Part shown: piece by piece, positions 1-64,000 of the stretch
Layout: every line of letters begins with the position of its first letter
Numbering within the stretch: the first letter of the stretch is position 1
DNA from: Rhodosorus marinus CCMP1338
Lineage: Eukaryota > Plantae > Rhodophyta
Direction of reading: 5' to 3'
Length of the DNA stretch: 64,000 nt
NCBI GenBank assembly: GCA_029953675.1
Contig: JAMWBK010000001.1
Coordinates: forward strand, 434,001 to 498,000
Translations under genes and position numbers: made by a program
Notes under the pieces: model-generated
What the model was told of the DNA's origin: nothing
Seen by the model: the letters and a program-made list of their open reading frames with translations, nothing else
Database searches by the model: none

Positions 1-548
1 CCTAGTGGGAAGGGGATGAAGAGGATAAAGGGCAGAGGACAGGAAGTGTCTGGAGAGGACGGAGGTGATGTCGTGAGGATATTGAGGAAGAAGGGGGTTT
101 ATTTGCAGGCAGTTAGTATTTGAGAAGGGGATTTTTTTTTGGAGGGGGGGGGGAGATTTGTTGAAGCGGCGGTCGGGGAGGTGTTTTTTGGGGGGGTGCG
201 GGTTAGGAGTTGGGTTGCTAAGGTTTGGAAGAGTGTGGAACATTGACTAGCTGTGTTCAGAAAAGTGGCTTTGAGCGGGATTGGGAATGAGGTTTTGAGT
301 TGAGAGACCCCGCTTTGGATCGTCAGAGGACGGTTGGGTGAGATTGGAATTGTTGGGTTCCTTCCTGTTCGGTTTTAGGGTTTTTGGGCTGCGCAGTAGG
401 GAAACCGTTGTGCGCGTGAACGCGTTTGTTGTCGGGTGGGTTTCAAATTTTCGGTGTCAACCTGCTGGGTGCTAGTACGTGACCTATGAAATGGTACGGC
501 CCTCCTAAGCGTGAGTCGGGTTAGATTTGTCGCTGTTGCTGGAAGATA

Positions 549-2060
549 ATGTCGGGAGCACTTTTGTTGCTTTCGGGCATTTATAAAACCACCATATGCC
601 AGCAGTTGTTTAGCCTGGGTAAAATGCCCGTTGGGCGTACCCCAGTCTTGAGTGCAAACCGGTTTACTGCGCGGTTCTTGGGTATTGGACCCGGAGATCC
701 AGAAAACGGGACCTTTCGTCTTGGGGAACGGGACAAGGAAATCAGAGATTCGAGGCCAGCCCGGAACAAGTGGGAGGCGAAGAATGGACGAGCCGTTAGC
801 TACTGGGCAAGGGAGGCGGATAAGATGTACAAGGAGTTTCGGTTCATCGTGCAAGAGTCCAACGAAGTTCCCCAAACGTCGAATAAGTTATTTTCTTTGT
901 TCAAAAGCCTGGGACTGGCTGGGGACGTTGAGAGACTAGATGAGGTACTCCGAATGTACCGACACGCTGGGCGCATTCCGGATCGTGTGCATTTCTGGAA
1001 GATGAACGCTTTATCCGTCAGGCGAAGGCACAATGAGCTCCTTCCGACTTACGAACAAATGCTACAAGACAACATGGCTCCCGGGAACCACGTCTTCAAT
1101 CTGCTCGTGTCCTCGCTTGCAAGGTCTGGTAGACTTGCGGAAGTAGCATTTGTCGTCCAGGAGATGGTGAAGCACGGGTTCGTTCCGTCTGCGGAGATGT
1201 ACAATACTTTGATCGATTCCTATGCACGGGCTCGGAACAGAGAAGGAGCTATGTGGTGGTTCGAGAGAATGCTTGAAGCACAGATTCAGCCGAACGTTAC
1301 AACGTACTCTACGATGGCGAGGATGCATGCGAGCTTTGGACGAATGGAGGACGTACTGTTGACCTTGGAGGACATGAGAGCAGCTGGCGTCCAACCGAAC
1401 GTGGTCACCTATGGAGGTCTGATGAATGAGTTTGTGGTGCACGGAAACAGAGATATTGTCCTTGAAATTTTTGAAATGATGCTCGCCGATAATATTCGTC
1501 CCAACTTTATCGTGCTGAATACGCTCCTGAAGTCCAGCGTTTATAGCAAGACTGAAGCGTTCAAAACGTACGAATTGTTCAAGAAGTATTCAGTAAGACC
1601 GAGCATCGTAACTCTCTCCTCACTCCTGAAAGCAACAGTTAGGACCGCGGATGTAGAGCTTGCGGAGCGCGTGGTAGCGGAAGTCGCTGCTCATGGATTG
1701 AAGATGGATCATATAATATATACGACCTTGATGAGCGTATATGCCAAGGCAGACCTGGTGGAAAAGACAGAAGAAACATTTCTAAGGTTTCGATGCTCAA
1801 TCAAGGAAATCGATGCACTCGCCTTTGAACCCATTGTTGATGTTCACAGCCGAATAGGGAACTCAGATAGAGCCATCGAGCTATTAGTAGAGGCCCGGCA
1901 AATTGCAAGAGCTAGCCGGCTTCTTGGTCTGATAATGAGGAATTTCCTCAACAGAGGAGATACGAACGCGATCTCCAAGCTGCTACGGATTGGCGGGAAG
2001 CCCGCAAAGGAGACGCTCGCGCTTGCCGGTCTTCAGGAAGGGATGGACTCTCCACTGTGA
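549..2060 (+). CDS. Pentatricopeptide repeat (PPR) protein, single exon, 503 aa, likely organelle-targeted
   Basis: Tandem ~35-aa PPR motifs, e.g. VFNLLVSSLARSGRLAEVAFVVQEMVKHGFVPS / EMYNTLIDSYARARNREGAMWWFERMLEAQIQPN / VTTYSTMARMHASFGRMEDVLLTLEDMRAAGVQPN; Arg/Ser-rich N-terminus. Confidence 0.93.
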   Translation: MSGALLLLSGIYKTTICQQLFSLGKMPVGRTPVLSANRFTARFLGIGPGDPENGTFRLGERDKEIRDSRPARNKWEAKNGRAVSYWAREADKMYKEFRFIVQESNEVPQTSNKLFSLFKSLGLAGDVERLDEVLRMYRHAGRIPDRVHFWKMNALSVRRRHNELLPTYEQMLQDNMAPGNHVFNLLVSSLARSGRLAEVAFVVQEMVKHGFVPSAEMYNTLIDSYARARNREGAMWWFERMLEAQIQPNVTTYSTMARMHASFGRMEDVLLTLEDMRAAGVQPNVVTYGGLMNEFVVHGNRDIVLEIFEMMLADNIRPNFIVLNTLLKSSVYSKTEAFKTYELFKKYSVRPSIVTLSSLLKATVRTADVELAERVVAEVAAHGLKMDHIIYTTLMSVYAKADLVEKTEETFLRFRCSIKEIDALAFEPIVDVHSRIGNSDRAIELLVEARQIARASRLLGLIMRNFLNRGDTNAISKLLRIGGKPAKETLALAGLQEGMDSPL

Positions 2061-2329
2061 GATCGTTTGCGGCAGTCTAACAAATACTTTATTTCTAACT
2101 CAATTTAGTTCGTTTTGAGAACCCGTCGGATAGAATTGTACTAAATGTGTGTAATCGTACTGGAAGCGCGAGAAGCGTGCACAGAGGTAGTCTCTACACT
2201 ATGTAAAAAAACGGAGACCAAAGACTCGTCAACAAGTTATAATTTTATGAAATTGAATGGGATACCGTAGATTTGCAACGGCGATCGAGTAGTTCTTGAG
2301 GGCTACGATAGTCCCTCCGATTCTGCAAC

Positions 2330-4271
2330 TCAAGAATCTACGTCCATTGCTGTCGTGGCTCCCTCTTTTCTCAGAGTTCGTGCTCTGTCGAAATACTCAG
2401 CAGGGTTCGTCACAACGATGGCGCCTTCTGAAGGATCTGTTTGATTTGTAGCCATGAAAGTCCTACCGCATGCCAGTTGATAGTGATTCTCCTTCGCGAG
2501 GGACACAATGGGGGCCACCTAGTAAGGAATGAACGACAAGTTCGTCTCAGCTTCAGTCGGCTGAGCCAATGTTGGTTGATCAATTTCAGGGACACGTGAC
2601 TGGAGGAGTGGAAATCAAACCTCTGCAGCAGGCACCCCAATAGCACTTAGGCTCTGTTTCAATCTCGGTTCGCTGAACTCCTTGTATGGACACCCGTGGT
2701 GCTCGCCAGGTCCCGGAGTGGTATTGATGATTTTCATGCATCCATAGCAGGACAATTCCTTTCGCCTGCCCTCTTTTCCATAGGTATGTCGAATGCTGTA
2801 CGCGTACTGCTTGTCGAATCTGTCACTCGCTACCGACCCTTTCTGGAACTCATCTGCGTGATCAAGATCAAAAAACTCGTATTAATACCGCGCTGAAGGT
2901 CCCTATGTCAAAGTAATCTCTACGTCACTCATCCGTACCTCTCCAGAAGCTAAGCGATTCCTCCATCGTCAGACCGCAACTCTTCAAGAAAAGCCCGAGT
3001 TGCATTCTGCCACCGTGCTTTAGATGATGGCTGTCCTTCAACTTGTTCATCAAATTAGCCATACAAAGCGGCATCCCCGCTGGCACATCACCGCTTCTCA
3101 ACTCCGCCCTCTTCAGGTCGCCTCGTGCGAACCTTGATGTCCTTTTCAAAACGCGCGTGAAGTCGTCAGTCCATCAATCAAACGCACCCAACACATATGA
3201 CTAGCTGGAACACTCACTTGACATGGCCCTCGGAAGCTATCGCATAGAAATGGTTCTGTATCTCGGCAAGCAACGGACCAAAGCTCTGATGTCGAGCCAT
3301 GAACGAGCTGGTTTTTGAAATGTCTGCCAGTGATTTTGAAAGGGAAGATCGAAACTGCGATACGAGGATGTCGATTAAATAGTTTTCAGGTACATACGCA
3401 TATCCAGACCGGACAAGAACCTAAGCAGGTATATTTGGAAGGCAGAGATGCATTGCCAGTGAGAAGCCGCTCTGGGAAATCGGTGCTATCCGGTCCAGCT
3501 CTGTTGTAACGTACCCGGCGAGCAGCAACGTGGTATGGCACGAGATTGAAGGCTACTTTGTAATACACAGTGCCAGCAGAAACCGGGCTTCTTCTGGGCC
3601 CTCGAGCGACTGCGTCAAGGTCTACTTGAAACTTTTGGAATGTTCATTCGAATGTTTGGTAATATTAGCAAGCGCGGAAGATGACGCGCAAAAGGTGTTT
3701 TTCGAGCGTGCACTCACCTCAACCATCTCTGACCTCTGGACAACCTCAATGCTCATGTCCGGGAAGTCCTTGAGCACTGAGAGAACAGCCTCGGAGCCTG
3801 CCTGACCTAGTCTCGAAGCCAAGAGGTTGGCCTCTGTTTTAAGAAAGAAGTCCCGCTGCTCGTTGGTCTTTGCTAGGGAGACTCTTAAGAGAAAATGTGT
3901 GCTCTCATCCTTGAAGATTTGATCCAGTCTCCCGTCGCCCTAAGAACAACATGTGGAGTGTGCGCTTTGCTAAGTTTTCATTTTAGGAAGATCCTGGGGT
4001 TACGTAACCTTCACACAACTCAAACCTTTGATGGGACGCCCAGACTATGCTTCAGCTCCGCGGCTCTAGCGGCCTCCAAGACCTCCTCAGTCCTGGCATC
4101 CTTCCCTAGTTTCTCTTCAATCTCCTTCAACGCAGTCAAGCGATCGAGGCAGGCTGTCAACAACTCCTCCCGATCCTGATCAACGCCAGGGAAGTTAAAT
4201 TGCCTGTACACAGATGCATACCCCCTGGAGCTCAACCCAACATCCACATTCCTACTCCTCAGCACTTCCAT
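2330..4271 (-). CDS. PRIM2: DNA primase large subunit (PriL/p58), multi-exon
   Basis: Exon translations MPLCMANLMNKLKDSHHLKHGGRMQLGLFLKSCGLTMEESLSFWR (Fe-S domain signature HHLxHGGRMQxGLFLK), YYKVAFNLVPYHVAARRV and HYQLACGRTF; ATG at 4271 (MEVLRSRN), TGA at 2330; internal exon limits approximate. Confidence 0.93.
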
Positions 4272-5306
4272 GCTTTCCCAAAACACGTCTCTCCCGCTTC
4301 CCTCCCACACTCACCCCTCAACTCAGATAAAAAAAACTTGAAGAAAGAAAAACCACCAAAGAAAAAATTCTACATGTTCATCATCTTATCCTAACAAAAA
4401 AAAAAACAATTTTCCCCAAAGAAGAAACTCAATCATTCTCAAAGCCCAAACCTCTTTCAACCATCGACTCTACCTCCTCTCTACCTCTCCACCTCATTCA
4501 CCGTAAGAAAACGTTTCCGCACCTCAGTGAAAAAGAACCAAGTAGCTTCCTTAATCTTGACACAAACCCCTTATCCACCTCCCTCCCGCTATCTATCTAG
4601 TCTTCTCCACCTTTCTTCCACAATATTCCCGCTTCCTTCCACAGCACGTCCCATCAGAATCTAGAGTGCCAGTGTCCCTCCCAATCGTCCTCCTTGTAAG
4701 CAATCCATCTTCCCTCTCTGTGGTGGGCCAAAGTCACCCCACTATTGGGTGACTAATTCACTGTTTCCATTGTTCCCAACGAATCCATTTCCACAATGCC
4801 ATTGCATCCGCAAAAAAGCATTTTCACAATTTTTTCTTCCAGAAAACAAACGAGAGAACCAAAATATATTGTTTTGATGAAGAAAATTTTGCGCATATCT
4901 CTCCTCTTTTTGGCGGGAATATGTGTATTCTGAGCATATAATTGGTAAATATCATTCTCAAAAGCAGAGTTGATTCGATGATTGGAATTGAAAATTTATT
5001 ATGATTTGAGTTTTTTGTTTTTTGGGTTGAATGGGATTCGTTGTTTTGAATATGTTTTGTAATTGTTTTGGACGGTTTTCTGGTCGGTGGGAGAAGAAAT
5101 GATGAGTTTCTTTTCTTTATTTGGTTTATCGAGCAGGGTTTCTTCTTTTTTGGTCTGTTAGTACGTTGGGGAAGAAAATGCAACCGTGGGAGGATTGGCC
5201 ACTAGCAAAGTCTTCGAGTTATGGGGCAATGTGAAAATGAGAGCCTAATGTTTCAGGTCTGGTCAGACCATGGTGATGTCTGCGCATCCGTGAGAGAATG
5301 AGGTTC

Positions 5307-7539
5307 CTATATGATTAGTTTCTCCAACGCGGCTTCCGCAAAGTTGACTACATCAATATCATTCTCCTCGTTGCTGGTCATCTTCTCGAGCACAGGTACT
5401 ATGTCCGACTTCCTCCGTTCCTCCCCGATGTATTGGACGAGTGAGCTCAGCGTCCTTGCCGCGCAGAATCGCACGTTTGGGATCGGATCATTGCAAGCAA
5501 AATCGGAAACGAGAGGAAGAAACTCGCCCTCCACAATATCCCGACTCAAAACCTCGGAAAGGCTACCAATGGCATTCAACGACGTCATTCGATATAGGTA
5601 GTTCGAGCTGTTCTTGAACAGGTCGATTATCTGACTCAAACGAAAATTCAACATGAAGATGTTAGCCACCAGTGCAGCGGTGCAGCCCTTTGCGGAATAT
5701 CCTACCTCTGGTACCACAGTGCTCTGAGCCCAGTCTTCACCGTACAAATCGGTCAAGCTTCTCAAGTTAATAATTGAAGCCTCTCGAACTGACCAGACGC
5801 AGTCACCAAGCCAGGTTAGACAGAGCGCCGTAAGATGCATCTCATCGTCGAATACCTGTCTCCCGAGCTGCCTCGCCAATAGTGGAATATGTTCGATGAC
5901 TGCCAGTCGAATCCTCCAATTCCGATTCTCGGCAAGACCAACAATAGCAGGTAGCAAAACGTTTGAAAGGTTCCTGACCGTCATGACAAAAGACAGGGAA
6001 TCCAGCGAGGCGATGACGTTCAGCCGCACTTGAGAATCCTCATCCTTGAGTAGGACCAAAACCATGTCCAGCAGATGCTTGTTCGTATTCTCTTCACCGA
6101 TCTCTGGCGCAAGGCTGACGAGGTTCGAGGCCAAGGCGACGCGTACGAACTTGCAAGTATCGGTAACCAGCTCCTTCAAAATGGGCAAAATATCTCTTCA
6201 CGGCAGGAAAAAACAAATAAATGCTCATTAGTCTCTTCATAACTCTGGCCACTCTCCGATCGGGGTATCAGCTCGTATATGTGCATATGTTCCGTACCGT
6301 ACAACTATCTCAACAACATCACCAACCTCCGCAGTATCCTCGGTCGCGTTAACTAGTCTCTTAGTCAGTTCAGGAGTCCTCTCAGCGGCGATCGTTCGTA
6401 CTTCAGAGTCACAGTCTTTCAGAAAGCTGACGAAAGCAGGCAGAATTTCATCTCGCAGAGTTTTCGAGCTCAATAAATCGCTGATAAGCACTAATTGGTC
6501 AGCCATCATGTAGCGCACCCTCCATGCGGAGTCCTCTACCATCGATTTGATCATTGGCAGGCACATCTCCTCGCGAAGGCTTTCTGGTAGAAGCGCGATC
6601 ACCCGAGGGCTACTAGTGATCGCTGAAAAGCGGACTGAGTCTTGGTCGTCCTCACTCAGCTTGCGCAAAGTTTGAAACATCTAGATCAGAAGCGAAAGCA
6701 CCGTCAGAGCTAGCACAAGCAGCCGAGAACTTGAGCATCTGACTCACTTCATTTTGCACTAGCAAAGGGTCAAAAGCCGCAACTTTCTCAGATAGATCAG
6801 CTATGTGAAGTGCAGCCTCGCGACGAACAGTGGCCTTCTCGTCATCCGCAAGCTTTCTATGTATCGACATCGCACGCAGCAACGCATCTCGATTCTCCTC
6901 AGAAAAGCCTTCACAAGTTGTGGCGACCAGTTCACACGCGGACACTCTGGATGTGAACCAATCCGAGTCGGCTAAGCGAGTCACCATCGGCAACAGCTCT
7001 GAAACAGCAACTTCTGCTTTTCTCTCCGGGAGCAATTCTGACGATGACTTGGCGAGCTAAACCAAACAAAAAGACAGAGAGAGAGAGAGAGAGAGAGAAT
7101 CCTACTGCATGAGCAAAAAACGACAGACGGGTTTTCTCGATGGAAACATCTGAGGATTTGTTTTAGTGATCTCGTGAATGCGCTTCCCAACCTTTCGTAT
7201 CGAGATTACACCTTCCTCTCTTACAGCTCTTTCCTCACTTGCAGCAAGAACTTCCAACAGTGGGAGCAATGAAGTCACGTGCTTCGCGCCCCCAACTACG
7301 TCCAGCATGTCTCCTAGCACTTGAGCAAGTGCTTTAAGGACTTCGTCATCATCCTCGATAGTTTCCGCCAAAAAAGGAAGCAGTTCTTCCCTTGTCCTCT
7401 CCGGACCGAGCGCGGCGCCAATCTTCGAAAGTCCCTGGGTCGCAGTCACTCGTATAGAGAGCTCTGGCCCTTTAAGGCCATCAATTAAGCTCGCCGCCGC
7501 TTGCGTCTCATCGTGGTTCTCCGCGTCCCCGCTGGTCAT
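5307..7539 (-). CDS. PPP2R1A: Protein phosphatase 2A scaffold subunit A (HEAT repeats), multi-exon
   Basis: SLIDGLKGPELSIRVTATQGLSKIGAALGPERTREELLPFL, DWFTSRVSAC, EDSAWRVRYMMADQ, NRNWRIRLAVIEHIPLLARQLG, DPIPNVRFCAARTL and DIDVVNFAEAAL match the PP2A-A HEAT array from N- to C-terminus. Confidence 0.95.
7076..7098. repeat. (AG)n microsatellite in the first PP2A-A intron region
   Basis: Uninterrupted AG dinucleotide run of about 23 bp seen directly. Confidence 0.9.
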
Positions 7540-8879
7540 CTGTGAAATACACTCTTACAATATTCACAATATCTACGTACTCTAAAACAGACGAGCCCTT
7601 CACCCACACGAAACTACCCTAATTCCACAACTCTCAGCCGCTCAGTCCCTGAGCGCGAGCACCATGACGGGCAGATCACCCTCAACCACCAGAACACCAA
7701 ATACCAACCCAAAGAAGTAGAAATCACCGAAGCTCCATCGCCACACTTCCAAGATTTGCACTTCACGACTAGGCACACGCCATCACGGCGGCCCAAACGG
7801 CTAGACAAACCAAGTCCAAAAGCAACATGTCTTCAACGAAACGAGGACGTAGGAGAACCCCTGGCCCAAACTAAAAAAAACAACCAAGTACTACAAACCT
7901 CTAAAACCACACAAGCGACCCCAGAAAATTCCCCATCCAAAAACCACCTTAACCCGATTCTTCACTCTAAATCGTCCTTCTCCTCTCTCCTCCCCCCCAA
8001 ACCCTCTCACTCAAGGATCCCAACACCCCCAACCCACCACCCACCTCACCCTCTCCAAAAACCCCTCAAAACCCCTCAAAACCCGACATTCGTCTACGCC
8101 ACGACAAAAAGGACATACCTAATTCCCCAAAAAAATTCCGGGTGATCCAAAACCCCTCCCACTGTATCTCAATATCATTGAATATTCTAACAAGTTTCAT
8201 ATCCTCCAGTACTGAAATTAAATAAATAAAAAAGGTTGTCTTTTTAGATTGTATGGTTGAAATAAATAAGTTGGTTTGTGCAAAAGGGTGAAATTTGGTT
8301 GTTTGAGAGTTTTTGATTGACCTCGGAAGTGTATCATTTTTGGGGGGTAGGGGGAGGGAGAGGGGGGGGGAGTTTGTCTTAGGTGTGAGGACCCGGGTTT
8401 TAAAGGTAGAGTGTAGGTATGGTGTTGCAATGTGGGTGTTTTAATAGGAAGCCATACGCGGTGATGTTGTAGTGGTAGAGAGCGGGGAGGAGATGGTTTC
8501 TTGTACCCTTTGTTTCCACCAGTTTGCAAAGCCCGCCCCGTCCCCAAAGACGAGAATGGATTGGGAGTGTGAGAGCTTCGCTCGGTGTCGTGTGCTTGAA
8601 GGGAAAATCCTAGTTTTTCCTTCAGTCGCACGGACCAAAAAAAAAAGGAGAAAAAGTAATTGTTTGAATTGTTTAAGTTTTATCCACTCAGATTTAAGCA
8701 AACTGGATTTAGGTCCTGGCCACCGGTTCGTTCCTTAATAAACATCTTAGACTTCATTCTATCGAATAATTGTAGAATATGTAAATTAAAGTGACTATTT
8801 TAGTACATTAATGTATTGGATTTATTGTTTTAAGCGCGTATATTTTAATATGAGTATTCTGATCATATATTTTAGAACC

Positions 8880-9410
8880 TGCAAAAGAATTTTGGAAGGA
8901 TGTTCGCGTGGGTTATGTTGAGGTGCTTGGTGAGGATGACAGACGCTCAGGATTTCAGAACATGTCTCCGCTCTAGATTTTTTAATGGTGCACGCACCAA
9001 GCTCAGTTCTAAGGTGCTCAGCATATGCGCTGACAATACGACTGAGATAGATTCACAACATAACGCATTGAACCAAGTATTGGTGCTCCCAGCAATGACC
9101 GTGAATGCCAAGGTCAGCGCATACTCTTCCTCCGTCTCATTGCCTCAGCGCGGGATCTGTCTTTACGTGCTTGCTCATGGGAGGGACCTGCAGCTCCAAA
9201 TGCTAGCACAGTCGGGCTTTTGCGTATTGTTTTGTTTGAAAGTAGATGTCACCTTCGAGTTTTCAACCCTCACCAGCCCAAATGGATGGTTGACTGGTAG
9301 TTCTATGGAGGCAAAGGGATTGGGCCATAAGCTGACTATGGTATTGATTGAAGCAGTCCGAAGCGCAGTCACCACATCGACGTTTTCCTGTTCATACATC
9401 ACCCACTAGT
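8880..9410 (-). mobile_element. Possible decayed DDE (Mutator-like, CxxH-type) transposase remnant
   Basis: Minus-strand frame reads KHVKTDPALRQ*DGGRVCADLGIHGHCWEHQYLVQC: a D followed by H at +18, C at +21 and H at +24, like the MULE/IS256 D...HxxCxxH pattern. In-frame stops; no TIRs or other catalytic residues found. Confidence 0.25.
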
Positions 9411-9781
9411 CCATCAGTCTCTCCAACTTTCAGTCCCACGCCCGCCCGTAAAATCCATTTCACAGATCGCATGGTACAGCCACTTGAGGCAAACTCAGTG
9501 AGAAGAAAACAAATTTCATAGCCACGTGTGATTAAACGTACAAAACGGCTGGGTCTTAAAGCCAAGGAGTCGACGGAAGGCTACGGAAGTAGCTGAGCCT
9601 GATCAATGCCCGTTCCAACTTTGTCCCAGACCGAACTACATCGGTCGGGAACCAGATCAGGGGGGTTACAGGAAACAATAAGGATCAAAAAGGATAACTC
9701 AATCAATGCTCGGTCGAATTATTAGAGATTTTCAAATATAACTTTAATTCAATCATTATTACTGGAATCCGTTAACTCGGT

Positions 9782-9841
9782 GGTGAAAAAACCGCCAGGC
9801 TACTAACGTTCGGTGAAAAAACCGCCAGGCTACTAACGTTC
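9782..9841. repeat. Perfect 30-bp tandem duplication upstream of V-ATPase H
   Basis: ggtgaaaaaaccgccaggctactaacgttc at 9782-9811 and 9812-9841, identical copies. Confidence 0.95.
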
Positions 9842-9974
9842 AAGAAGATGAAAGAAGAGTGTTAGCACATTGGTGTGTCGGCAGCGAGGAAGCTTCTTTG
9901 GCTACGAGCAATGATCGGGAGGTGATTTTTGTTTCCTGATTAGTTTCTAAGTTTACTTGAGGGACGGAGATACG

Positions 9975-12067
9975 ATGGTTTCCGCTGGATCCCTGGCGCC
10001 ATGGACGGTGAGCCTCGAATTGATCACTCCTCGGCGGGATTTTTCGTTGGCTTTTTTGTCAACCGTTTCTGGGACGGCTGCGGTACTCGGCTTTTTTGGG
10101 GGGCAGCTTCGTAGGAGTTTTTGACTGACTGCTACCTTTCTCTATCTTTATGGGGCACGAGTGCAGGTGATCTCTCAGGGATCGCCAATGGATTACAACC
10201 AAGCTGATATTCTCGATTCATTTGAGTGGTCCATGCGACATGATGGGGACGTGTCTTCAAAGCTGGCTTCCGGAAAGGTTAAAGAGCTCACGGTATGGTG
10301 AATCACCACATTAGCGATGAGGTTTCTGCTGCCCCTACTCTCGCTAACGAATGCCTTGTGGCCTTCGGAATTTGGCTATGTCTAGAGAGCGCTTTTGCTG
10401 GCATTGAAGGAATTGGACAATATTGATAGTGTTAAGAGAGCCTGCGCTATGCTGCTGAAGATACTCACTTTCGAGAGATCCATGCCGGATGAAGTAGTGG
10501 CATGCTTATCAGAACCTGGATTTGAACCTCTCGTTCGTCACTTTGAGAAATCCTCAAATGTGCAAGTGTCGTGCTCCATCGCCAATGCTATGGGAATGAT
10601 GCTGTGCTCTCCAAAAGTTGCGGACTTGAACTCGGTGCTCGTGGAAGCACAAACGGAGAAGTTTCTGTCTTGGTTGTCCTCCGTTGTCGAATCGAAAGGA
10701 ACGCCGCCCACCGAGCTCGTTTCAGCCCTTGTAGCGCTCGGTAAGCAAAAGCAATCACGAACATTCTTTGAATGTAACTCACAGAGCATAAGCTGATGTT
10801 CTGCATTACCCTGTGCAGGAAACTACCTTCGCAGCAATGCGAACCGTGACGCTTTTGTGAAGAGCAAGAGTTCAATTCTACCGATCGCGAGGCTTTTGGA
10901 GAAGGACTACTACGCTCAGGTAATGCCGTCACTGGCCCTATGTGTCGGGACTGGAGGTACTAGTGCTCGAATGCTTAGTCTGCCTGGGCGTAAATATTTA
11001 CACCGTGCTTAGGTACAAGTTGAATACCACACAGTCTTCGTATTTTGGCTTTTATCCTTCGCGGGATCCAAAGAACAGAACGCAGCTGTGGAGGAGGCGA
11101 TGAACGCTGCAGAGGTTCCGAGAAGGATGACTAATGTATTGAGGGAGGTTACAGCGGAAAAGGTGAGAGCACAGAGCGACCCAAGGCATGTGATTGTTAT
11201 CATCGCACTCTTGCTTACTTCCTTTCATGCTCCTTTTGATAAGGTTGTCCGCGTAACTCTCGCAGTATTGAGAAATTTGGCCAAGGATCAATTTGGTGAT
11301 GTGCTTCGTAGAGAAATGATTGGAGCAGGTCTTGTGGGAGCCCTCGAGCAGCTGTGCCTCCGTAGATGGAACGACCAGGACATCCGAGATGACCTCTCAG
11401 AGCTGGTAGAGCTATTGCAGACTGAGCTGCAAGTGATGAGTACATTCGACGTGTATCGGGGAGAGGTAGGAACGCTTGTTTTGAACTGAATCGGTTGCGG
11501 GAAGCTCCTACTTCCTTCTGTTCTCATATTGCCCGGTCCGTTTGCTCTCCCAGGTCCTTAGCGGAGCGCTTTCCTGGACACCAGCTCACAAAGATGAGGT
11601 CTTTTGGAGGGAAAACAATGAAAAACTTGAGCGAAATAACCTTGAGGTGCTACGATGCCTTGCCCGATCACTTCACGAAAGCCAGGATCCTGTCGTTCTT
11701 TCTGTAGCATGCCATGACTTGGGCATGTTTATTAAGCATCATGAGAGGGGACGCCAGTAAGTTTTACGTTAATTCCAGCTCTTCGCTTGCTTTGACCGTG
11801 TTGTTGACCTTGAGAATCTTCTCCACGTGCCAGTATAACGCAAACGCTTGGAGTTAAGCCTCGTCTCATGGAGTTGATGACTGCTGAAGATGCGGTAAGA
11901 AAGTGCTGAACCTGCCCGGAAAAAAACAGGGGCGGTTGTTCCTAGAAACAGTTCTGATCTGTTATCACTTGAGGTGTCGTTTTTAGGAAGTGAGGCGACA
12001 AGCCCTGACCTGTGTTCAAATTCTGATGATATCTCATCACGACCTAATGGTTAGTGGACAGAAGTAG
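9975..12067 (+). CDS. ATP6V1H: V-type proton ATPase subunit H, multi-exon
   Basis: C-terminal LSWTPAHKDEVFWRENNEKLERNNLEVLRCLARSLHESQDPVVLSVACHDLGMFIKHHERGR and EVRRQALTCVQILM; KVVRVTLAVLRNL and DIRDDLSEL; first exon MVSAGSLAPWT at 9975 spliced (GT..AG) to VISQGSPMDY. Confidence 0.94.
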
Positions 12068-14173
12068 TAGGCGGAACATTGAATTTGGCATTGGAGCTCC
12101 TGCACGTCGCGTAAAGACACAAACGAGGCCCAGATTTAAGTTCAAATCCTGATGCTATCTCATCGCAACAAATCACAACAAAACGGCTGGCGGACAGAGG
12201 GTTTTGCGTCACAGTTAGGGCTAAATCGAAGCCCAGAACCCTTTCACTTGAGGAGCACGTTGAGAACGTGACAAAAGGTCTCGCGTGCACAGAGCCGAAG
12301 CTCTGCCCTGAGTTGCTTACTACTAAAGCAGAGTTTAATTTGAGATATGAACCAGTCTGAACCCGTACACCAGAGAATCATCCAAGATGTCGCTTGCCCA
12401 TAGCAGGGTTTTTCATTTACCCCTAGCCGGGTTGCAACACAGAGAAACTGACCAGCCTGCTGGCTCGACTATAAACCTAGTGCTCACAGTGGTAGGCATA
12501 CACTTGGTCCTGCAGATTGCGCTTAGGTCAGCGAGACCATTTTGAACCTGAGCTTGGACTTCCAAACAAGGTAGTACCAACCGTACCACGCAGCACGCAC
12601 AAAATAGTACGTATGATCATCGCAGTACCAGAAATAGTACACAGAAGTTTTACTACGCGTCGCGTTCCTTATTGCTGTACTAACATGCCCTGTTAGAGGT
12701 TGAATTATTATTAATTTACCATCGATTTTGGAAATCGAACAATCCAATTTCTTCCATATCCTTCCATGCGAAAAACCAATCTCATATTATGGGAAGCCTT
12801 CCCACGCCCCAACCCCACCCCCCACCCGCACCCCGCTTTGCCCATAGCCCAGTTGCCCTCGGACGTGGGATGTGAGTCAAGTGCAAAAAACCAAACAACC
12901 CCTCACGCGATTGAAGAAATGTTCCTGGGCATACATGCCATGCCAGTTGTGGGGTAAGCAGAGCATGTCTCCACCGTTTCTTTCGTATTGTAGTAAAAAC
13001 CAAACCTATACTAGAAGCTAATCCAAAACTCGTTCGTCTACCTGAGAATTTTCGGATAGAGACCCCTTTCTCACGATAAATAGTGCTCAGGCATGCAAAA
13101 AGAACGGTGCAAGGGGGGTGGAATTCAGTTCCAGACCGTGTGCAAAGCTTAGCCGTACGGAAAAATGATATCTTTACGGTAAAACCAGTTGAGAATACTC
13201 GAAAATATAACTTATTTACTGTTTTTGTTGTTCGTGCGTCACGGTCTGCATATAGAAATTTCCAATAGGTTTTTTTAATTGCTGTTTGGTCCATTTCGGT
13301 TTAGTAAGTTTTTTTTTGTTTCTTGACAGGAGTGAGCCAAGCCAAACCGAAAAAGAGGTATAAAGGTGAGGGGGTTGAATGACAGTCCCATCCAGCAGCA
13401 ACTGAAAAGATGCAACCCAGGAGGGGAGTAGAATCTGATACATTTTTCTTATAAATAATTAATTTTTTTCCACGGATAATCTTAACTACTAGAAACCCCA
13501 AGACGATCATGCAGTTGCAAGGATATTTCTAAGGGAAGAAGTCTACTAAATTTTCAACCCTTTTGAAACTTCTAATTTTCAAGAAAAAGGAGAGTTCCAT
13601 GAAGATATCCGGGGTTGTTGCGCTTGGCATAGTTTGACATCCACGTTAAGACTTTAAGGGGTATTTGGAGAGGCAGGGGGAGGATTGATTGATGGATTTT
13701 GATTTGTTTATACAGTAAAACGGCTTGACCTGAATGAAATTCTCGTTGGAGGGTTTTTTTGGTGGCAGGGAGAACACAGAATTGATTTTTTTTTGGGGGG
13801 GGTTTCGGTAGGGGTGGGTGGGGGTGGGTTGTCCAGATATGGCTTGAGGGGGGTAAAAATAATTTTCTACCTCTTTTTTGGCCTGCGAAGCCGTTCATGG
13901 TGTTTTGGTTTCGACGTGACTGTAAAGTGGATGGGATGCTGTCGGCCTTCAGCAAAGTGCCTTTTTGAAAAGGTAGGTGAGGGAAGCATTGGATGGGTGG
14001 GCTGTGGGAAGGGTGGTGGATTTCTGTGGGTTGGAGGAGGTGTTCCTTATGGTGAGGGAGGTGTGAAACTGAACGAGGAAGGAGAGAGTTTTTTTAATTT
14101 TTTTTTTAGCTAAAGGGAAGGGTCTTCTTGTGTGTTGATAGCAAGTGAAAGGTTGGGGGGTTCGAAAGTAAAG

Positions 14174-15980
14174 ATGAAGATCAACATAAAGTCATCGACT
14201 GGGGACAAATTTACAGTCGATGTGGAGAGTAAGTCGGAGACTATTTCGGAGTTCAAGGGGCGTCTGGCGGAGCTGAGCTCTATTCCGAAAGATGCCCAGA
14301 GGCTTATCTTCCGTGGTCATGTTCTTAAGGACAATCAGACCATTCAAGAGCTTATTGATAATCATAAGATGGAGGATGGGCATACGATGCATCTTGTGAG
14401 GGGAACTGTGCCCTCGGGCAATGCTGCTTCGACTGGTGCAGCGGCAGCAAGTCCCGCGGCTCCGGGCACAACCCCTAACCCTGCTGGTGCTGCCCAACCT
14501 GGCATGGGGGGTATGGCTGATTTTTCCAACGGCAATATGTTCAGCCCAGAGAACATGATGATGCCGAATGGTATGACGCCGGAATCGTTGGGGCAATTGA
14601 TGGACTCTCCATTGATGAGGACTTTGACGGACAATCCGGAGCTCGTGCGCCAGATGATCCTTTCCAACCCACAATTGCAGCAGTTCAGGGAACAGAATCC
14701 GGAAATTGCTCAACTTTTTAATAATCCTGAGACTTTTGTAAGTACAGCGCTATGATTCAATCCCAGCCATTCACCCGGTCAAAGAATTCGAACGCTAGGG
14801 ATGACCTGGGTCTAATTTTGCGGTCTTGTGGTCCTGTCGATAGAGACAAGCCTTGGAAACGATGCGCAATCCGTCAATGATGAGCGAAGTTTTGCGTCAA
14901 ACAGATCGACAGATGGCTAATATCGAGATGACCCCGGGAGGATTTGACGCGCTACGAAACCTCTACCAGTATGTGCAGACTCCTCTTATGGACGCTGTGA
15001 GAAATCCGGAATCGACGAACAACTCGAATGCAACGAACACACAAAATGCGGGAGAGGAGAACCCATTCTCTAGTCTGTTCAATGGCCCCTCTGCGCAGCC
15101 TATGCCGAATCCCTGGGATCGATCGGCTACAGCAAACACCACAGCACTAACTGGAAACACAAACACGGCTGGTGCGGGGGTTGGTGCTACCCCTGGTGCA
15201 AACCCGCAAGCGAATCCGTTTGCGAGCATGATGGGCAGTATGGGCGGCATGGGCACGCCCGGCCAAATGCCAAGTGCAGAGGAGCTTGCAAGACTACAGT
15301 CAAATCCTGCCTTTCAGGAAACGATGCAACAATTGATGTCGAACCCCCAAATGTTTGAACAAATGACTCAGGTCTTCCAAAACGCAATGCGTCAGAACCC
15401 ACAGATGGCTGACATGATGCGCGACCCCGAGTTTGTGCGACGAATGAGTGACCCGAACGTAAGCCGTTGCCCTCTGGAGCGCTGTCGGAATAGGGACCCT
15501 GCAATATAGCTTGGACGTTGCTTTGTCTAACTAGAGGATACTTTTTTTCACTTCCCTGTAGTTGATGAGAGAAGTCTCTAATATGATGAGAACCATGCAA
15601 GGAGGTCAGAATCCAACAACGGACTCAACAGACGCACAACCTGGAACTGAAACAACCGGGAGCACCCCTTCGGGACAGCCGGACATGGCCGCTATGGCAC
15701 GAATGCTGCAAGGAATGCAGATGAATCGGCCAGCGCAACCCCAGATAACGCCAGAACAGGCTGAAGAAAGGTAGGCTGCTTGGATGCATGTTTGGGGTAT
15801 GTTTGGAAACGGTACTGAAGTCCGTTTTGAAATATATCTGCTGTCTTTAGATTTAGCTCGCAATTGACGCAGCTGCAGGATATGGGCTTCTTCGATAGAC
15901 AGCTTTGCGTGCAAGCACTAATTGATACGGGAGGGAATGTATCTGCAGCGGTTGAACGACTCCTTAACATGCTGGGATGA
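14174..15980 (+). CDS. DSK2: Ubiquilin / Dsk2-like (UBL-STI1-UBA) proteasome shuttle, multi-exon
   Basis: UBL MKINIKSSTGDKFTVDV...QRLIFRGHVLKDNQT; STI1-like M/Q/N-rich repeats (LVRQMILSNPQLQQFREQNPEIAQLFNNPE); UBA FSSQLTQLQDMGFFDRQLCVQALIDTGGNVSAAVERLL ending in TGA at 15978-15980. Confidence 0.95.
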
Positions 15981-16867
15981 ACATGAGCATGTGCAGGCTA
16001 CGAATTTGTGATTATTCTCTGAAGGGTTGATATGGACTACGATTCTGCAGGTTCTGTTCTAACTGTACATCTCAACCGAAGGATTGTGTCCGTACTATAT
16101 TCTCAACCTTGAGTGGGAACCCGAGAATTTTAACTCGTCTTCAGCAAAAACATGAACCGAGCGTAGCCGTTGACTAATTTCCCGCGTGAGACGTTACGTA
16201 GAGCGTTGTTCTGCTTTTTCCTCTTGTTGGCGGGGGGTAGCCAGAGGGGTTCTTGAGTTTCTCCCCCTTGGTGAACGTCACGAGCCAATAATAGAACCTC
16301 TGGTTTTGATTGAGTTAGCTAAAGAGTATTGCATTCATGTGATCAAAGCTTGTAACCTGCAAGGACAACCATTTCGGAACCACAGAACACCCGCTCGCGG
16401 CTTGAGCTTTGAACTGAGATTCTGGATACCGACGATGCCAAGATGCCGAAAAATGCAAACTGTGATCATCAAGTCCATGTCGATGAACTCTACAGTACAT
16501 CAACATCTGTAAGCGCGAGAACAAAAAAAAAACTCAATCCGCGGCTTCCATCGCAATATCCCGTCCCCACTAAACACACCCCCGCCGCCCCTCATTTTCA
16601 GTGCAGCAAAGCATCTACCCCTTGGATCGCCCAGCACCCAGCTCTATCGAAACGACACCACACCACCATCCACAAAAATATCAGATACCAAACCCCCCAC
16701 CCCAGTGATCCGCTGAGATTTCACCCCCTTCAAAAGCAAAGGAAAAAAAACAGATTGCTCTCCATATCCTACGCTACCAACCCCTATTTTAAGTATACTC
16801 AAACTAACTCAAAACCCTCCCAAGAAATCTAAAATACTAATTTCAGCACATAGCGAAATCTATTCCA

Positions 16868-16893
16868 GGGGCGGGGCGGGGCGGGGGGGGGGG
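16868..16893 (+). promoter_or_regulatory. Candidate G-quadruplex / GC-box array
   Basis: ggggcggggcggggcggggggggggg (three GGGG tracts plus a long G run with 1-nt loops) in the intergenic region upstream of the PHR2-like gene; function is inference. Confidence 0.45.
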
Positions 16894-17819
16894 TTGGCAT
16901 TTTCATTAGCAGTATGGTTTTTGTCCCAAAGAGGTCTGCTCGATCAGTACGAAGAACAATCAAGAATATATAAATTATAACACATAAACATTCTATTATA
17001 GGCTTTCAGCAACGGATACAAAATTATAATGACGTGTTTACTCATATTAATACCATTGTTCTCAGATAGCGTTTCTGTTGAAGGCTCTCATACAAACTGA
17101 AAAATGTTTTTTGGGTAAAAAATGTAGGTCTTGTTTGCTCAAGTCTAACGATCTCCGATCCCGGAAGTTTCGTTGAAATTTATTCGAAATTATGAGATCG
17201 GGTAGAGTGACCTTCTCGCTTTGGGCGAATTGGAGAATGAGGCAATGCATTTTGTGTGGGGAATCCCTCTTGGACGAAAGTGGCGTTTTTAATATGGTTT
17301 TCGAAGGTTTTTGTTGGTTCTTGGTGTTGATGGGTTTCCTGTTAGTCTGGTTTTTCCGATGGTTTTATTGAGGAAGGTAAATATTTGTCTTGGTGGCTGG
17401 AGGGTCTGAGTCAGGAAGGATTCTTTGGTGGGGAGCGGAGGCTTTGAGGTTGAGGAAGGGAGACAGAAGTTTACTGCTGATACAGAGGATCCCAGGTCCC
17501 GTCTTTTGGGTTTTTGAGTCTCCAGGTTTCCTGAATTTTTTTTGGCGTGTAGGGAGGTTTTTTTGATTTTGCTTTGAGAGTATTGAAGGGGGTGATATGG
17601 CTTTTGTCTCTGGAGCATTCTCGAAGGGTCTTGAGCTCAAGGGAGCTCGGACCTGTGTGGTGGCTGGATCAGCGAGGTAATGCTGGGGCTGGTTTGCTTT
17701 CGTTTCTGGACCTGTTGCGTTCTGGATTGGCCTATCCTTTTCTTATGTTACTGACCGCGTCTCTTGTTCCTGTGCTACTCTGTTTCCCTGTCATTGATGC
17801 ATTTATCTGCTGCCACAGG

Positions 17820-18864
17820 ATGAGTGTCGCCACAGTATCATTGGCACCCAACACAGCGACCATCCCAGTACCTTCGCCAGAGTTTGAGAGGGTAGGCGAT
17901 CGGTACGATGCTATTGATCGTGAAGTCATTTCTAAAGCGCGTTGTTGCTTCGTGGATTCAGGTATCCCTGGGTAGATTCGGGGCGCCAAACGCGGCGGGG
18001 GGAAAGCCGAAGCGAGTGCTGATGTGGTTCCATACTGATCTCAGACTGGACGACAATGAAGCTCTTACGAAGGCGATCGACGGCTCTCGTGGTCCGCAGG
18101 GGGCCTTCCTTCCAGTCTTCGTTCTTGAGAAGAACACTAGTAAGACAGCTCTCCAAGGTGCAGCTGAGCTGCGATCCAGAATGCAGAAGCTGGGTTCCGA
18201 GCTTTTGGTTGTTCGCGGGATTGCTTCAGAAGTGCTGCCCGCTCTCTGTCGCAAGTATCGCATGGACGCAGTCTACTACAACAGATCTGTAACAGCAACA
18301 TCCGTGTCGAGCGAGAAGACTCTGCAGAAGGCTCTTATGAAATCGAGCGTCTCGCTTGAAGGGTTCTGGTCCAACGCGCTTTTCAACCCCGAGAGGCAGC
18401 AGAAGCACTCGATCGGTGAATATTCGTCCATCGTGGCCAAGAAGGCCACCTCAGAAGGTGTCTTCAGGGCACCTAGCAAGATGCCTGCCCTCCCAAGGGA
18501 TGTTGAGCTCACCAACGAACTCGAGGCTTCTTTTGGTCGCGGCGCACACGCTGCGCAGAAGGTAAAGACCCCGCAAGTGTGACTTGTCTACATGCGTAAG
18601 CGTCGTACGGTCGAAATACTGAGGCTGAGGTTTTGATTCTAGGCTTTGGAGAAGCTTGGCAAAGGGCCCTGCAAGCAGCAAAAGATGGTTGTGGAACTAC
18701 GGGAGCACATTGCCTGCGGGACCATCTCGCCGAGGGCTCTCCTTGAGCAGGCGCGAAAGCAGAATGGCAACACTCGCGGACGACTCGCTCAGGAAATGGT
18801 GTGGAGAACTTATATGTGCAGTGTTGTCAATCACACATCCAGTCCTGTAAAGCAAGCCGTTTAG
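17820..18864 (+). CDS. Photolyase/cryptochrome-family protein truncated before the FAD-binding C-terminal domain (PHR2-like), 3 exons, about 290 aa
   Basis: VLMWFHTDLRLDDNEAL (photolyase N-terminal WFRxDLRLxDNxAL); last exon HIACGTISPR...LAQEMVWRTY (homologous to GxISPR...ELxWRDY), followed by a stop 17 codons later at 18862-18864. Confidence 0.82.
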
Positions 18865-19349
18865 GCTTGAATCAATCGGAAGTCTCCAGCCTCTCGGCCT
18901 ACGCGAGGAAGGTTGATGGGCCAGAGGTTGCTGCTTCCGGGAGGGTCCTTGAAGGGGGCTAGTATTCATTAGTACAGTATTCATTAGTACGCAGAATGCT
19001 TTGCTCTATGTCGTTTACAAGCCGCGTTCGCAAGTCGAGGATTGCTGGGAATGGCCAAAACGACATTGCAGAGAAAAAAAAACCCTCAGTGGGGCGCCCA
19101 ACGCTCATTATGAATTCGCCGGAAAACTGCCTCAAACAAGTCAGATCAGCTGGTATCAGAGAAGGGTGCGTCTAGGCGGCAACCGCCTCACGTACGGGAG
19201 GGAATGCCAAAGGAACCACCCAGCAATCGTGCAGTTTCTTATAAACACGGCCGTGGGAACTATCTACATTTGGAGCAAGTCCTACCGCGAACACAGATCT
19301 ATGTCCACATCAAGATCTTGTCGAAAGAATGACTACGGAAAGATGATGA

Positions 19350-21064
19350 TTACCAGGACATCAAGACCATGGACTTGGACTTCTTCGAGGATACATCCGT
19401 TTCAGACGGTTGTGCCTTCACCACCTTCTCAAAGCGATGTAGAAGCATTTCAGAACATGCGGTGGGTTGGAGTGTTCAGTTGTGGATAGTGTACCCTTGG
19501 CTGTGATTCGACAATCTTGATGTTGTGTGCTTCCTCAAAGCTCTTCTTAGCACTCTCTAACTCTTCGTGCGTTGAAGCCTTATCGAGAGCATGAAAGGCC
19601 TTCATAAAAAGCCGGTCCTTAACGGCGTCCACTTCGCTTAGTCTCTCGTAAGTAGCCGTCAAATCGACTAGCTTCTTTTCTGCTGCGGCTTCGACGTCAC
19701 TGATTCCAACCTTCGTTGCATGGGTAGCAATAGAAACGTAAAATAAACGCGGTCATTAGTTGCACGGGGTTGCGGTGAAACCGGGTCAGAGCAAGAATCT
19801 GCTCTCCTCAGGGCTGGCTACCCACCTCATCCTTCTCGATTCCCATTTTCTCCCGAACTCTCTTCATGTCTGCTTGAACATCGAGTGCTTCTTCTTTTGG
19901 CTCAGCGCCGTCAAAAATTTCCTTGAGAATACCATTATTTCTCCTAATGCGATCCCAGCTGGTTGTCTTGTCCTCCACAGCCTCGTCAGTGTCGTGACCT
20001 CGGTGAAACGCCGCGGCATCATCAACCATCTTACTCGTCATCGATTCCTGTTGAACGCTCAACCACGACCTCAGAAAATCATGAGCAAAGATCACAGCTG
20101 GTGGCTGAGGACTGCAGCGAACCGTACCTCAGAGCTGAAGGAAAGTTTGAACTTTTCCGCTGCCTGTTGCAGCTGCATATGTTCCCTTTCCCACACTGCC
20201 TTTTGCTGTTCATCAAACAGCCTTCTTTGTTCTTGGGATTGCCTCGGATGTTGTCTGAACTGACCTATTTGAATCGCCGCGGGTCGCTTGAAGCCACCTT
20301 GCTCTTGAGCGCCTAGTTGTTCTATGCATTCATCCAACAGTTCTTCAGATAACATGGACTACAAAGCGATTCTGCCCTTGCGTGAACGGTGAAATGCGCC
20401 GTACCAGGAATTCTAAACTGCACAGACGGATCCAGCTGAGGAGCAACTGCGTCCTGCTGTAGTTGGAAGGGTTCCCGAATTTGCGGATCTGAAGGATTCG
20501 TACGGGGACTGTCCCCGTCGGTGTCACCTCTCTTCTCCTTGGGTACATATTTGGATATGTCGTACTCAGGATCATTTGGGTGGAAATAAGATGCGTATCT
20601 CGCCATATCCAACTCCATCTCAAACTTCTTTTTCCTCAAAACCCCTTGGATTTGGTGCACAAAGAACAAACAGGGAAACAGTGAAGAGAGCGTCAAACTC
20701 CGAAGTTAGCTTGGCAGAAATATATTCCCATCCCTTTTCGTCATATCTGCTGAACATCCTCCTCCTCATCCTCACCATACACATAGCAATAAGCTCTAAG
20801 CTGATCTCGAGAGTAATTCCTTATATCTTCAAACGTCAGCTCTTCCACGGGTTTGATATCCATCTCATTCAGCCGCTGAACACGGATATCGGGGAGGTCA
20901 CTAGCCTTCACAAGCTCCGCGAGTCCTTCCCTAACTATAACATCTCCAGGCTCCTCCTCAACCAGCAGCGTCCCATCAATCGCCTTCGTCCTCCCACGCT
21001 TCTCATTCTGCGAAGCAGGCGCAGCATGACTACGCTCCGCCATATTCAAACCACCCCCGCTCAT
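19350..21064 (-). CDS. Hypothetical protein, multi-exon, with a SAP/HeH-like N-terminal motif and coiled-coil segments
   Basis: Five consecutive coding-like segments (20741-21064, ~20400-20640, 20092-20355, 19808-20095, 19450-19700) with GT-AG junctions; spliced YSRDQLRAYCYVYG|VLRKKKFEMELDMARY; last exon VVKAQPSETDVSSKKSKSMVLMSW*. Confidence 0.7.
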
Positions 21065-22357
21065 CGATCCTTAGCCCTCATCCTTCCCTCTTGAAAGAAG
21101 ATAGCCCTCAACCTATTCATAGCCTTCCCTCCTCAAAGGCAAAGAGCAGGTTACAAATCTAGTCATCCTCTCCATCCCCTTCGGCTACTTACGTCAATGT
21201 GCTCCTGACGGATGACTTCCATGGTGACACATAAAGCGAGATGCTATAATATTGAATTAGGAAAATTTTGGTTCGACAGACTGTCATTTTAAAATTCCAT
21301 GGTTTTCAATCTCTTTGGTGAATCCTCCCAACAGCCGATTGGGAGGGATCAAAGGCTAAGGTTCTCGAATGAAGGACGGTAGGAAGGCGGTAGCGGAGCG
21401 CGACCCCAGAACTAAGGCAGCATTACTGTACCAGAGCGTCAGACTCAAAGAAAAAGGCGCTCAGGACTGTTACCACCTCGTCGATTAGCGACATGCGGAC
21501 TTGGGAAGACGTCTAGCGGTAACGGGGAAGTAGGAAGAGGAGAAAGGACGAGTTGTATTTTTTGCAGTAGGAACCGAAAACAACATTCTTGAGACGGAGG
21601 AGTTCTTGAGTAGATCCAACTTCTGAAGTTGGGCTAGAAATCATCGAATCGAATCGCATATGGACGGTCAGCGGGAAAGACCTTCGCTTCACTGAAACGG
21701 GGTTTGTTTTGTGCAAACCCTCTTTTCCCCGGCTATTTTAGAGCGAGGAAGTTTCATCGACTAGTCGCCCAAAGGCTTCCCAATGAGCCTATGCATATTG
21801 TGACACAGTTGCTAAGCGGCACCTGGCCCCAAGTATGGGTCAAACTTTTCAATCCTCTTTCCCTGAAACGAGAGCGAGGCTAGAACCGTCCTCAACGAGC
21901 TTGTTCATCCAACCTCGTTTTCCAGCGGTACTCTTCTGTATTGTACCAACTCCTTTGGGTGGGTATGAAAGGCGCTACTGGGCTCCTCCTCCCCGTGAAC
22001 CGCCACTACTTTCAAGTCCGAGGGTTTCGCTCGTCCGCTTTCATCATGCTGCAGCGATCAAACCAGGAATTCCAACTCGCTGGAAATGAGTCACCGCCAA
22101 TCCCATCAAAGCGGTTTCACAGGATTGACAGGAAGTACAATATGGATTTTACAATAGTACATACATTAAACAATTTCGGCAAGTATACAGTTGAATGCGA
22201 CTTCGGTTACAGCAAGTATTGTGGGAAACTAATCACAGGGAATTTCCAAAGGAAGGAGCAGCAGCGAGCCCGGGCCAAAAAAAAAGGTCATATAAATGCA
22301 GAATGAGACGGCCTCTGCGCTCCAAATAGAAGCAAGCTTGCACGATGCACTGTGCGA

Positions 22358-23768
22358 TTATCCTTTTGTAGCTGCTTTGGTTTCCTTTCCAGGCTTCACC
22401 TGTAAGGACTTCTTCGGCTCCCTCAATGCGACGGGGGGGGCGTTCCTGATTTCGACGCTTTTTGCATCCTTCTTGGTCGTGGCAATGCCATTCGGTTCTA
22501 TTTCAGAGATACTGCTTGTTGGCATTTTCGCATCGTTGATCGAGTCCCGTCCGGACTCCTTCTCAGAATCGTCTTCCCCTTCTTCCTCCTTGGCCTCTAA
22601 TCCTTCCTGGTGTCTCACTCTGAAAAGATCACCCTCGCTCATACATCTCCTCTGGTTTAGAAGTCTCTCATCCTCTGCACCTTGCGAAGACCCAGCCTCC
22701 GCAGTCGGTTTTCTTTGCAATTTCAAGAAATATTTCTGAGCATGCGTTCGCACTTGGGTTGGATTGCGACTGCCAACGTAGTTTGCTATCGCACGGACGT
22801 CTTTCTGCCCAAACTTTTCAACGGCTTCAAGGAACCTCTTGTGCTCTTCCGGAGACCAGTACCTTCGCGTCGATTTACTTGTGTCGTTTTTCTCACGGTC
22901 AGCTGATGAGTACTCGTTAATCTGGGTGATTCAAGATATTGGTCAGTCAGACAGAAATCGAGAATACGAAGTCTTGCTGTTTCTTGCAGTTTACCTGCTT
23001 CTTCAATGCCTCAATCTTATGTCTCGCCTGGTACAACTCGTCCTGTAATCTTACATTGATCTGCTGGAACTCTGAAACGTAAGCGAGGAGCTGAGAAATC
23101 TGCGCCTCCGGGTTGTACGTCTGCTCTGAGCCCGCGAAGGAAGGTTGTGGTGGAAGGGGATGCGAGTAACTTGGGAAGTTATAGTAGGGGCTCCTCCTTC
23201 CGTGAACAATTGTAACAGGTCTATGGTGTACGACGTCCTCAGAACCATTTACACTCTTGTAACCCTGCACCGAGAAGAACCGTATGACTTTAGCATACTA
23301 GTTGACGTCACTTACAACTGGGTCAACCACAGCCTTCCACTACGGTGTGCGCCGAAAGCGCTTTGGCTTTTGAAGGCACACGGACCCGTTATTCCTATTA
23401 CGAACATGACAACGTACCCGGTCCTCTACATATTCCGGTACACCCACGGGTTCATATCCATACGGATGTATTGCATTTGCGCTTCTCATTGGCGGTGGCG
23501 GATAGTGCGGATGACGCTCCGCGGGCAATGTTCGTTCCATTTCATGATTCCCGCTTACTCTTCTCATCGGTACCGATGTGTAAGGTCGTGGTCTTGGTTG
23601 CTCGCTAAGCACCGGAAGAAACGGGGCAGACTCCATTCTTGTCGGAGAACCGCTACTTTGGTGCCTCTGAAAATCCGCACTTTGTCCGGCAGGCAACCTA
23701 TTCATTGGTATATTTTGGTTGTTTAGCTGATCCGTCATGTACGTAGTCGTATAGCTTCCGGCGGCCAT
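22358..23768 (-). CDS. Single-repeat Myb transcription factor, SHAQKYF class, multi-exon
   Basis: RRYWSPEEHKRFLEAVEKFGQKDVRAIANYVGSRNPTQVRTHAQKYFLKLQR at about 22720-22870; preceded by a coiled coil (QISQLLAYVSEFQQINVRLQDELYQARHKIEALKKQ) and a P/S-rich N-terminus; ATG at 23768 is inferred. Confidence 0.9.
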
Positions 23769-25525
23769 AGACACAACTAAAAAGAAACGGGGAGTCAAAG
23801 AGAGCAGGACTTCAGCTTGGCTGTATTGGTAGTTCAGCTGTATACTGAATTCTATAAACAGAAATTTCCCTCTACGAACTGCAATCACAGACTGCCTACG
23901 TAACCATTCCCAGACTGCAACTGGACAACGGCTCTTCGAACCACCAAACATCGATCCCCAAAAAGCTCTTATCCGAGAGAAAAGGCTTACCGTGAACTCA
24001 GTCTCCCTGTGGAGACCCAAAAATGGAACCTCACTCCACCGGAGGTTCACCTTCGTCCAAGTACCAAACAAAACTAGGTCCCTTCTCAGGTCCCTGCTAA
24101 ACCACACCAACTGTTTCCACCACAACACAAATCGATCGACACAACAATCAACCGCATTCAAAGTAGATTATCCCTCACTCCCCCAACCCCCCCAACACCC
24201 CTTCCTACCCCCTTTTAGACCTCTCCTCATGCGCTACACAACTAGTTCAGCATGTGCGCAAGCAACACCTCCCACCCACAATCAAACTCATCTCTGCAAG
24301 CTCTGTGTCAACACAACTTTTCACACCCTCCACTCCCTCTCCACACCCCTGTCTCTACTTCGCTTCACTTCACCCTCTCCGCATCTTTGCCGTCCATTTC
24401 AGCCTTGCCTTTTTAGTTCGAATGTTTTTTTCCCCCGGTTCTGATGTTTCCTACTCCACGCAAAACAAAGGGGACGTTCCGCAAACGTTTTAATTTTCCA
24501 CCGAAAGCTCTTTCAGTGCTAAAAATCTAATTGTCTCATCAGCAAATTCGAACGATTCCAATTTTCTGTAAAAAAGACCCCTTTCTCATATTGTCACTTT
24601 CAATTTATCCCTTTTTCGTTCTTTTCAACCCCCCCCCAAAGTCTCATTCCAAGGTAAACATTTCCATCCTACCCCTCTCCCCATGCATCTATTCCCCCCC
24701 CCCACCCCCTTGCTTCTGTTTATCAGATTTTTCCTTACCACCATTGCCTGAATTTTAGTAATGTCAAGATAGTCTTTCGAACAAGGGATATTCGCTCGAA
24801 TTTTAATAGTCCAAAATTGAAGATGGATAAACAAAGAAGAAGGGGGGTCGAGTGTGCGTGTGTGTGTATTGAAGGGCTGGGGAAATTGCAACGGGGGAAA
24901 CTTGAAATTTCCAGCTCCTTGTAACATGGGAGAGAATCCCGACGGGGGGTTGACCAACCTGATTGATTTTAACGGACGACATATGTGGGTTGATATTGAT
25001 GAACAGTTTTTTTCTAGTTCTCGAATTATCAAACAATTAAGAACAACTGTTGTCTTTTTCGTAGGGGTGTTGAAATGGGATATGTCAACCACGAGCTAGT
25101 TTGATAGGGGTGGGAGGGAGGGATTATGTTTTATGATGAAATCGAGCTAGAAATTTTCATTCCCAGCTCATGGCCATCGAAAAACATGCTTCAATTATTC
25201 GGCGAAAGAGATGGGGGGCGGTGAAATGCGATACATGAGAGGCCATGAGCGTCCGTTTTTTGCTGTATTTGACTGGATACGGTTTTTGCATGCCACTTTG
25301 TAGACCACGGGAGCACGGGTATCTGGCGAAAACAAAATTCCTGTAACATGATTGGTATACTATTTATGAATAGTGTATATTTTATCCAGATATGCGTGAA
25401 AGCTAATCAGTTCGCCCGGCGGTCTCCCAATGACGAATCAAGAAGCTTTGTTGTTTCCCGGGAAACCATATCATCCGCACAACGCCTTGGTTTTCACCCT
25501 GGCCCTTCCATTTTTCTTAATTTAG

Positions 25526-25572
25526 CATACATTTTTTCAACAATATGTATTATATTGTTGAAAAAATGTATG
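25526..25572. repeat. Perfect 21-bp inverted repeat (hairpin) with 5-nt loop
   Basis: catacattttttcaacaatat (25526-25546), loop gtatt, atattgttgaaaaaatgtatg (25552-25572); the arms are exact reverse complements. Confidence 0.95.
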
Positions 25573-26854
25573 TTTCAGGGTTAATACCCTAAAACCCCTT
25601 GCAACAAACGGAGGGCACGAGCCCGAATCCGATATTCGATCTGTTGAAGCAAGGGGGGTTCTCTTCTTAGATGTCCCGGTCAAAGAAGGTTTATATTGTT
25701 ACCTTTTGATCCAGGGAAGATGCTAAATAGAGAAATCTCATATGATAACCACTTGGCCTTCATGGCCAAGTCCAAACTGGCCTCGTACCAACGCGGGTTT
25801 ACAAGCACGTACTACAACAGGACAGATATTTCTTTTTGAGCGCTTTTTTTGTTATGAAAATTGATTTTCTTTGGTCTGACAGTAATTCTCGCGGAATGAG
25901 CAAATAAATCATGCCTCCGCCGGGAGTGATTTTTTAGCTCGTTTTTTCCGTCAACGTATTCTGCGATTAGATTCTTCCAGTATTCAAATGTGGTCAACTG
26001 TGATGCAGCCATCGCAGCTGCTTGGTTGAACTGTGTTTTTCAGTAACTTCCGGATTTCGCCGAAATTGTGGCGTTACTTTCAAAATATTTCTACAACGTC
26101 TATGTGGGGTCTTTCCTATAAGGAGGTACCATAGTTAAAGGTCAAGTCGTATGCACCATAGAGTCAGTGAGGATAATCTGCAATTGAAATACTGAACCAA
26201 TAGCGTTGTTCGATGTGGATAAACCTCACACCCGCTCCGCTTGGTCCGCTTTTCGCTCTTCGAGCAGCAAGTTGTTGCTTGCGTACGGGGCTTCAAGCTG
26301 GATAGAGGCCCTCTACCTTTCAGAGGGCGGGAGTTTTCATGTACATGTCGTGTTGTAGGTCTGTTCTATTGACTGCCTAGCAACGTATTTGAAGAAGGAT
26401 GCAAGTAGAAAGTCAGCAACACGCATCACGAAATGGTTCGTCTACCGAAGCGCTGGAGGCTCCCCATCTAGACTGGAGGCGAATACCATCCCTAGAAGCA
26501 AATAAGTAGGCAACCAGTCCGGCCTCGGTTGCGGGAACCAATGTCTGAAGTCGCCATGGCATTCTTCGTAGACCTTCAACAAAACAGCACTAACATGAGC
26601 ACTTGCTCATCCACAACTAATCACGCAAGGCAGGTTTGCGTGCTTCCTTTTCGGATACGTGCTCGTAGATACTATAGAAAATAGAACTACGAGTCCAATT
26701 TTCTCATGCGCACGCTGCGGTGCGAAAGCTGGGAAGGGTTTCGAGCCGTGTTTCACTCTCTTTTCGGATTTTCGGTTTGGGTTTTATCAATTGATGAACT
26801 AGTAAGAGTTAGCATTTGCGTGTCAGTTTGCAATTTCTGTCGCAGGGATTTGCC

Positions 26855-28724
26855 TCAGACCGGAAGTCTCGTAAGCGCGCCCTTTCTGGATTCTACTTTT
26901 CGACTGGATAATTCCGCAATGGACTTCCCCAGCTCACCAACTTCTGTCAAAAGTTTCTTGCTGTACATGTGACCTGTGCCTGTTGAATCGAAGTGCTCAC
27001 GCAAAAGCCTGTGAGTCTCTCGATCGGGCTGTACTTGCTGCTCGATCATCCTCCTCAGCATCCCAATCATGCGCAGACCCATTCGACGACTTGAGTAGAT
27101 TTCAACCATTCGTCGACACGCGTGAGGCGTCCAACCTATCGTTTCTCTCATTTCTTCAAACACTTCCTCCACCGCGTTCAGATTCTCACCCTCCCCGAGC
27201 ACTGCAACGAGTTCATGGTATGTCCTCACATCTATTCGCATCCTCTGTCTTAGCATCAGTTCCTTAGTCGACATCGCAACAGATATGTTTCTTGCTCGCA
27301 ATTGCCCACGAAGAAGCAGGGACATTGTATGCGCGGTTGGCTTGATTTCGTCCTTTTCCATCGATTCTAAAAGCTTCTCGGCCAAAGCCACTTTTCCATG
27401 TGCGAGATACCCCTCAAGTAAACCACTATAAACGTAATAGTCTGGTCGTAATTCCAGCCTATACTTCGAGAAGTCTACAATCAGGAGATGCAACCAGTTG
27501 CGAGATTGGAACAGGTACATACCTGGCCATTTCCCCAATTATGGACACAGCGTCCTCCAAACGGCCGAGTTTACTGTGGGCCTTAATCAATGCGGCCCAG
27601 CTCCTTCCATGTACGGCTTCTGGAAACTCCCCGAGCATCTTCCGGAACGTCGACTCTGCACCCGTGAGGTCTTTGCAGGCAGTCCGAGCTTGAATGATAG
27701 AGGAGATGAGGAGATCGTCCACTGGTAGGTTGAGCGATCGCACCTTTTTGAATGCAGTGTCGACCCACTCCTGATAACCGCGGTCAGCACAGTACTTGAT
27801 GAAGGGACCCAGCGTTCTCAAATCGATGTGGAGGCCTCGACGTTGCATGTTTTCTAGGTACCGCCAGGCTTCTTCCGCGTATCCGTGCTTGGCGAAGGAT
27901 CGGATAAGTATGTTGTATGTGAAGCTGTCTGGGGCGACGTTTTCCAACTTCTGCGAGGGGAAACCATCCACCGTACCAGTGATTGCTTGAGCTCGATTCT
28001 TCGAATAACAGTGAAGTGGGGAGTTGCTTCGAGCTTACCATTTGGTTCATCAGTCGATGAATTTGACTGAAATCGTCGCAACTTGCTGCCAGCAGAGCGT
28101 TCCACGCTCCTGCATCCGGCTTAATCCCTTTATCAAGCATCCTCTTCCATGTCTTATTCAGAACAGAACCAGATAGTCCCGTCCTTCCCATGGTCGTAAG
28201 GATGCTCGTGTATCCCTTTAGATCAAGCTGAAACCCGTCGCCCTCAATGGAATCGCAAATTTTCTCAAGCTCCGTGCGGTAACCCTTGGCGTGGTTCAGA
28301 TGGGCCGTGACGTAGTAGTTTCGCATCTTTCCCCACAGCGACGGTTGCTCCTTCATTATCCGGGGCTTCAGACTACTCATCAACTCCGCCACACGAGAAA
28401 AATTTCCCTTGTCGCTTAGACTTCTCGCGGTGCCCACCTGCTTGACAAGAAAGGCGCGCGCGGGGCTTGCCATACCGAAGTCAATAGCAGACGCCCCAAA
28501 CGCAGGAAACGCTGAACGAAAATTGGAATGTCCGAACAGTCACATGCCACAGCGTTCCTATGTCTCTTCGAACTTTCCAAAGGCAAAAAAGCTTCGGCAC
28601 CACTGGCCCACCGGCCCTCAGCGGAAACCAACCCGTCGTCACCTCTTCGTCCAAGTTTTTCAGTCAGTGCTCTGCTTCCTATGCCAATGAGCTTGGGGTT
28701 CTGGACGCTCAGGCAGGAGGCCAT
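26855..28724 (-). CDS. PPR protein, multi-exon, probable mitochondrial presequence
   Basis: PPR motifs PDSFTYNILIRSFAKHGYAEEAWRYLENMQRRGLHID, RSWAALIKAHSKLGRLEDAVSIIGEM, VYSGLLEGYLAHGKVALAEKLLESMEKDEIKPT; inferred first exon MASCLSVQNPKLIGIGSRALTEKLGRR spliced to AFPAFGASAIDFGMASPARAF. Confidence 0.9.
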
Positions 28725-29850
28725 GGGTGGCCTGTACGACGATATTAGGGACGTTGACTGCCTCGTGTTTTGCCATGTGTTCGTGGGTTCAAATTTCTTT
28801 CCTCGGAAGATCTCTCCCCTCCATCGGATCTCAACTCCACAGTCGAGCTCTGAGCAGCCTAACCCAAATGATACGATCGCTAGTTCCTCCGGGAGGATAA
28901 TTTGAACGTTTTACGTTTTGCTTCATCGCAGACATATAAGCCCATCACCTCGCTGAGCCTGGTTGTATGTTTATGTCTCTGAGCTCAACCACCACAAAAA
29001 TGCGAGACGTGACAAGGGCAGCACTGTTTTGCGCAGTGTCTGCTGAGAAAAACCCGGTTACGAAGCCAGGACTATAGTACGCGCAAGTCATGAGCATTAA
29101 ATTTTGGGTAGCATTGCAACTGCACCCTACTCAGCACTCGAGTATCTGCGGCTGTGTCTCTGGAGCAGCTCCGCCGTGCTTGTCCACCACCGGCTGCGCT
29201 CCGGCTGACACCAAATCTTCAGGATGAGGGCGTACTTACGAGCAAGAGCAGTGAACTCGCGTATGGTTGTACTTGGAGTGCTGACAATTTTCTACTGTAG
29301 ACTAACCCGACTGGACGACATCCTTAGTGTCCGTTGATCGATCTGAGTGTACAGCAAAGCGTTGCGTACAATAACTAGAGTTTCACCTGCCGAAGCCGGC
29401 TGAACATCAGAGTGTTATTCTTACTCCTGCGAAATCTGATCAATCTGTTGATCAATACATCATAGTATGTGACGATCAGACTGCCAAAGCTTTTATCCAT
29501 GGATCCAATCGCAAGTCCAGCCTCACCGGCAGAATGCAATTTCTACGGAGAACTGCTTTTGAACGAAGCTGGTAGCGGACGACGTACCCCATGCGAGAGC
29601 GAAGGTGGCGGAAGACAGGGTAAGGTTTGAACCCTGGAGAAGGAGCTTTGGTTTATACTTAACGAAGGCTTAAATATCCCTGAGTAGCCCAGGGATGAAG
29701 TAGTAAACTGGAAAGCTGACGTTTTAGGGGAGCAGAATGGCGAAGGCTTGGTGCGTTTTGATGGAGTATTGCCAGCGTATGACTCACGAGAGAGAAGTTG
29801 GGCTAAACCGTTGAGGTACTGACTCTTATTTTGGAGACGGTGGAGCCAGG

Positions 29851-32429
29851 ATGAGAATCTGTTTATTATTAGAGGCGAGGCTCCGGCTCCTACGCGGAGC
29901 GGACTTCAGCAGGAGATTTTACCGTCGTGAGAGGGATAAGGACTTTCGCCGGAACCCTCCAAGTTCTGTTGATAGGAGGGAATTTGAGGTGCTACGGAAA
30001 GAAGAGCTGATTCAAGCGCACAAAATAAAGTCCCGTGGAAGACTCCTCGGTATGAAAGAGGCAACGGAAGAGATCAGGAGGCTGAAAGATTCTGGCGAGC
30101 AGATGCTTACCGAAATCGAGATGAAAAGACTTGGGTTGTCCCTCGCGGGCCACGGGGCGATCGAGAGATTTCCAGAGATCTTTGAGGCACTGGAGGCGCG
30201 CAATTTGAAGCCCACCGCAGATCTGTACGCATGCTTCATGAAGGCGTGCTTGGCCGCCGGGGCTCCTGCAGAAGTCTTGACAGTCTTTCAGGATTTCAAG
30301 CAGGCACGCGTCCCATATTCCAAGCCGCTTATTGACACTCTGCTCAAGGTACGAAGGAACTTCGGTATTTTCTGAGCTGTTCTTGTTCGTCGGGCTAATG
30401 GAAAACTCGCCTCATAACGTTTTGACACAGGTCTTCGGCGCTACAAACGACTTGGAAGAGGTAGAAAGCCTGCATAATGAGCTGCAGAACAAAAGCGTGA
30501 GATTAGATCGGGGATCGACAAACATCCTTCTGAAGGCATATGTGAGAGCTGGTTCAATAGAGAGGTGTCTCGAGGAATATCACAAATTGCAGGGGCAAAG
30601 CTCGTTCATCCCAAACTCGGAAACCTATAGTATTCTCATCTCTGAGCACCTAGCGCTCGGAAATCGTGATGAGGCTGAAAATCTACTTCACGAGCAGAGA
30701 ATCAAAAACATCGGAGTTCACTACAATACGTTCTCAGCATTCGTACGGTATTATGCATCCTCCCAGCAGTTTTATCTGGCGGAAAAGACCATAAAGTCGA
30801 TGCGAGAATCTGGTTTTGAACCCCGGAAAGATGTCTACCATCATATGATTGTTTCCCACTCCAGGTGAGCGACATTGATGCAGTCCCCGTCTCTGTGCTG
30901 TGCTGATTTAATGCTCCAATGCTTCGTGGCGGAGAAGTTTGAGGCTAACAACTTCGTGTATTTCGACGATATGATGTTGCATCGCGAAATCCTTCACCTT
31001 TCCATCAAATTCAGATGCGGCAATCTCCAACAAGCGATGACCTGGTTTCATGGGATGAAATCTGCTCACGAGCTTAGCAGCGCGGAGTACTCTATACTGC
31101 TCTCGCTGGTCGCGAAGATGCGCAATTTGAGACTATTTATTGCAATGATCAATTCAATCGAGGAAGAGAATATTGAGAAAAGTGGCTACATGTATGCAAC
31201 AATGATAAGAACTTTTTCGAGGGCTAGGAGGCTCGACCTGGCGGCAGAAGCGTTCGAGGAGATGAGACAAAGAAAGCTTGCAGACAGCGCAGGTTACAAC
31301 GTATTTATTGATGCCGTTTGCACTCAAGAAACGCCAGATTTCGCGCGAGCCAGGGGGTTAATGACGGACATGGTGGACCAAGGAGTACCTCCGACATCCA
31401 CAACTTATGGAACAGTCATTCATCATCTTTCCAGGCGCGGACATAGTGAAGCGGCTGTTCAGATGTTCGAGGAGATGATCACGCGAGGACTGCCGCCCAC
31501 GGTCATCACCTATACACAAGTGATGCGCGCGTTGATTAGAGGTGACGAGCCGCTGAAGGCAATTGCGTATTGGGAGCGGATGAAGAGGAAAGGAGTGAGT
31601 TTCTTGGTCTTGCTATCGTCAGTCTCCTGATCGCTCAGCCACTACCGTTCTGTCGACAGCGCCATGTGTGGGGGTCGTAACCGTAGCAAAGTCGTCTCAA
31701 ATAGACCGTGCAACTTACGACTATCTCTCTGTTCATTGCCACCAGATCAAACCGAACGCTATCACGTATGTGATTGGGATCGCTGCGCATTGTAGAGCTG
31801 GAGAGCTAGATACCGCTTACCAGATTCTTGCCGATCAAATAGCTGCGAACATCACACCTCTGTCTGGATGCTTTCATGCCCTGATGCAAGCGGAAACGAA
31901 ACGTGGAAATATGGAGAAAACGATGGACTTGTACAAAAGGCTGATGGAGTCGAACGTCGAACCCAACTTGGCCATTTTCGAGGTGATGCTTCGAATGCTT
32001 CTGAGACTTGGTGAAGTAGGCGAAGTGGAGCTTCTCTTCGAGACTATGAAGAAGTTTGAGTTGCGTCCTCCGAAATGGGCTCTGATCATGTTGTTCAAGC
32101 GATTAGCACTGGATGCTGAGCTCCCCAAAGTGCGTTGCGCTGCACCGAAGGGGCGGACCAGTCACAAGTTGAACCTTTTTTTTCTGAACTCCCGACGCTC
32201 GCTTTTCCGTGTTAAGATGTTAGGAACGCTGGACATGTTCATTGAGCGCAGGATTCCAATCTCAGCGGGTATTAACCATGGCATGAAGTTGATTTCATTT
32301 GAGCTTTCTCAGGACAAAGAAATGGCCAATGAGTTTCGGCAGAAGTTGCAAGTCCTCCAGAGCAATCCCCAAGAATCTTCTCAAAAAGGGCACAGATCTC
32401 AAAGGTATGAGCGTTCCATCTCCGAGTGA
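29851..32429 (+). CDS. PPR protein, multi-exon
   Basis: PTSTTYGTVIHHLSRRGHSEAAVQMFEEMITRGLPPTVITYTQVMRALIRGDEPLKAIAYWERMKRKG, PNAITYVIGIAAHCRAGELDTAYQIL, PNSETYSILISEHL; start codon uncertain. Confidence 0.92.
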
Positions 32430-32752
32430 ACTACTTCCTGAATTCGAGAACAATCGTTGCACCCCCCCCGCATGTTTGCCTGCTGCACTTCTTTTCCGTC
32501 TCACTGACGTACTGCTCGAAACTACAGGACTTCACGACCGCGACAACTCGAAGTAGGTCCGGCCCAGCACATGAATCAGGCGTCCTAGAGTATTATACCT
32601 CATGGCTGTGTTGTAGGATTTGTATCTCAAAAGCTCTTAACAAACTCAAGCAATGCTAACAGGCTTCTAAGCGAGGAAGAAATATTAAATATGGAAACTT
32701 TAGTGTATGGACAGATTCCATGCTGTAAAGTTATCGAAGTAAGAAAGTCAGG

Positions 32753-35119
32753 TCATCTGCTTGCAAATTTTCCTGACAAGCTTCGATGATGCAGATTATC
32801 CCCTGAGGGCTCCGTATCTTCGCTAGCATTCAACAAGCCGAGTAGCTCGGAAGCGAGCTTTGCTCGCTGCGTATGCCGGTTGCTCTGCTGTCGGTTCCCC
32901 AAGTTCTGGGTCTTTGCCGTCTTGCTTCCGTCCGTTGGCGTGCGCTCACTTCGGGCGCGGCGGGGTTTATCTTTTTGAGCGTTGAGCTTGCTAGTGGACA
33001 TTGCCCTGTTTTTCTTGCTTTCACTAGCACCTTCCGACTTTTCCACTAAGCCTCCCACATCATCAGTCTTCGAGTTCAGCCTCGCGAATGCCTGTGACTG
33101 CAACGAAACGGCCAATTCTGTCTCGCCGCTTTTCGATATCATGTCGATCGCCATTTCCAATCCGTTCACGTCGTCCTTCAAGATTTGAGCAACGTACTTA
33201 GTGTGGTATTTCCTAAGGTCCGAGTCGCTACTGCAGATACACAATGGGCGGCAACAACACAAGTGAGAAAACAAAGTCCATGCCAAAAGCAAACGGCAAG
33301 CATCTACAAAGCGAGCGAGCTTCTGTTTAGGATGAATGGTTCAAAAAGTCACGTACGCAAGAATTCTCCGAAGAACCTCAAGGCAAGCACCTCGCCGATT
33401 TTTTTTCCCCGTCTTCATGATGGCCTTAAACAGAATCTCGGAGCTGTTCCGATTGAGAGATTTGTTTCTCTTCTCCATGCGCTTCAACCAGTTACGGGCC
33501 TCCTCAAGGCGACCAGAGCTCAGATGGTGGGCGGCCATCGCTGCGTAAGGGCGCGCTCGAAGCGTCGCCGATAACCCCTTTTCATCCTCGTCGACGAGTT
33601 TCTCGGCCTTTTCAATCCTGGCATTCTCGACGTCGGTTGCAATAATCCGTTCCCGAAGGCGGAGAGGAATTTTGTATCCTACCGCCTTCATTTCCTCGAT
33701 GGTGGCCGATGCCCCTTCTATGTCTCCATTGGCCCCCAGCTTCTCCACGAGCTTCTCATAAGCTCCTCTTGAAACACGACTTTCTAATTCTCTCCCAACG
33801 CGCATCGTTGAGAGGGCCTGCCCGTGCTTGTCAGCTGCAAGGTATCCCCGAACGAGGTAGTCGACCGCGTGGTCGTATGGTGCCAAGTTACGTTGTTGCA
33901 TCTCTGCGAACCATCGTTCGGCAGACTCAAGCTCGCCCGCTCTTGAGTTTGCCTCAACGAGCTTCGCATAGACCTCCCAACTTGATTTGTATTTCATTCT
34001 CTGCAAGGTGTAGAACGCTCCTTCAGCCTCAGCTGGCTTCCCAGCCCTCGCGTAAGCAAACAGCATGTAAAGTTGAATTTGATTATTAAGACAGTTTCTT
34101 TTCACTGCGCGTTTGTAGATTTGGATGGCAAGCTCCAGCTTCTTGTGCCGAGCATACTGCTGTATGAAGAGTGTATAAGTTTCTGCTGTTGGAGAGTTCT
34201 GACCACCAAACTTCTCCATCTCAGATAGAAACTTTTCCGCCTGGGTAAACTCTTGCTTGTAGAGTTGAGATATGATTAACTTCTGCATCACCGGGCGATT
34301 AACCTCGAATCCTGCTGCTTTGAGCAGCTCAAGTACCTTGTCGAGCTCACCAACTTTCCCTCTTTTAGCATGTATCTCCATTATCGTGTAGTACGCATCC
34401 GCGTTGGGACTAAGTCCGTCTGCAGTTATCCTTGCAAATGTGCTGAGCGCAAGATCTTCTCGACCACACTTCATGTATGCTTTAGCCAAGCTCGAGTAGG
34501 TACCTGCAGTCATCTGCAAGCCCTCCTTCTCCATTTCTTCAACAGCCCAGTTGATAGAATCCATGTTCTTCGCCTTCCCAAATGCATTGATCATTTCGTT
34601 GAAGATAGCGACCGTCGGTTCTATCAAGCATTGTCTCATCTCCTTATACGCTTCTGCGACTTGGTCATACCTCTTAGCCGTCTTCAGACATCGGATGAAC
34701 ATCCTGAAAACGTTGATGTCCAGTGAGTCTCCCATTTTGTTTGTATATTCCATGAATTGGCGGAATTTGAAGAAGTTTCCTTGCCGACTAATTTCTTGCA
34801 TAAGGCTCGTCTTCATTTCCACATCGAGCTTCCGCGCGTTTGATTGATAGCTCATAAAGTCTTCCCATCCGAAACCGAAAGTACCGTTAGGCCCTGATTG
34901 TGAGGCATCAAATGCGAATGCTTTCCCGGTGGGTTCCGCCTGTTGTCCTCTGGGCATTTCTGACTTCTTAGATAATGTCCGTTGCTCTCTGAGTCTTCCC
35001 GCCGACGCCCCAGACAAGGTGCGAATCGCGAGAACACGCTGAAACGTCCTCGTCCTTAGCAAAACCATCTTCAGCAAGTCGCCCATGCCTCTTCCAAACC
35101 TCGCACGTCTGCTTTCCAC
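32753..35119 (-). CDS. PPR protein (long first exon 33341-35119, probably spliced to a C-terminal exon in 32753-33200)
   Basis: PTVAIFNEMINAFGKAKNMDSINWAVEEMEKEGLQMTAGTYSSLAKAYMKCGREDLALSTFARITADGLSPNADAYYTIMEIHAKRG; presequence-like MVLLRTRTFQRVLAIRTLS. GT/AG sites near 33350-33310 and 33270-33230 would join the 179-aa ORF; this joining is inferred. Confidence 0.9.
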
Positions 35120-35699
35120 GTTCCTCAGCTAAACCGCTGATTAAGCTACTGGTTAAAACGAAAACGAGACCAAGCGGCTTCGATGGGAAAAACGTTTCAT
35201 TCCATGACAAACCTAAGCACGGGTCTCGCGATCAGACCCTAGTGCATCGGAAGCGTCTCCACGCTTAAAATAAACCGAGCGCTATACGACAAGAAAACGA
35301 GATATTCCTTAGACTAATCGTTTCAATCCGTTCAAACGTTCTTCACAGTCATCAGACGAAGCAAACCCAGCTCCAACCGTACACCCGCCCACCCCGAACG
35401 TCAAACTGTTCTACCTCTGTTGCTCGATTCAAGAACGTCCCTTCGAGTAGCAAGAGCGACAGTGAGTCTTTGTGGTTAAATTGGGTGTTACCTGAGATGA
35501 ACCTATTTCAGGTGGATTCTAGTGCTTTAAATTCTATTCAGAAGTGCCTACCAAGAGAATTCGATTCCCAAAACCCCTTCCCAAGCGTGGTCCAGCTGTC
35601 ACAGAATGGAATGGACACCGGCGGAGCTCAATGTCCCGATAGAATGTCCCAGGAAGGTGGGACGACTCGCATCAATCCTTATGAAATATGCTTTGATTG

Positions 35700-36330
35700 A
35701 TTGGCGGCTGTGAATGATTATTCAAGAACTGTTCTATCGATTGAGTACCAGAAGCTTGACTGACTGGGTTTATTCTGCCAGAGAGGGAGCGGACAGTCGC
35801 TCAGCTACGTAGACGTCTGTTGGTGCGCTCTTGTTCTGCAGCTATGTTCTAGGTCTGCTCGTGGCCCAGTCTTGTATTTTGGTCATGATTGGTTGATGCA
35901 GGAGTTTCATTCGATCAGGGGATTGTCGTTTACAAAGAGCGAGTTCTCGAGCGTTTGAGAAACGTCCTGATGCGAGGAATCCACTCCTCAAGTCCCCTTT
36001 AGACGAGGAACTTTTGCACAATCATCATGAGCATTAGGCGTTTGCTATCCCTGCGACGAGGGTTGCTAGTTTCAGGAGGTGCTATCCATACAAAGCTTTG
36101 TGATCTAGTTCGTCCGTCCTGAACTCTTGTAAACCAGCTTCCCAGTCAGCAGGGGTCATGCCAAGCTCCATCGCTACCAACGCCGACCAGCTTAGAATCC
36201 GATACAATACATCCAATTCCTTTATCGCACGTGTCCTAGAGTTTTTGGCCAGAACGCAGTTTGTTTCCTTTTACCCCTCGGAAACATTCAAGAACTCACC
36301 AAAAAAACGGGGCTGTTCCTACTCTCTGAG
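35700..36330 (-). mobile_element. Possible decayed hAT-like transposase C-terminal (dimerisation) fragment
   Basis: Stop-interrupted frame ADWEAGLQEFRTDELDHKALYG*HLLKLATLVAGIANA*CS...RSGF...KRQSPDRMKLL, loosely resembling hATC (YPxLxKLAxxxL..SS..ERxFS..RNRL); no TIRs seen. Confidence 0.25.
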
Positions 36331-37202
36331 ACGAATTATGTAGGATCTCCTACTGAATCCGAGGCCTTGGGAATAGACAACGCTCTGTCGTAGAAGCCCA
36401 AAGCAAGAATTTCTCCATGACGGGTGGGGGAGCCGTAGCTTTGAAGGTCGAGAATCCTAAGCAATTTCCAAAGGGTTGGAATCCGATACCAAAACCGAGC
36501 CCATAAAGTATAATGAAATAAAAACCAAATAATCCAGAATATGTAGATAATTCTTATTAGGTTAACTTTCATCATCTGAACCCAACCGCCGGGTTTCAAC
36601 AACAAGACACCCCCCTTCCAGTTTTTCATCATTTGGAGGAAAGCAGGAAACTGGTTTTGTTTTACATATATATACCCTCGTTTTATGAAAAAAGTGCATA
36701 TAAATAATAAAACTCACGGTCTCATACAGGATCACAGCCCCTCTACAAAACCACATGGGGCCCGTATTGATTCTCAATACCCCCCTTCTAGTACACCAAT
36801 AAATAGAAATAGCTCAATAAAAAATTAAATATTCCTTACTTGGTTGTAGGTGACGGGGAACAATAAACTGGTCATTTACTCCGAGCGCCTTTTTACTGAG
36901 GGGTTAGCATCGGTGCATAAAATATTTTGATTTGTACGATATATTATTGAGGTTGTTGAAATTTCTTATGAAAACATAGAACTGGATTTTTTGCTTTGGG
37001 TTTTCTCACCGAGCGTGGATGGTCAGAGCCGTTGCCGTCACATGCTGGTATTAAGCCAGGCAGGGAGAGAGGGAGGAGAGGAAAGTTATCAATTCGTGAG
37101 GGCGAGGTTGAGAGAATCGGATGTCTGAGGGGGGGAGGGGTTATCAGCTTTGTTTATCTTTTTTGCAATCTTTTGTTTTGATCTGCTGTTTGAATTGACG
37201 AG

Positions 37203-39094
<1,892 letters not shown>

Positions 39095-39432
39095 ATTCGT
39101 AGAAATCTTGTCGGACTCTCATCTCTTTGGATGCTGAGGAGGAACTAGACCTCCTTTTTTTGACCTTCAGAAGCTAGGTTCTTGGGGCTGTTTTTTTTCC
39201 GCGGTTAGTATGTAGAGGAAGTGAAGAATCTTTTTTTGCAGGAAACATGAACCGATTATTTTGACGGTAGGATCGGAAGGTGCGAGTGAATCTTATCGCT
39301 TCAGCAGACACGAATCCTCCGCAGCATGGAAAAACGAGAAGGTCTGAGTTCCAGATCGGTATCTGCCCCTTTTAACAGATTCGAACCTTCGAAACTTTGT
39401 CAGTAGTTACATTAAGTTAGAAAGCTCGGGTT

Positions 39433-41773
39433 CTATCTGTCAAACATCGGGTCGTCGGAGTGAACTGAAGACATGTCACTGCCTCCTTCGACGGGATGCA
39501 ATTCCACCTCCTGAGTTCGTCTGAGCCACTGTTCAGTCCTCTCATTCTTGCGCCGCTGCTTCAATTTCTTGTAGCCGAGGATAGACAAGAGGATCATTGC
39601 CGCGAGACATACCAGACCGACGACAATTTCGGCCGTGAGCTTCATAATATCGGCGGCATCTCTATCCAGGTCCACACCAGTACCGGCTTCAACTGACAAG
39701 TGCTCCAAAACAGGCTTTGCGTCGGTTGGCAGAATATCGAATAGAATATGGTCCTTGCTCCGTAGAACATCCAGTTGATCCTTTGCTCGGTCAACATCTT
39801 CCTTGTTTACCGGAAACTTGACCCTGCAATGGAGAAGGCAAATTTTCCAAATACGATTAGTGTGAATTTGAGCCGAAGGGCCAGAAGTTTTCCAGCACTT
39901 ACTCAACAACATTTTCCTCACTCAGACGAGCTCGAAGCAAATCTCGGTCACAGAAAACCAGGTCAGCGACCACGTCACCGACATAGTCAACCAGTTGAGA
40001 CCTCTCATCGTTGACAAGTTCCGTTCTCACTTTGCAGACAATCTGCTTGTAGCCGGGATGAATAGGTTTCAAAGCGAGTTCAGAATTCGGCGACGTGACG
40101 ATCTCGAATTCACCAAGACCTTCCAAAGTTGACCTAGCAAGTTCAGAATATTGTAGTTCAGGAGCCAAGCGTTCCACAGCATTAGCACGCCGTACTTCGC
40201 TCACCTGTACGTCAGCACCTCCCCGCTATTTTGATCAACTGATATTGACGTCAAGGATTTTGGAGCTTTACCAACCTCGACCTGCACACGTTGAACGCAA
40301 AATCAGCAGTTAGCATTTCTGAGGAGCCTTGGCTTCGAGACTAGAAACCACGGAAGGCTGGAGGAGACTAGCACTACCTCTTCGCCTCTCGATGAATATG
40401 CTCTCAGAAACCTCCCAGGTTCGTCAACCATGTACAAAATCCCCACGCTACTGAACATAATCTGCCTGCCAGTGCCGGTCAGAACCTGCCGCCATAGAAC
40501 CTTTCCCCGACGGTTGAGCTTTGCCATGGACGTCCTACCACCACCCGAATACATTGTAATTGGGAACATGTTCGAGTCAATCGTGAGGCCATAAGCGCTC
40601 ATCTCTCGTCCAGAGCTAGAGTCTGCTACCTACACGCCCGAGACAAAAAGGTCAAGAAACAGCAACCGATTTCAGTACAGAAGCCTCCAGCTTCCTTTCC
40701 CAAGCCGAGAAAAGCAATGGCTTGACTGTAACTGCGAACCTCGCTGTCAACAAGCAAGTATTTGTAGGCAGTCGAAATCTTCTTAATCCGTAATTTGAAG
40801 GTCTTTTCAGCTCTGTTGTTCTCCTGACTTAAAACGAAAACGTCTCCATTGGCATCGGCTTCTGCAAACTCAGGAACAACCTGCTCAGATGGGTAAGAAG
40901 GTTCAGACTTGGCCTCATCCTGCTCAGTCAACGCTGTTTCCGCTGTCGAAGGACTAAAGTCGTGAGGCTCACATGAGGTTGTCCAAATGTTGTGCTCCAT
41001 TCAACCTCCAAGTTTCTGGACTGCATCTTGCGTATGATGATGCCTTTGTCCTCATCCACGCTCCAACCAACGGTGAAGAGATGACTGTCTGTGAAGACGA
41101 GTTTTCTTATGGCCTCTCGCTCTGCAGCCATCGAACAAAGAAAAGCACGAGGTCAGTCAGTCTCGAATCGGATCCGGAGTAACTAGGATATAAGGCCGCC
41201 GGCAATGGAGCAGAGCAAACCACTAGGGGGTGCCTCAAATGACTTGTACAAGGCAAACGTCCGGCGGTTGAGCGTCAGAACGACCACGCGTCTTTTCTTG
41301 ATCGTCGCGTCTTTCTGGACAAGGCCAGTTTCAGAATAGCCAGCCAGGTATATAAAATGAGGGTGTGCAACTATCTCAGTGAGTTCGTCGTCTCCGTCTC
41401 CTCCGTCAACAAATACTCTCTCGCCAATGGTTTTGAGATCGGGAGATACCTAAGTTGCCGGCGGAAGTGAACACGTGTAGACACAGTCAGAGGAGAAACT
41501 AGAATATTTCTATGATATCCTAGAGTAGCTCTAGCCCAGGCTGCGATTCAATATTCTATTGATTCTCACCGTCGCAGCGAAAAATTCCCTCCCGGAATTC
41601 TTCGACCTGACCGTTCCCGCAATAAAAATCTCTCCATTGTCCAGAACTGCACGATTCACCAACACCGGGCCAACATCTTTGCCATCCGGGGGGATCTTCA
41701 CCGCCCTCACCCAGGTCAACCAAAAGACAATACAAAAGACAAACCGAATACGCGAATCCTTCCTCACCTCCAT
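39433..41773 (-). CDS. Type I membrane protein: signal peptide, beta-propeller-like (SBBP-like) ectodomain, one TM helix, short cytosolic tail
   Basis: N-terminus MEVRKDSRIRFVFCIVFWLTWVRA; blade-like segments GDDELTEIVAHPHFIYLAGYS, EAIRKLVFTDSHLFTVGWS, AEADANGDVFVL, AYGLTIDSN...AKLNRRGKVLWRQ; TM IVVGLVCLAAMILLSILGY followed by KKLKQRRK. Confidence 0.72.
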
Positions 41774-42319
41774 AACCCACACGCATCTACAGACCCGCCA
41801 ACCATAGAAACAGATCTCCACACAGAAAACGAATCCAACTCCCTTGTCAGACCTCACATGCTTGACACCTCAAACGCCAGAGACAAAATCGATAATCCAT
41901 CATCAACTGCTCCCTGCTCGCTTTCACCCGGACGAACAACTTGCCAACCAAGCACCTCAAGAGTCTGCACTTATTCCTCGCTAGTATACCCAAATCATCA
42001 ACTGCTTCCTCCTTGCCGAGCGAACCCAAACAAGCTACTGACAAAACGTTCAGATATCTCGGAAGACCTCGTGTACAGACCGACTGTGCCGTTTCAGGCT
42101 TCAGTACAGATTAGATTATTGCTAACGATGACAAGGTTGTTTGGATTGAAGGCCACGAAGAGGCATCATCCAAAAACAGAAACGATCTTCAGGCTCTTCG
42201 ACTGATCTCTATTCAACCTTGCTCCTCTAAAAGTGCGTCGCAACTCTTATCGCGCGCAACCGAAATTCTTCTTTATACATGAAAAAAACTGCACCAGCCC
42301 AAAACACCCAAAAACGCAC

Positions 42320-43420
42320 GCTCATATAACAACGGCGTAACCCTGAAGCTCAACCCACCCTCTTCGCACTTCGCGAAGGCGAACTAGCCACTCCCTCAAA
42401 ATAGGTTTTTTTCAAGGGCAGCCCTCCATGAAGCTTTAATTTCCGCTTCTTTGTTCTACAATCACGAGCAAACCCTGAAGTATGATTCGCCCCAGGTCGT
42501 CGTGTTTCTATTGACCGAATTACCCTGAATACTTGTTTCATCTTATCGATGAACTTTTCCAGAACAAAATCGCACAATGAAGTAGTAAGTTGTAGCCAAC
42601 GCGTGAGAACAACACTAGTTTGTTTTTTTTCTTCATTGCACCTCCTAGGGGGTCAGCCGTGGATGAAAGAACAACTACTGAATGAGTGATTCCCTTCCAA
42701 CCTCCACCAGCATCTCCATCCCGGAGCCTACTTCAAAAGAAACAATGTTTGAGTAGTAAATTCAAAGTACGGCCTTCCCACCCTGAACTTTCACATCCAT
42801 GTTGGAAGTAGAAAACCGACAAGTCCTGAAGCATTGGTTAGGGCGACCCTTTCCGGTATTGACCAATTATCCCTGATATATTACTCCGAGTGACACTGTG
42901 CTAGGAATTACGGACTGATCCCTGTGGCGTTCCAACGCTGCTTTATGTTGTTGGACGCGCGTCATCAGCATCTTGTTTCTCGCTTCTCAGGATAGTTAGG
43001 CTCTGAATAAATGGATGATGATGATGATCCTAAATGAATAGCGTAACATATACCTCCCACCCTGAATCATCGTTTTTGTTAGTCCTAGAATCGCGACAAG
43101 GAGCTTGGATGACGGTTGGTATTGACAGACTACCCCTGATGTATTGTTTTGGGTGACATTGTGCTCGTAATTACCAAGTGATTCTGAGTCGGTAGCACCG
43201 GACATACCTCCCCTTGAACTGTCGTTTGCGATAGTACTAGAATGCGCGACAATCCCTGAAGCAGATGCGCTCGTCAGTATCGACAGACGGTACCCCTGAG
43301 GTGTTGCACTGGATTATGCTCACATTCGCAACTACCCTGAAGTGGGATTTCATTAAGATCTAGTTGTTCCGATAAGAACATGTAATCCCTGAAGTGATTT
43401 TTGAGGTGCTGAAAGTGATC
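42320..43420 (-). pseudogene. Decayed repeat-protein coding sequence (S-G-[IV]-[IV]-x-Q-Y and [VI]-Q-G-G repeats)
   Basis: 11 exact CCCTGA copies on the + strand within about 1.05 kb; minus-strand fragments NTSGVVCQY, SNISGIIGQY, ASGIVAH, ASGLVGF, TSGFARD, IQGG and VQGG fall in shifting frames with stops. Confidence 0.5.
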
Positions 43421-43693
43421 GAAAATGTTTTGGAGAAAGGGAAATCATTGGGTGGCCGAGAGACGGAGGTGACGCACTTGGTTTGAGGATGATCCTTGGA
43501 ACTGGACGAAGATTGACCGACCGTGGGTACGGTGGAGGGTAGACGAGGCTTCTGGATTCTGTGCAAAGGTCTTTGAAGTGTTCGGATAACATTTTTTCAT
43601 CTCAACACTGGCGTTTTCATTCGCCTTGTGGTGGTGGAGGGGCGGGGTGGAAGGGCCGCCGTGTGGTTGTCGGTGTGTTCATGGGTGCATGAT

Positions 43694-44623
43694 ATGGAAC
43701 CAGAACTGTCTGTCTTGAGGAAGAAGCAGATCGGGAAAAGTGATGTGGCGGATCAATTGCGAAAGTTTCTTCGTGGGAAAGATGGGTAAGGGACAGGCTG
43801 GGCGGATAATACTTGAGCTTGGATTGGCTGGGTCTGAGGTGTTTAGAGTCCTGGAAGGGATCCTCTTGCTGAATTGCAATAACCTTCCTCTCTGAAATAT
43901 TGAATAGAACCGAAAATGATACGGATCTCTCCCGAAATATTTCAAAGCTTTTGGCAGCCCTTGAAGGTGAGCTTCGTTTCCGCTGCCCCCAGCACTGCTC
44001 GGTTGAATTGATCACATTGTCTTCTTGTTCTCCCATAAATCAGCTGAGGACGACGAAACAACCCCAACAGCTGTATGCTCGGATGAGCTAGCATGGCAAG
44101 ATCCAAAAGTACCAGCAAATGAACAGAGCATCCGGGAAAGCGGCAACGTAGATCGAGAGAAGACTGATGATGATCTCGAGGATGACAATGAGGATCAGGC
44201 AGAAAAATCCTCGGGGAAGGGTCGAACGAAACCGAAGAAGAAAGGATCGAAACTGGAGAAATTGAAGGGCTCAGACAAAGAAGGTACTGGTACCAAAACT
44301 GCTCTTGAATCCAAACCTTCAGCCAAGCTGCAGGTAGACGGTGTCGAGAACGTAGCAAAAAGGGAGTCAAAGAAGAACACTCCTAGTAAGAAGAAGAAAC
44401 GCTCGGAGGGTGAGCCAGTCCACCCGCACTGTAGAGACAGAAGATGCTACTTACCGAGAAACTCGTCAAATTCACCGAAACAGATAGTATGAAGAAGAAA
44501 AAGAAGGAGAAACGTACACCGAAGAAGGACACGGACAAGGAAGCTAAGTTAAAGAGGAGAAAGTCTTCTTCATTGAAGGACGGAGATGATACGTCAAAGA
44601 AAACGAAGAGAAAATCGATGTAG
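43694..44623 (+). CDS. Hypothetical Lys/Glu-rich low-complexity protein, multi-exon
   Basis: Phase-consistent GT-AG exons MEPELSVLRKKQIGKSDVADQLRKFLRGKDG|TENDTDLSRNISKLLAALE|AEDDETTP...KKKKRSEG|...MKKKKKEKRTPKKDTDKEAKLKRRKS...KRKSM*; likely nuclear or nucleolar (inference). Confidence 0.65.
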
Positions 44624-45102
44624 GACAGAGGCAAGGATGCGAACCAACCTTTGATTTTTGTGCTGAGAAAAACGAAACCGAGCGAAGTGGGTGGAGATAG
44701 CGCGACATGTTCTGTATTGGAGTTGGGGACTTTGCAGGCTTGCGACTGCGTACGCTATGCGTGGATCAATCTTCAATCTAGGCAATGTTTTTGGGGGCTA
44801 CGGACGACGCACCTGTCTGCAGTAACCACGGTTACTGTTTGCGAGCTGACTTGACTCGTTCTCGGACTCAGACAAGTGGATAGCTCGTGGGGTATTTATT
44901 CTTTGTAGATCTCGTTGGCGACCAGCCTGTGAATCAATTGTGGATAGGCAGTGCTTTCGAAGCCAGACTGGGGGGTTATTGAGCCCTTCACATGTCAGCC
45001 TTATTCAAGCAGAAGAGTAATTAGGCCGTTTCCGGGGCTTGATTGCCGTTATCCTCCGTTGTATTTGTTGAAGGATCATGCTGATGCTTGTTAGAGATTT
45101 TG

Positions 45103-45853
45103 TCATTCCGATTTTTTCTTCCTCTCGTAAGTGAAGGCTGTTGACCAAGGAACTCCACTGCGCGATAGGAAACAGTTGAGATTTTTGATGAGATCGGAAA
45201 GCCTACGGTTTTTCAGATGAAGCATCTTGTAAACGATCAAGACTGTACCTATCGCGAACTTTGGCCATAACTTGTGTAGGAGATATTGGAGAGGTGAAGG
45301 ACTCGCGCGGATACCCTTCACCGATAAAAACTGGGTTCCACGAGATTTAGCACACGATCAATTGGGAAGGTGGGACAAAAGAAAGAGCGTTAAAACTGAG
45401 AACAGATCTTGGATGTACAATTCACTTGCAAACTTCAATCAACCGCACCTTTCCGTCCATCGATAAAAGCGTAAGCCTTTTCGTACAGCGCACCAACGAA
45501 CTCGACCCTCTCCACCTTTCCATCAGCAAGCGCTTTGTAAAACTCCTTCAGAGACATACTCTCATCCTCAGCAAGAGCGGGTGCCTGAACGTCGGATCGC
45601 GGCGTACGGTTTTTGTTCCAAAAGCATGCATTCTTAGGATCCCATTCTTACACCTGTTCGAAACCTGGAAAAGCATCGTTCGTAATCTCACCTTGAAGAC
45701 CAAGAAGGGCGAAACCAGGACGAGTGATCGTATAAACTCCCTCCGACCAACGTTCGTTTCTGGAGGTTCAGACCTCATACAACATCCTCGGCAACTTGGT
45801 TTCCTCCCAGAGGCTGATCTGGATACCGCCAAGACAAACGATAAATTGTTCAT
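45103..45853 (-). CDS. Thylakoid-lumen-targeted small protein resembling a stand-alone FtsH lumenal (FtsH_ext) domain; 4 exons, 144 aa
   Basis: Exons 45853-45692, 45584-45449, 45330-45249 and 45157-45103 (435 nt, all introns GT-AG, phases consistent) give MNNLSFVLAVSRSASGRKPSCRGCCMRSEPPETNVGRREFIRSLVLVSPFLVFKAPALA-EDESMSLKEFYKALADGKVERVEFVGALYEKAYAFIDGRKVFIGEGYPRESFTSPISPTQVMAKVRDSGVPWSTAFTYERKKKSE*. Confidence 0.8.
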
Positions 45854-46289
45854 GGTGAATACTACCTACCTCCTCAAAAACGGATCGCAAGCTGATTTTG
45901 ATTCCAGAACTTTGAAATAGCTCGTCAATACCTTTCAACAAAGCAATTACAAAGAGCCGGTCTGCCATCCGCGACCAGATGTCCTGCCCAACCCTCTGGC
46001 CTTTCAGTTTCTCAGACCTCTAGCAATGTAGATCGTGGGAGTCGATCTCTGGAAATAAGGACTAGCTATTTCATCTCTCCTAATCTCATTAGAACCATAG
46101 TGGATAGTGTATATATTAGAGCGCTAACGAGTACGGAAGGTTGCTCGTTGATCACTAGCAGGATCCATACGGACTCTCAAGGACAATCTGTCCAAACAAT
46201 AGTCCGTTTTTATTGGTAAATTATCACGTCTCATATGTGAAAACCGGGAAAATTACTGTGAACAAAACCCTGAAGACTATGACGAAAAA

Positions 46290-46754
46290 TTGGAGGAACC
46301 CGAAATCAAGAATATGACGAAACTTACACAAAAACGACGGGATGAAACGAAAGATCTGGAGAAACTTTTTATGTCGAAATATGGGGACGTCTTTGCGGAG
46401 GACATAAAGGACCTGCCACCTTGGCGCAATGTCAATTTTAATATCGATTTGAAACCGGGAGCCGAGCCAATTGCCCAAAGAACGTACCGTATGAGTCTTA
46501 CGGATCAACGAGAACTGAAAGCTCAACTGAACGACCTTTTAAGCAAGAACTTGGTACAACCGAGTTCGTCGCCTTTCGCCTCGCCATGCCTTTTCGTCGA
46601 CAAAAAAGATGGTGGTCGGCGATTGTGCATTGATTATCGAAAGCTGAACCAGGCTACAATCCTCAACAAAACAGCACCACCGAGAATTGACGATTGTTTG
46701 GATACACTCGGTAATGCCATGCTGTGTCATGACACGTGTTGCTTTTCAATTTGA
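46290..46754 (+). mobile_element. Ty3/Gypsy LTR-retrotransposon reverse transcriptase fragment (N-terminal part, truncated)
   Basis: [28 protein letters not shown]...[44 protein letters not shown]...[13 protein letters not shown]; the ORF stops before the YxDD motif; no LTR, gag, RNase H or integrase visible. Confidence 0.92.
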
Positions 46755-46879
46755 TTGATTGCTTTCGCTGAGGTCACGTAGAAAAGAGTCTCGTTGTTGT
46801 CCCTTCCAGAGGACTGGAGTGCGAGTCAGAATATTTGATGACTATCACTTCGAGCATTGACAATAGCGCTAAGACGTGA

Positions 46880-47300
46880 GCGGTTTCAACAGGCGCAGGT
46901 TTCACATCTGGGATGCACCTTCCCCCGCTAAAGGCGCTCGGATCGAAAGTGATCGAGTCAAGGAACCTGAAGTGAAGGTGGTCGTGACCCACCGCGTCGT
47001 GTTCTAGAGACGCAAAATCGCCTCTGGTCTACTGGACGACGGCAATACCGTCCGTGATCTTTGACTAGCAAGCAACCTGTGAATGAGCTCCGGCTATCTA
47101 GTCGCGGCAAAACGATTGGATGGACTTTCGGGAACTGATCAAACAACTTCTTGACATGAAAGAGTGTTTGACTTCATACTCGTCAGCGACATCATTTACT
47201 TTCGTATGTCGATCTGCGCCAGTCCTTGCGGTATGTATGTACTCGCTCTGTGGACTTGCCTGCTACCATATTATACAGTTCGGCGGAAACTCGATCAAGT
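46880..47300 (+). pseudogene. Possible decayed METTL21/Methyltransf_16-like methyltransferase fragment
   Basis: Collinear but frameshifted motifs FHIWDA, VKVVVTH, AKRLD(W) and VFDFILVSDIIYF; motif I (VLELGxG) is not recognisable. Confidence 0.3.
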
Positions 47301-47498
47301 TCGATTGAATTTTGAGAAGTCTCAAACCATCTTCCGCGCAAGAACCACCTGTCCGCGGTTGAGGAGCAGTTGCCAAGCCACTTTCGAAACAGTAGGCGTC
47401 ACATCTCAAACCTCTGAGAGAAAACAGCTCTGCTGAGGATATATAGAGTGGAGATGGGGGTTTGCCTAAGTGAAAAATACTATGGTTGGCTTAGTCAT

Positions 47499-49984
47499 TC
47501 AGCGCTTCATCCTGTTTAGCTCCAGCCATTCGGTCGCCTGTTCCGGAACCCTTGCAATGACAAAAGTGGAAAAGCGTGAGGAAACGCCTACGTCGAAAAG
47601 GGAAGTCTTACTGCGTCTCAAACCTTCTCAGAATCTTCTCAGCCAATCGCCCAAGGTCGTTGTCTACACTCTTCATTGTCGCAAAGGTGAGGCATTTTCG
47701 GGAGGCTTGCTTGTTGCCGCTTCTCGGGGGTACATTCTCATCTCCAAGGAAAAAGGGCTAAACGAAACAAAAAAAATGTAGGAAGCGAACGTCAGCATCA
47801 CAGTGTGTTCCAAAACTCTTCAGGAATGCTGGGTGTGCCCGTACCATTTTGCCGAAGTCCTCGTTCCCAACACCTATGATCACAATACTTATCGGCAACG
47901 GACTGACAGTGTGCACGAGCTTTGACATGAAAGTCTCCCCATCACTTAGAACACCATCGCTTATGATGGTAAGCACCATGTACTGGACCCTCTGAACTCC
48001 GGATTCCATCATTCGACTCAATATGGTAGATGACGTGTCAAGAACCTAATAGAGCACGGGACAAACATCAGAAGATTCGATCTCCAACTTTGCAAAGAAT
48101 TCATCCCGCTGAACCAGTAGCTGCCGATGAAACGACCACTCACGTCTGAAAAGATCGTCGGACCATGCAGCTGAGCATTTGCCACTGACGACTTGTAGGC
48201 ATTGACCAAACCATCCACTCCCTGAACCATGTACCGCTCGGGGACACCGCTCAATGCAAAGCAGTGTGATAAATTATTGTGTGGGGGTATCTTCGCTCCG
48301 AACCCGTACGCCGGAATATAGTCCGTACTGCAAAGAGGGAGCGCAATGTTTCCAATAGTTCGCATCACCGCCTCGTACACGTTTGGTACGCCGGGCACAA
48401 GACTATGCAAGGAACCTTGACGACGGAAGAATTCGACAGGCAATGAGGTTGAAAAGCCCGTCAGAATGATTCAAGCGGAGATTTTCGAATAAGGGGATCG
48501 AATGATCACGCACCTCTTTGGTTTGGATCACCGTTCGATGCTGTGAAGTCCACAGCCATCATCAAATTGAGCTCAATTTCTCCTCGACAAAGACGATCCG
48601 TAAACGATGGTTCGTAGTTTTGAGTGATGGGCCCGAAGAGAAGCCTCCCACCCGGGCTCAGCGACAGCGGAGCTGTGTTATACACCGGTTGGATAAGATG
48701 CTGCATTGTAGAGAAAACACCGCCAATTGTGGTATCTCCCTTTTGTACGCAGAGATAGATCAACCTCTGATCGTTTCCACGATTCAATCGGGCTGAATTG
48801 ACCACGACTTCGAACTCCCCAGCACAGTTGAACCCGCTGCTTTCTAATTCGCCTTCCGCCTGTTCGCCGCTAGGAGGCAGTTGTTCTGAAGAAGGACGCA
48901 TTGGATCGGACATAAACACCTGCTCCGGAGGGCATACGAGATTGTGAGCGGCTCGAGACTCTACACATGGAAGCGTAAGTTCTTCGCTGCAATACCTCAG
49001 TGTAAAAGTCAAGATTGGTCAAGGCACCCGCACTTGCTGATGCAGCTTCTGTGCCCGGCTGAATCTCGTTCAAGTCCGGACTGCGGTAGATGTAGAGCCG
49101 CGGCTCAGTGCTGACAGGTTGCTCTGGCTCATTCGGGCGACTCCTTCTGTGGAAGAGGTTCTTCTTTGGTTTCCTGGAGGTTTTGATCCGCAGGATGCAG
49201 AGAAGCGACTTTTAGTCATTGAACTGGTTCAAGTCTAGGCAAATTTGGAGGAACAATGCTTGAAGTGTCGTACCCGTGAACCAGAGGATCTGAATCTTCT
49301 GGTGTAGGCTCATAGTCTTCATATCGTACCATCATGCGAACCATCCTCCGAGCCGGGTCCACACCAGTAGTCGTGGCAATCAGCACTGTGCCCGGTGACC
49401 GTGGTGATCGCACGTTTACAAGCTGTGCTTTAAACGGGCTTCCCGGTGGTGAAGCGATTACACTATTGTCCAAGAAGCAAAAATTAGGAATAGTCCAGAC
49501 ACGCAAGAAAAGGGGGAAATAAAGCGGCCCCCACAACTCACCTCGCCAAGCGGACGTCTGCAGAACCGATTAGGTTCTGAGGTGACGGCTCTTCCCCATC
49601 GACCCTGCTTTCGAATACGGCAACACGAAGCTCTTGATAGCACTGAAAAATATGATGCACAGCTACAGAACCAGAAAAGTCGGGGTTGGAGCTGGGTGGG
49701 TGAACTTCAGTCCTCCCCACTGCTTTCCAGTCGTGCACGCCGAAGCTTTTCAGATAGACGACAGCGGAAGTCCTCGGAGAATGCCCTTGAAGCCCAATCA
49801 AATCTCGACACAGTATTGTAAGCAGGACTTTCGATCCCTCTTCCTCCTCTTCTGCGGGCTGCCCCAACCCCACTCGATCAGCCTCTAACGGTCGCGACTC
49901 AGCGGCCACGACTCCCTGGGGCGGATTTCCGTACCCGCTATACCCCGGCGCACCACCACCTCCATTAAAAAATCCCGCGTTCAT
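47499..49984 (-). CDS. Copine-family protein (C2 domains plus vWA), divergent, multi-exon
   Basis: C2A VGRTEVHPPSSNPDF...IFQCYQELRVAVF; vWA LNLMMAVDFTASNGDPN..SLH, IPAYGFGAKIPP, LHGPTIFS, YMVLTIISDGVLSD, PLPISIVIIGVGNEDF; last exon VPEQATEWLELNRMKR*. Confidence 0.9.
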
Positions 49985-50226
49985 CAAAAATCCCGCTCAC
50001 AAAACACAAAACCAAACCTTTCCCCCCCCAACCCAAAAACCAAAACCAAATTGCAAACACACTACGCTAGCTCCTACAACGAACAAAAACCTCCAAACCT
50101 CCAAACCAGAACAGAAACAAAACACACTCACAAACACATATATATACACGAATAGATCTCAAAAGCCTCTACTTCAATACCCTCCACGTCTCAAAACAGT
50201 CTAATAGCTTTATCATCCTCCCTGCA

Positions 50227-50253
50227 CCCTCCCCACCCTCCCCCACCCTCCCC
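50227..50253 (-). promoter_or_regulatory. Candidate G-quadruplex about 240 bp upstream of the copine ATG
   Basis: Minus strand ggggagggtgggggagggtggggaggg: six G-tracts of at least 3 G with 1-nt loops (a threefold repeated unit). Confidence 0.5.
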
Positions 50254-51750
50254 AACCTACCAAAATCCATTACCTCATCGCCTTTTTCACCTTCAAAAGG
50301 GAACAAAATAATTAATTTCTATACAAACACAATGAATTGTGTTCAAAGGGGAAAACATTACTTAAATTCCATTACCAAATACAATGAATTTATCACAATC
50401 CAACAAATACGTATTATATATCTATAAATATTCATTATTCATTATTTGAGCTGACACCCTTCAATTTTTACTGAACAGTTCAGATTTGCTCTTAAGCCCC
50501 TTCCTCCTACATTACCCCCCCTTCTAGTTTTGTAGGTTGAATTCGGCTAACCCGTCTAACGTTTATCTCTCCTAGGACATGATTGCTCTAATTTATACTG
50601 AAATTTACTCTGTGTTTGTTGGGGTTTAACCCCCCCCCCCCCTTTTTAATTGTGAATACAGGCGGTGTTGGGTGTAAATTCAGAAACGGTTCTACCCCTA
50701 TGGATTGGTGGTGGGGAATTTTGATGGAATGTAGTCATTGTGTGGAGGCGGTGGGTTGGGGAAGGTCGTTTTCCATGGTTGGTGGGGTTTGCTGGAGTAA
50801 GTGCTCATCCTGTTGAGTCGGGATGGTCCTTGTGTTCAGATGTGCAGTTCTTGGAACGGTTGAGAGTTCTGAGAGGATCTTGATACTGTTTCCGCGCATT
50901 CTTGACTGGGAAAGTTGGGGACCATCTTGGAAATCTCAGGCCGCTTTCTCGGCTCTGGCGGGTTCTTTGCTTCTTCGTGGCTATAAGCAACCGTGACTTG
51001 GTCGGTGAGAATAGATGTGCTCGAGCTATCGCGCGGTTTGTGGGATTATCCGCTTGGCACATTTTTGCGGACGAGCAACAATGGTCAACGATAAGTTTTG
51101 TGCCAATCGTCGCGCCCTTGTTCGAACGAGACGAACAAAGGAATAGGATGACGATTCCCAGGAGATTCCGCCACATCTTCTAGGAAACGCAGCATGTGGG
51201 TTGGGAACAAGTAAATGGGTACGGGATCTCGCACACACACACTACAAGAGCAGCTCAAGAGTATCCCTCGTGCAACCGCTCCTCCTTGGACCGCTCTGCT
51301 ACCCGTTTGAGGAATGATTCCCAACCGACGTACGCCTTGCATCGCTCTAAACAACGCTTCCCATCCCGAGCGCGGTCAAGAACATCTTGGCAATACAAAG
51401 AACACCCAAGGCCGGGCACTTTGGAAAAATCTCCTTGGGAAGTATATAAACGTCCAAATCAGAAACCTTAGGATCCTGTTCTATATTTTTTCCTTGCTCC
51501 AGAAGAAAGCATTCATGTCCTGGAAAATTCCGGCTGTCTTCGACGACCCCAGTCCTTCCCACCTGCCAACTCGATTCGTCCCAAAATGACGACGGTCGGT
51601 GCCTACCATCGAAATAGGTTCTCAAAAAGAATCGCATTCCTCAGTGTGAGGGAACGACTTGAGGAGTCGGCCATGTAGCTAAGGGCTTTGTTTTTCGACT
51701 GGTTTCTGCTCTAGAGAACTGCTTGGAATCTTGGTGAACATGCTGAATAG

Positions 51751-52909
51751 ATGGAACCCGAATCGAGGAAGGATGATGATGACAATCTACTTGGATGGGG
51801 GTTAGACCTAGAGGTCTCCGGGACGCGGGAGAAGCGGGTTGGAGAGTGGAAGAAGCCAGCTCCATCGTCAAATTCAGGAGGCCGTAGGACGAGGATTTCG
51901 AAGAAACAGTTCGGAAGCGGAGAGGATGGAGCCTGGGACAAGTTCTACGCTCAGAAAGGAATCAAGTTCTTCAAGGACAGGCACAATTTGAGAAAGTTCT
52001 TCCCGGAACTTTTGCCTGAGTACCAGCGGGATAATCCAGAGGAACATCATCCGAAGCTCAAACCTGATCCCGACGCATATGAAAATGGCTTAGATACGCC
52101 TCCTGCTGATGAGGTCCTGGCCGATAAGCTCCTCGTTGTGGAGGCCGGTTGCGGGGTGAGCACTGTTCCCGAAAAACCCTGGATTTTGGGCCCTTATCTT
52201 CTGGTGATGCTGAGCATGGAGCAGCTACTCCTTTCCCTCAAAATTTCGCTCTTCAGGTAGGAAACGCGTGCTTTCCACTACTGAGAGCAAACCCGGAGAT
52301 GTTCATGTTCAGTTTCGATTTCTCCAAAGTCGCCGTCGACTTCCTGCGTTCCAACGCAGAGTATGATCCAACTCGAGTCTTTGCGTTTGTGGGAGACCTT
52401 ACCAAGGAATCTGATATCACCAGTATTGTTGGTAGAGGAAAAGCTTCTTTCGTAACGATGATATGGGTGCTCTCTGCGCTCACTCCCGAGTCAATGCCAG
52501 CCGCTGTTCTGGAGGCCAATGCACTTTTGAAGAAAGGAGGTAGTGTTCTGCTGCGCGATTACGCTGTTGGTGATCTTGCGCAGATTCGCAAGTGCGGATA
52601 TACGACTCCTGTAAGCTGGCGAACCTCCACATGTCCTCGCTTAAAATGATGTAGCATCTCATGCGATGAGCTTTTTTTGCTTCTCTTGTTTGTTGCCCTT
52701 TTCAACAGGTTGCGCCAGGTTTACTGAGACGGGGAGACGGCACCATTGCGTACTTCTTCGATATCGATGGACTGAAACACCTTTTTGAGTCCAACGGGTT
52801 CAAGACGGAGTACATACACTACGTCGATCGTCAACTGGAAAACCGAAAGAGAGAGATCCAAATGTACAGACGCTGGATCCAGGCAAAGTTTGAAAAAATT
52901 GTGGAATAA
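51751..52909 (+). CDS. METTL6: tRNA m3C methyltransferase, METTL6/METTL2 (Trm140)-like, 3 exons
   Basis: AWDKFYAQKGIKFFKDRHNLRKFFPEL, VEAGCG|VGNACFPLL, SFDFSKVAV, FVGDLT, MIWVLSAL, GGSVLLRDYAVGDLAQIR, RGDGTIAYFF, NRKREIQMYRRWIQAKF; METTL6 versus METTL2 not resolved. Confidence 0.88.
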
Positions 52910-54668
52910 ACCGCCAAGGCAATAGCTGTTCTTTCCAAGTATGCTGAGTTTGAATCTCTCTCGAAAGCTCCCTGTGAGTGTCAGGAACTATCACGAGGTC
53001 CAAGCGTAGAACAGCAAATGCTAGCTCATGCCATAGGTGATACAAGAACAACCCTCCTGATTCTTGGTCTTCTGCAGAAGGAACCGCGGTGCCCAAGAAG
53101 CGACCTGTTGCGGCCTTGGTTGCGTTCCTTCCACTGTATATAGTCCCCGTCCAGGTCGCATTAGTACTCCTAGTGGAAGGGTGTGAGCAGCGTCACACAC
53201 CGCGTTTGAGGATTTTCAAACACATTATTGGTATCCTCAAAAGTGGCAGGCTTGGCCAAGTTGGTCGGCAGTCTTGTTGAGCTACTGAACGCAGTAAGAG
53301 CTTCATCACCAGGGTCCAGAAAGAGTTGTCCGTATAAGACATATTGAGCTCTACTTATTTTAGTCCTTGTGTACTCCTAGGGTTAACGCGGGGTCAACAT
53401 GAATTGCTCCTGTAGAGATGGAACAGTGATGAGGTCGCTCAGGCTGAGAAAAAGAAATGCTTTGAAAGGCGAGATGTTGGAGGACGAATGGGTTTTGAGT
53501 ATCTTGCTCAAGGCGGTGAGTCGCGGAGTGCACAAGAGGAGACGTAGCTTCTTACACGCCAGGCTGCACCAACTGGGTTTGTCCACCATTCTAAAACTGT
53601 CCACTGTCGAAAAGAAGATAGGCACGTTCTATTTCCAGAAAGAGGCCTTTTTTAAACCCCTGAAGTGCTCGCATAGGATACGATCCGGTTGGGTTCCAGT
53701 CAAGGGAAAATTTGCGTCTACGCCCGAACAAATCGACAGCTTCAGCACGTCAGGAAAGCTTTGCAGGTCTTGCCAAGCGAGAGAATGACGTAATTAGAGT
53801 ATGTAACACAGACGGTAGACCATCGGGCCGTACAAAGCCTACGGAAGACCTCGTACGTTTGTACTAGTATGTACAAACAAGTGTTGAGAACCATGCGACA
53901 AAACGCTATAAGTCAAGCAGACATAAAGTTTCTATGTCCAAGATGGACATAGCAAGTCTATGAAATTGAAATATCAAGTATGGCATGGATGCCTTTCGCC
54001 TAACAGGGTGTCACGCAGCGCGTGAGCTCCCGAGAGAGAGCGTCCGACCTTCTACGCCTCTGCCCTAGCGCTCTTCACCTTCAGGTCGACTGATCCATAC
54101 GAAAGCAGCCCCTCCAGAGAACAAGCTGAAGGCGCAGACGACGCAGTCAGTATCATACCCAGTACTAGACCGTGGCTGGTGAGAGGAGACTAGCGCACAA
54201 GCTCTACGTACTCTATCTGTGCCGCTCTCTCTCTGCTCAAACCGTGAGCACTACTATCCACAATCCCCTTTTCTGACCAACGCCAGTCCCACTGCTGGCC
54301 CCATCGCGCCGTTTCAGAACCGAGCGAATTGGAGAGCTCCCTGTTGAAGTACAAGAGTAGCTACTACAGCTTCTCAAGATCTTCAACCAGCTGCTGCTTC
54401 TGGCAAAAATGAGACTTTCACTCGTGTTAAGGACTTGAAACGAGAACGGGGTTCCTCCTAAGCAAAATGGGCTCAAACGATTCGAAATTCGATGGTTTGG
54501 ATTTTGTTGAAGTTGTTGAGGTTGGTGCCAGAATTTTTTATGGACTTGGATTGGATTTCTGTTTTGGGGTATTTCTGTTGAGTTCGGAATGGAGCTGGGA
54601 GGATGAACTGGAGATAGTCTTATTTTGGGGATTCCATTGGATTGGAAACGGATTTGACACTGAAAAGC

Positions 54669-56144
54669 ATGGCTGAGAGTGTGGAAAGGAGGAAAAGAAA
54701 TCGACAGAAACGACTGATTGAGCAGTTGATTGTGTCGACGACGCAGAAGTATGAGAAGGCGAAGGCCGAGGAAGAGCGATTGCAGGTGAAGAGGCGGGAG
54801 CTGGCTGAGGTGGAGGCGAAAGCGATGCAGGCCCTAATTGCCATTGAGTCGGGTGAAAATGCTGCAACGAATAGTGAGAGAATTAGGAGGCGGAAATATC
54901 GGAGAGATCGAATCTCATCGATGCGACCGCACCTCACTGAGGAGGAGCTTAACATGATCCATGAGTTGAAGGGCTCACTTACTCAGAAAGAGATTGCCGA
55001 TAAGATTGGTACAAGCCAGGCAACTGTGAGCTATCATATCAACGAGAAGGAGAAGCGAAGGAGCGTCCCCCAGGGAGCGCCTCTGAAGATTACGCCTGCG
55101 ATGGAGTACGCTCTGTGTAGGTTCAATTTTCTCCTCAGGAAGGTCGCCCTTAAGGACTGCTCAGCTTTCCTGAAACTGGCTTTCAAGCTGGAAGTGTCCA
55201 AGAGAACGATAGAGAGGCACAATAAGAAATGTGGGTTCAGGATTGCGGACTTTATGGAGTTCCACCCTGACCGGAACAGGACAGAGACTCTGGACAGCCG
55301 AAAAGCTTACGCTCAGATAGTACCTTCTAATTACGGGCCCAATGCCCTTTTTGATGCAGTCTACATGGATGAGATGGGCCTGACCTTTGAACCGTCACGG
55401 AAAGCATGGTCCCTTTGTCACTGGGTCCCGGACGTGGTGGATTCGTTTGAAAGCTGCTCGGCAGCCAGCCACTTAACTCTCTTAGTGGCCATTTCGCCAG
55501 CCCTGGGCCTCGTCAACTATGAAATCGTGAGGGGCTCTGTGGACAGCGAAGGGGTGCTGTCTTTCATCGAGAACACTGTTGCCAACTTGAACACCTTGAC
55601 GGGTAATGACCGCAGCTCCAAGCGACTGCTGATTCTGGACGATGCCGGCCCGCACAAACAGGCCGCCATTTCCTCCTACTTCGAGAACGAGCCAGTTTCT
55701 TCCACCTTGCGACCAACCTACTTGCCCCCTCACTCGCCATTCCTCAACCCGTGCGAGGAGATCTTCGGATTGATCGCCACGAACCTGTGGAGGGAAGAAT
55801 TTCAGTCCCTTCTGAAGGGCCACAATATCGACTCTATGACCAAGACTCTCGCTGACCAGTGCGCCAACCTGTCCAAGGAGCTCATCGTCACCTGCTATGA
55901 GCATATGACATCGTTTCTCAAGGCCTGCGCTGCGGGGCAGATGATTTTCACCAGGGACGTCTACGAAGCATACGCGGAAGGCGATGAGTACCAGAAAATG
56001 GCAGATAGCGAAGAGGTGGACATGCTCCTCAACAGCTACCTCCCACAGTTCTACGAGGAGTTCACTCCAGATAACAATAGTACAATTGAGGAGAAGTTTG
56101 GAGTGCCTCGTCTGACCAAGGACTCTTTGGAGTCCTTCAAGTAG
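54669..56144 (+). mobile_element. IS630/Tc1-mariner superfamily DDE transposase (DD38E), intact intronless ORF, no TIRs found
   Basis: HTH LTQKEIADKIGTSQATVSYHI, second HTH LEVSKRTIERHNKKCGF; catalytic motifs VYMDEMG, LILDDAGPH and YLPPHSPFLNPCE (38 residues between the second D and E); extra N-terminal coiled coil and acidic C-terminal tail. Confidence 0.9.
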
Positions 56145-56177
56145 GCCAACGAATTCGTATGCTGAGGCACCAAAAAC

Positions 56178-56462
56178 ACTTGTGCAACCCCGCCAAGTTC
56201 CAAATGAGATAGCCACTATATTTTTCATATTTATACAGCTCATGTACTTGCGTAAATGATTCTGTGTGTTCAGTAAAAAATTCTGACAATTTTCCCGACC
56301 CGTATCCTTCCCTTCACCACGGGCAGACTTGTGCAACCCAGCCAAGTTCCAAAACAGATAGCCCCTACATTTTTCATGTTTATACGGCTCATGTACTTGT
56401 GTAATAATTCTGTATGTTCAGTAACAATTCTGACAATTTTTCCGACCCGTATCCATCCCTTC
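56178..56462. repeat. Imperfect tandem duplication, two ~137-bp copies with 149-bp period, directly 3' of the transposase
   Basis: acttgtgcaacc...gccaagttccaaa...gctcatgtacttg...gttcagtaa...ttctgacaatttt...ccgacccgtatcc.tcccttc at 56178-56315 and 56327-56462, with scattered substitutions. Confidence 0.93.
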
Positions 56463-56800
56463 GCTTCTTTAAAGGTTACAGGCTTGCTCTAGGTGTGGAT
56501 CGAGTCTTGGGCGTCTTTCGGATCGATTCACAGGCTTAACCATCCCCGAGTCCACCGGTTTGATGACGGTCTGAAACCAATCAGGTAGTATATTGCCTTG
56601 GCGCAAGCACATTGCCAAGAAGAGAAGGCAACCTTCGAAGCACGAGCTGAGTGCGAGGATCGCGCGTCCACGAGGAAGACATTACTAGGCCGTCGCAGGT
56701 CAGCGGTGACGAGCGGCAAGTAGCTCTGTCTACACTAGGAGCCGTTTTCTCCCGCTCGGGTTGTGAACGACGGGCCTAAAGAGCTTCTCTCTGCATCGAG

Positions 56801-58666
56801 TCAGTCTTTGCCGGTGTTATCCTTGCGTTTCACTGGCGAGCGAGAGCTCCCTCTCGACCTAGAAGAGTAGCTACTATAGCTCCTTGAGCTTCTGGAGTAA
56901 CTGCTTCTCCTAGAGCGCCTCGAACGCGACGAGCTGTATGACGATCTTGAGTAGGATCTGGAACGGGAGCTGGAACGGGACCTTGAGCGAGAGAAAGATC
57001 TTGATACGGATCTTGAACGACCTCCGCGGCGTCGATCTGAGTATCGCCCTCCTCCGTAAGGGCTACGCCTCCTAAATGGCAAGCCCCTTCTGCCCCTCTG
57101 GAAACGGTTGAACCTTCCCCTAGGTGGTCGACCTGGACTGCGCCGGCCCCGCATAATGGGTCCTCGTCGAGGTCCACCCGGGCTACCGGGAGAGCGATCC
57201 TGAAGCGCACTTCTCCTCTTTCTGTCCTCAGCTTCTGAGACTGGGTTATCTCTAGAGAGAGAACGGTTAGGACTCTTTGCAACCCTCACAGATTCTCCTT
57301 CGACGCCCTCCTTCTTGCTTCCGGCACCTCCTGGACTAGATGCTTCCTTGGTTGTGTCTTTTTTCACGGGATCCTCACCGTGCTCTGCCTCAGGCTCAAG
57401 TTTCCCGGGAGTTTTCGCATCTGTTTCATCCTTCACAGCTCCTTCCACGTCACCGTCGGTCTTTGATAGTCTCGACCGCTTCGCTTCAGGAGATCCTACT
57501 TGCTCCACAGACTCCTTTCCAGCATCGTTCCTTGACTTATTGAGCTGCTCGTCAGACTGATCCTGCTTACCCGACTCCTTCCTTCCCGCCTTAGCATCAC
57601 CCTTCCTACTTTCTGATTCCTTATCTTCAACTTTTTCGTCCCTGCTTTCACTCTCCGACCTTCGCCTACCATGGCGAGGTTGCGGGCTCCTTCTCCGTTT
57701 TGCCGAGCCTCGATAATCTCCCATAGGGCTGCGACGATCATAGCCTCGGCCTCGATCGTAGCCACGATCACGGTCTCCTCGTCCTCGACCATCGTTAAGC
57801 CCTTTGCGATGGCTTCTATCATCTTCAATCCGTCTATGAGCTCGACCATGTCGCCCTTCCGATGGTCTATCCCGTTCTTTTTCAACGCGGTCACTCGGGC
57901 TTGGAGATCTCCGGTGGCGGCTTTCACGTTTAGGAAGATCCTCCGGAATACTCTTAACCCTGGGTTCGACTTGGGGGGGAGGTGGCGGCGGTTTCTTCTC
58001 CAGCTTCGTTGGTTGTTTCCGATCTCCGCTATCGTCAGATAGTGATGAAGACTTCGATGCGGACGGCGACGAAGCAGATGATGACGATGACGCTGACGAG
58101 GCCGAGGACGAGGACGAGGAGGACGACTCACTTGGGACTTTGTTCTCCTTCTCGATCTTTCCGCTGTCTTGCTTTCTATCACTTTGTGCTCGACTACCAC
58201 CCTCCAACCCGTCGTCATCCGGTTTCCCACGCTTCCTGTCCCTTCTCAGAAAGTCCCCCTCTTTGTAGTCCTCATCCACCCGTAACGCACGGCGCAACCT
58301 CTTCGATTCACCCTCCTTCCGGTGAGCTCTCATATGTCGATCAGATTCCCTAAAAGTTTCTTTTCTGTTGGACTCCCTGTCAAGATCCTCCTCGAGTCTT
58401 TTCCTCAAATCTTTCAACCGAAATTCAATCCGAGTCGGCGAGAAACCCTTCCCCACCATTTCCTCCTCAAATTCCGCAACCTGGACTTCTATCCTCCGCC
58501 GTTTCTCATGCTCCAAAATCTCGGCATTCGCTTTCCTAGGCCCCGTTCCCTCCCTCCGGCCTCCTTCCGGCCTCCTCACCGCCTTCCTTACCGACGCATA
58601 ATTCTTCTGGACATACCCACTCGTCCCCGTACCACGAGGGGTCTCAAGTCCGATACCATTATACAT
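56801..58666 (-). CDS. CWC21: Pre-mRNA splicing factor Cwc21/SRRM2-like (cwf21 domain plus RS-rich C-terminus), single exon, 621 aa
   Basis: MYNGIGLETPRGTGTSGYVQKN (hallmark N-terminus), ILEHEKRRRIEVQVAEFEEEM, terminal RS/SR dipeptide region. Confidence 0.93.
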   Translation of the reverse strand: MYNGIGLETPRGTGTSGYVQKNYASVRKAVRRPEGGRREGTGPRKANAEILEHEKRRRIEVQVAEFEEEMVGKGFSPTRIEFRLKDLRKRLEEDLDRESNRKETFRESDRHMRAHRKEGESKRLRRALRVDEDYKEGDFLRRDRKRGKPDDDGLEGGSRAQSDRKQDSGKIEKENKVPSESSSSSSSSASSASSSSSASSPSASKSSSLSDDSGDRKQPTKLEKKPPPPPPQVEPRVKSIPEDLPKRESRHRRSPSPSDRVEKERDRPSEGRHGRAHRRIEDDRSHRKGLNDGRGRGDRDRGYDRGRGYDRRSPMGDYRGSAKRRRSPQPRHGRRRSESESRDEKVEDKESESRKGDAKAGRKESGKQDQSDEQLNKSRNDAGKESVEQVGSPEAKRSRLSKTDGDVEGAVKDETDAKTPGKLEPEAEHGEDPVKKDTTKEASSPGGAGSKKEGVEGESVRVAKSPNRSLSRDNPVSEAEDRKRRSALQDRSPGSPGGPRRGPIMRGRRSPGRPPRGRFNRFQRGRRGLPFRRRSPYGGGRYSDRRRGGRSRSVSRSFSRSRSRSSSRSRSYSRSSYSSSRSRRSRRSSYSRSSRSYSSYSSRSRGSSRSPVKRKDNTGKD

Positions 58667-58870
58667 TTTCTACCTATTTACCTCCAATATTCAATATTAT
58701 TCCGTCCATTTAAAACCACAACCAACTCCTCAAACCCTTCAAGTCCTCCCTCTTCCCTCCTCTCCCAAAACCAAACCCCATTTGTACTCCACCGCAAAAA
58801 GACAGCTTCATCTACCACAACCCTAAATGATTGTATATCAATCAATATTGAATATCTTATCACAATCGTA

Positions 58871-59285
58871 TTAGCGTCACCATTAGCGGGATCCCTTCCG
58901 TTCCGGAAAAACAAGCAGAAATGTGCTTCCTGCGTTCAGGGGAGGTGACAGTTATAGCGAACGGGTCTTCGCTCTGCGTGGATTTTTATTTTGGCGTATT
59001 TCGGCCTTCTAGTTGTTTTAGCGTCACCAAATGCAGGCCTTCTTAGGCTTTCTTGGCGTTGAAAAAAAACCTGAGAAAGCACAAGTTTCGCCGTATTGGG
59101 TGACAGGGATAGGTGATAGTTATATACCTATACCAATTGTGGGTTCTTTCGTGGATCTATTTTTTTTACTGTTCGCGCGGATTGGTCTCTGCGGATGTTT
59201 TAGCGTCACCATAAAAAAGTCCTCCAGAGTGGGAAACTTCTTGTAAACTTTACTATTTTCCTTGGAAACCTAGGTGACATGTATT
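58871..59285. repeat. Degenerate tandem repeat (about 150-180 bp units) marked by TTAGCGTCACCA x3
   Basis: ttagcgtcacca at 58871, 59018 and 59200; each unit also carries an aggtga(c/t)a motif, and the first two a gtggat followed by a T-tract. Confidence 0.7.
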
Positions 59286-60876
59286 TCCAATGTAACCTTG
59301 TCGCCAATTCTCTGTGTTATTCGGGATCCGCCATCACGGGTCCAGGGGCATTGCCTTAATTGCCCCATTACGGGCTGACCGGTGCAGTTTTTAACGGTTT
59401 TAATGCTTCATCGGCCCTAGCGACAAGCCATATCGGCGATTTCGCAAAGATCCTGATTCCTCAATGTTCACTGCATTGCTTGCCATGGGGGTTTTGGTTG
59501 GTTGTGCAGATGGAAGGAGAGGAGCTCGTATGAGTGCCCATGGTTGCTTCTCAAGTGAAACCTGTCTCCAGCAGTCGTTGTACCTCTTCGTCTCTCTGTT
59601 AAAGGTAGAGGTCTTGTTTTCCTTTCTTTTCCCACACGGGGAACGCCTGACCCCTCCCTCAAACGGCTTTTCAGTTGGTTCTAGCAATTCTTCCTTGCCA
59701 TCAAAGGTTACAGCCTGTGAGAGCACCGGCATCGAAGTTACCGTCAAGATCAAGGTCAGTTGAGAGAGTGAGGTGGACACGAACCTGCTCGCTTCACGGC
59801 GGAGCCTGGTGAAAAGGGGCTGGTTCTCGAGCAGGTCCATCTCTACAATGAATTTAAGTTGAATAATTCATTTTTCAATGAGGCACTCAATGTATCTTCA
59901 TGATACGAATAAGCTTCGATATGTCGTATTATAGCCCTATTAATATATCATGGAGCATGTGGCAGCTTTTTCATGAATATAAAATATAAATTCAGCGTAG
60001 GGCATGCCCTATTTGCGCTCGTGCCTAATGTGCCCCAAAATCAAACGTAGCCCATCTAAAATTTATCATTATCGTTTTGGGGCATGCCTCAATGGCCAGG
60101 GCCCTCCTCATGCATATTTTCTTTAGAATCGGAGGTGACAGTGAAAAACAACATTTTTCTACCCGGGGCTCCTAAATCAACCACATCCAATGAAAGATAC
60201 TTTAATCTAATATTTTTAGAACACTACCTTCTTTTCCATAGTTGTTTCGACAACCCCTATTCAGGAATAGAAGAAATACATTGTTTAGTACCTCGTACTA
60301 TCTCCAACAAACGTACGAGAGTAGGCACCACATGCAAAAGAAATAAGAAAAACTGATAAATGAAAAATCGAACCAATGAAAGTGCAGAATGTTTTTATAC
60401 TTGATTTTTATTCGCAAACGAAGGATATGGGAAAATGGCGTCGTTTGGATTGGTTTTTCGAACTCTATTGTTGTTTTCTTTGGTATTTCAAAGGAGGATG
60501 GTCCCGACGGTGATGAAATGCCTTTATCGATTCCTGCTGAACCGTTTTGGGGTGGGGGGGTGGATGGATGGGATTGGGGGGTTGGGGGTGAAGGGGAGGG
60601 TGGGGGCTGTTGGAAGTGGGTTTGAGGTGTATAGGGTTGAAAGGCGGACAAGAATAGTATAAAAGTATAAGTGAGAACTTTTTTTAATGTTTTGAGGAAG
60701 GGTGTGGAAAGGTAGCTTCGTGAGCGGGGTTGTGTTTTGGAATTGTAGCAGGCGTTGGAAGAGTGTGAGTGGAGGAGTGGGGAAGAGGAGTCTGAGTACT
60801 TAGGATTCAGTGAGAGGTGAGAGGCGTGAGGCGTGCAATTAGTGGATAGGGTCGCTGGGTAAAGGGTGGAGGAGAG

Positions 60877-61380
60877 ATGGGGGAGAACGGGTTCGGGGTT
60901 CGTCTGATGGCGAAGATGGGATGGAAGGAGGGAATGGGTTTGGGTGTTGCCGGTGAAGGCATAAAGACTGCATTGAAAGTTAAGAAGAAGGAGGACAAAC
61001 TTGGATTGGGAGCAGTCAAGAAGTCAGAATGGGGCGACAACTGGTGGGAAAGGGCCTTTGAAGACGCTGTGAAAAAGAACGCGGAGGAGCAGAAAGATGA
61101 CCTGGTCTCATCTGGTAGCAGCAGCTCTGGAAGCGAAGACGACAATACGCTCTCCGAAAAACTCCTGGTAGCTTGCGGTGGAAGAAGATGCCGTGCGTTC
61201 GGAAAGAACAAGCTCATGCGTGTCGCAAAGCAGGAGAGCCAGTTGGTGGTCCTTGAGAATCAGCAGAAGTCGGAATTAAAGAAGGACGTCATCAGCAAGA
61301 AGAGGCTCAAGAAGCAGAAGAAGAAGTCATCGAAGAAAAAGGCAGGAAAAACTGTCGCAAAGGAAGCGACCAAGGTGTAA
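60877..61380 (+). CDS. G-patch protein, GPATCH4/Tma23-like (ribosome biogenesis)
   Basis: G-patch FGVRLMAKMGWKEGMGLGVAGEGIKTAL...GLG followed by DNWWERAF and a Lys-rich tail. Confidence 0.85.
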   Translation: MGENGFGVRLMAKMGWKEGMGLGVAGEGIKTALKVKKKEDKLGLGAVKKSEWGDNWWERAFEDAVKKNAEEQKDDLVSSGSSSSGSEDDNTLSEKLLVACGGRRCRAFGKNKLMRVAKQESQLVVLENQQKSELKKDVISKKRLKKQKKKSSKKKAGKTVAKEATKV

Positions 61381-61643
61381 TTTCTAGTAATCCAAAGCAG
61401 AAGACGGCTGCCAGTGTACCTCCACCTACTCCGTATACCCCAGCTGCAGCATGAATTACGGTTTTCTCACTTTCCTGTAACAGTTTGTTCTCACCTCATG
61501 CTGATTTCCTGGAAGCAGCTCGCTGGCAAGCTGTATGCTTTGCTTCTCTATAATTTTATTTATAGTTGAGCACAGTGCGTGCGGCTATACACTAACATCA
61601 AACGATAAAAAACATGTAACCGAACAACTATCGACTCACCAAA

Positions 61644-62102
61644 TCAACTAGAATGTCCGTCAGCTGCCACCCACTCCGCAAACACTTTGCCCTGCTTTTT
61701 CACAATTTCGCGCTTCCCGTCTGCTGTGACAATTTTTCCATCGCGGCCCATAACGACCAGTGCAGGAACGCTGTCGATTTCCAATCGCTTCAGCAATTCG
61801 TCGGACCCATCTGCATCAAAAGGCACAGCGTACCAATCCGGTTGCTCTTCCTCAAAGTACTTTCGCATCTCCTCCTTGTCCGTATCAGAGCTCACAAATA
61901 CAACCTCCACCGGCAGCTTGACCTTCTTCACCTCATCCAAGTACAGGTTCCTCAGAAGCGGTGTCAGAACCTTACAAGGAGGACACCACTTAGCAGAGAA
62001 ATACAGAACAACCACCTTATCATAAAGAACCTCCTCAGCCTTCACATAGCTCCCATCCGAAGCCTCCAACTCGTTCCCAACAACATCCTCCCACCACTTC
62101 AT
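61644..62102 (-). CDS. Nucleoredoxin/tryparedoxin-like thioredoxin, single domain
   Basis: VVVLYFSAKWCPPCKVLTPLL (WCPPC active site), VEVVFVSSD, WYAVPF, VPALVVMGRDGKIVTADG. Confidence 0.92.
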   Translation of the reverse strand: MKWWEDVVGNELEASDGSYVKAEEVLYDKVVVLYFSAKWCPPCKVLTPLLRNLYLDEVKKVKLPVEVVFVSSDTDKEEMRKYFEEEQPDWYAVPFDADGSDELLKRLEIDSVPALVVMGRDGKIVTADGKREIVKKQGKVFAEWVAADGHSS

Positions 62103-62425
62103 CCTTTCCCAATCATTGAAGACTTCCACCAAAACACACGTCACAAACAAAACTCAGCCAGCCACCCGCACCAGTCACAGGTGACCTACCACGAGATACC
62201 TGCAAAAAACTCAAGCTCGTCTTGTCCGAGCAAGTCCAGTATATCTTGACATCTACTGGCAAGCTCCAACCCCTTAACCCCTATTGCTGTCCCAAAAAGC
62301 CGTCCTTAAAACGCAGATCGTTTAGTGAAAGGAAAACTTTGCAGAGAGCGACGCAGTTGAATCGTATCTAGATATTCTCTGGTCACCCGACCCGTTGTGA
62401 AATCCGCCCGAATCCTGGCTCCGAA

Positions 62426-62610
62426 GAGGATTAGGTTGATGCCGTCAAACCCCCATTGAGAGCTTTCTCTGTTCAGTCCCGGCGCAGTTGGGATCTTGCC
62501 GGAATCAGCTGAACGAGATTAGTTGATGTCAGATGAATCATCTAAAGAGCTTTCTCTGTTCAGTCCCGTAGCCGTGGGGATCTTGCTGAAGTCCGTTCGA
62601 GCAAAGCTAG
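62426..62610. repeat. 87-bp-period degenerate tandem repeat
   Basis: Identical 23-mer agagctttctctgttcagtcccg at 62459-62481 and 62546-62568, with flanking similarity; the minus strand reads KIPTA(T/P)GLNRESS twice with an intervening stop. Confidence 0.85.
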
Positions 62611-64000
62611 TCGATGTAGGCAGGTCTTATTAAGATATTCTCACGTATAGTCACCGGGGGAATTTTCACCCGAATCAGCTTCGAACAAGAGCTTAAGGTT
62701 ACAGCTTTGTCCTGGATGTGGTCAAGATTCGGGTAGGCTGATGTTAAGCGGATGCTCCTTGGACACACAGAGACACAGAGCTGAGGCTTCATTGGGTGGG
62801 TTCCCAGTAACTCTTTTTCTTCGGCACACATCAGCTGCCGAAATCAAACTTATTTGCTTGCCTCTCCTACTTTTCGCTTCTTTTCGGCGTGGGCCTGGGC
62901 TAATGCCAAAGATGTAGACGACAGGCTTCTTCGCTGATTGTTTTCGCTTGTGAACGACCTTCCAAATACTTTTTTGTATACTCGTCGTACGGCTTCGAAT
63001 CTAAGCGAGATAGTTTGGGTTCAACTGGTCGTATCTAAGAGTTGAGAGGCACTACCTCCAGAAAGTACTCATGGAAACGTCTACCCTACGTAGTCTTCAT
63101 CGCAGCAGCTGTTGCTTCGCAGAAGAACAGCAGGTCCTTATGAAGAGATAAAAAAATCTTCGGAAGCCGATACCTATCATACGATCTCAGAAGACAACAA
63201 ATATTAATGCCACAGCCTTGTATCCATATATATATATAATCAGACCAGATGCAGCTTCATCAGAGCTTCTCCTTCTAGTCCGCTGGATGTGCAGTGCACC
63301 ACGGCGCGAAGTCCTCGAAGAAACTGTCCATACTCGGTCTTCTCCACCATTCAGGAGGAACGGATCGAGCGGGTGTTAATGATTACTACTAATGGAAAGA
63401 GCAACTTGAATGAGCGCTTATAGGTTTGCCAATTGCCATCTAGCCGTGTAGGTTTGACACCAGGCCCGATCACATTGAAGGCTGCTCATCACGAAAGTGA
63501 TCTATACAGTCCGTGGAAGAGGTTGGAGGATCGATCCCTAGTCGACCGCTCCAGGTGAGATTTGACGTACACTGGTTGGCTCCAAATGGGATCAAGAAGG
63601 CGCTTAGTGTTCGCTTAAATCGAGCCTTTGCGGCTCCTTGGGGTGAGGGCACTCTAATCGAAGATCAGAGCTTCTCGGTTTCATCCATCTACCAAGAAAT
63701 CTGGCTTTCGGCTTTTCCAAGGACGGCGAATAAGGCTTAGCAATCGAAAACCGGCGCAAACTACAATTCTGTGATCACCGACTGGAGGAGCTTTATCTAG
63801 CCACAGAGCCAGCTACGATGGAAAGCCTATCCAGAACAAGACTCACCATAGAGGATTGCCACCTGATCTTGTAACCAATCACGATGAAGACAACGGTTAA
63901 AGCTGTATCTGTCGACCTCAAAAACAGCCCAGCAGCTTGGAATATCACAGCTTAGAGTATTTTTACGCCACAGAGTACTCTACTTCGCAAAGAAGAATAC

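What the first reader, a model, noticed from the sequence alone, without database searches (positions are those of the whole stretch)
45103..45853. Hidden 4-exon gene: stand-alone FtsH lumenal domain apparently exported to the thylakoid lumen by Tat
Seen: four phase-consistent exons that the ORF track does not join give 144 aa, comprising a plastid-transit-like N-terminus (M..SFV, S/R-rich), a twin-arginine motif (GRREF), a hydrophobic stretch and an AxA-type cleavage site (ALA|EDE). The ~85-aa mature part MSLKEFYKALADGKVERVEF...FIDGRK...VMAKVRDSGVPW remains after cleavage. Established: thylakoid FtsH proteases carry a lumenal domain of the form YSEFLxAVxxGKVERVxF..A.DG...L...GV (FtsH_ext, PF06480), normally followed by a TM helix plus AAA+ and M41 domains. 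Inference: here the domain is free, has no second TM helix, ATPase or protease, and ends in a stop. It could be a soluble lumenal modulator or decoy of FtsH oligomerisation or PSII repair. The GEGYP segment may be a family-specific motif.
Basis: partly seen in the sequence, partly recalled or inferred. Interest (0 to 1): 0.7.

Follow-up and report, generated by a model that had tools for sequence, protein, structure and literature searches.

The report
Free FtsH lumenal domain, red alga
A real, expressed four-exon gene of the red alga Rhodosorus marinus encodes a small protein that is only the thylakoid-lumen domain of the FtsH protease behind a plastid and twin-arginine targeting leader. It belongs to an uncharacterised family found in red algae and algae with red-derived plastids.

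Summary
On the minus strand, four exons (45853-45692, 45584-45449, 45330-45249, 45157-45103) joined by three GT..AG introns give 144 aa. A transcript-derived protein from another Rhodosorus marinus strain aligns 144/144 without gaps at 90% identity, so all three junctions are used. The GenBank model for this locus (KAJ8908442.1, 81 aa) starts at an internal Met and lacks exon 1, which holds the whole targeting leader.

The mature ~85-aa part is related to the FtsH lumenal/periplasmic domain:
- Pfam FtsH_ext is sub-threshold for this protein (E 0.025), but 19 of 43 relatives hit it (best 2.2e-5).
- hhalign against cyanobacterial FtsH2 lumenal domains gives 93% probability, E 2.7e-7; controls stay at or below 3.4%.
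- The AlphaFold model (pLDDT 86) finds FtsH N-domains as its top Foldseek hits.

No relative has a following membrane helix, ATPase or protease. The family occurs in red algae, ochrophytes and Vitrella. It shares an RR leader and a family-specific loop, GEG[YWF]PxE...SP.

Lumen location, Tat transport and any action on FtsH or PSII repair are inferred, not shown. I found no paper on the family. I rate it a new variant of a known kind, of moderate interest.

The parts
45692..45853 (-). Exon 1 (aa 1-54). It holds the start ATG (45853-45851), a transit-peptide-like N-terminus (MNNLSFV..., S/T 7, R/K 5, D/E 2 in the first 34 aa), the twin arginine R37-R38 (45745-45740), the hydrophobic h-region SLVLVSPFLVF and K54. 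It is missing from the GenBank model.
   Evidence: the RR column is conserved in family alignment A1
45585..45691 (-). Intron 1, 107 nt, GT..AG, phase 0. It lies just before the codons of the APALA|EDE cleavage region.
   Evidence: the junction VFK|APALA is present in transcript-derived P0003 and P0001
45449..45584 (-). Exon 2 (aa 55-99 plus the first base of V100). It holds the signal c-region APALA, the predicted cleavage after A59 (mature protein starts at E60, 45569), and helix 1 with strands 2-3 of the FtsH-type domain (SLKEFYKALADGKVERVEFVGALYEKAYAFIDGRK). The GenBank model starts here at Met63 (45557).
45331..45448 (-). Intron 2, 118 nt, GT..AG, phase 1. It is retained in a second transcript of the related strain, which gives a 103-aa truncated product ending GRKGAID*. 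In the window the read-through would end GRKGAVD*.
45249..45330 (-). Exon 3 (aa 100-126 plus two bases of S127). It holds strand 4, the family-specific loop GEGYPRE (45322-45302) ...SP, and the start of helix 2 (TQVMAKVRD).
45158..45248 (-). Intron 3, 91 nt, GT..AG, phase 2.
   Evidence: the junction VRD|SGVPW is present in P0003 and P0002
45103..45157 (-). Exon 4 (aa 127-144). It holds the conserved GVPW last strand, a short basic tail YERKKKSE and the stop TGA (45105-45103). No second membrane helix follows.

Best explanation
This is a functional nuclear gene of the red alga Rhodosorus marinus. Its 144-aa precursor has a plastid transit peptide (about aa 1-34), a cleavable twin-arginine thylakoid-transfer signal (GRREFIRS, h-region, K, ALA|E) and, as the whole mature protein (about 85 aa), a single domain related to the lumenal/periplasmic N-domain of FtsH.

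Shown:
- the gene structure and its expression in a sister strain;
- homology and shared fold with the FtsH N-domain;
- absence of TM2, the AAA+ ATPase and the M41 protease;
- membership of a conserved family in red algae and red-plastid algae, defined by the loop GEG[YWF]PxE...S..SP and the terminal GVP[YFW].

Inferred:
- The precursor is imported into the stroma, the small domain folds there, and cpTat carries it into the thylakoid lumen, where the signal is removed.
- The leader layout (transit peptide, RR signal, lumenal domain) is the one described for Tat-inserted type-B thylakoid FtsH. The family therefore probably arose from the 5' part of such an FtsH gene.
- In the lumen it acts as a soluble protein-protein interaction module. 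The most likely target is the lumenal N-domain ring of thylakoid FtsH, affecting its assembly or stability. A second possibility is a new partner bound through the family-specific loop.

This last functional step is the weakest.
For: Gene and expression: (144/144 aa, 90% identity, no gaps against the transcript-derived P0003).

Origin and annotation: (GCA_029953675.1, contig JAMWBK010000001.1; the 81-aa model lacks exon 1).

Domain identity:
- Pfam FtsH_ext gives E 0.025 for this protein. 19 of 43 relatives match at E <= 1, best 2.2e-5.
- hhalign of family profile A2 against 93 cyanobacterial FtsH2 lumenal domains gives probability 93.3%, E 2.7e-7, over 65 aligned columns that span the whole domain.
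- Controls: the reversed alignment gives 0.1%, and 30 column shuffles reach at most 3.4%.
- AlphaFold2 gives pLDDT 85.9 and pTM 0.73 with the order b-a-b-b-b-loop-a-b.
- The top Foldseek PDB hits are FtsH N-domains: 2muy (E 1.7e-4), 4m8a and 4v0b (TM 0.66 by query, 0.80 by target). The N-domains of the FtsHi/Fhl subunits of the Ycf2 motor follow (8xkv, 8xku, 8xqw).

Stand-alone architecture:
- All credible hits of an exhaustive HMMER scan of 1.84 billion representatives are 73-260 aa; none is a full FtsH.
- 0 of 37 relatives have a TM-like segment after the domain (maximum KD19 0.87, against 2.38 for FtsH2 TM2).
- No Walker A, SRH or HExGH motif occurs in any frame of the window.

Targeting:
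- The RR column is the alignment consensus. RR plus a hydrophobic stretch occurs in about 22-24 of 29 members that have at least 55 aa upstream.
- Brown-alga and other heterokont homologues add an ER signal peptide with F at +1 (GS|FAP, TS|FVA, LA|FRP), the known heterokont plastid-import motif (sequences; motif from my own knowledge).
- The Rhodosorus paralogue P0029 gives weak hits to Pfam TAT_signal and to the Rieske TAT signal.

Precedent: type-B thylakoid FtsH is inserted by Tat, and the mature form may keep only one TM helix (review PMC9020784).
Against: - The window protein itself is below Pfam's gathering score for FtsH_ext (15.2 against 25.5 bits).
- The family profile finds no canonical FtsH chain in PDB sequences. 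Its best hits there are not significant: ApcE (whole-sequence E 0.0043, every matched stretch non-significant) and Fhl3 (8xks/8xqw, E about 0.07).
- The word-indexed profile search also found no FtsH.
- Sequence identity to the FtsH N-domain structures is only 7-19% in the Foldseek alignments. The fold is small, and ribosomal eL38/L7Ae-like proteins appear lower in the list.
- No Tat-signal HMM (Pfam PF10518, NCBIfam) matches the window protein.
- A few relatives lack RR (P0007, P0020, P0027, P0036).
- There is no localisation, processing or interaction data for any member. No paper on the family was found.
- The most conserved residues lie in a loop that FtsH lacks. This argues for a function that has diverged from FtsH-FtsH contacts.
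Confidence: 0.6

Rival explanations
1. The hydrophobic stretch is not cleaved and acts as a signal anchor. The protein is then a membrane-tethered FtsH-type domain facing the lumen, a 'headless FtsH' with TM1 only, rather than a soluble lumenal protein.
For: FtsH itself carries this domain directly after a membrane helix. The best 19-residue hydrophobicity window of the window protein is 1.64, which is borderline for a membrane segment.
Against: - The hydrophobic core is only about 11-13 residues (SLVLVSPFLVF) and contains a proline.
- It is followed by K and an A-L-A|E site typical of thylakoidal processing peptidase substrates.
- Relatives show the same short h-region plus an AxA-like site.
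- In plant type-B FtsH the equivalent segment is thought to be removed (PMC9020784).
Confidence: 0.12
2. The resemblance to FtsH_ext is convergence on a small alpha/beta fold. The family would be an unrelated lumenal domain whose function lies entirely in the GEGxPxE...SP loop, for example binding a ligand, a metal or a photosystem subunit.
For: - Identity to the FtsH N-domain structures is 7-19% in the Foldseek alignments.
- The window protein is below Pfam's cut-off.
- The near-invariant residues (G103, G105, P107, E109, S116, P117) lie in a loop absent from FtsH.
- Other small folds (eL38, L7Ae) appear among the weaker Foldseek hits.
Against: - Three independent tests point to the same domain over its full length: per-member Pfam hits in 19 of 43 relatives, hhalign at 93% with clean controls, and the top-ranked Foldseek hits.
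- The precursor layout also matches Tat-inserted FtsH.
- P0026 carries a second, more FtsH-like copy of the domain without the loop.
Confidence: 0.1
3. The protein works in another compartment (stroma, mitochondrion, or secreted). The RR motif would then be incidental.
For: Targeting is predicted from motifs only. No dedicated predictor such as TargetP or SignalP was available, and the Tat-signal HMMs do not match the window protein.
Against: - RR plus an h-region is conserved across phyla, whereas the rest of the leader is not.
- Heterokont members add an ER signal peptide with the plastid-specific F at +1.
- All named members come from photosynthetic red-lineage taxa.
- The first 34 residues are S/T- and R/K-rich with an early Phe, as in red-algal transit peptides (the transit-peptide feature is from my own knowledge).
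Confidence: 0.08
4. It is a decaying remnant of a truncated FtsH gene with no function of its own.
For: It lies next to a degraded retrotransposon fragment at 46290-46754, and GenBank calls it a hypothetical protein.
Against: - It is expressed and correctly spliced in a sister strain.
- Between the two strains the mature domain changes less than the leader.
- Relatives with the same architecture and near-invariant motifs occur in red algae, ochrophytes and a chromerid.
- There is a second paralogue in Rhodosorus itself (P0029/P0049).
Confidence: 0.02

Closest known systems
FtsH_ext (Pfam PF06480): the periplasmic/lumenal N-domain of FtsH proteases. Solved examples are E. coli 4V0B and 2MUY and Thermotoga 4M8A. 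Cyanobacterial FtsH2 is the thylakoid form.
   Same: - The fold and secondary-structure order match (b-a-b-b-b-a-b).
- The profile-profile match spans the whole domain.
- The opening motif is shared: (Y/F)xxFLxxLxxGxVxxVxF.
- The predicted location is on the lumenal side of the thylakoid.
   Different: - Here it is the entire mature protein: no TM2, no AAA+ ATPase and no M41 protease.
- The loop between strand 4 and helix 2 is about 7 residues longer and carries the near-invariant GEG[YWF]PxE...S..SP.
- Pfam's gathering score is not reached by the window protein.
Type-B thylakoid FtsH precursors of plants (FtsH2/FtsH8), which are inserted by the Tat pathway (Rodrigues et al. 2011, as summarised in PMC9020784)
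   Same: The N-terminal layout of the precursor is the same: stromal transit peptide, twin-arginine signal, then the lumenal FtsH domain.
   Different: The plant proteins continue into a membrane helix, the ATPase and the protease, and they stay in the membrane. This protein stops after the lumenal domain.
N-domains of the FtsHi/Fhl pseudo-proteases in the Ycf2-FtsHi import motor (8XKV, 8XKU, 8XQW, 8XKS)
   Same: They are structural neighbours (Foldseek E 1.7e-3 to 1e-2). They are also an example of the FtsH N-domain kept in proteins that have lost protease activity.
   Different: Those are large inner-envelope AAA+ proteins of the green lineage whose N-domains face the intermembrane space. 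They are not small soluble proteins with a Tat leader.
Small Tat-exported thylakoid-lumen proteins such as PsbP, PsbQ and their relatives
   Same: They share a bipartite leader (transit peptide plus RR signal with an AxA site), small soluble mature proteins, and auxiliary roles at the lumenal face of photosynthetic complexes.
   Different: The folds are unrelated. No association of this family with any photosystem structure was found in PDB sequences.

Membership tests
FtsH_ext domain (PF06480) | Score at or above Pfam's gathering cut-off (25.5 bits) | tested here: not met
   The window protein scores 15.2 bits, E 0.025, residues 60-118 against profile positions 25-76 of 103. Among 43 family members, 19 match at E <= 1, best 2.2e-5.
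FtsH_ext domain (PF06480) | Profile-level homology to bona fide FtsH lumenal or periplasmic domains | tested here: met
   hhalign of the family profile against 93 cyanobacterial FtsH2 lumenal domains gives probability 93.3%, E 2.7e-7, over 65 columns. The reversed alignment gives 0.1% and shuffled controls reach at most 3.4%.
FtsH_ext domain (PF06480) | The alpha+beta fold of the FtsH N-domain | tested here: met
   The AlphaFold2 model has pLDDT 85.9. Foldseek's top hits are 2muy, 4m8a and 4v0b, with TM 0.63-0.66 normalised by the query and up to 0.80 by the target.
FtsH protease (AAA+ / peptidase M41) | AAA+ ATPase module (Walker A/B, SRH) after the N-domain | tested here: not met
   The product stops 13 residues after the domain. 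No Walker A, Walker B or SRH motif occurs in any frame of the window.
FtsH protease (AAA+ / peptidase M41) | M41 zinc-protease domain (HExxH) | tested here: not met
   No HE[AS]GH motif occurs in the window. No family member exceeds 261 aa.
FtsH protease (AAA+ / peptidase M41) | Second transmembrane helix directly after the N-domain | tested here: not met
   0 of 37 members have a hydrophobic 19-residue window above 0.87 after the domain. The FtsH2 control scores 2.38.
Thylakoid Tat (twin-arginine) substrate | Twin arginine in an (S/T)RRxFLK-like n-region | tested here: met
   The window has G-R-R-E-F-I-R at residues 36-42. RR is the consensus of the aligned column and occurs in about 22-24 of 29 complete members.
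Thylakoid Tat (twin-arginine) substrate | Moderately hydrophobic h-region, a basic residue in the c-region, and an AxA processing site | tested here: met
   The window has SLVLVSPFLVF (10-residue KD 2.4-2.7), then K54, then A-L-A|E.
Thylakoid Tat (twin-arginine) substrate | Match to curated Tat-signal profiles (PF10518, TIGR01409) | tested here: not met
   The window protein gives no match. Only the paralogue P0029 gives weak hits: E 0.097 to TAT_signal and 0.028 to the Rieske TAT signal. These short profiles are trained mainly on bacterial signals.
Thylakoid Tat (twin-arginine) substrate | Transport that depends on the pH gradient and TatC and is abolished by RR-to-KK | not testable with these tools
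   This needs import assays with isolated plastids or thylakoids.
Red-algal plastid transit peptide | N-terminal Phe within the first residues; hydroxylated and basic composition with few acidic residues | tested here: met
   The N-terminus is MNNLSFV. The first 34 aa have S+T 7, R+K 5 and D+E 2. The criterion itself is from my own knowledge, and no predictor was run.

The most novel reading that the evidence does not exclude
The family is a red-lineage-specific soluble lumenal partner of the thylakoid FtsH complex. It would have arisen from the truncated 5' end of a Tat-inserted FtsH gene. It would dock on, or compete with, the lumenal N-domain ring and so tune FtsH assembly and D1/PSII turnover from the lumenal side, a side for which no FtsH regulator is known.
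Probability: 0.2. Interest if true: 0.75.

Novelty: new variant of a known kind. Interest (0 to 1): 0.5.

Why it matters
The role of the lumenal domain of thylakoid FtsH, the protease at the centre of photosystem II repair, is poorly understood. A conserved, free, soluble copy of that domain, probably sent to the lumen, offers a natural way to study it. The protein can be expressed alone, tested for ring formation and for binding to FtsH or PSII, and knocked out in transformable relatives.

There are two further points:
- It adds a candidate member to the poorly known lumen proteome of red algae and red-plastid algae.
- The public annotation of this gene drops the exon that carries all of the targeting information.

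Tried and rejected
- A single-sequence search of PDB sequences gave only a TetR regulator at E 0.46, which I treat as chance.
- NCBIfam gave only an acylphosphatase model at E 0.12 over 23 residues, also chance.
- The family profile against PDB sequences gave ApcE phycobilisome core-membrane linkers (whole-sequence E 0.004). Every matched stretch was non-significant on its own (i-E above 100) and covered only the first ~30 residues, the motif (G)EIS(V)xEFxxxL. I rejected it as a shared helix-strand motif; in addition, linkers lie on the stromal side.
- The word-indexed profile search of 5.8 billion proteins returned only more short family members and no FtsH, so it neither helped nor hurt the homology claim.
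- Pfam on the Porphyridium orthologue P0004 gave nothing at E <= 0.1.
- I searched all six frames of the window for AAA+/M41 motifs, to test the idea that this is the first exon set of an ordinary FtsH. None was found.
- Four literature searches (lumenal domain of FtsH; FtsH_ext/PF06480; 'FtsH extracellular'; lumen/Tat/diatom) found no description of a stand-alone form.
- I did not use the second structure job. The tool folds single chains, so a complex with FtsH could not be modelled.

Full report
**What is in the sequence.** On the minus strand of 45103-45853 there are four exons: 45853-45692, 45584-45449, 45330-45249 and 45157-45103. Three introns of 107, 118 and 91 nt join them, all GT..AG, in phases 0, 1 and 2. 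Together they give a 435-nt reading frame and a 144-aa product ending in TGA. The start ATG at 45853 is the first after an in-frame TAG five codons upstream (read).

**Is the gene real?** Yes.
- A search of 5.8 billion proteins found one cluster. Its members include a 144-aa MMETSP transcriptome protein of Rhodosorus marinus (P0003). It aligns with the window product over 144/144 residues, 90% identical, with no gap, across all three predicted junctions.
- A second transcript of that strain (P0001, 103 aa) retains intron 2 and ends GRKGAID*. The matching read-through in the window ends GRKGAVD*.
- The third cluster member is GenBank KAJ8908442.1, 'hypothetical protein NDN08_005151 [Rhodosorus marinus]', 81 aa. 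It is 100% identical to exons 2-4 of the window starting from internal Met63.
- The window is therefore nuclear DNA of this red alga (assembly GCA_029953675.1, contig JAMWBK010000001.1). The public model lacks exon 1, which holds the whole targeting leader. The gene is half-hidden rather than hidden.

**Is it a stand-alone protein?** Yes.
- The transcript-derived product stops at the same place as the window product.
- No Walker A, Walker B, SRH or HExGH motif occurs in any of the six frames of the 64-kb window.
- The next annotated gene downstream is a lysine-rich protein on the other strand. The other neighbours are a copine, a methyltransferase and S-adenosylhomocysteine hydrolase.

**The family.**
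- An exhaustive HMMER scan of 1.84 billion representative proteins with the 85-aa mature part gave 43 hits at E <= 1e-3. Apart from one spurious repeat protein (P0039), all are 73-260 aa, with the domain at or near the C-terminus. None is a full-length FtsH. A profile search added 20-odd more short members.
- Named sources are Porphyridium purpureum and a second Rhodosorus paralogue (red algae); Ectocarpus, Choristocarpus, Fibrocapsa, Chattonella, Octactis, Tribonema and Chrysoparadoxa (ochrophytes); and Vitrella (a chromerid). No green-lineage or cyanobacterial member was identified among the named ones.
- One Octactis entry is auto-named 'Peptidase M41 FtsH extracellular domain-containing protein' in UniRef. 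The domain has thus been flagged automatically in at least one relative.
- The alignment gives the signature xxEFxxxLxxGxVxxVxFxGxxGDxAxAxxxDGxxxRIGEGxPxExxxSxxSPxxVVxxLRxxGVPY. G105 is invariant. F69, F83, G103, P107, E109, S116, P117 and P130 are conserved in at least 90% of sequences.

**Is the domain related to FtsH_ext?** Three independent tests agree.
1. Pfam. The window protein matches PF06480 only weakly (E 0.025, 15.2 bits, below the 25.5-bit cut-off). However, 19 of 43 family members match it at E <= 1, best 2.2e-5, and no other family recurs.
2. Profile-profile comparison. I collected 120 cyanobacterial FtsH2-type N-terminal fragments and trimmed them to the lumenal domain, leaving 93 sequences below 90% identity. 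hhalign against the family alignment gave probability 93.3% and E 2.7e-7 over 65 aligned columns covering the whole domain. The reversed FtsH alignment gave 0.1%. Thirty column-shuffled versions gave at most 3.4% and E no lower than 0.013.
3. Structure. AlphaFold2 on the family alignment gave pLDDT 85.9 and pTM 0.73 with the order strand-helix-strand-strand-strand-loop-helix-strand. Foldseek against the PDB ranked the FtsH periplasmic N-domains first: 2MUY (E 1.7e-4), 4M8A and 4V0B (TM 0.66 by query, 0.80 by target). The N-domains of the FtsHi/Fhl subunits of the Ycf2 import motor came next. Ribosomal eL38/L7Ae-like folds appear only lower in the list.

The weak points are these. Identity to the FtsH N-domain structures is only 7-19% in the Foldseek alignments. 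The family profile finds no canonical FtsH in PDB sequences; its best hits there are not significant (ApcE at whole-sequence E 0.0043 with no significant stretch, Fhl3 at about 0.07). The most conserved family residues lie in a loop about 7 residues longer than in FtsH.

**No second membrane helix.** After the terminal GVPY strand, 0 of 37 members have a hydrophobic 19-residue window above 0.87. The segment after the FtsH2 lumenal domain (TM2) scores 2.38. Family tails are short and basic; in the window the tail is YERKKKSE.

**Targeting (inferred from motifs).**
- The first 34 residues are S/T-rich (7) and basic (5 R/K against 2 D/E), with Phe at position 6. This fits red-algal transit peptides (my own knowledge).
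- Next come G-R-R-E-F-I-R, close to the Tat consensus (S/T)RRxFLK; an 11-13-residue hydrophobic stretch containing a proline; Lys54 in the c-region; and A-L-A|E.
- RR is the consensus of its alignment column. RR followed by a hydrophobic stretch occurs in about 22-24 of 29 members that have at least 55 residues before the domain. P0007, P0020, P0027 and P0036 lack it.
- Heterokont members place an ER signal peptide with Phe at +1 (GS|FAP, TS|FVA, LA|FRP) in front of this leader. That is the heterokont plastid-import signature (sequences; motif from my own knowledge).
- Curated Tat-signal HMMs do not match the window protein. They match the Rhodosorus paralogue P0029 only weakly. No dedicated predictor was available.

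**How it most likely works.** The precursor is imported into the stroma, the small domain folds there, and cpTat carries it into the lumen, where the signal is cut after A59. This releases an 85-aa, 9.7-kDa, near-neutral protein. The leader layout is the one reported for type-B thylakoid FtsH of plants. Those proteins are inserted by Tat, and their first hydrophobic segment may be removed (review PMC9020784, citing Rodrigues et al. 2011). The simplest origin is therefore the 5' part of such an FtsH gene that lost TM2, the ATPase and the protease.

In the lumen the protein is most plausibly a protein-protein interaction module. Isolated FtsH N-domains can form hexameric rings (title of 4V0B). 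A free paralogue could therefore self-assemble or dock on the lumenal ring of thylakoid FtsH. Alternatively, the near-invariant GEGxPxE...SP loop, which FtsH lacks, may bind a new partner. My probabilities are:
- real gene: about 0.97
- FtsH-type domain: about 0.85
- thylakoid lumen: about 0.7
- Tat route: about 0.6
- direct action on FtsH: about 0.2-0.25

**Comparison with the known, and novelty.** This is not an FtsH protease: the ATPase, the protease and TM2 were all tested and are absent. It is a divergent member of the FtsH_ext domain superfamily at profile and structure level, although the window protein is below Pfam's own threshold. Four literature searches found no description of a stand-alone form. 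Database entries are 'hypothetical' or auto-named. I rate it a new variant of a known kind, of moderate interest. It gives an experimental handle on the poorly understood lumenal domain of the PSII-repair protease. It also shows a public annotation that lost the targeting exon.

Noticed in passing
window 46290-46754 (+): An ORF with a reverse-transcriptase-like start (…[26 protein letters not shown]…) breaks off after about 150 aa and does not continue in any frame. It looks like a degraded fragment of an LTR-retrotransposon pol gene, about 440 bp upstream of the gene's start. Pfam gave no hit at E <= 0.1, so the identification rests on my reading of the motif.
   Followed up: partly
window 45331-45448 (-), intron 2: The related strain's transcriptome holds both the spliced form (144 aa) and an intron-2-retaining form that truncates the domain after strand 3 (103 aa, …GRKGAID*). 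It could be unspliced precursor or regulated intron retention.
   Followed up: partly
P0029 / P0049 (Rhodosorus marinus, 181 aa; not in the window): Rhodosorus has a second, divergent paralogue of the family. It has its own RR leader (SFSRRSFLSIAIGG…AMA|EG), a glycine-rich spacer and a Cys-containing C-terminal tail.
   Followed up: partly
P0026 (258 aa, environmental; not in the window): One relative carries two copies of the domain. The second copy (…YESVKVAINSNQVEGVVFNPGAETAFAVIGDE…) lacks the GEGxPxE loop and looks more like canonical FtsH_ext. Many members of that subfamily also have a conserved C-x-GFGC-N motif before the domain.
   Followed up: no
window 44025-44623 (+): The gene downstream, on the opposite strand, encodes a very lysine- and acid-rich low-complexity protein (GenBank model 218 aa, no Pfam domain).
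   Followed up: no
window ~37500-38900 (+), ~47900-50000 (-), ~51750-52650 (+): Split ORFs correspond to intron-containing genes for S-adenosylhomocysteine hydrolase, a copine and a class-I methyltransferase. A DDE_3 transposase gene lies further on in the contig.
   Followed up: no
family profile A2 against PDB: The opening motif of the domain (GxISxxEFxxxLxxxxVxRxxFYxP) resembles a repeated motif in the REP/linker domains of the phycobilisome core-membrane linker ApcE (8imi, 7vea, 7eyd). Each stretch is non-significant on its own, so this is probably a chance helix-strand similarity.
   Followed up: partly
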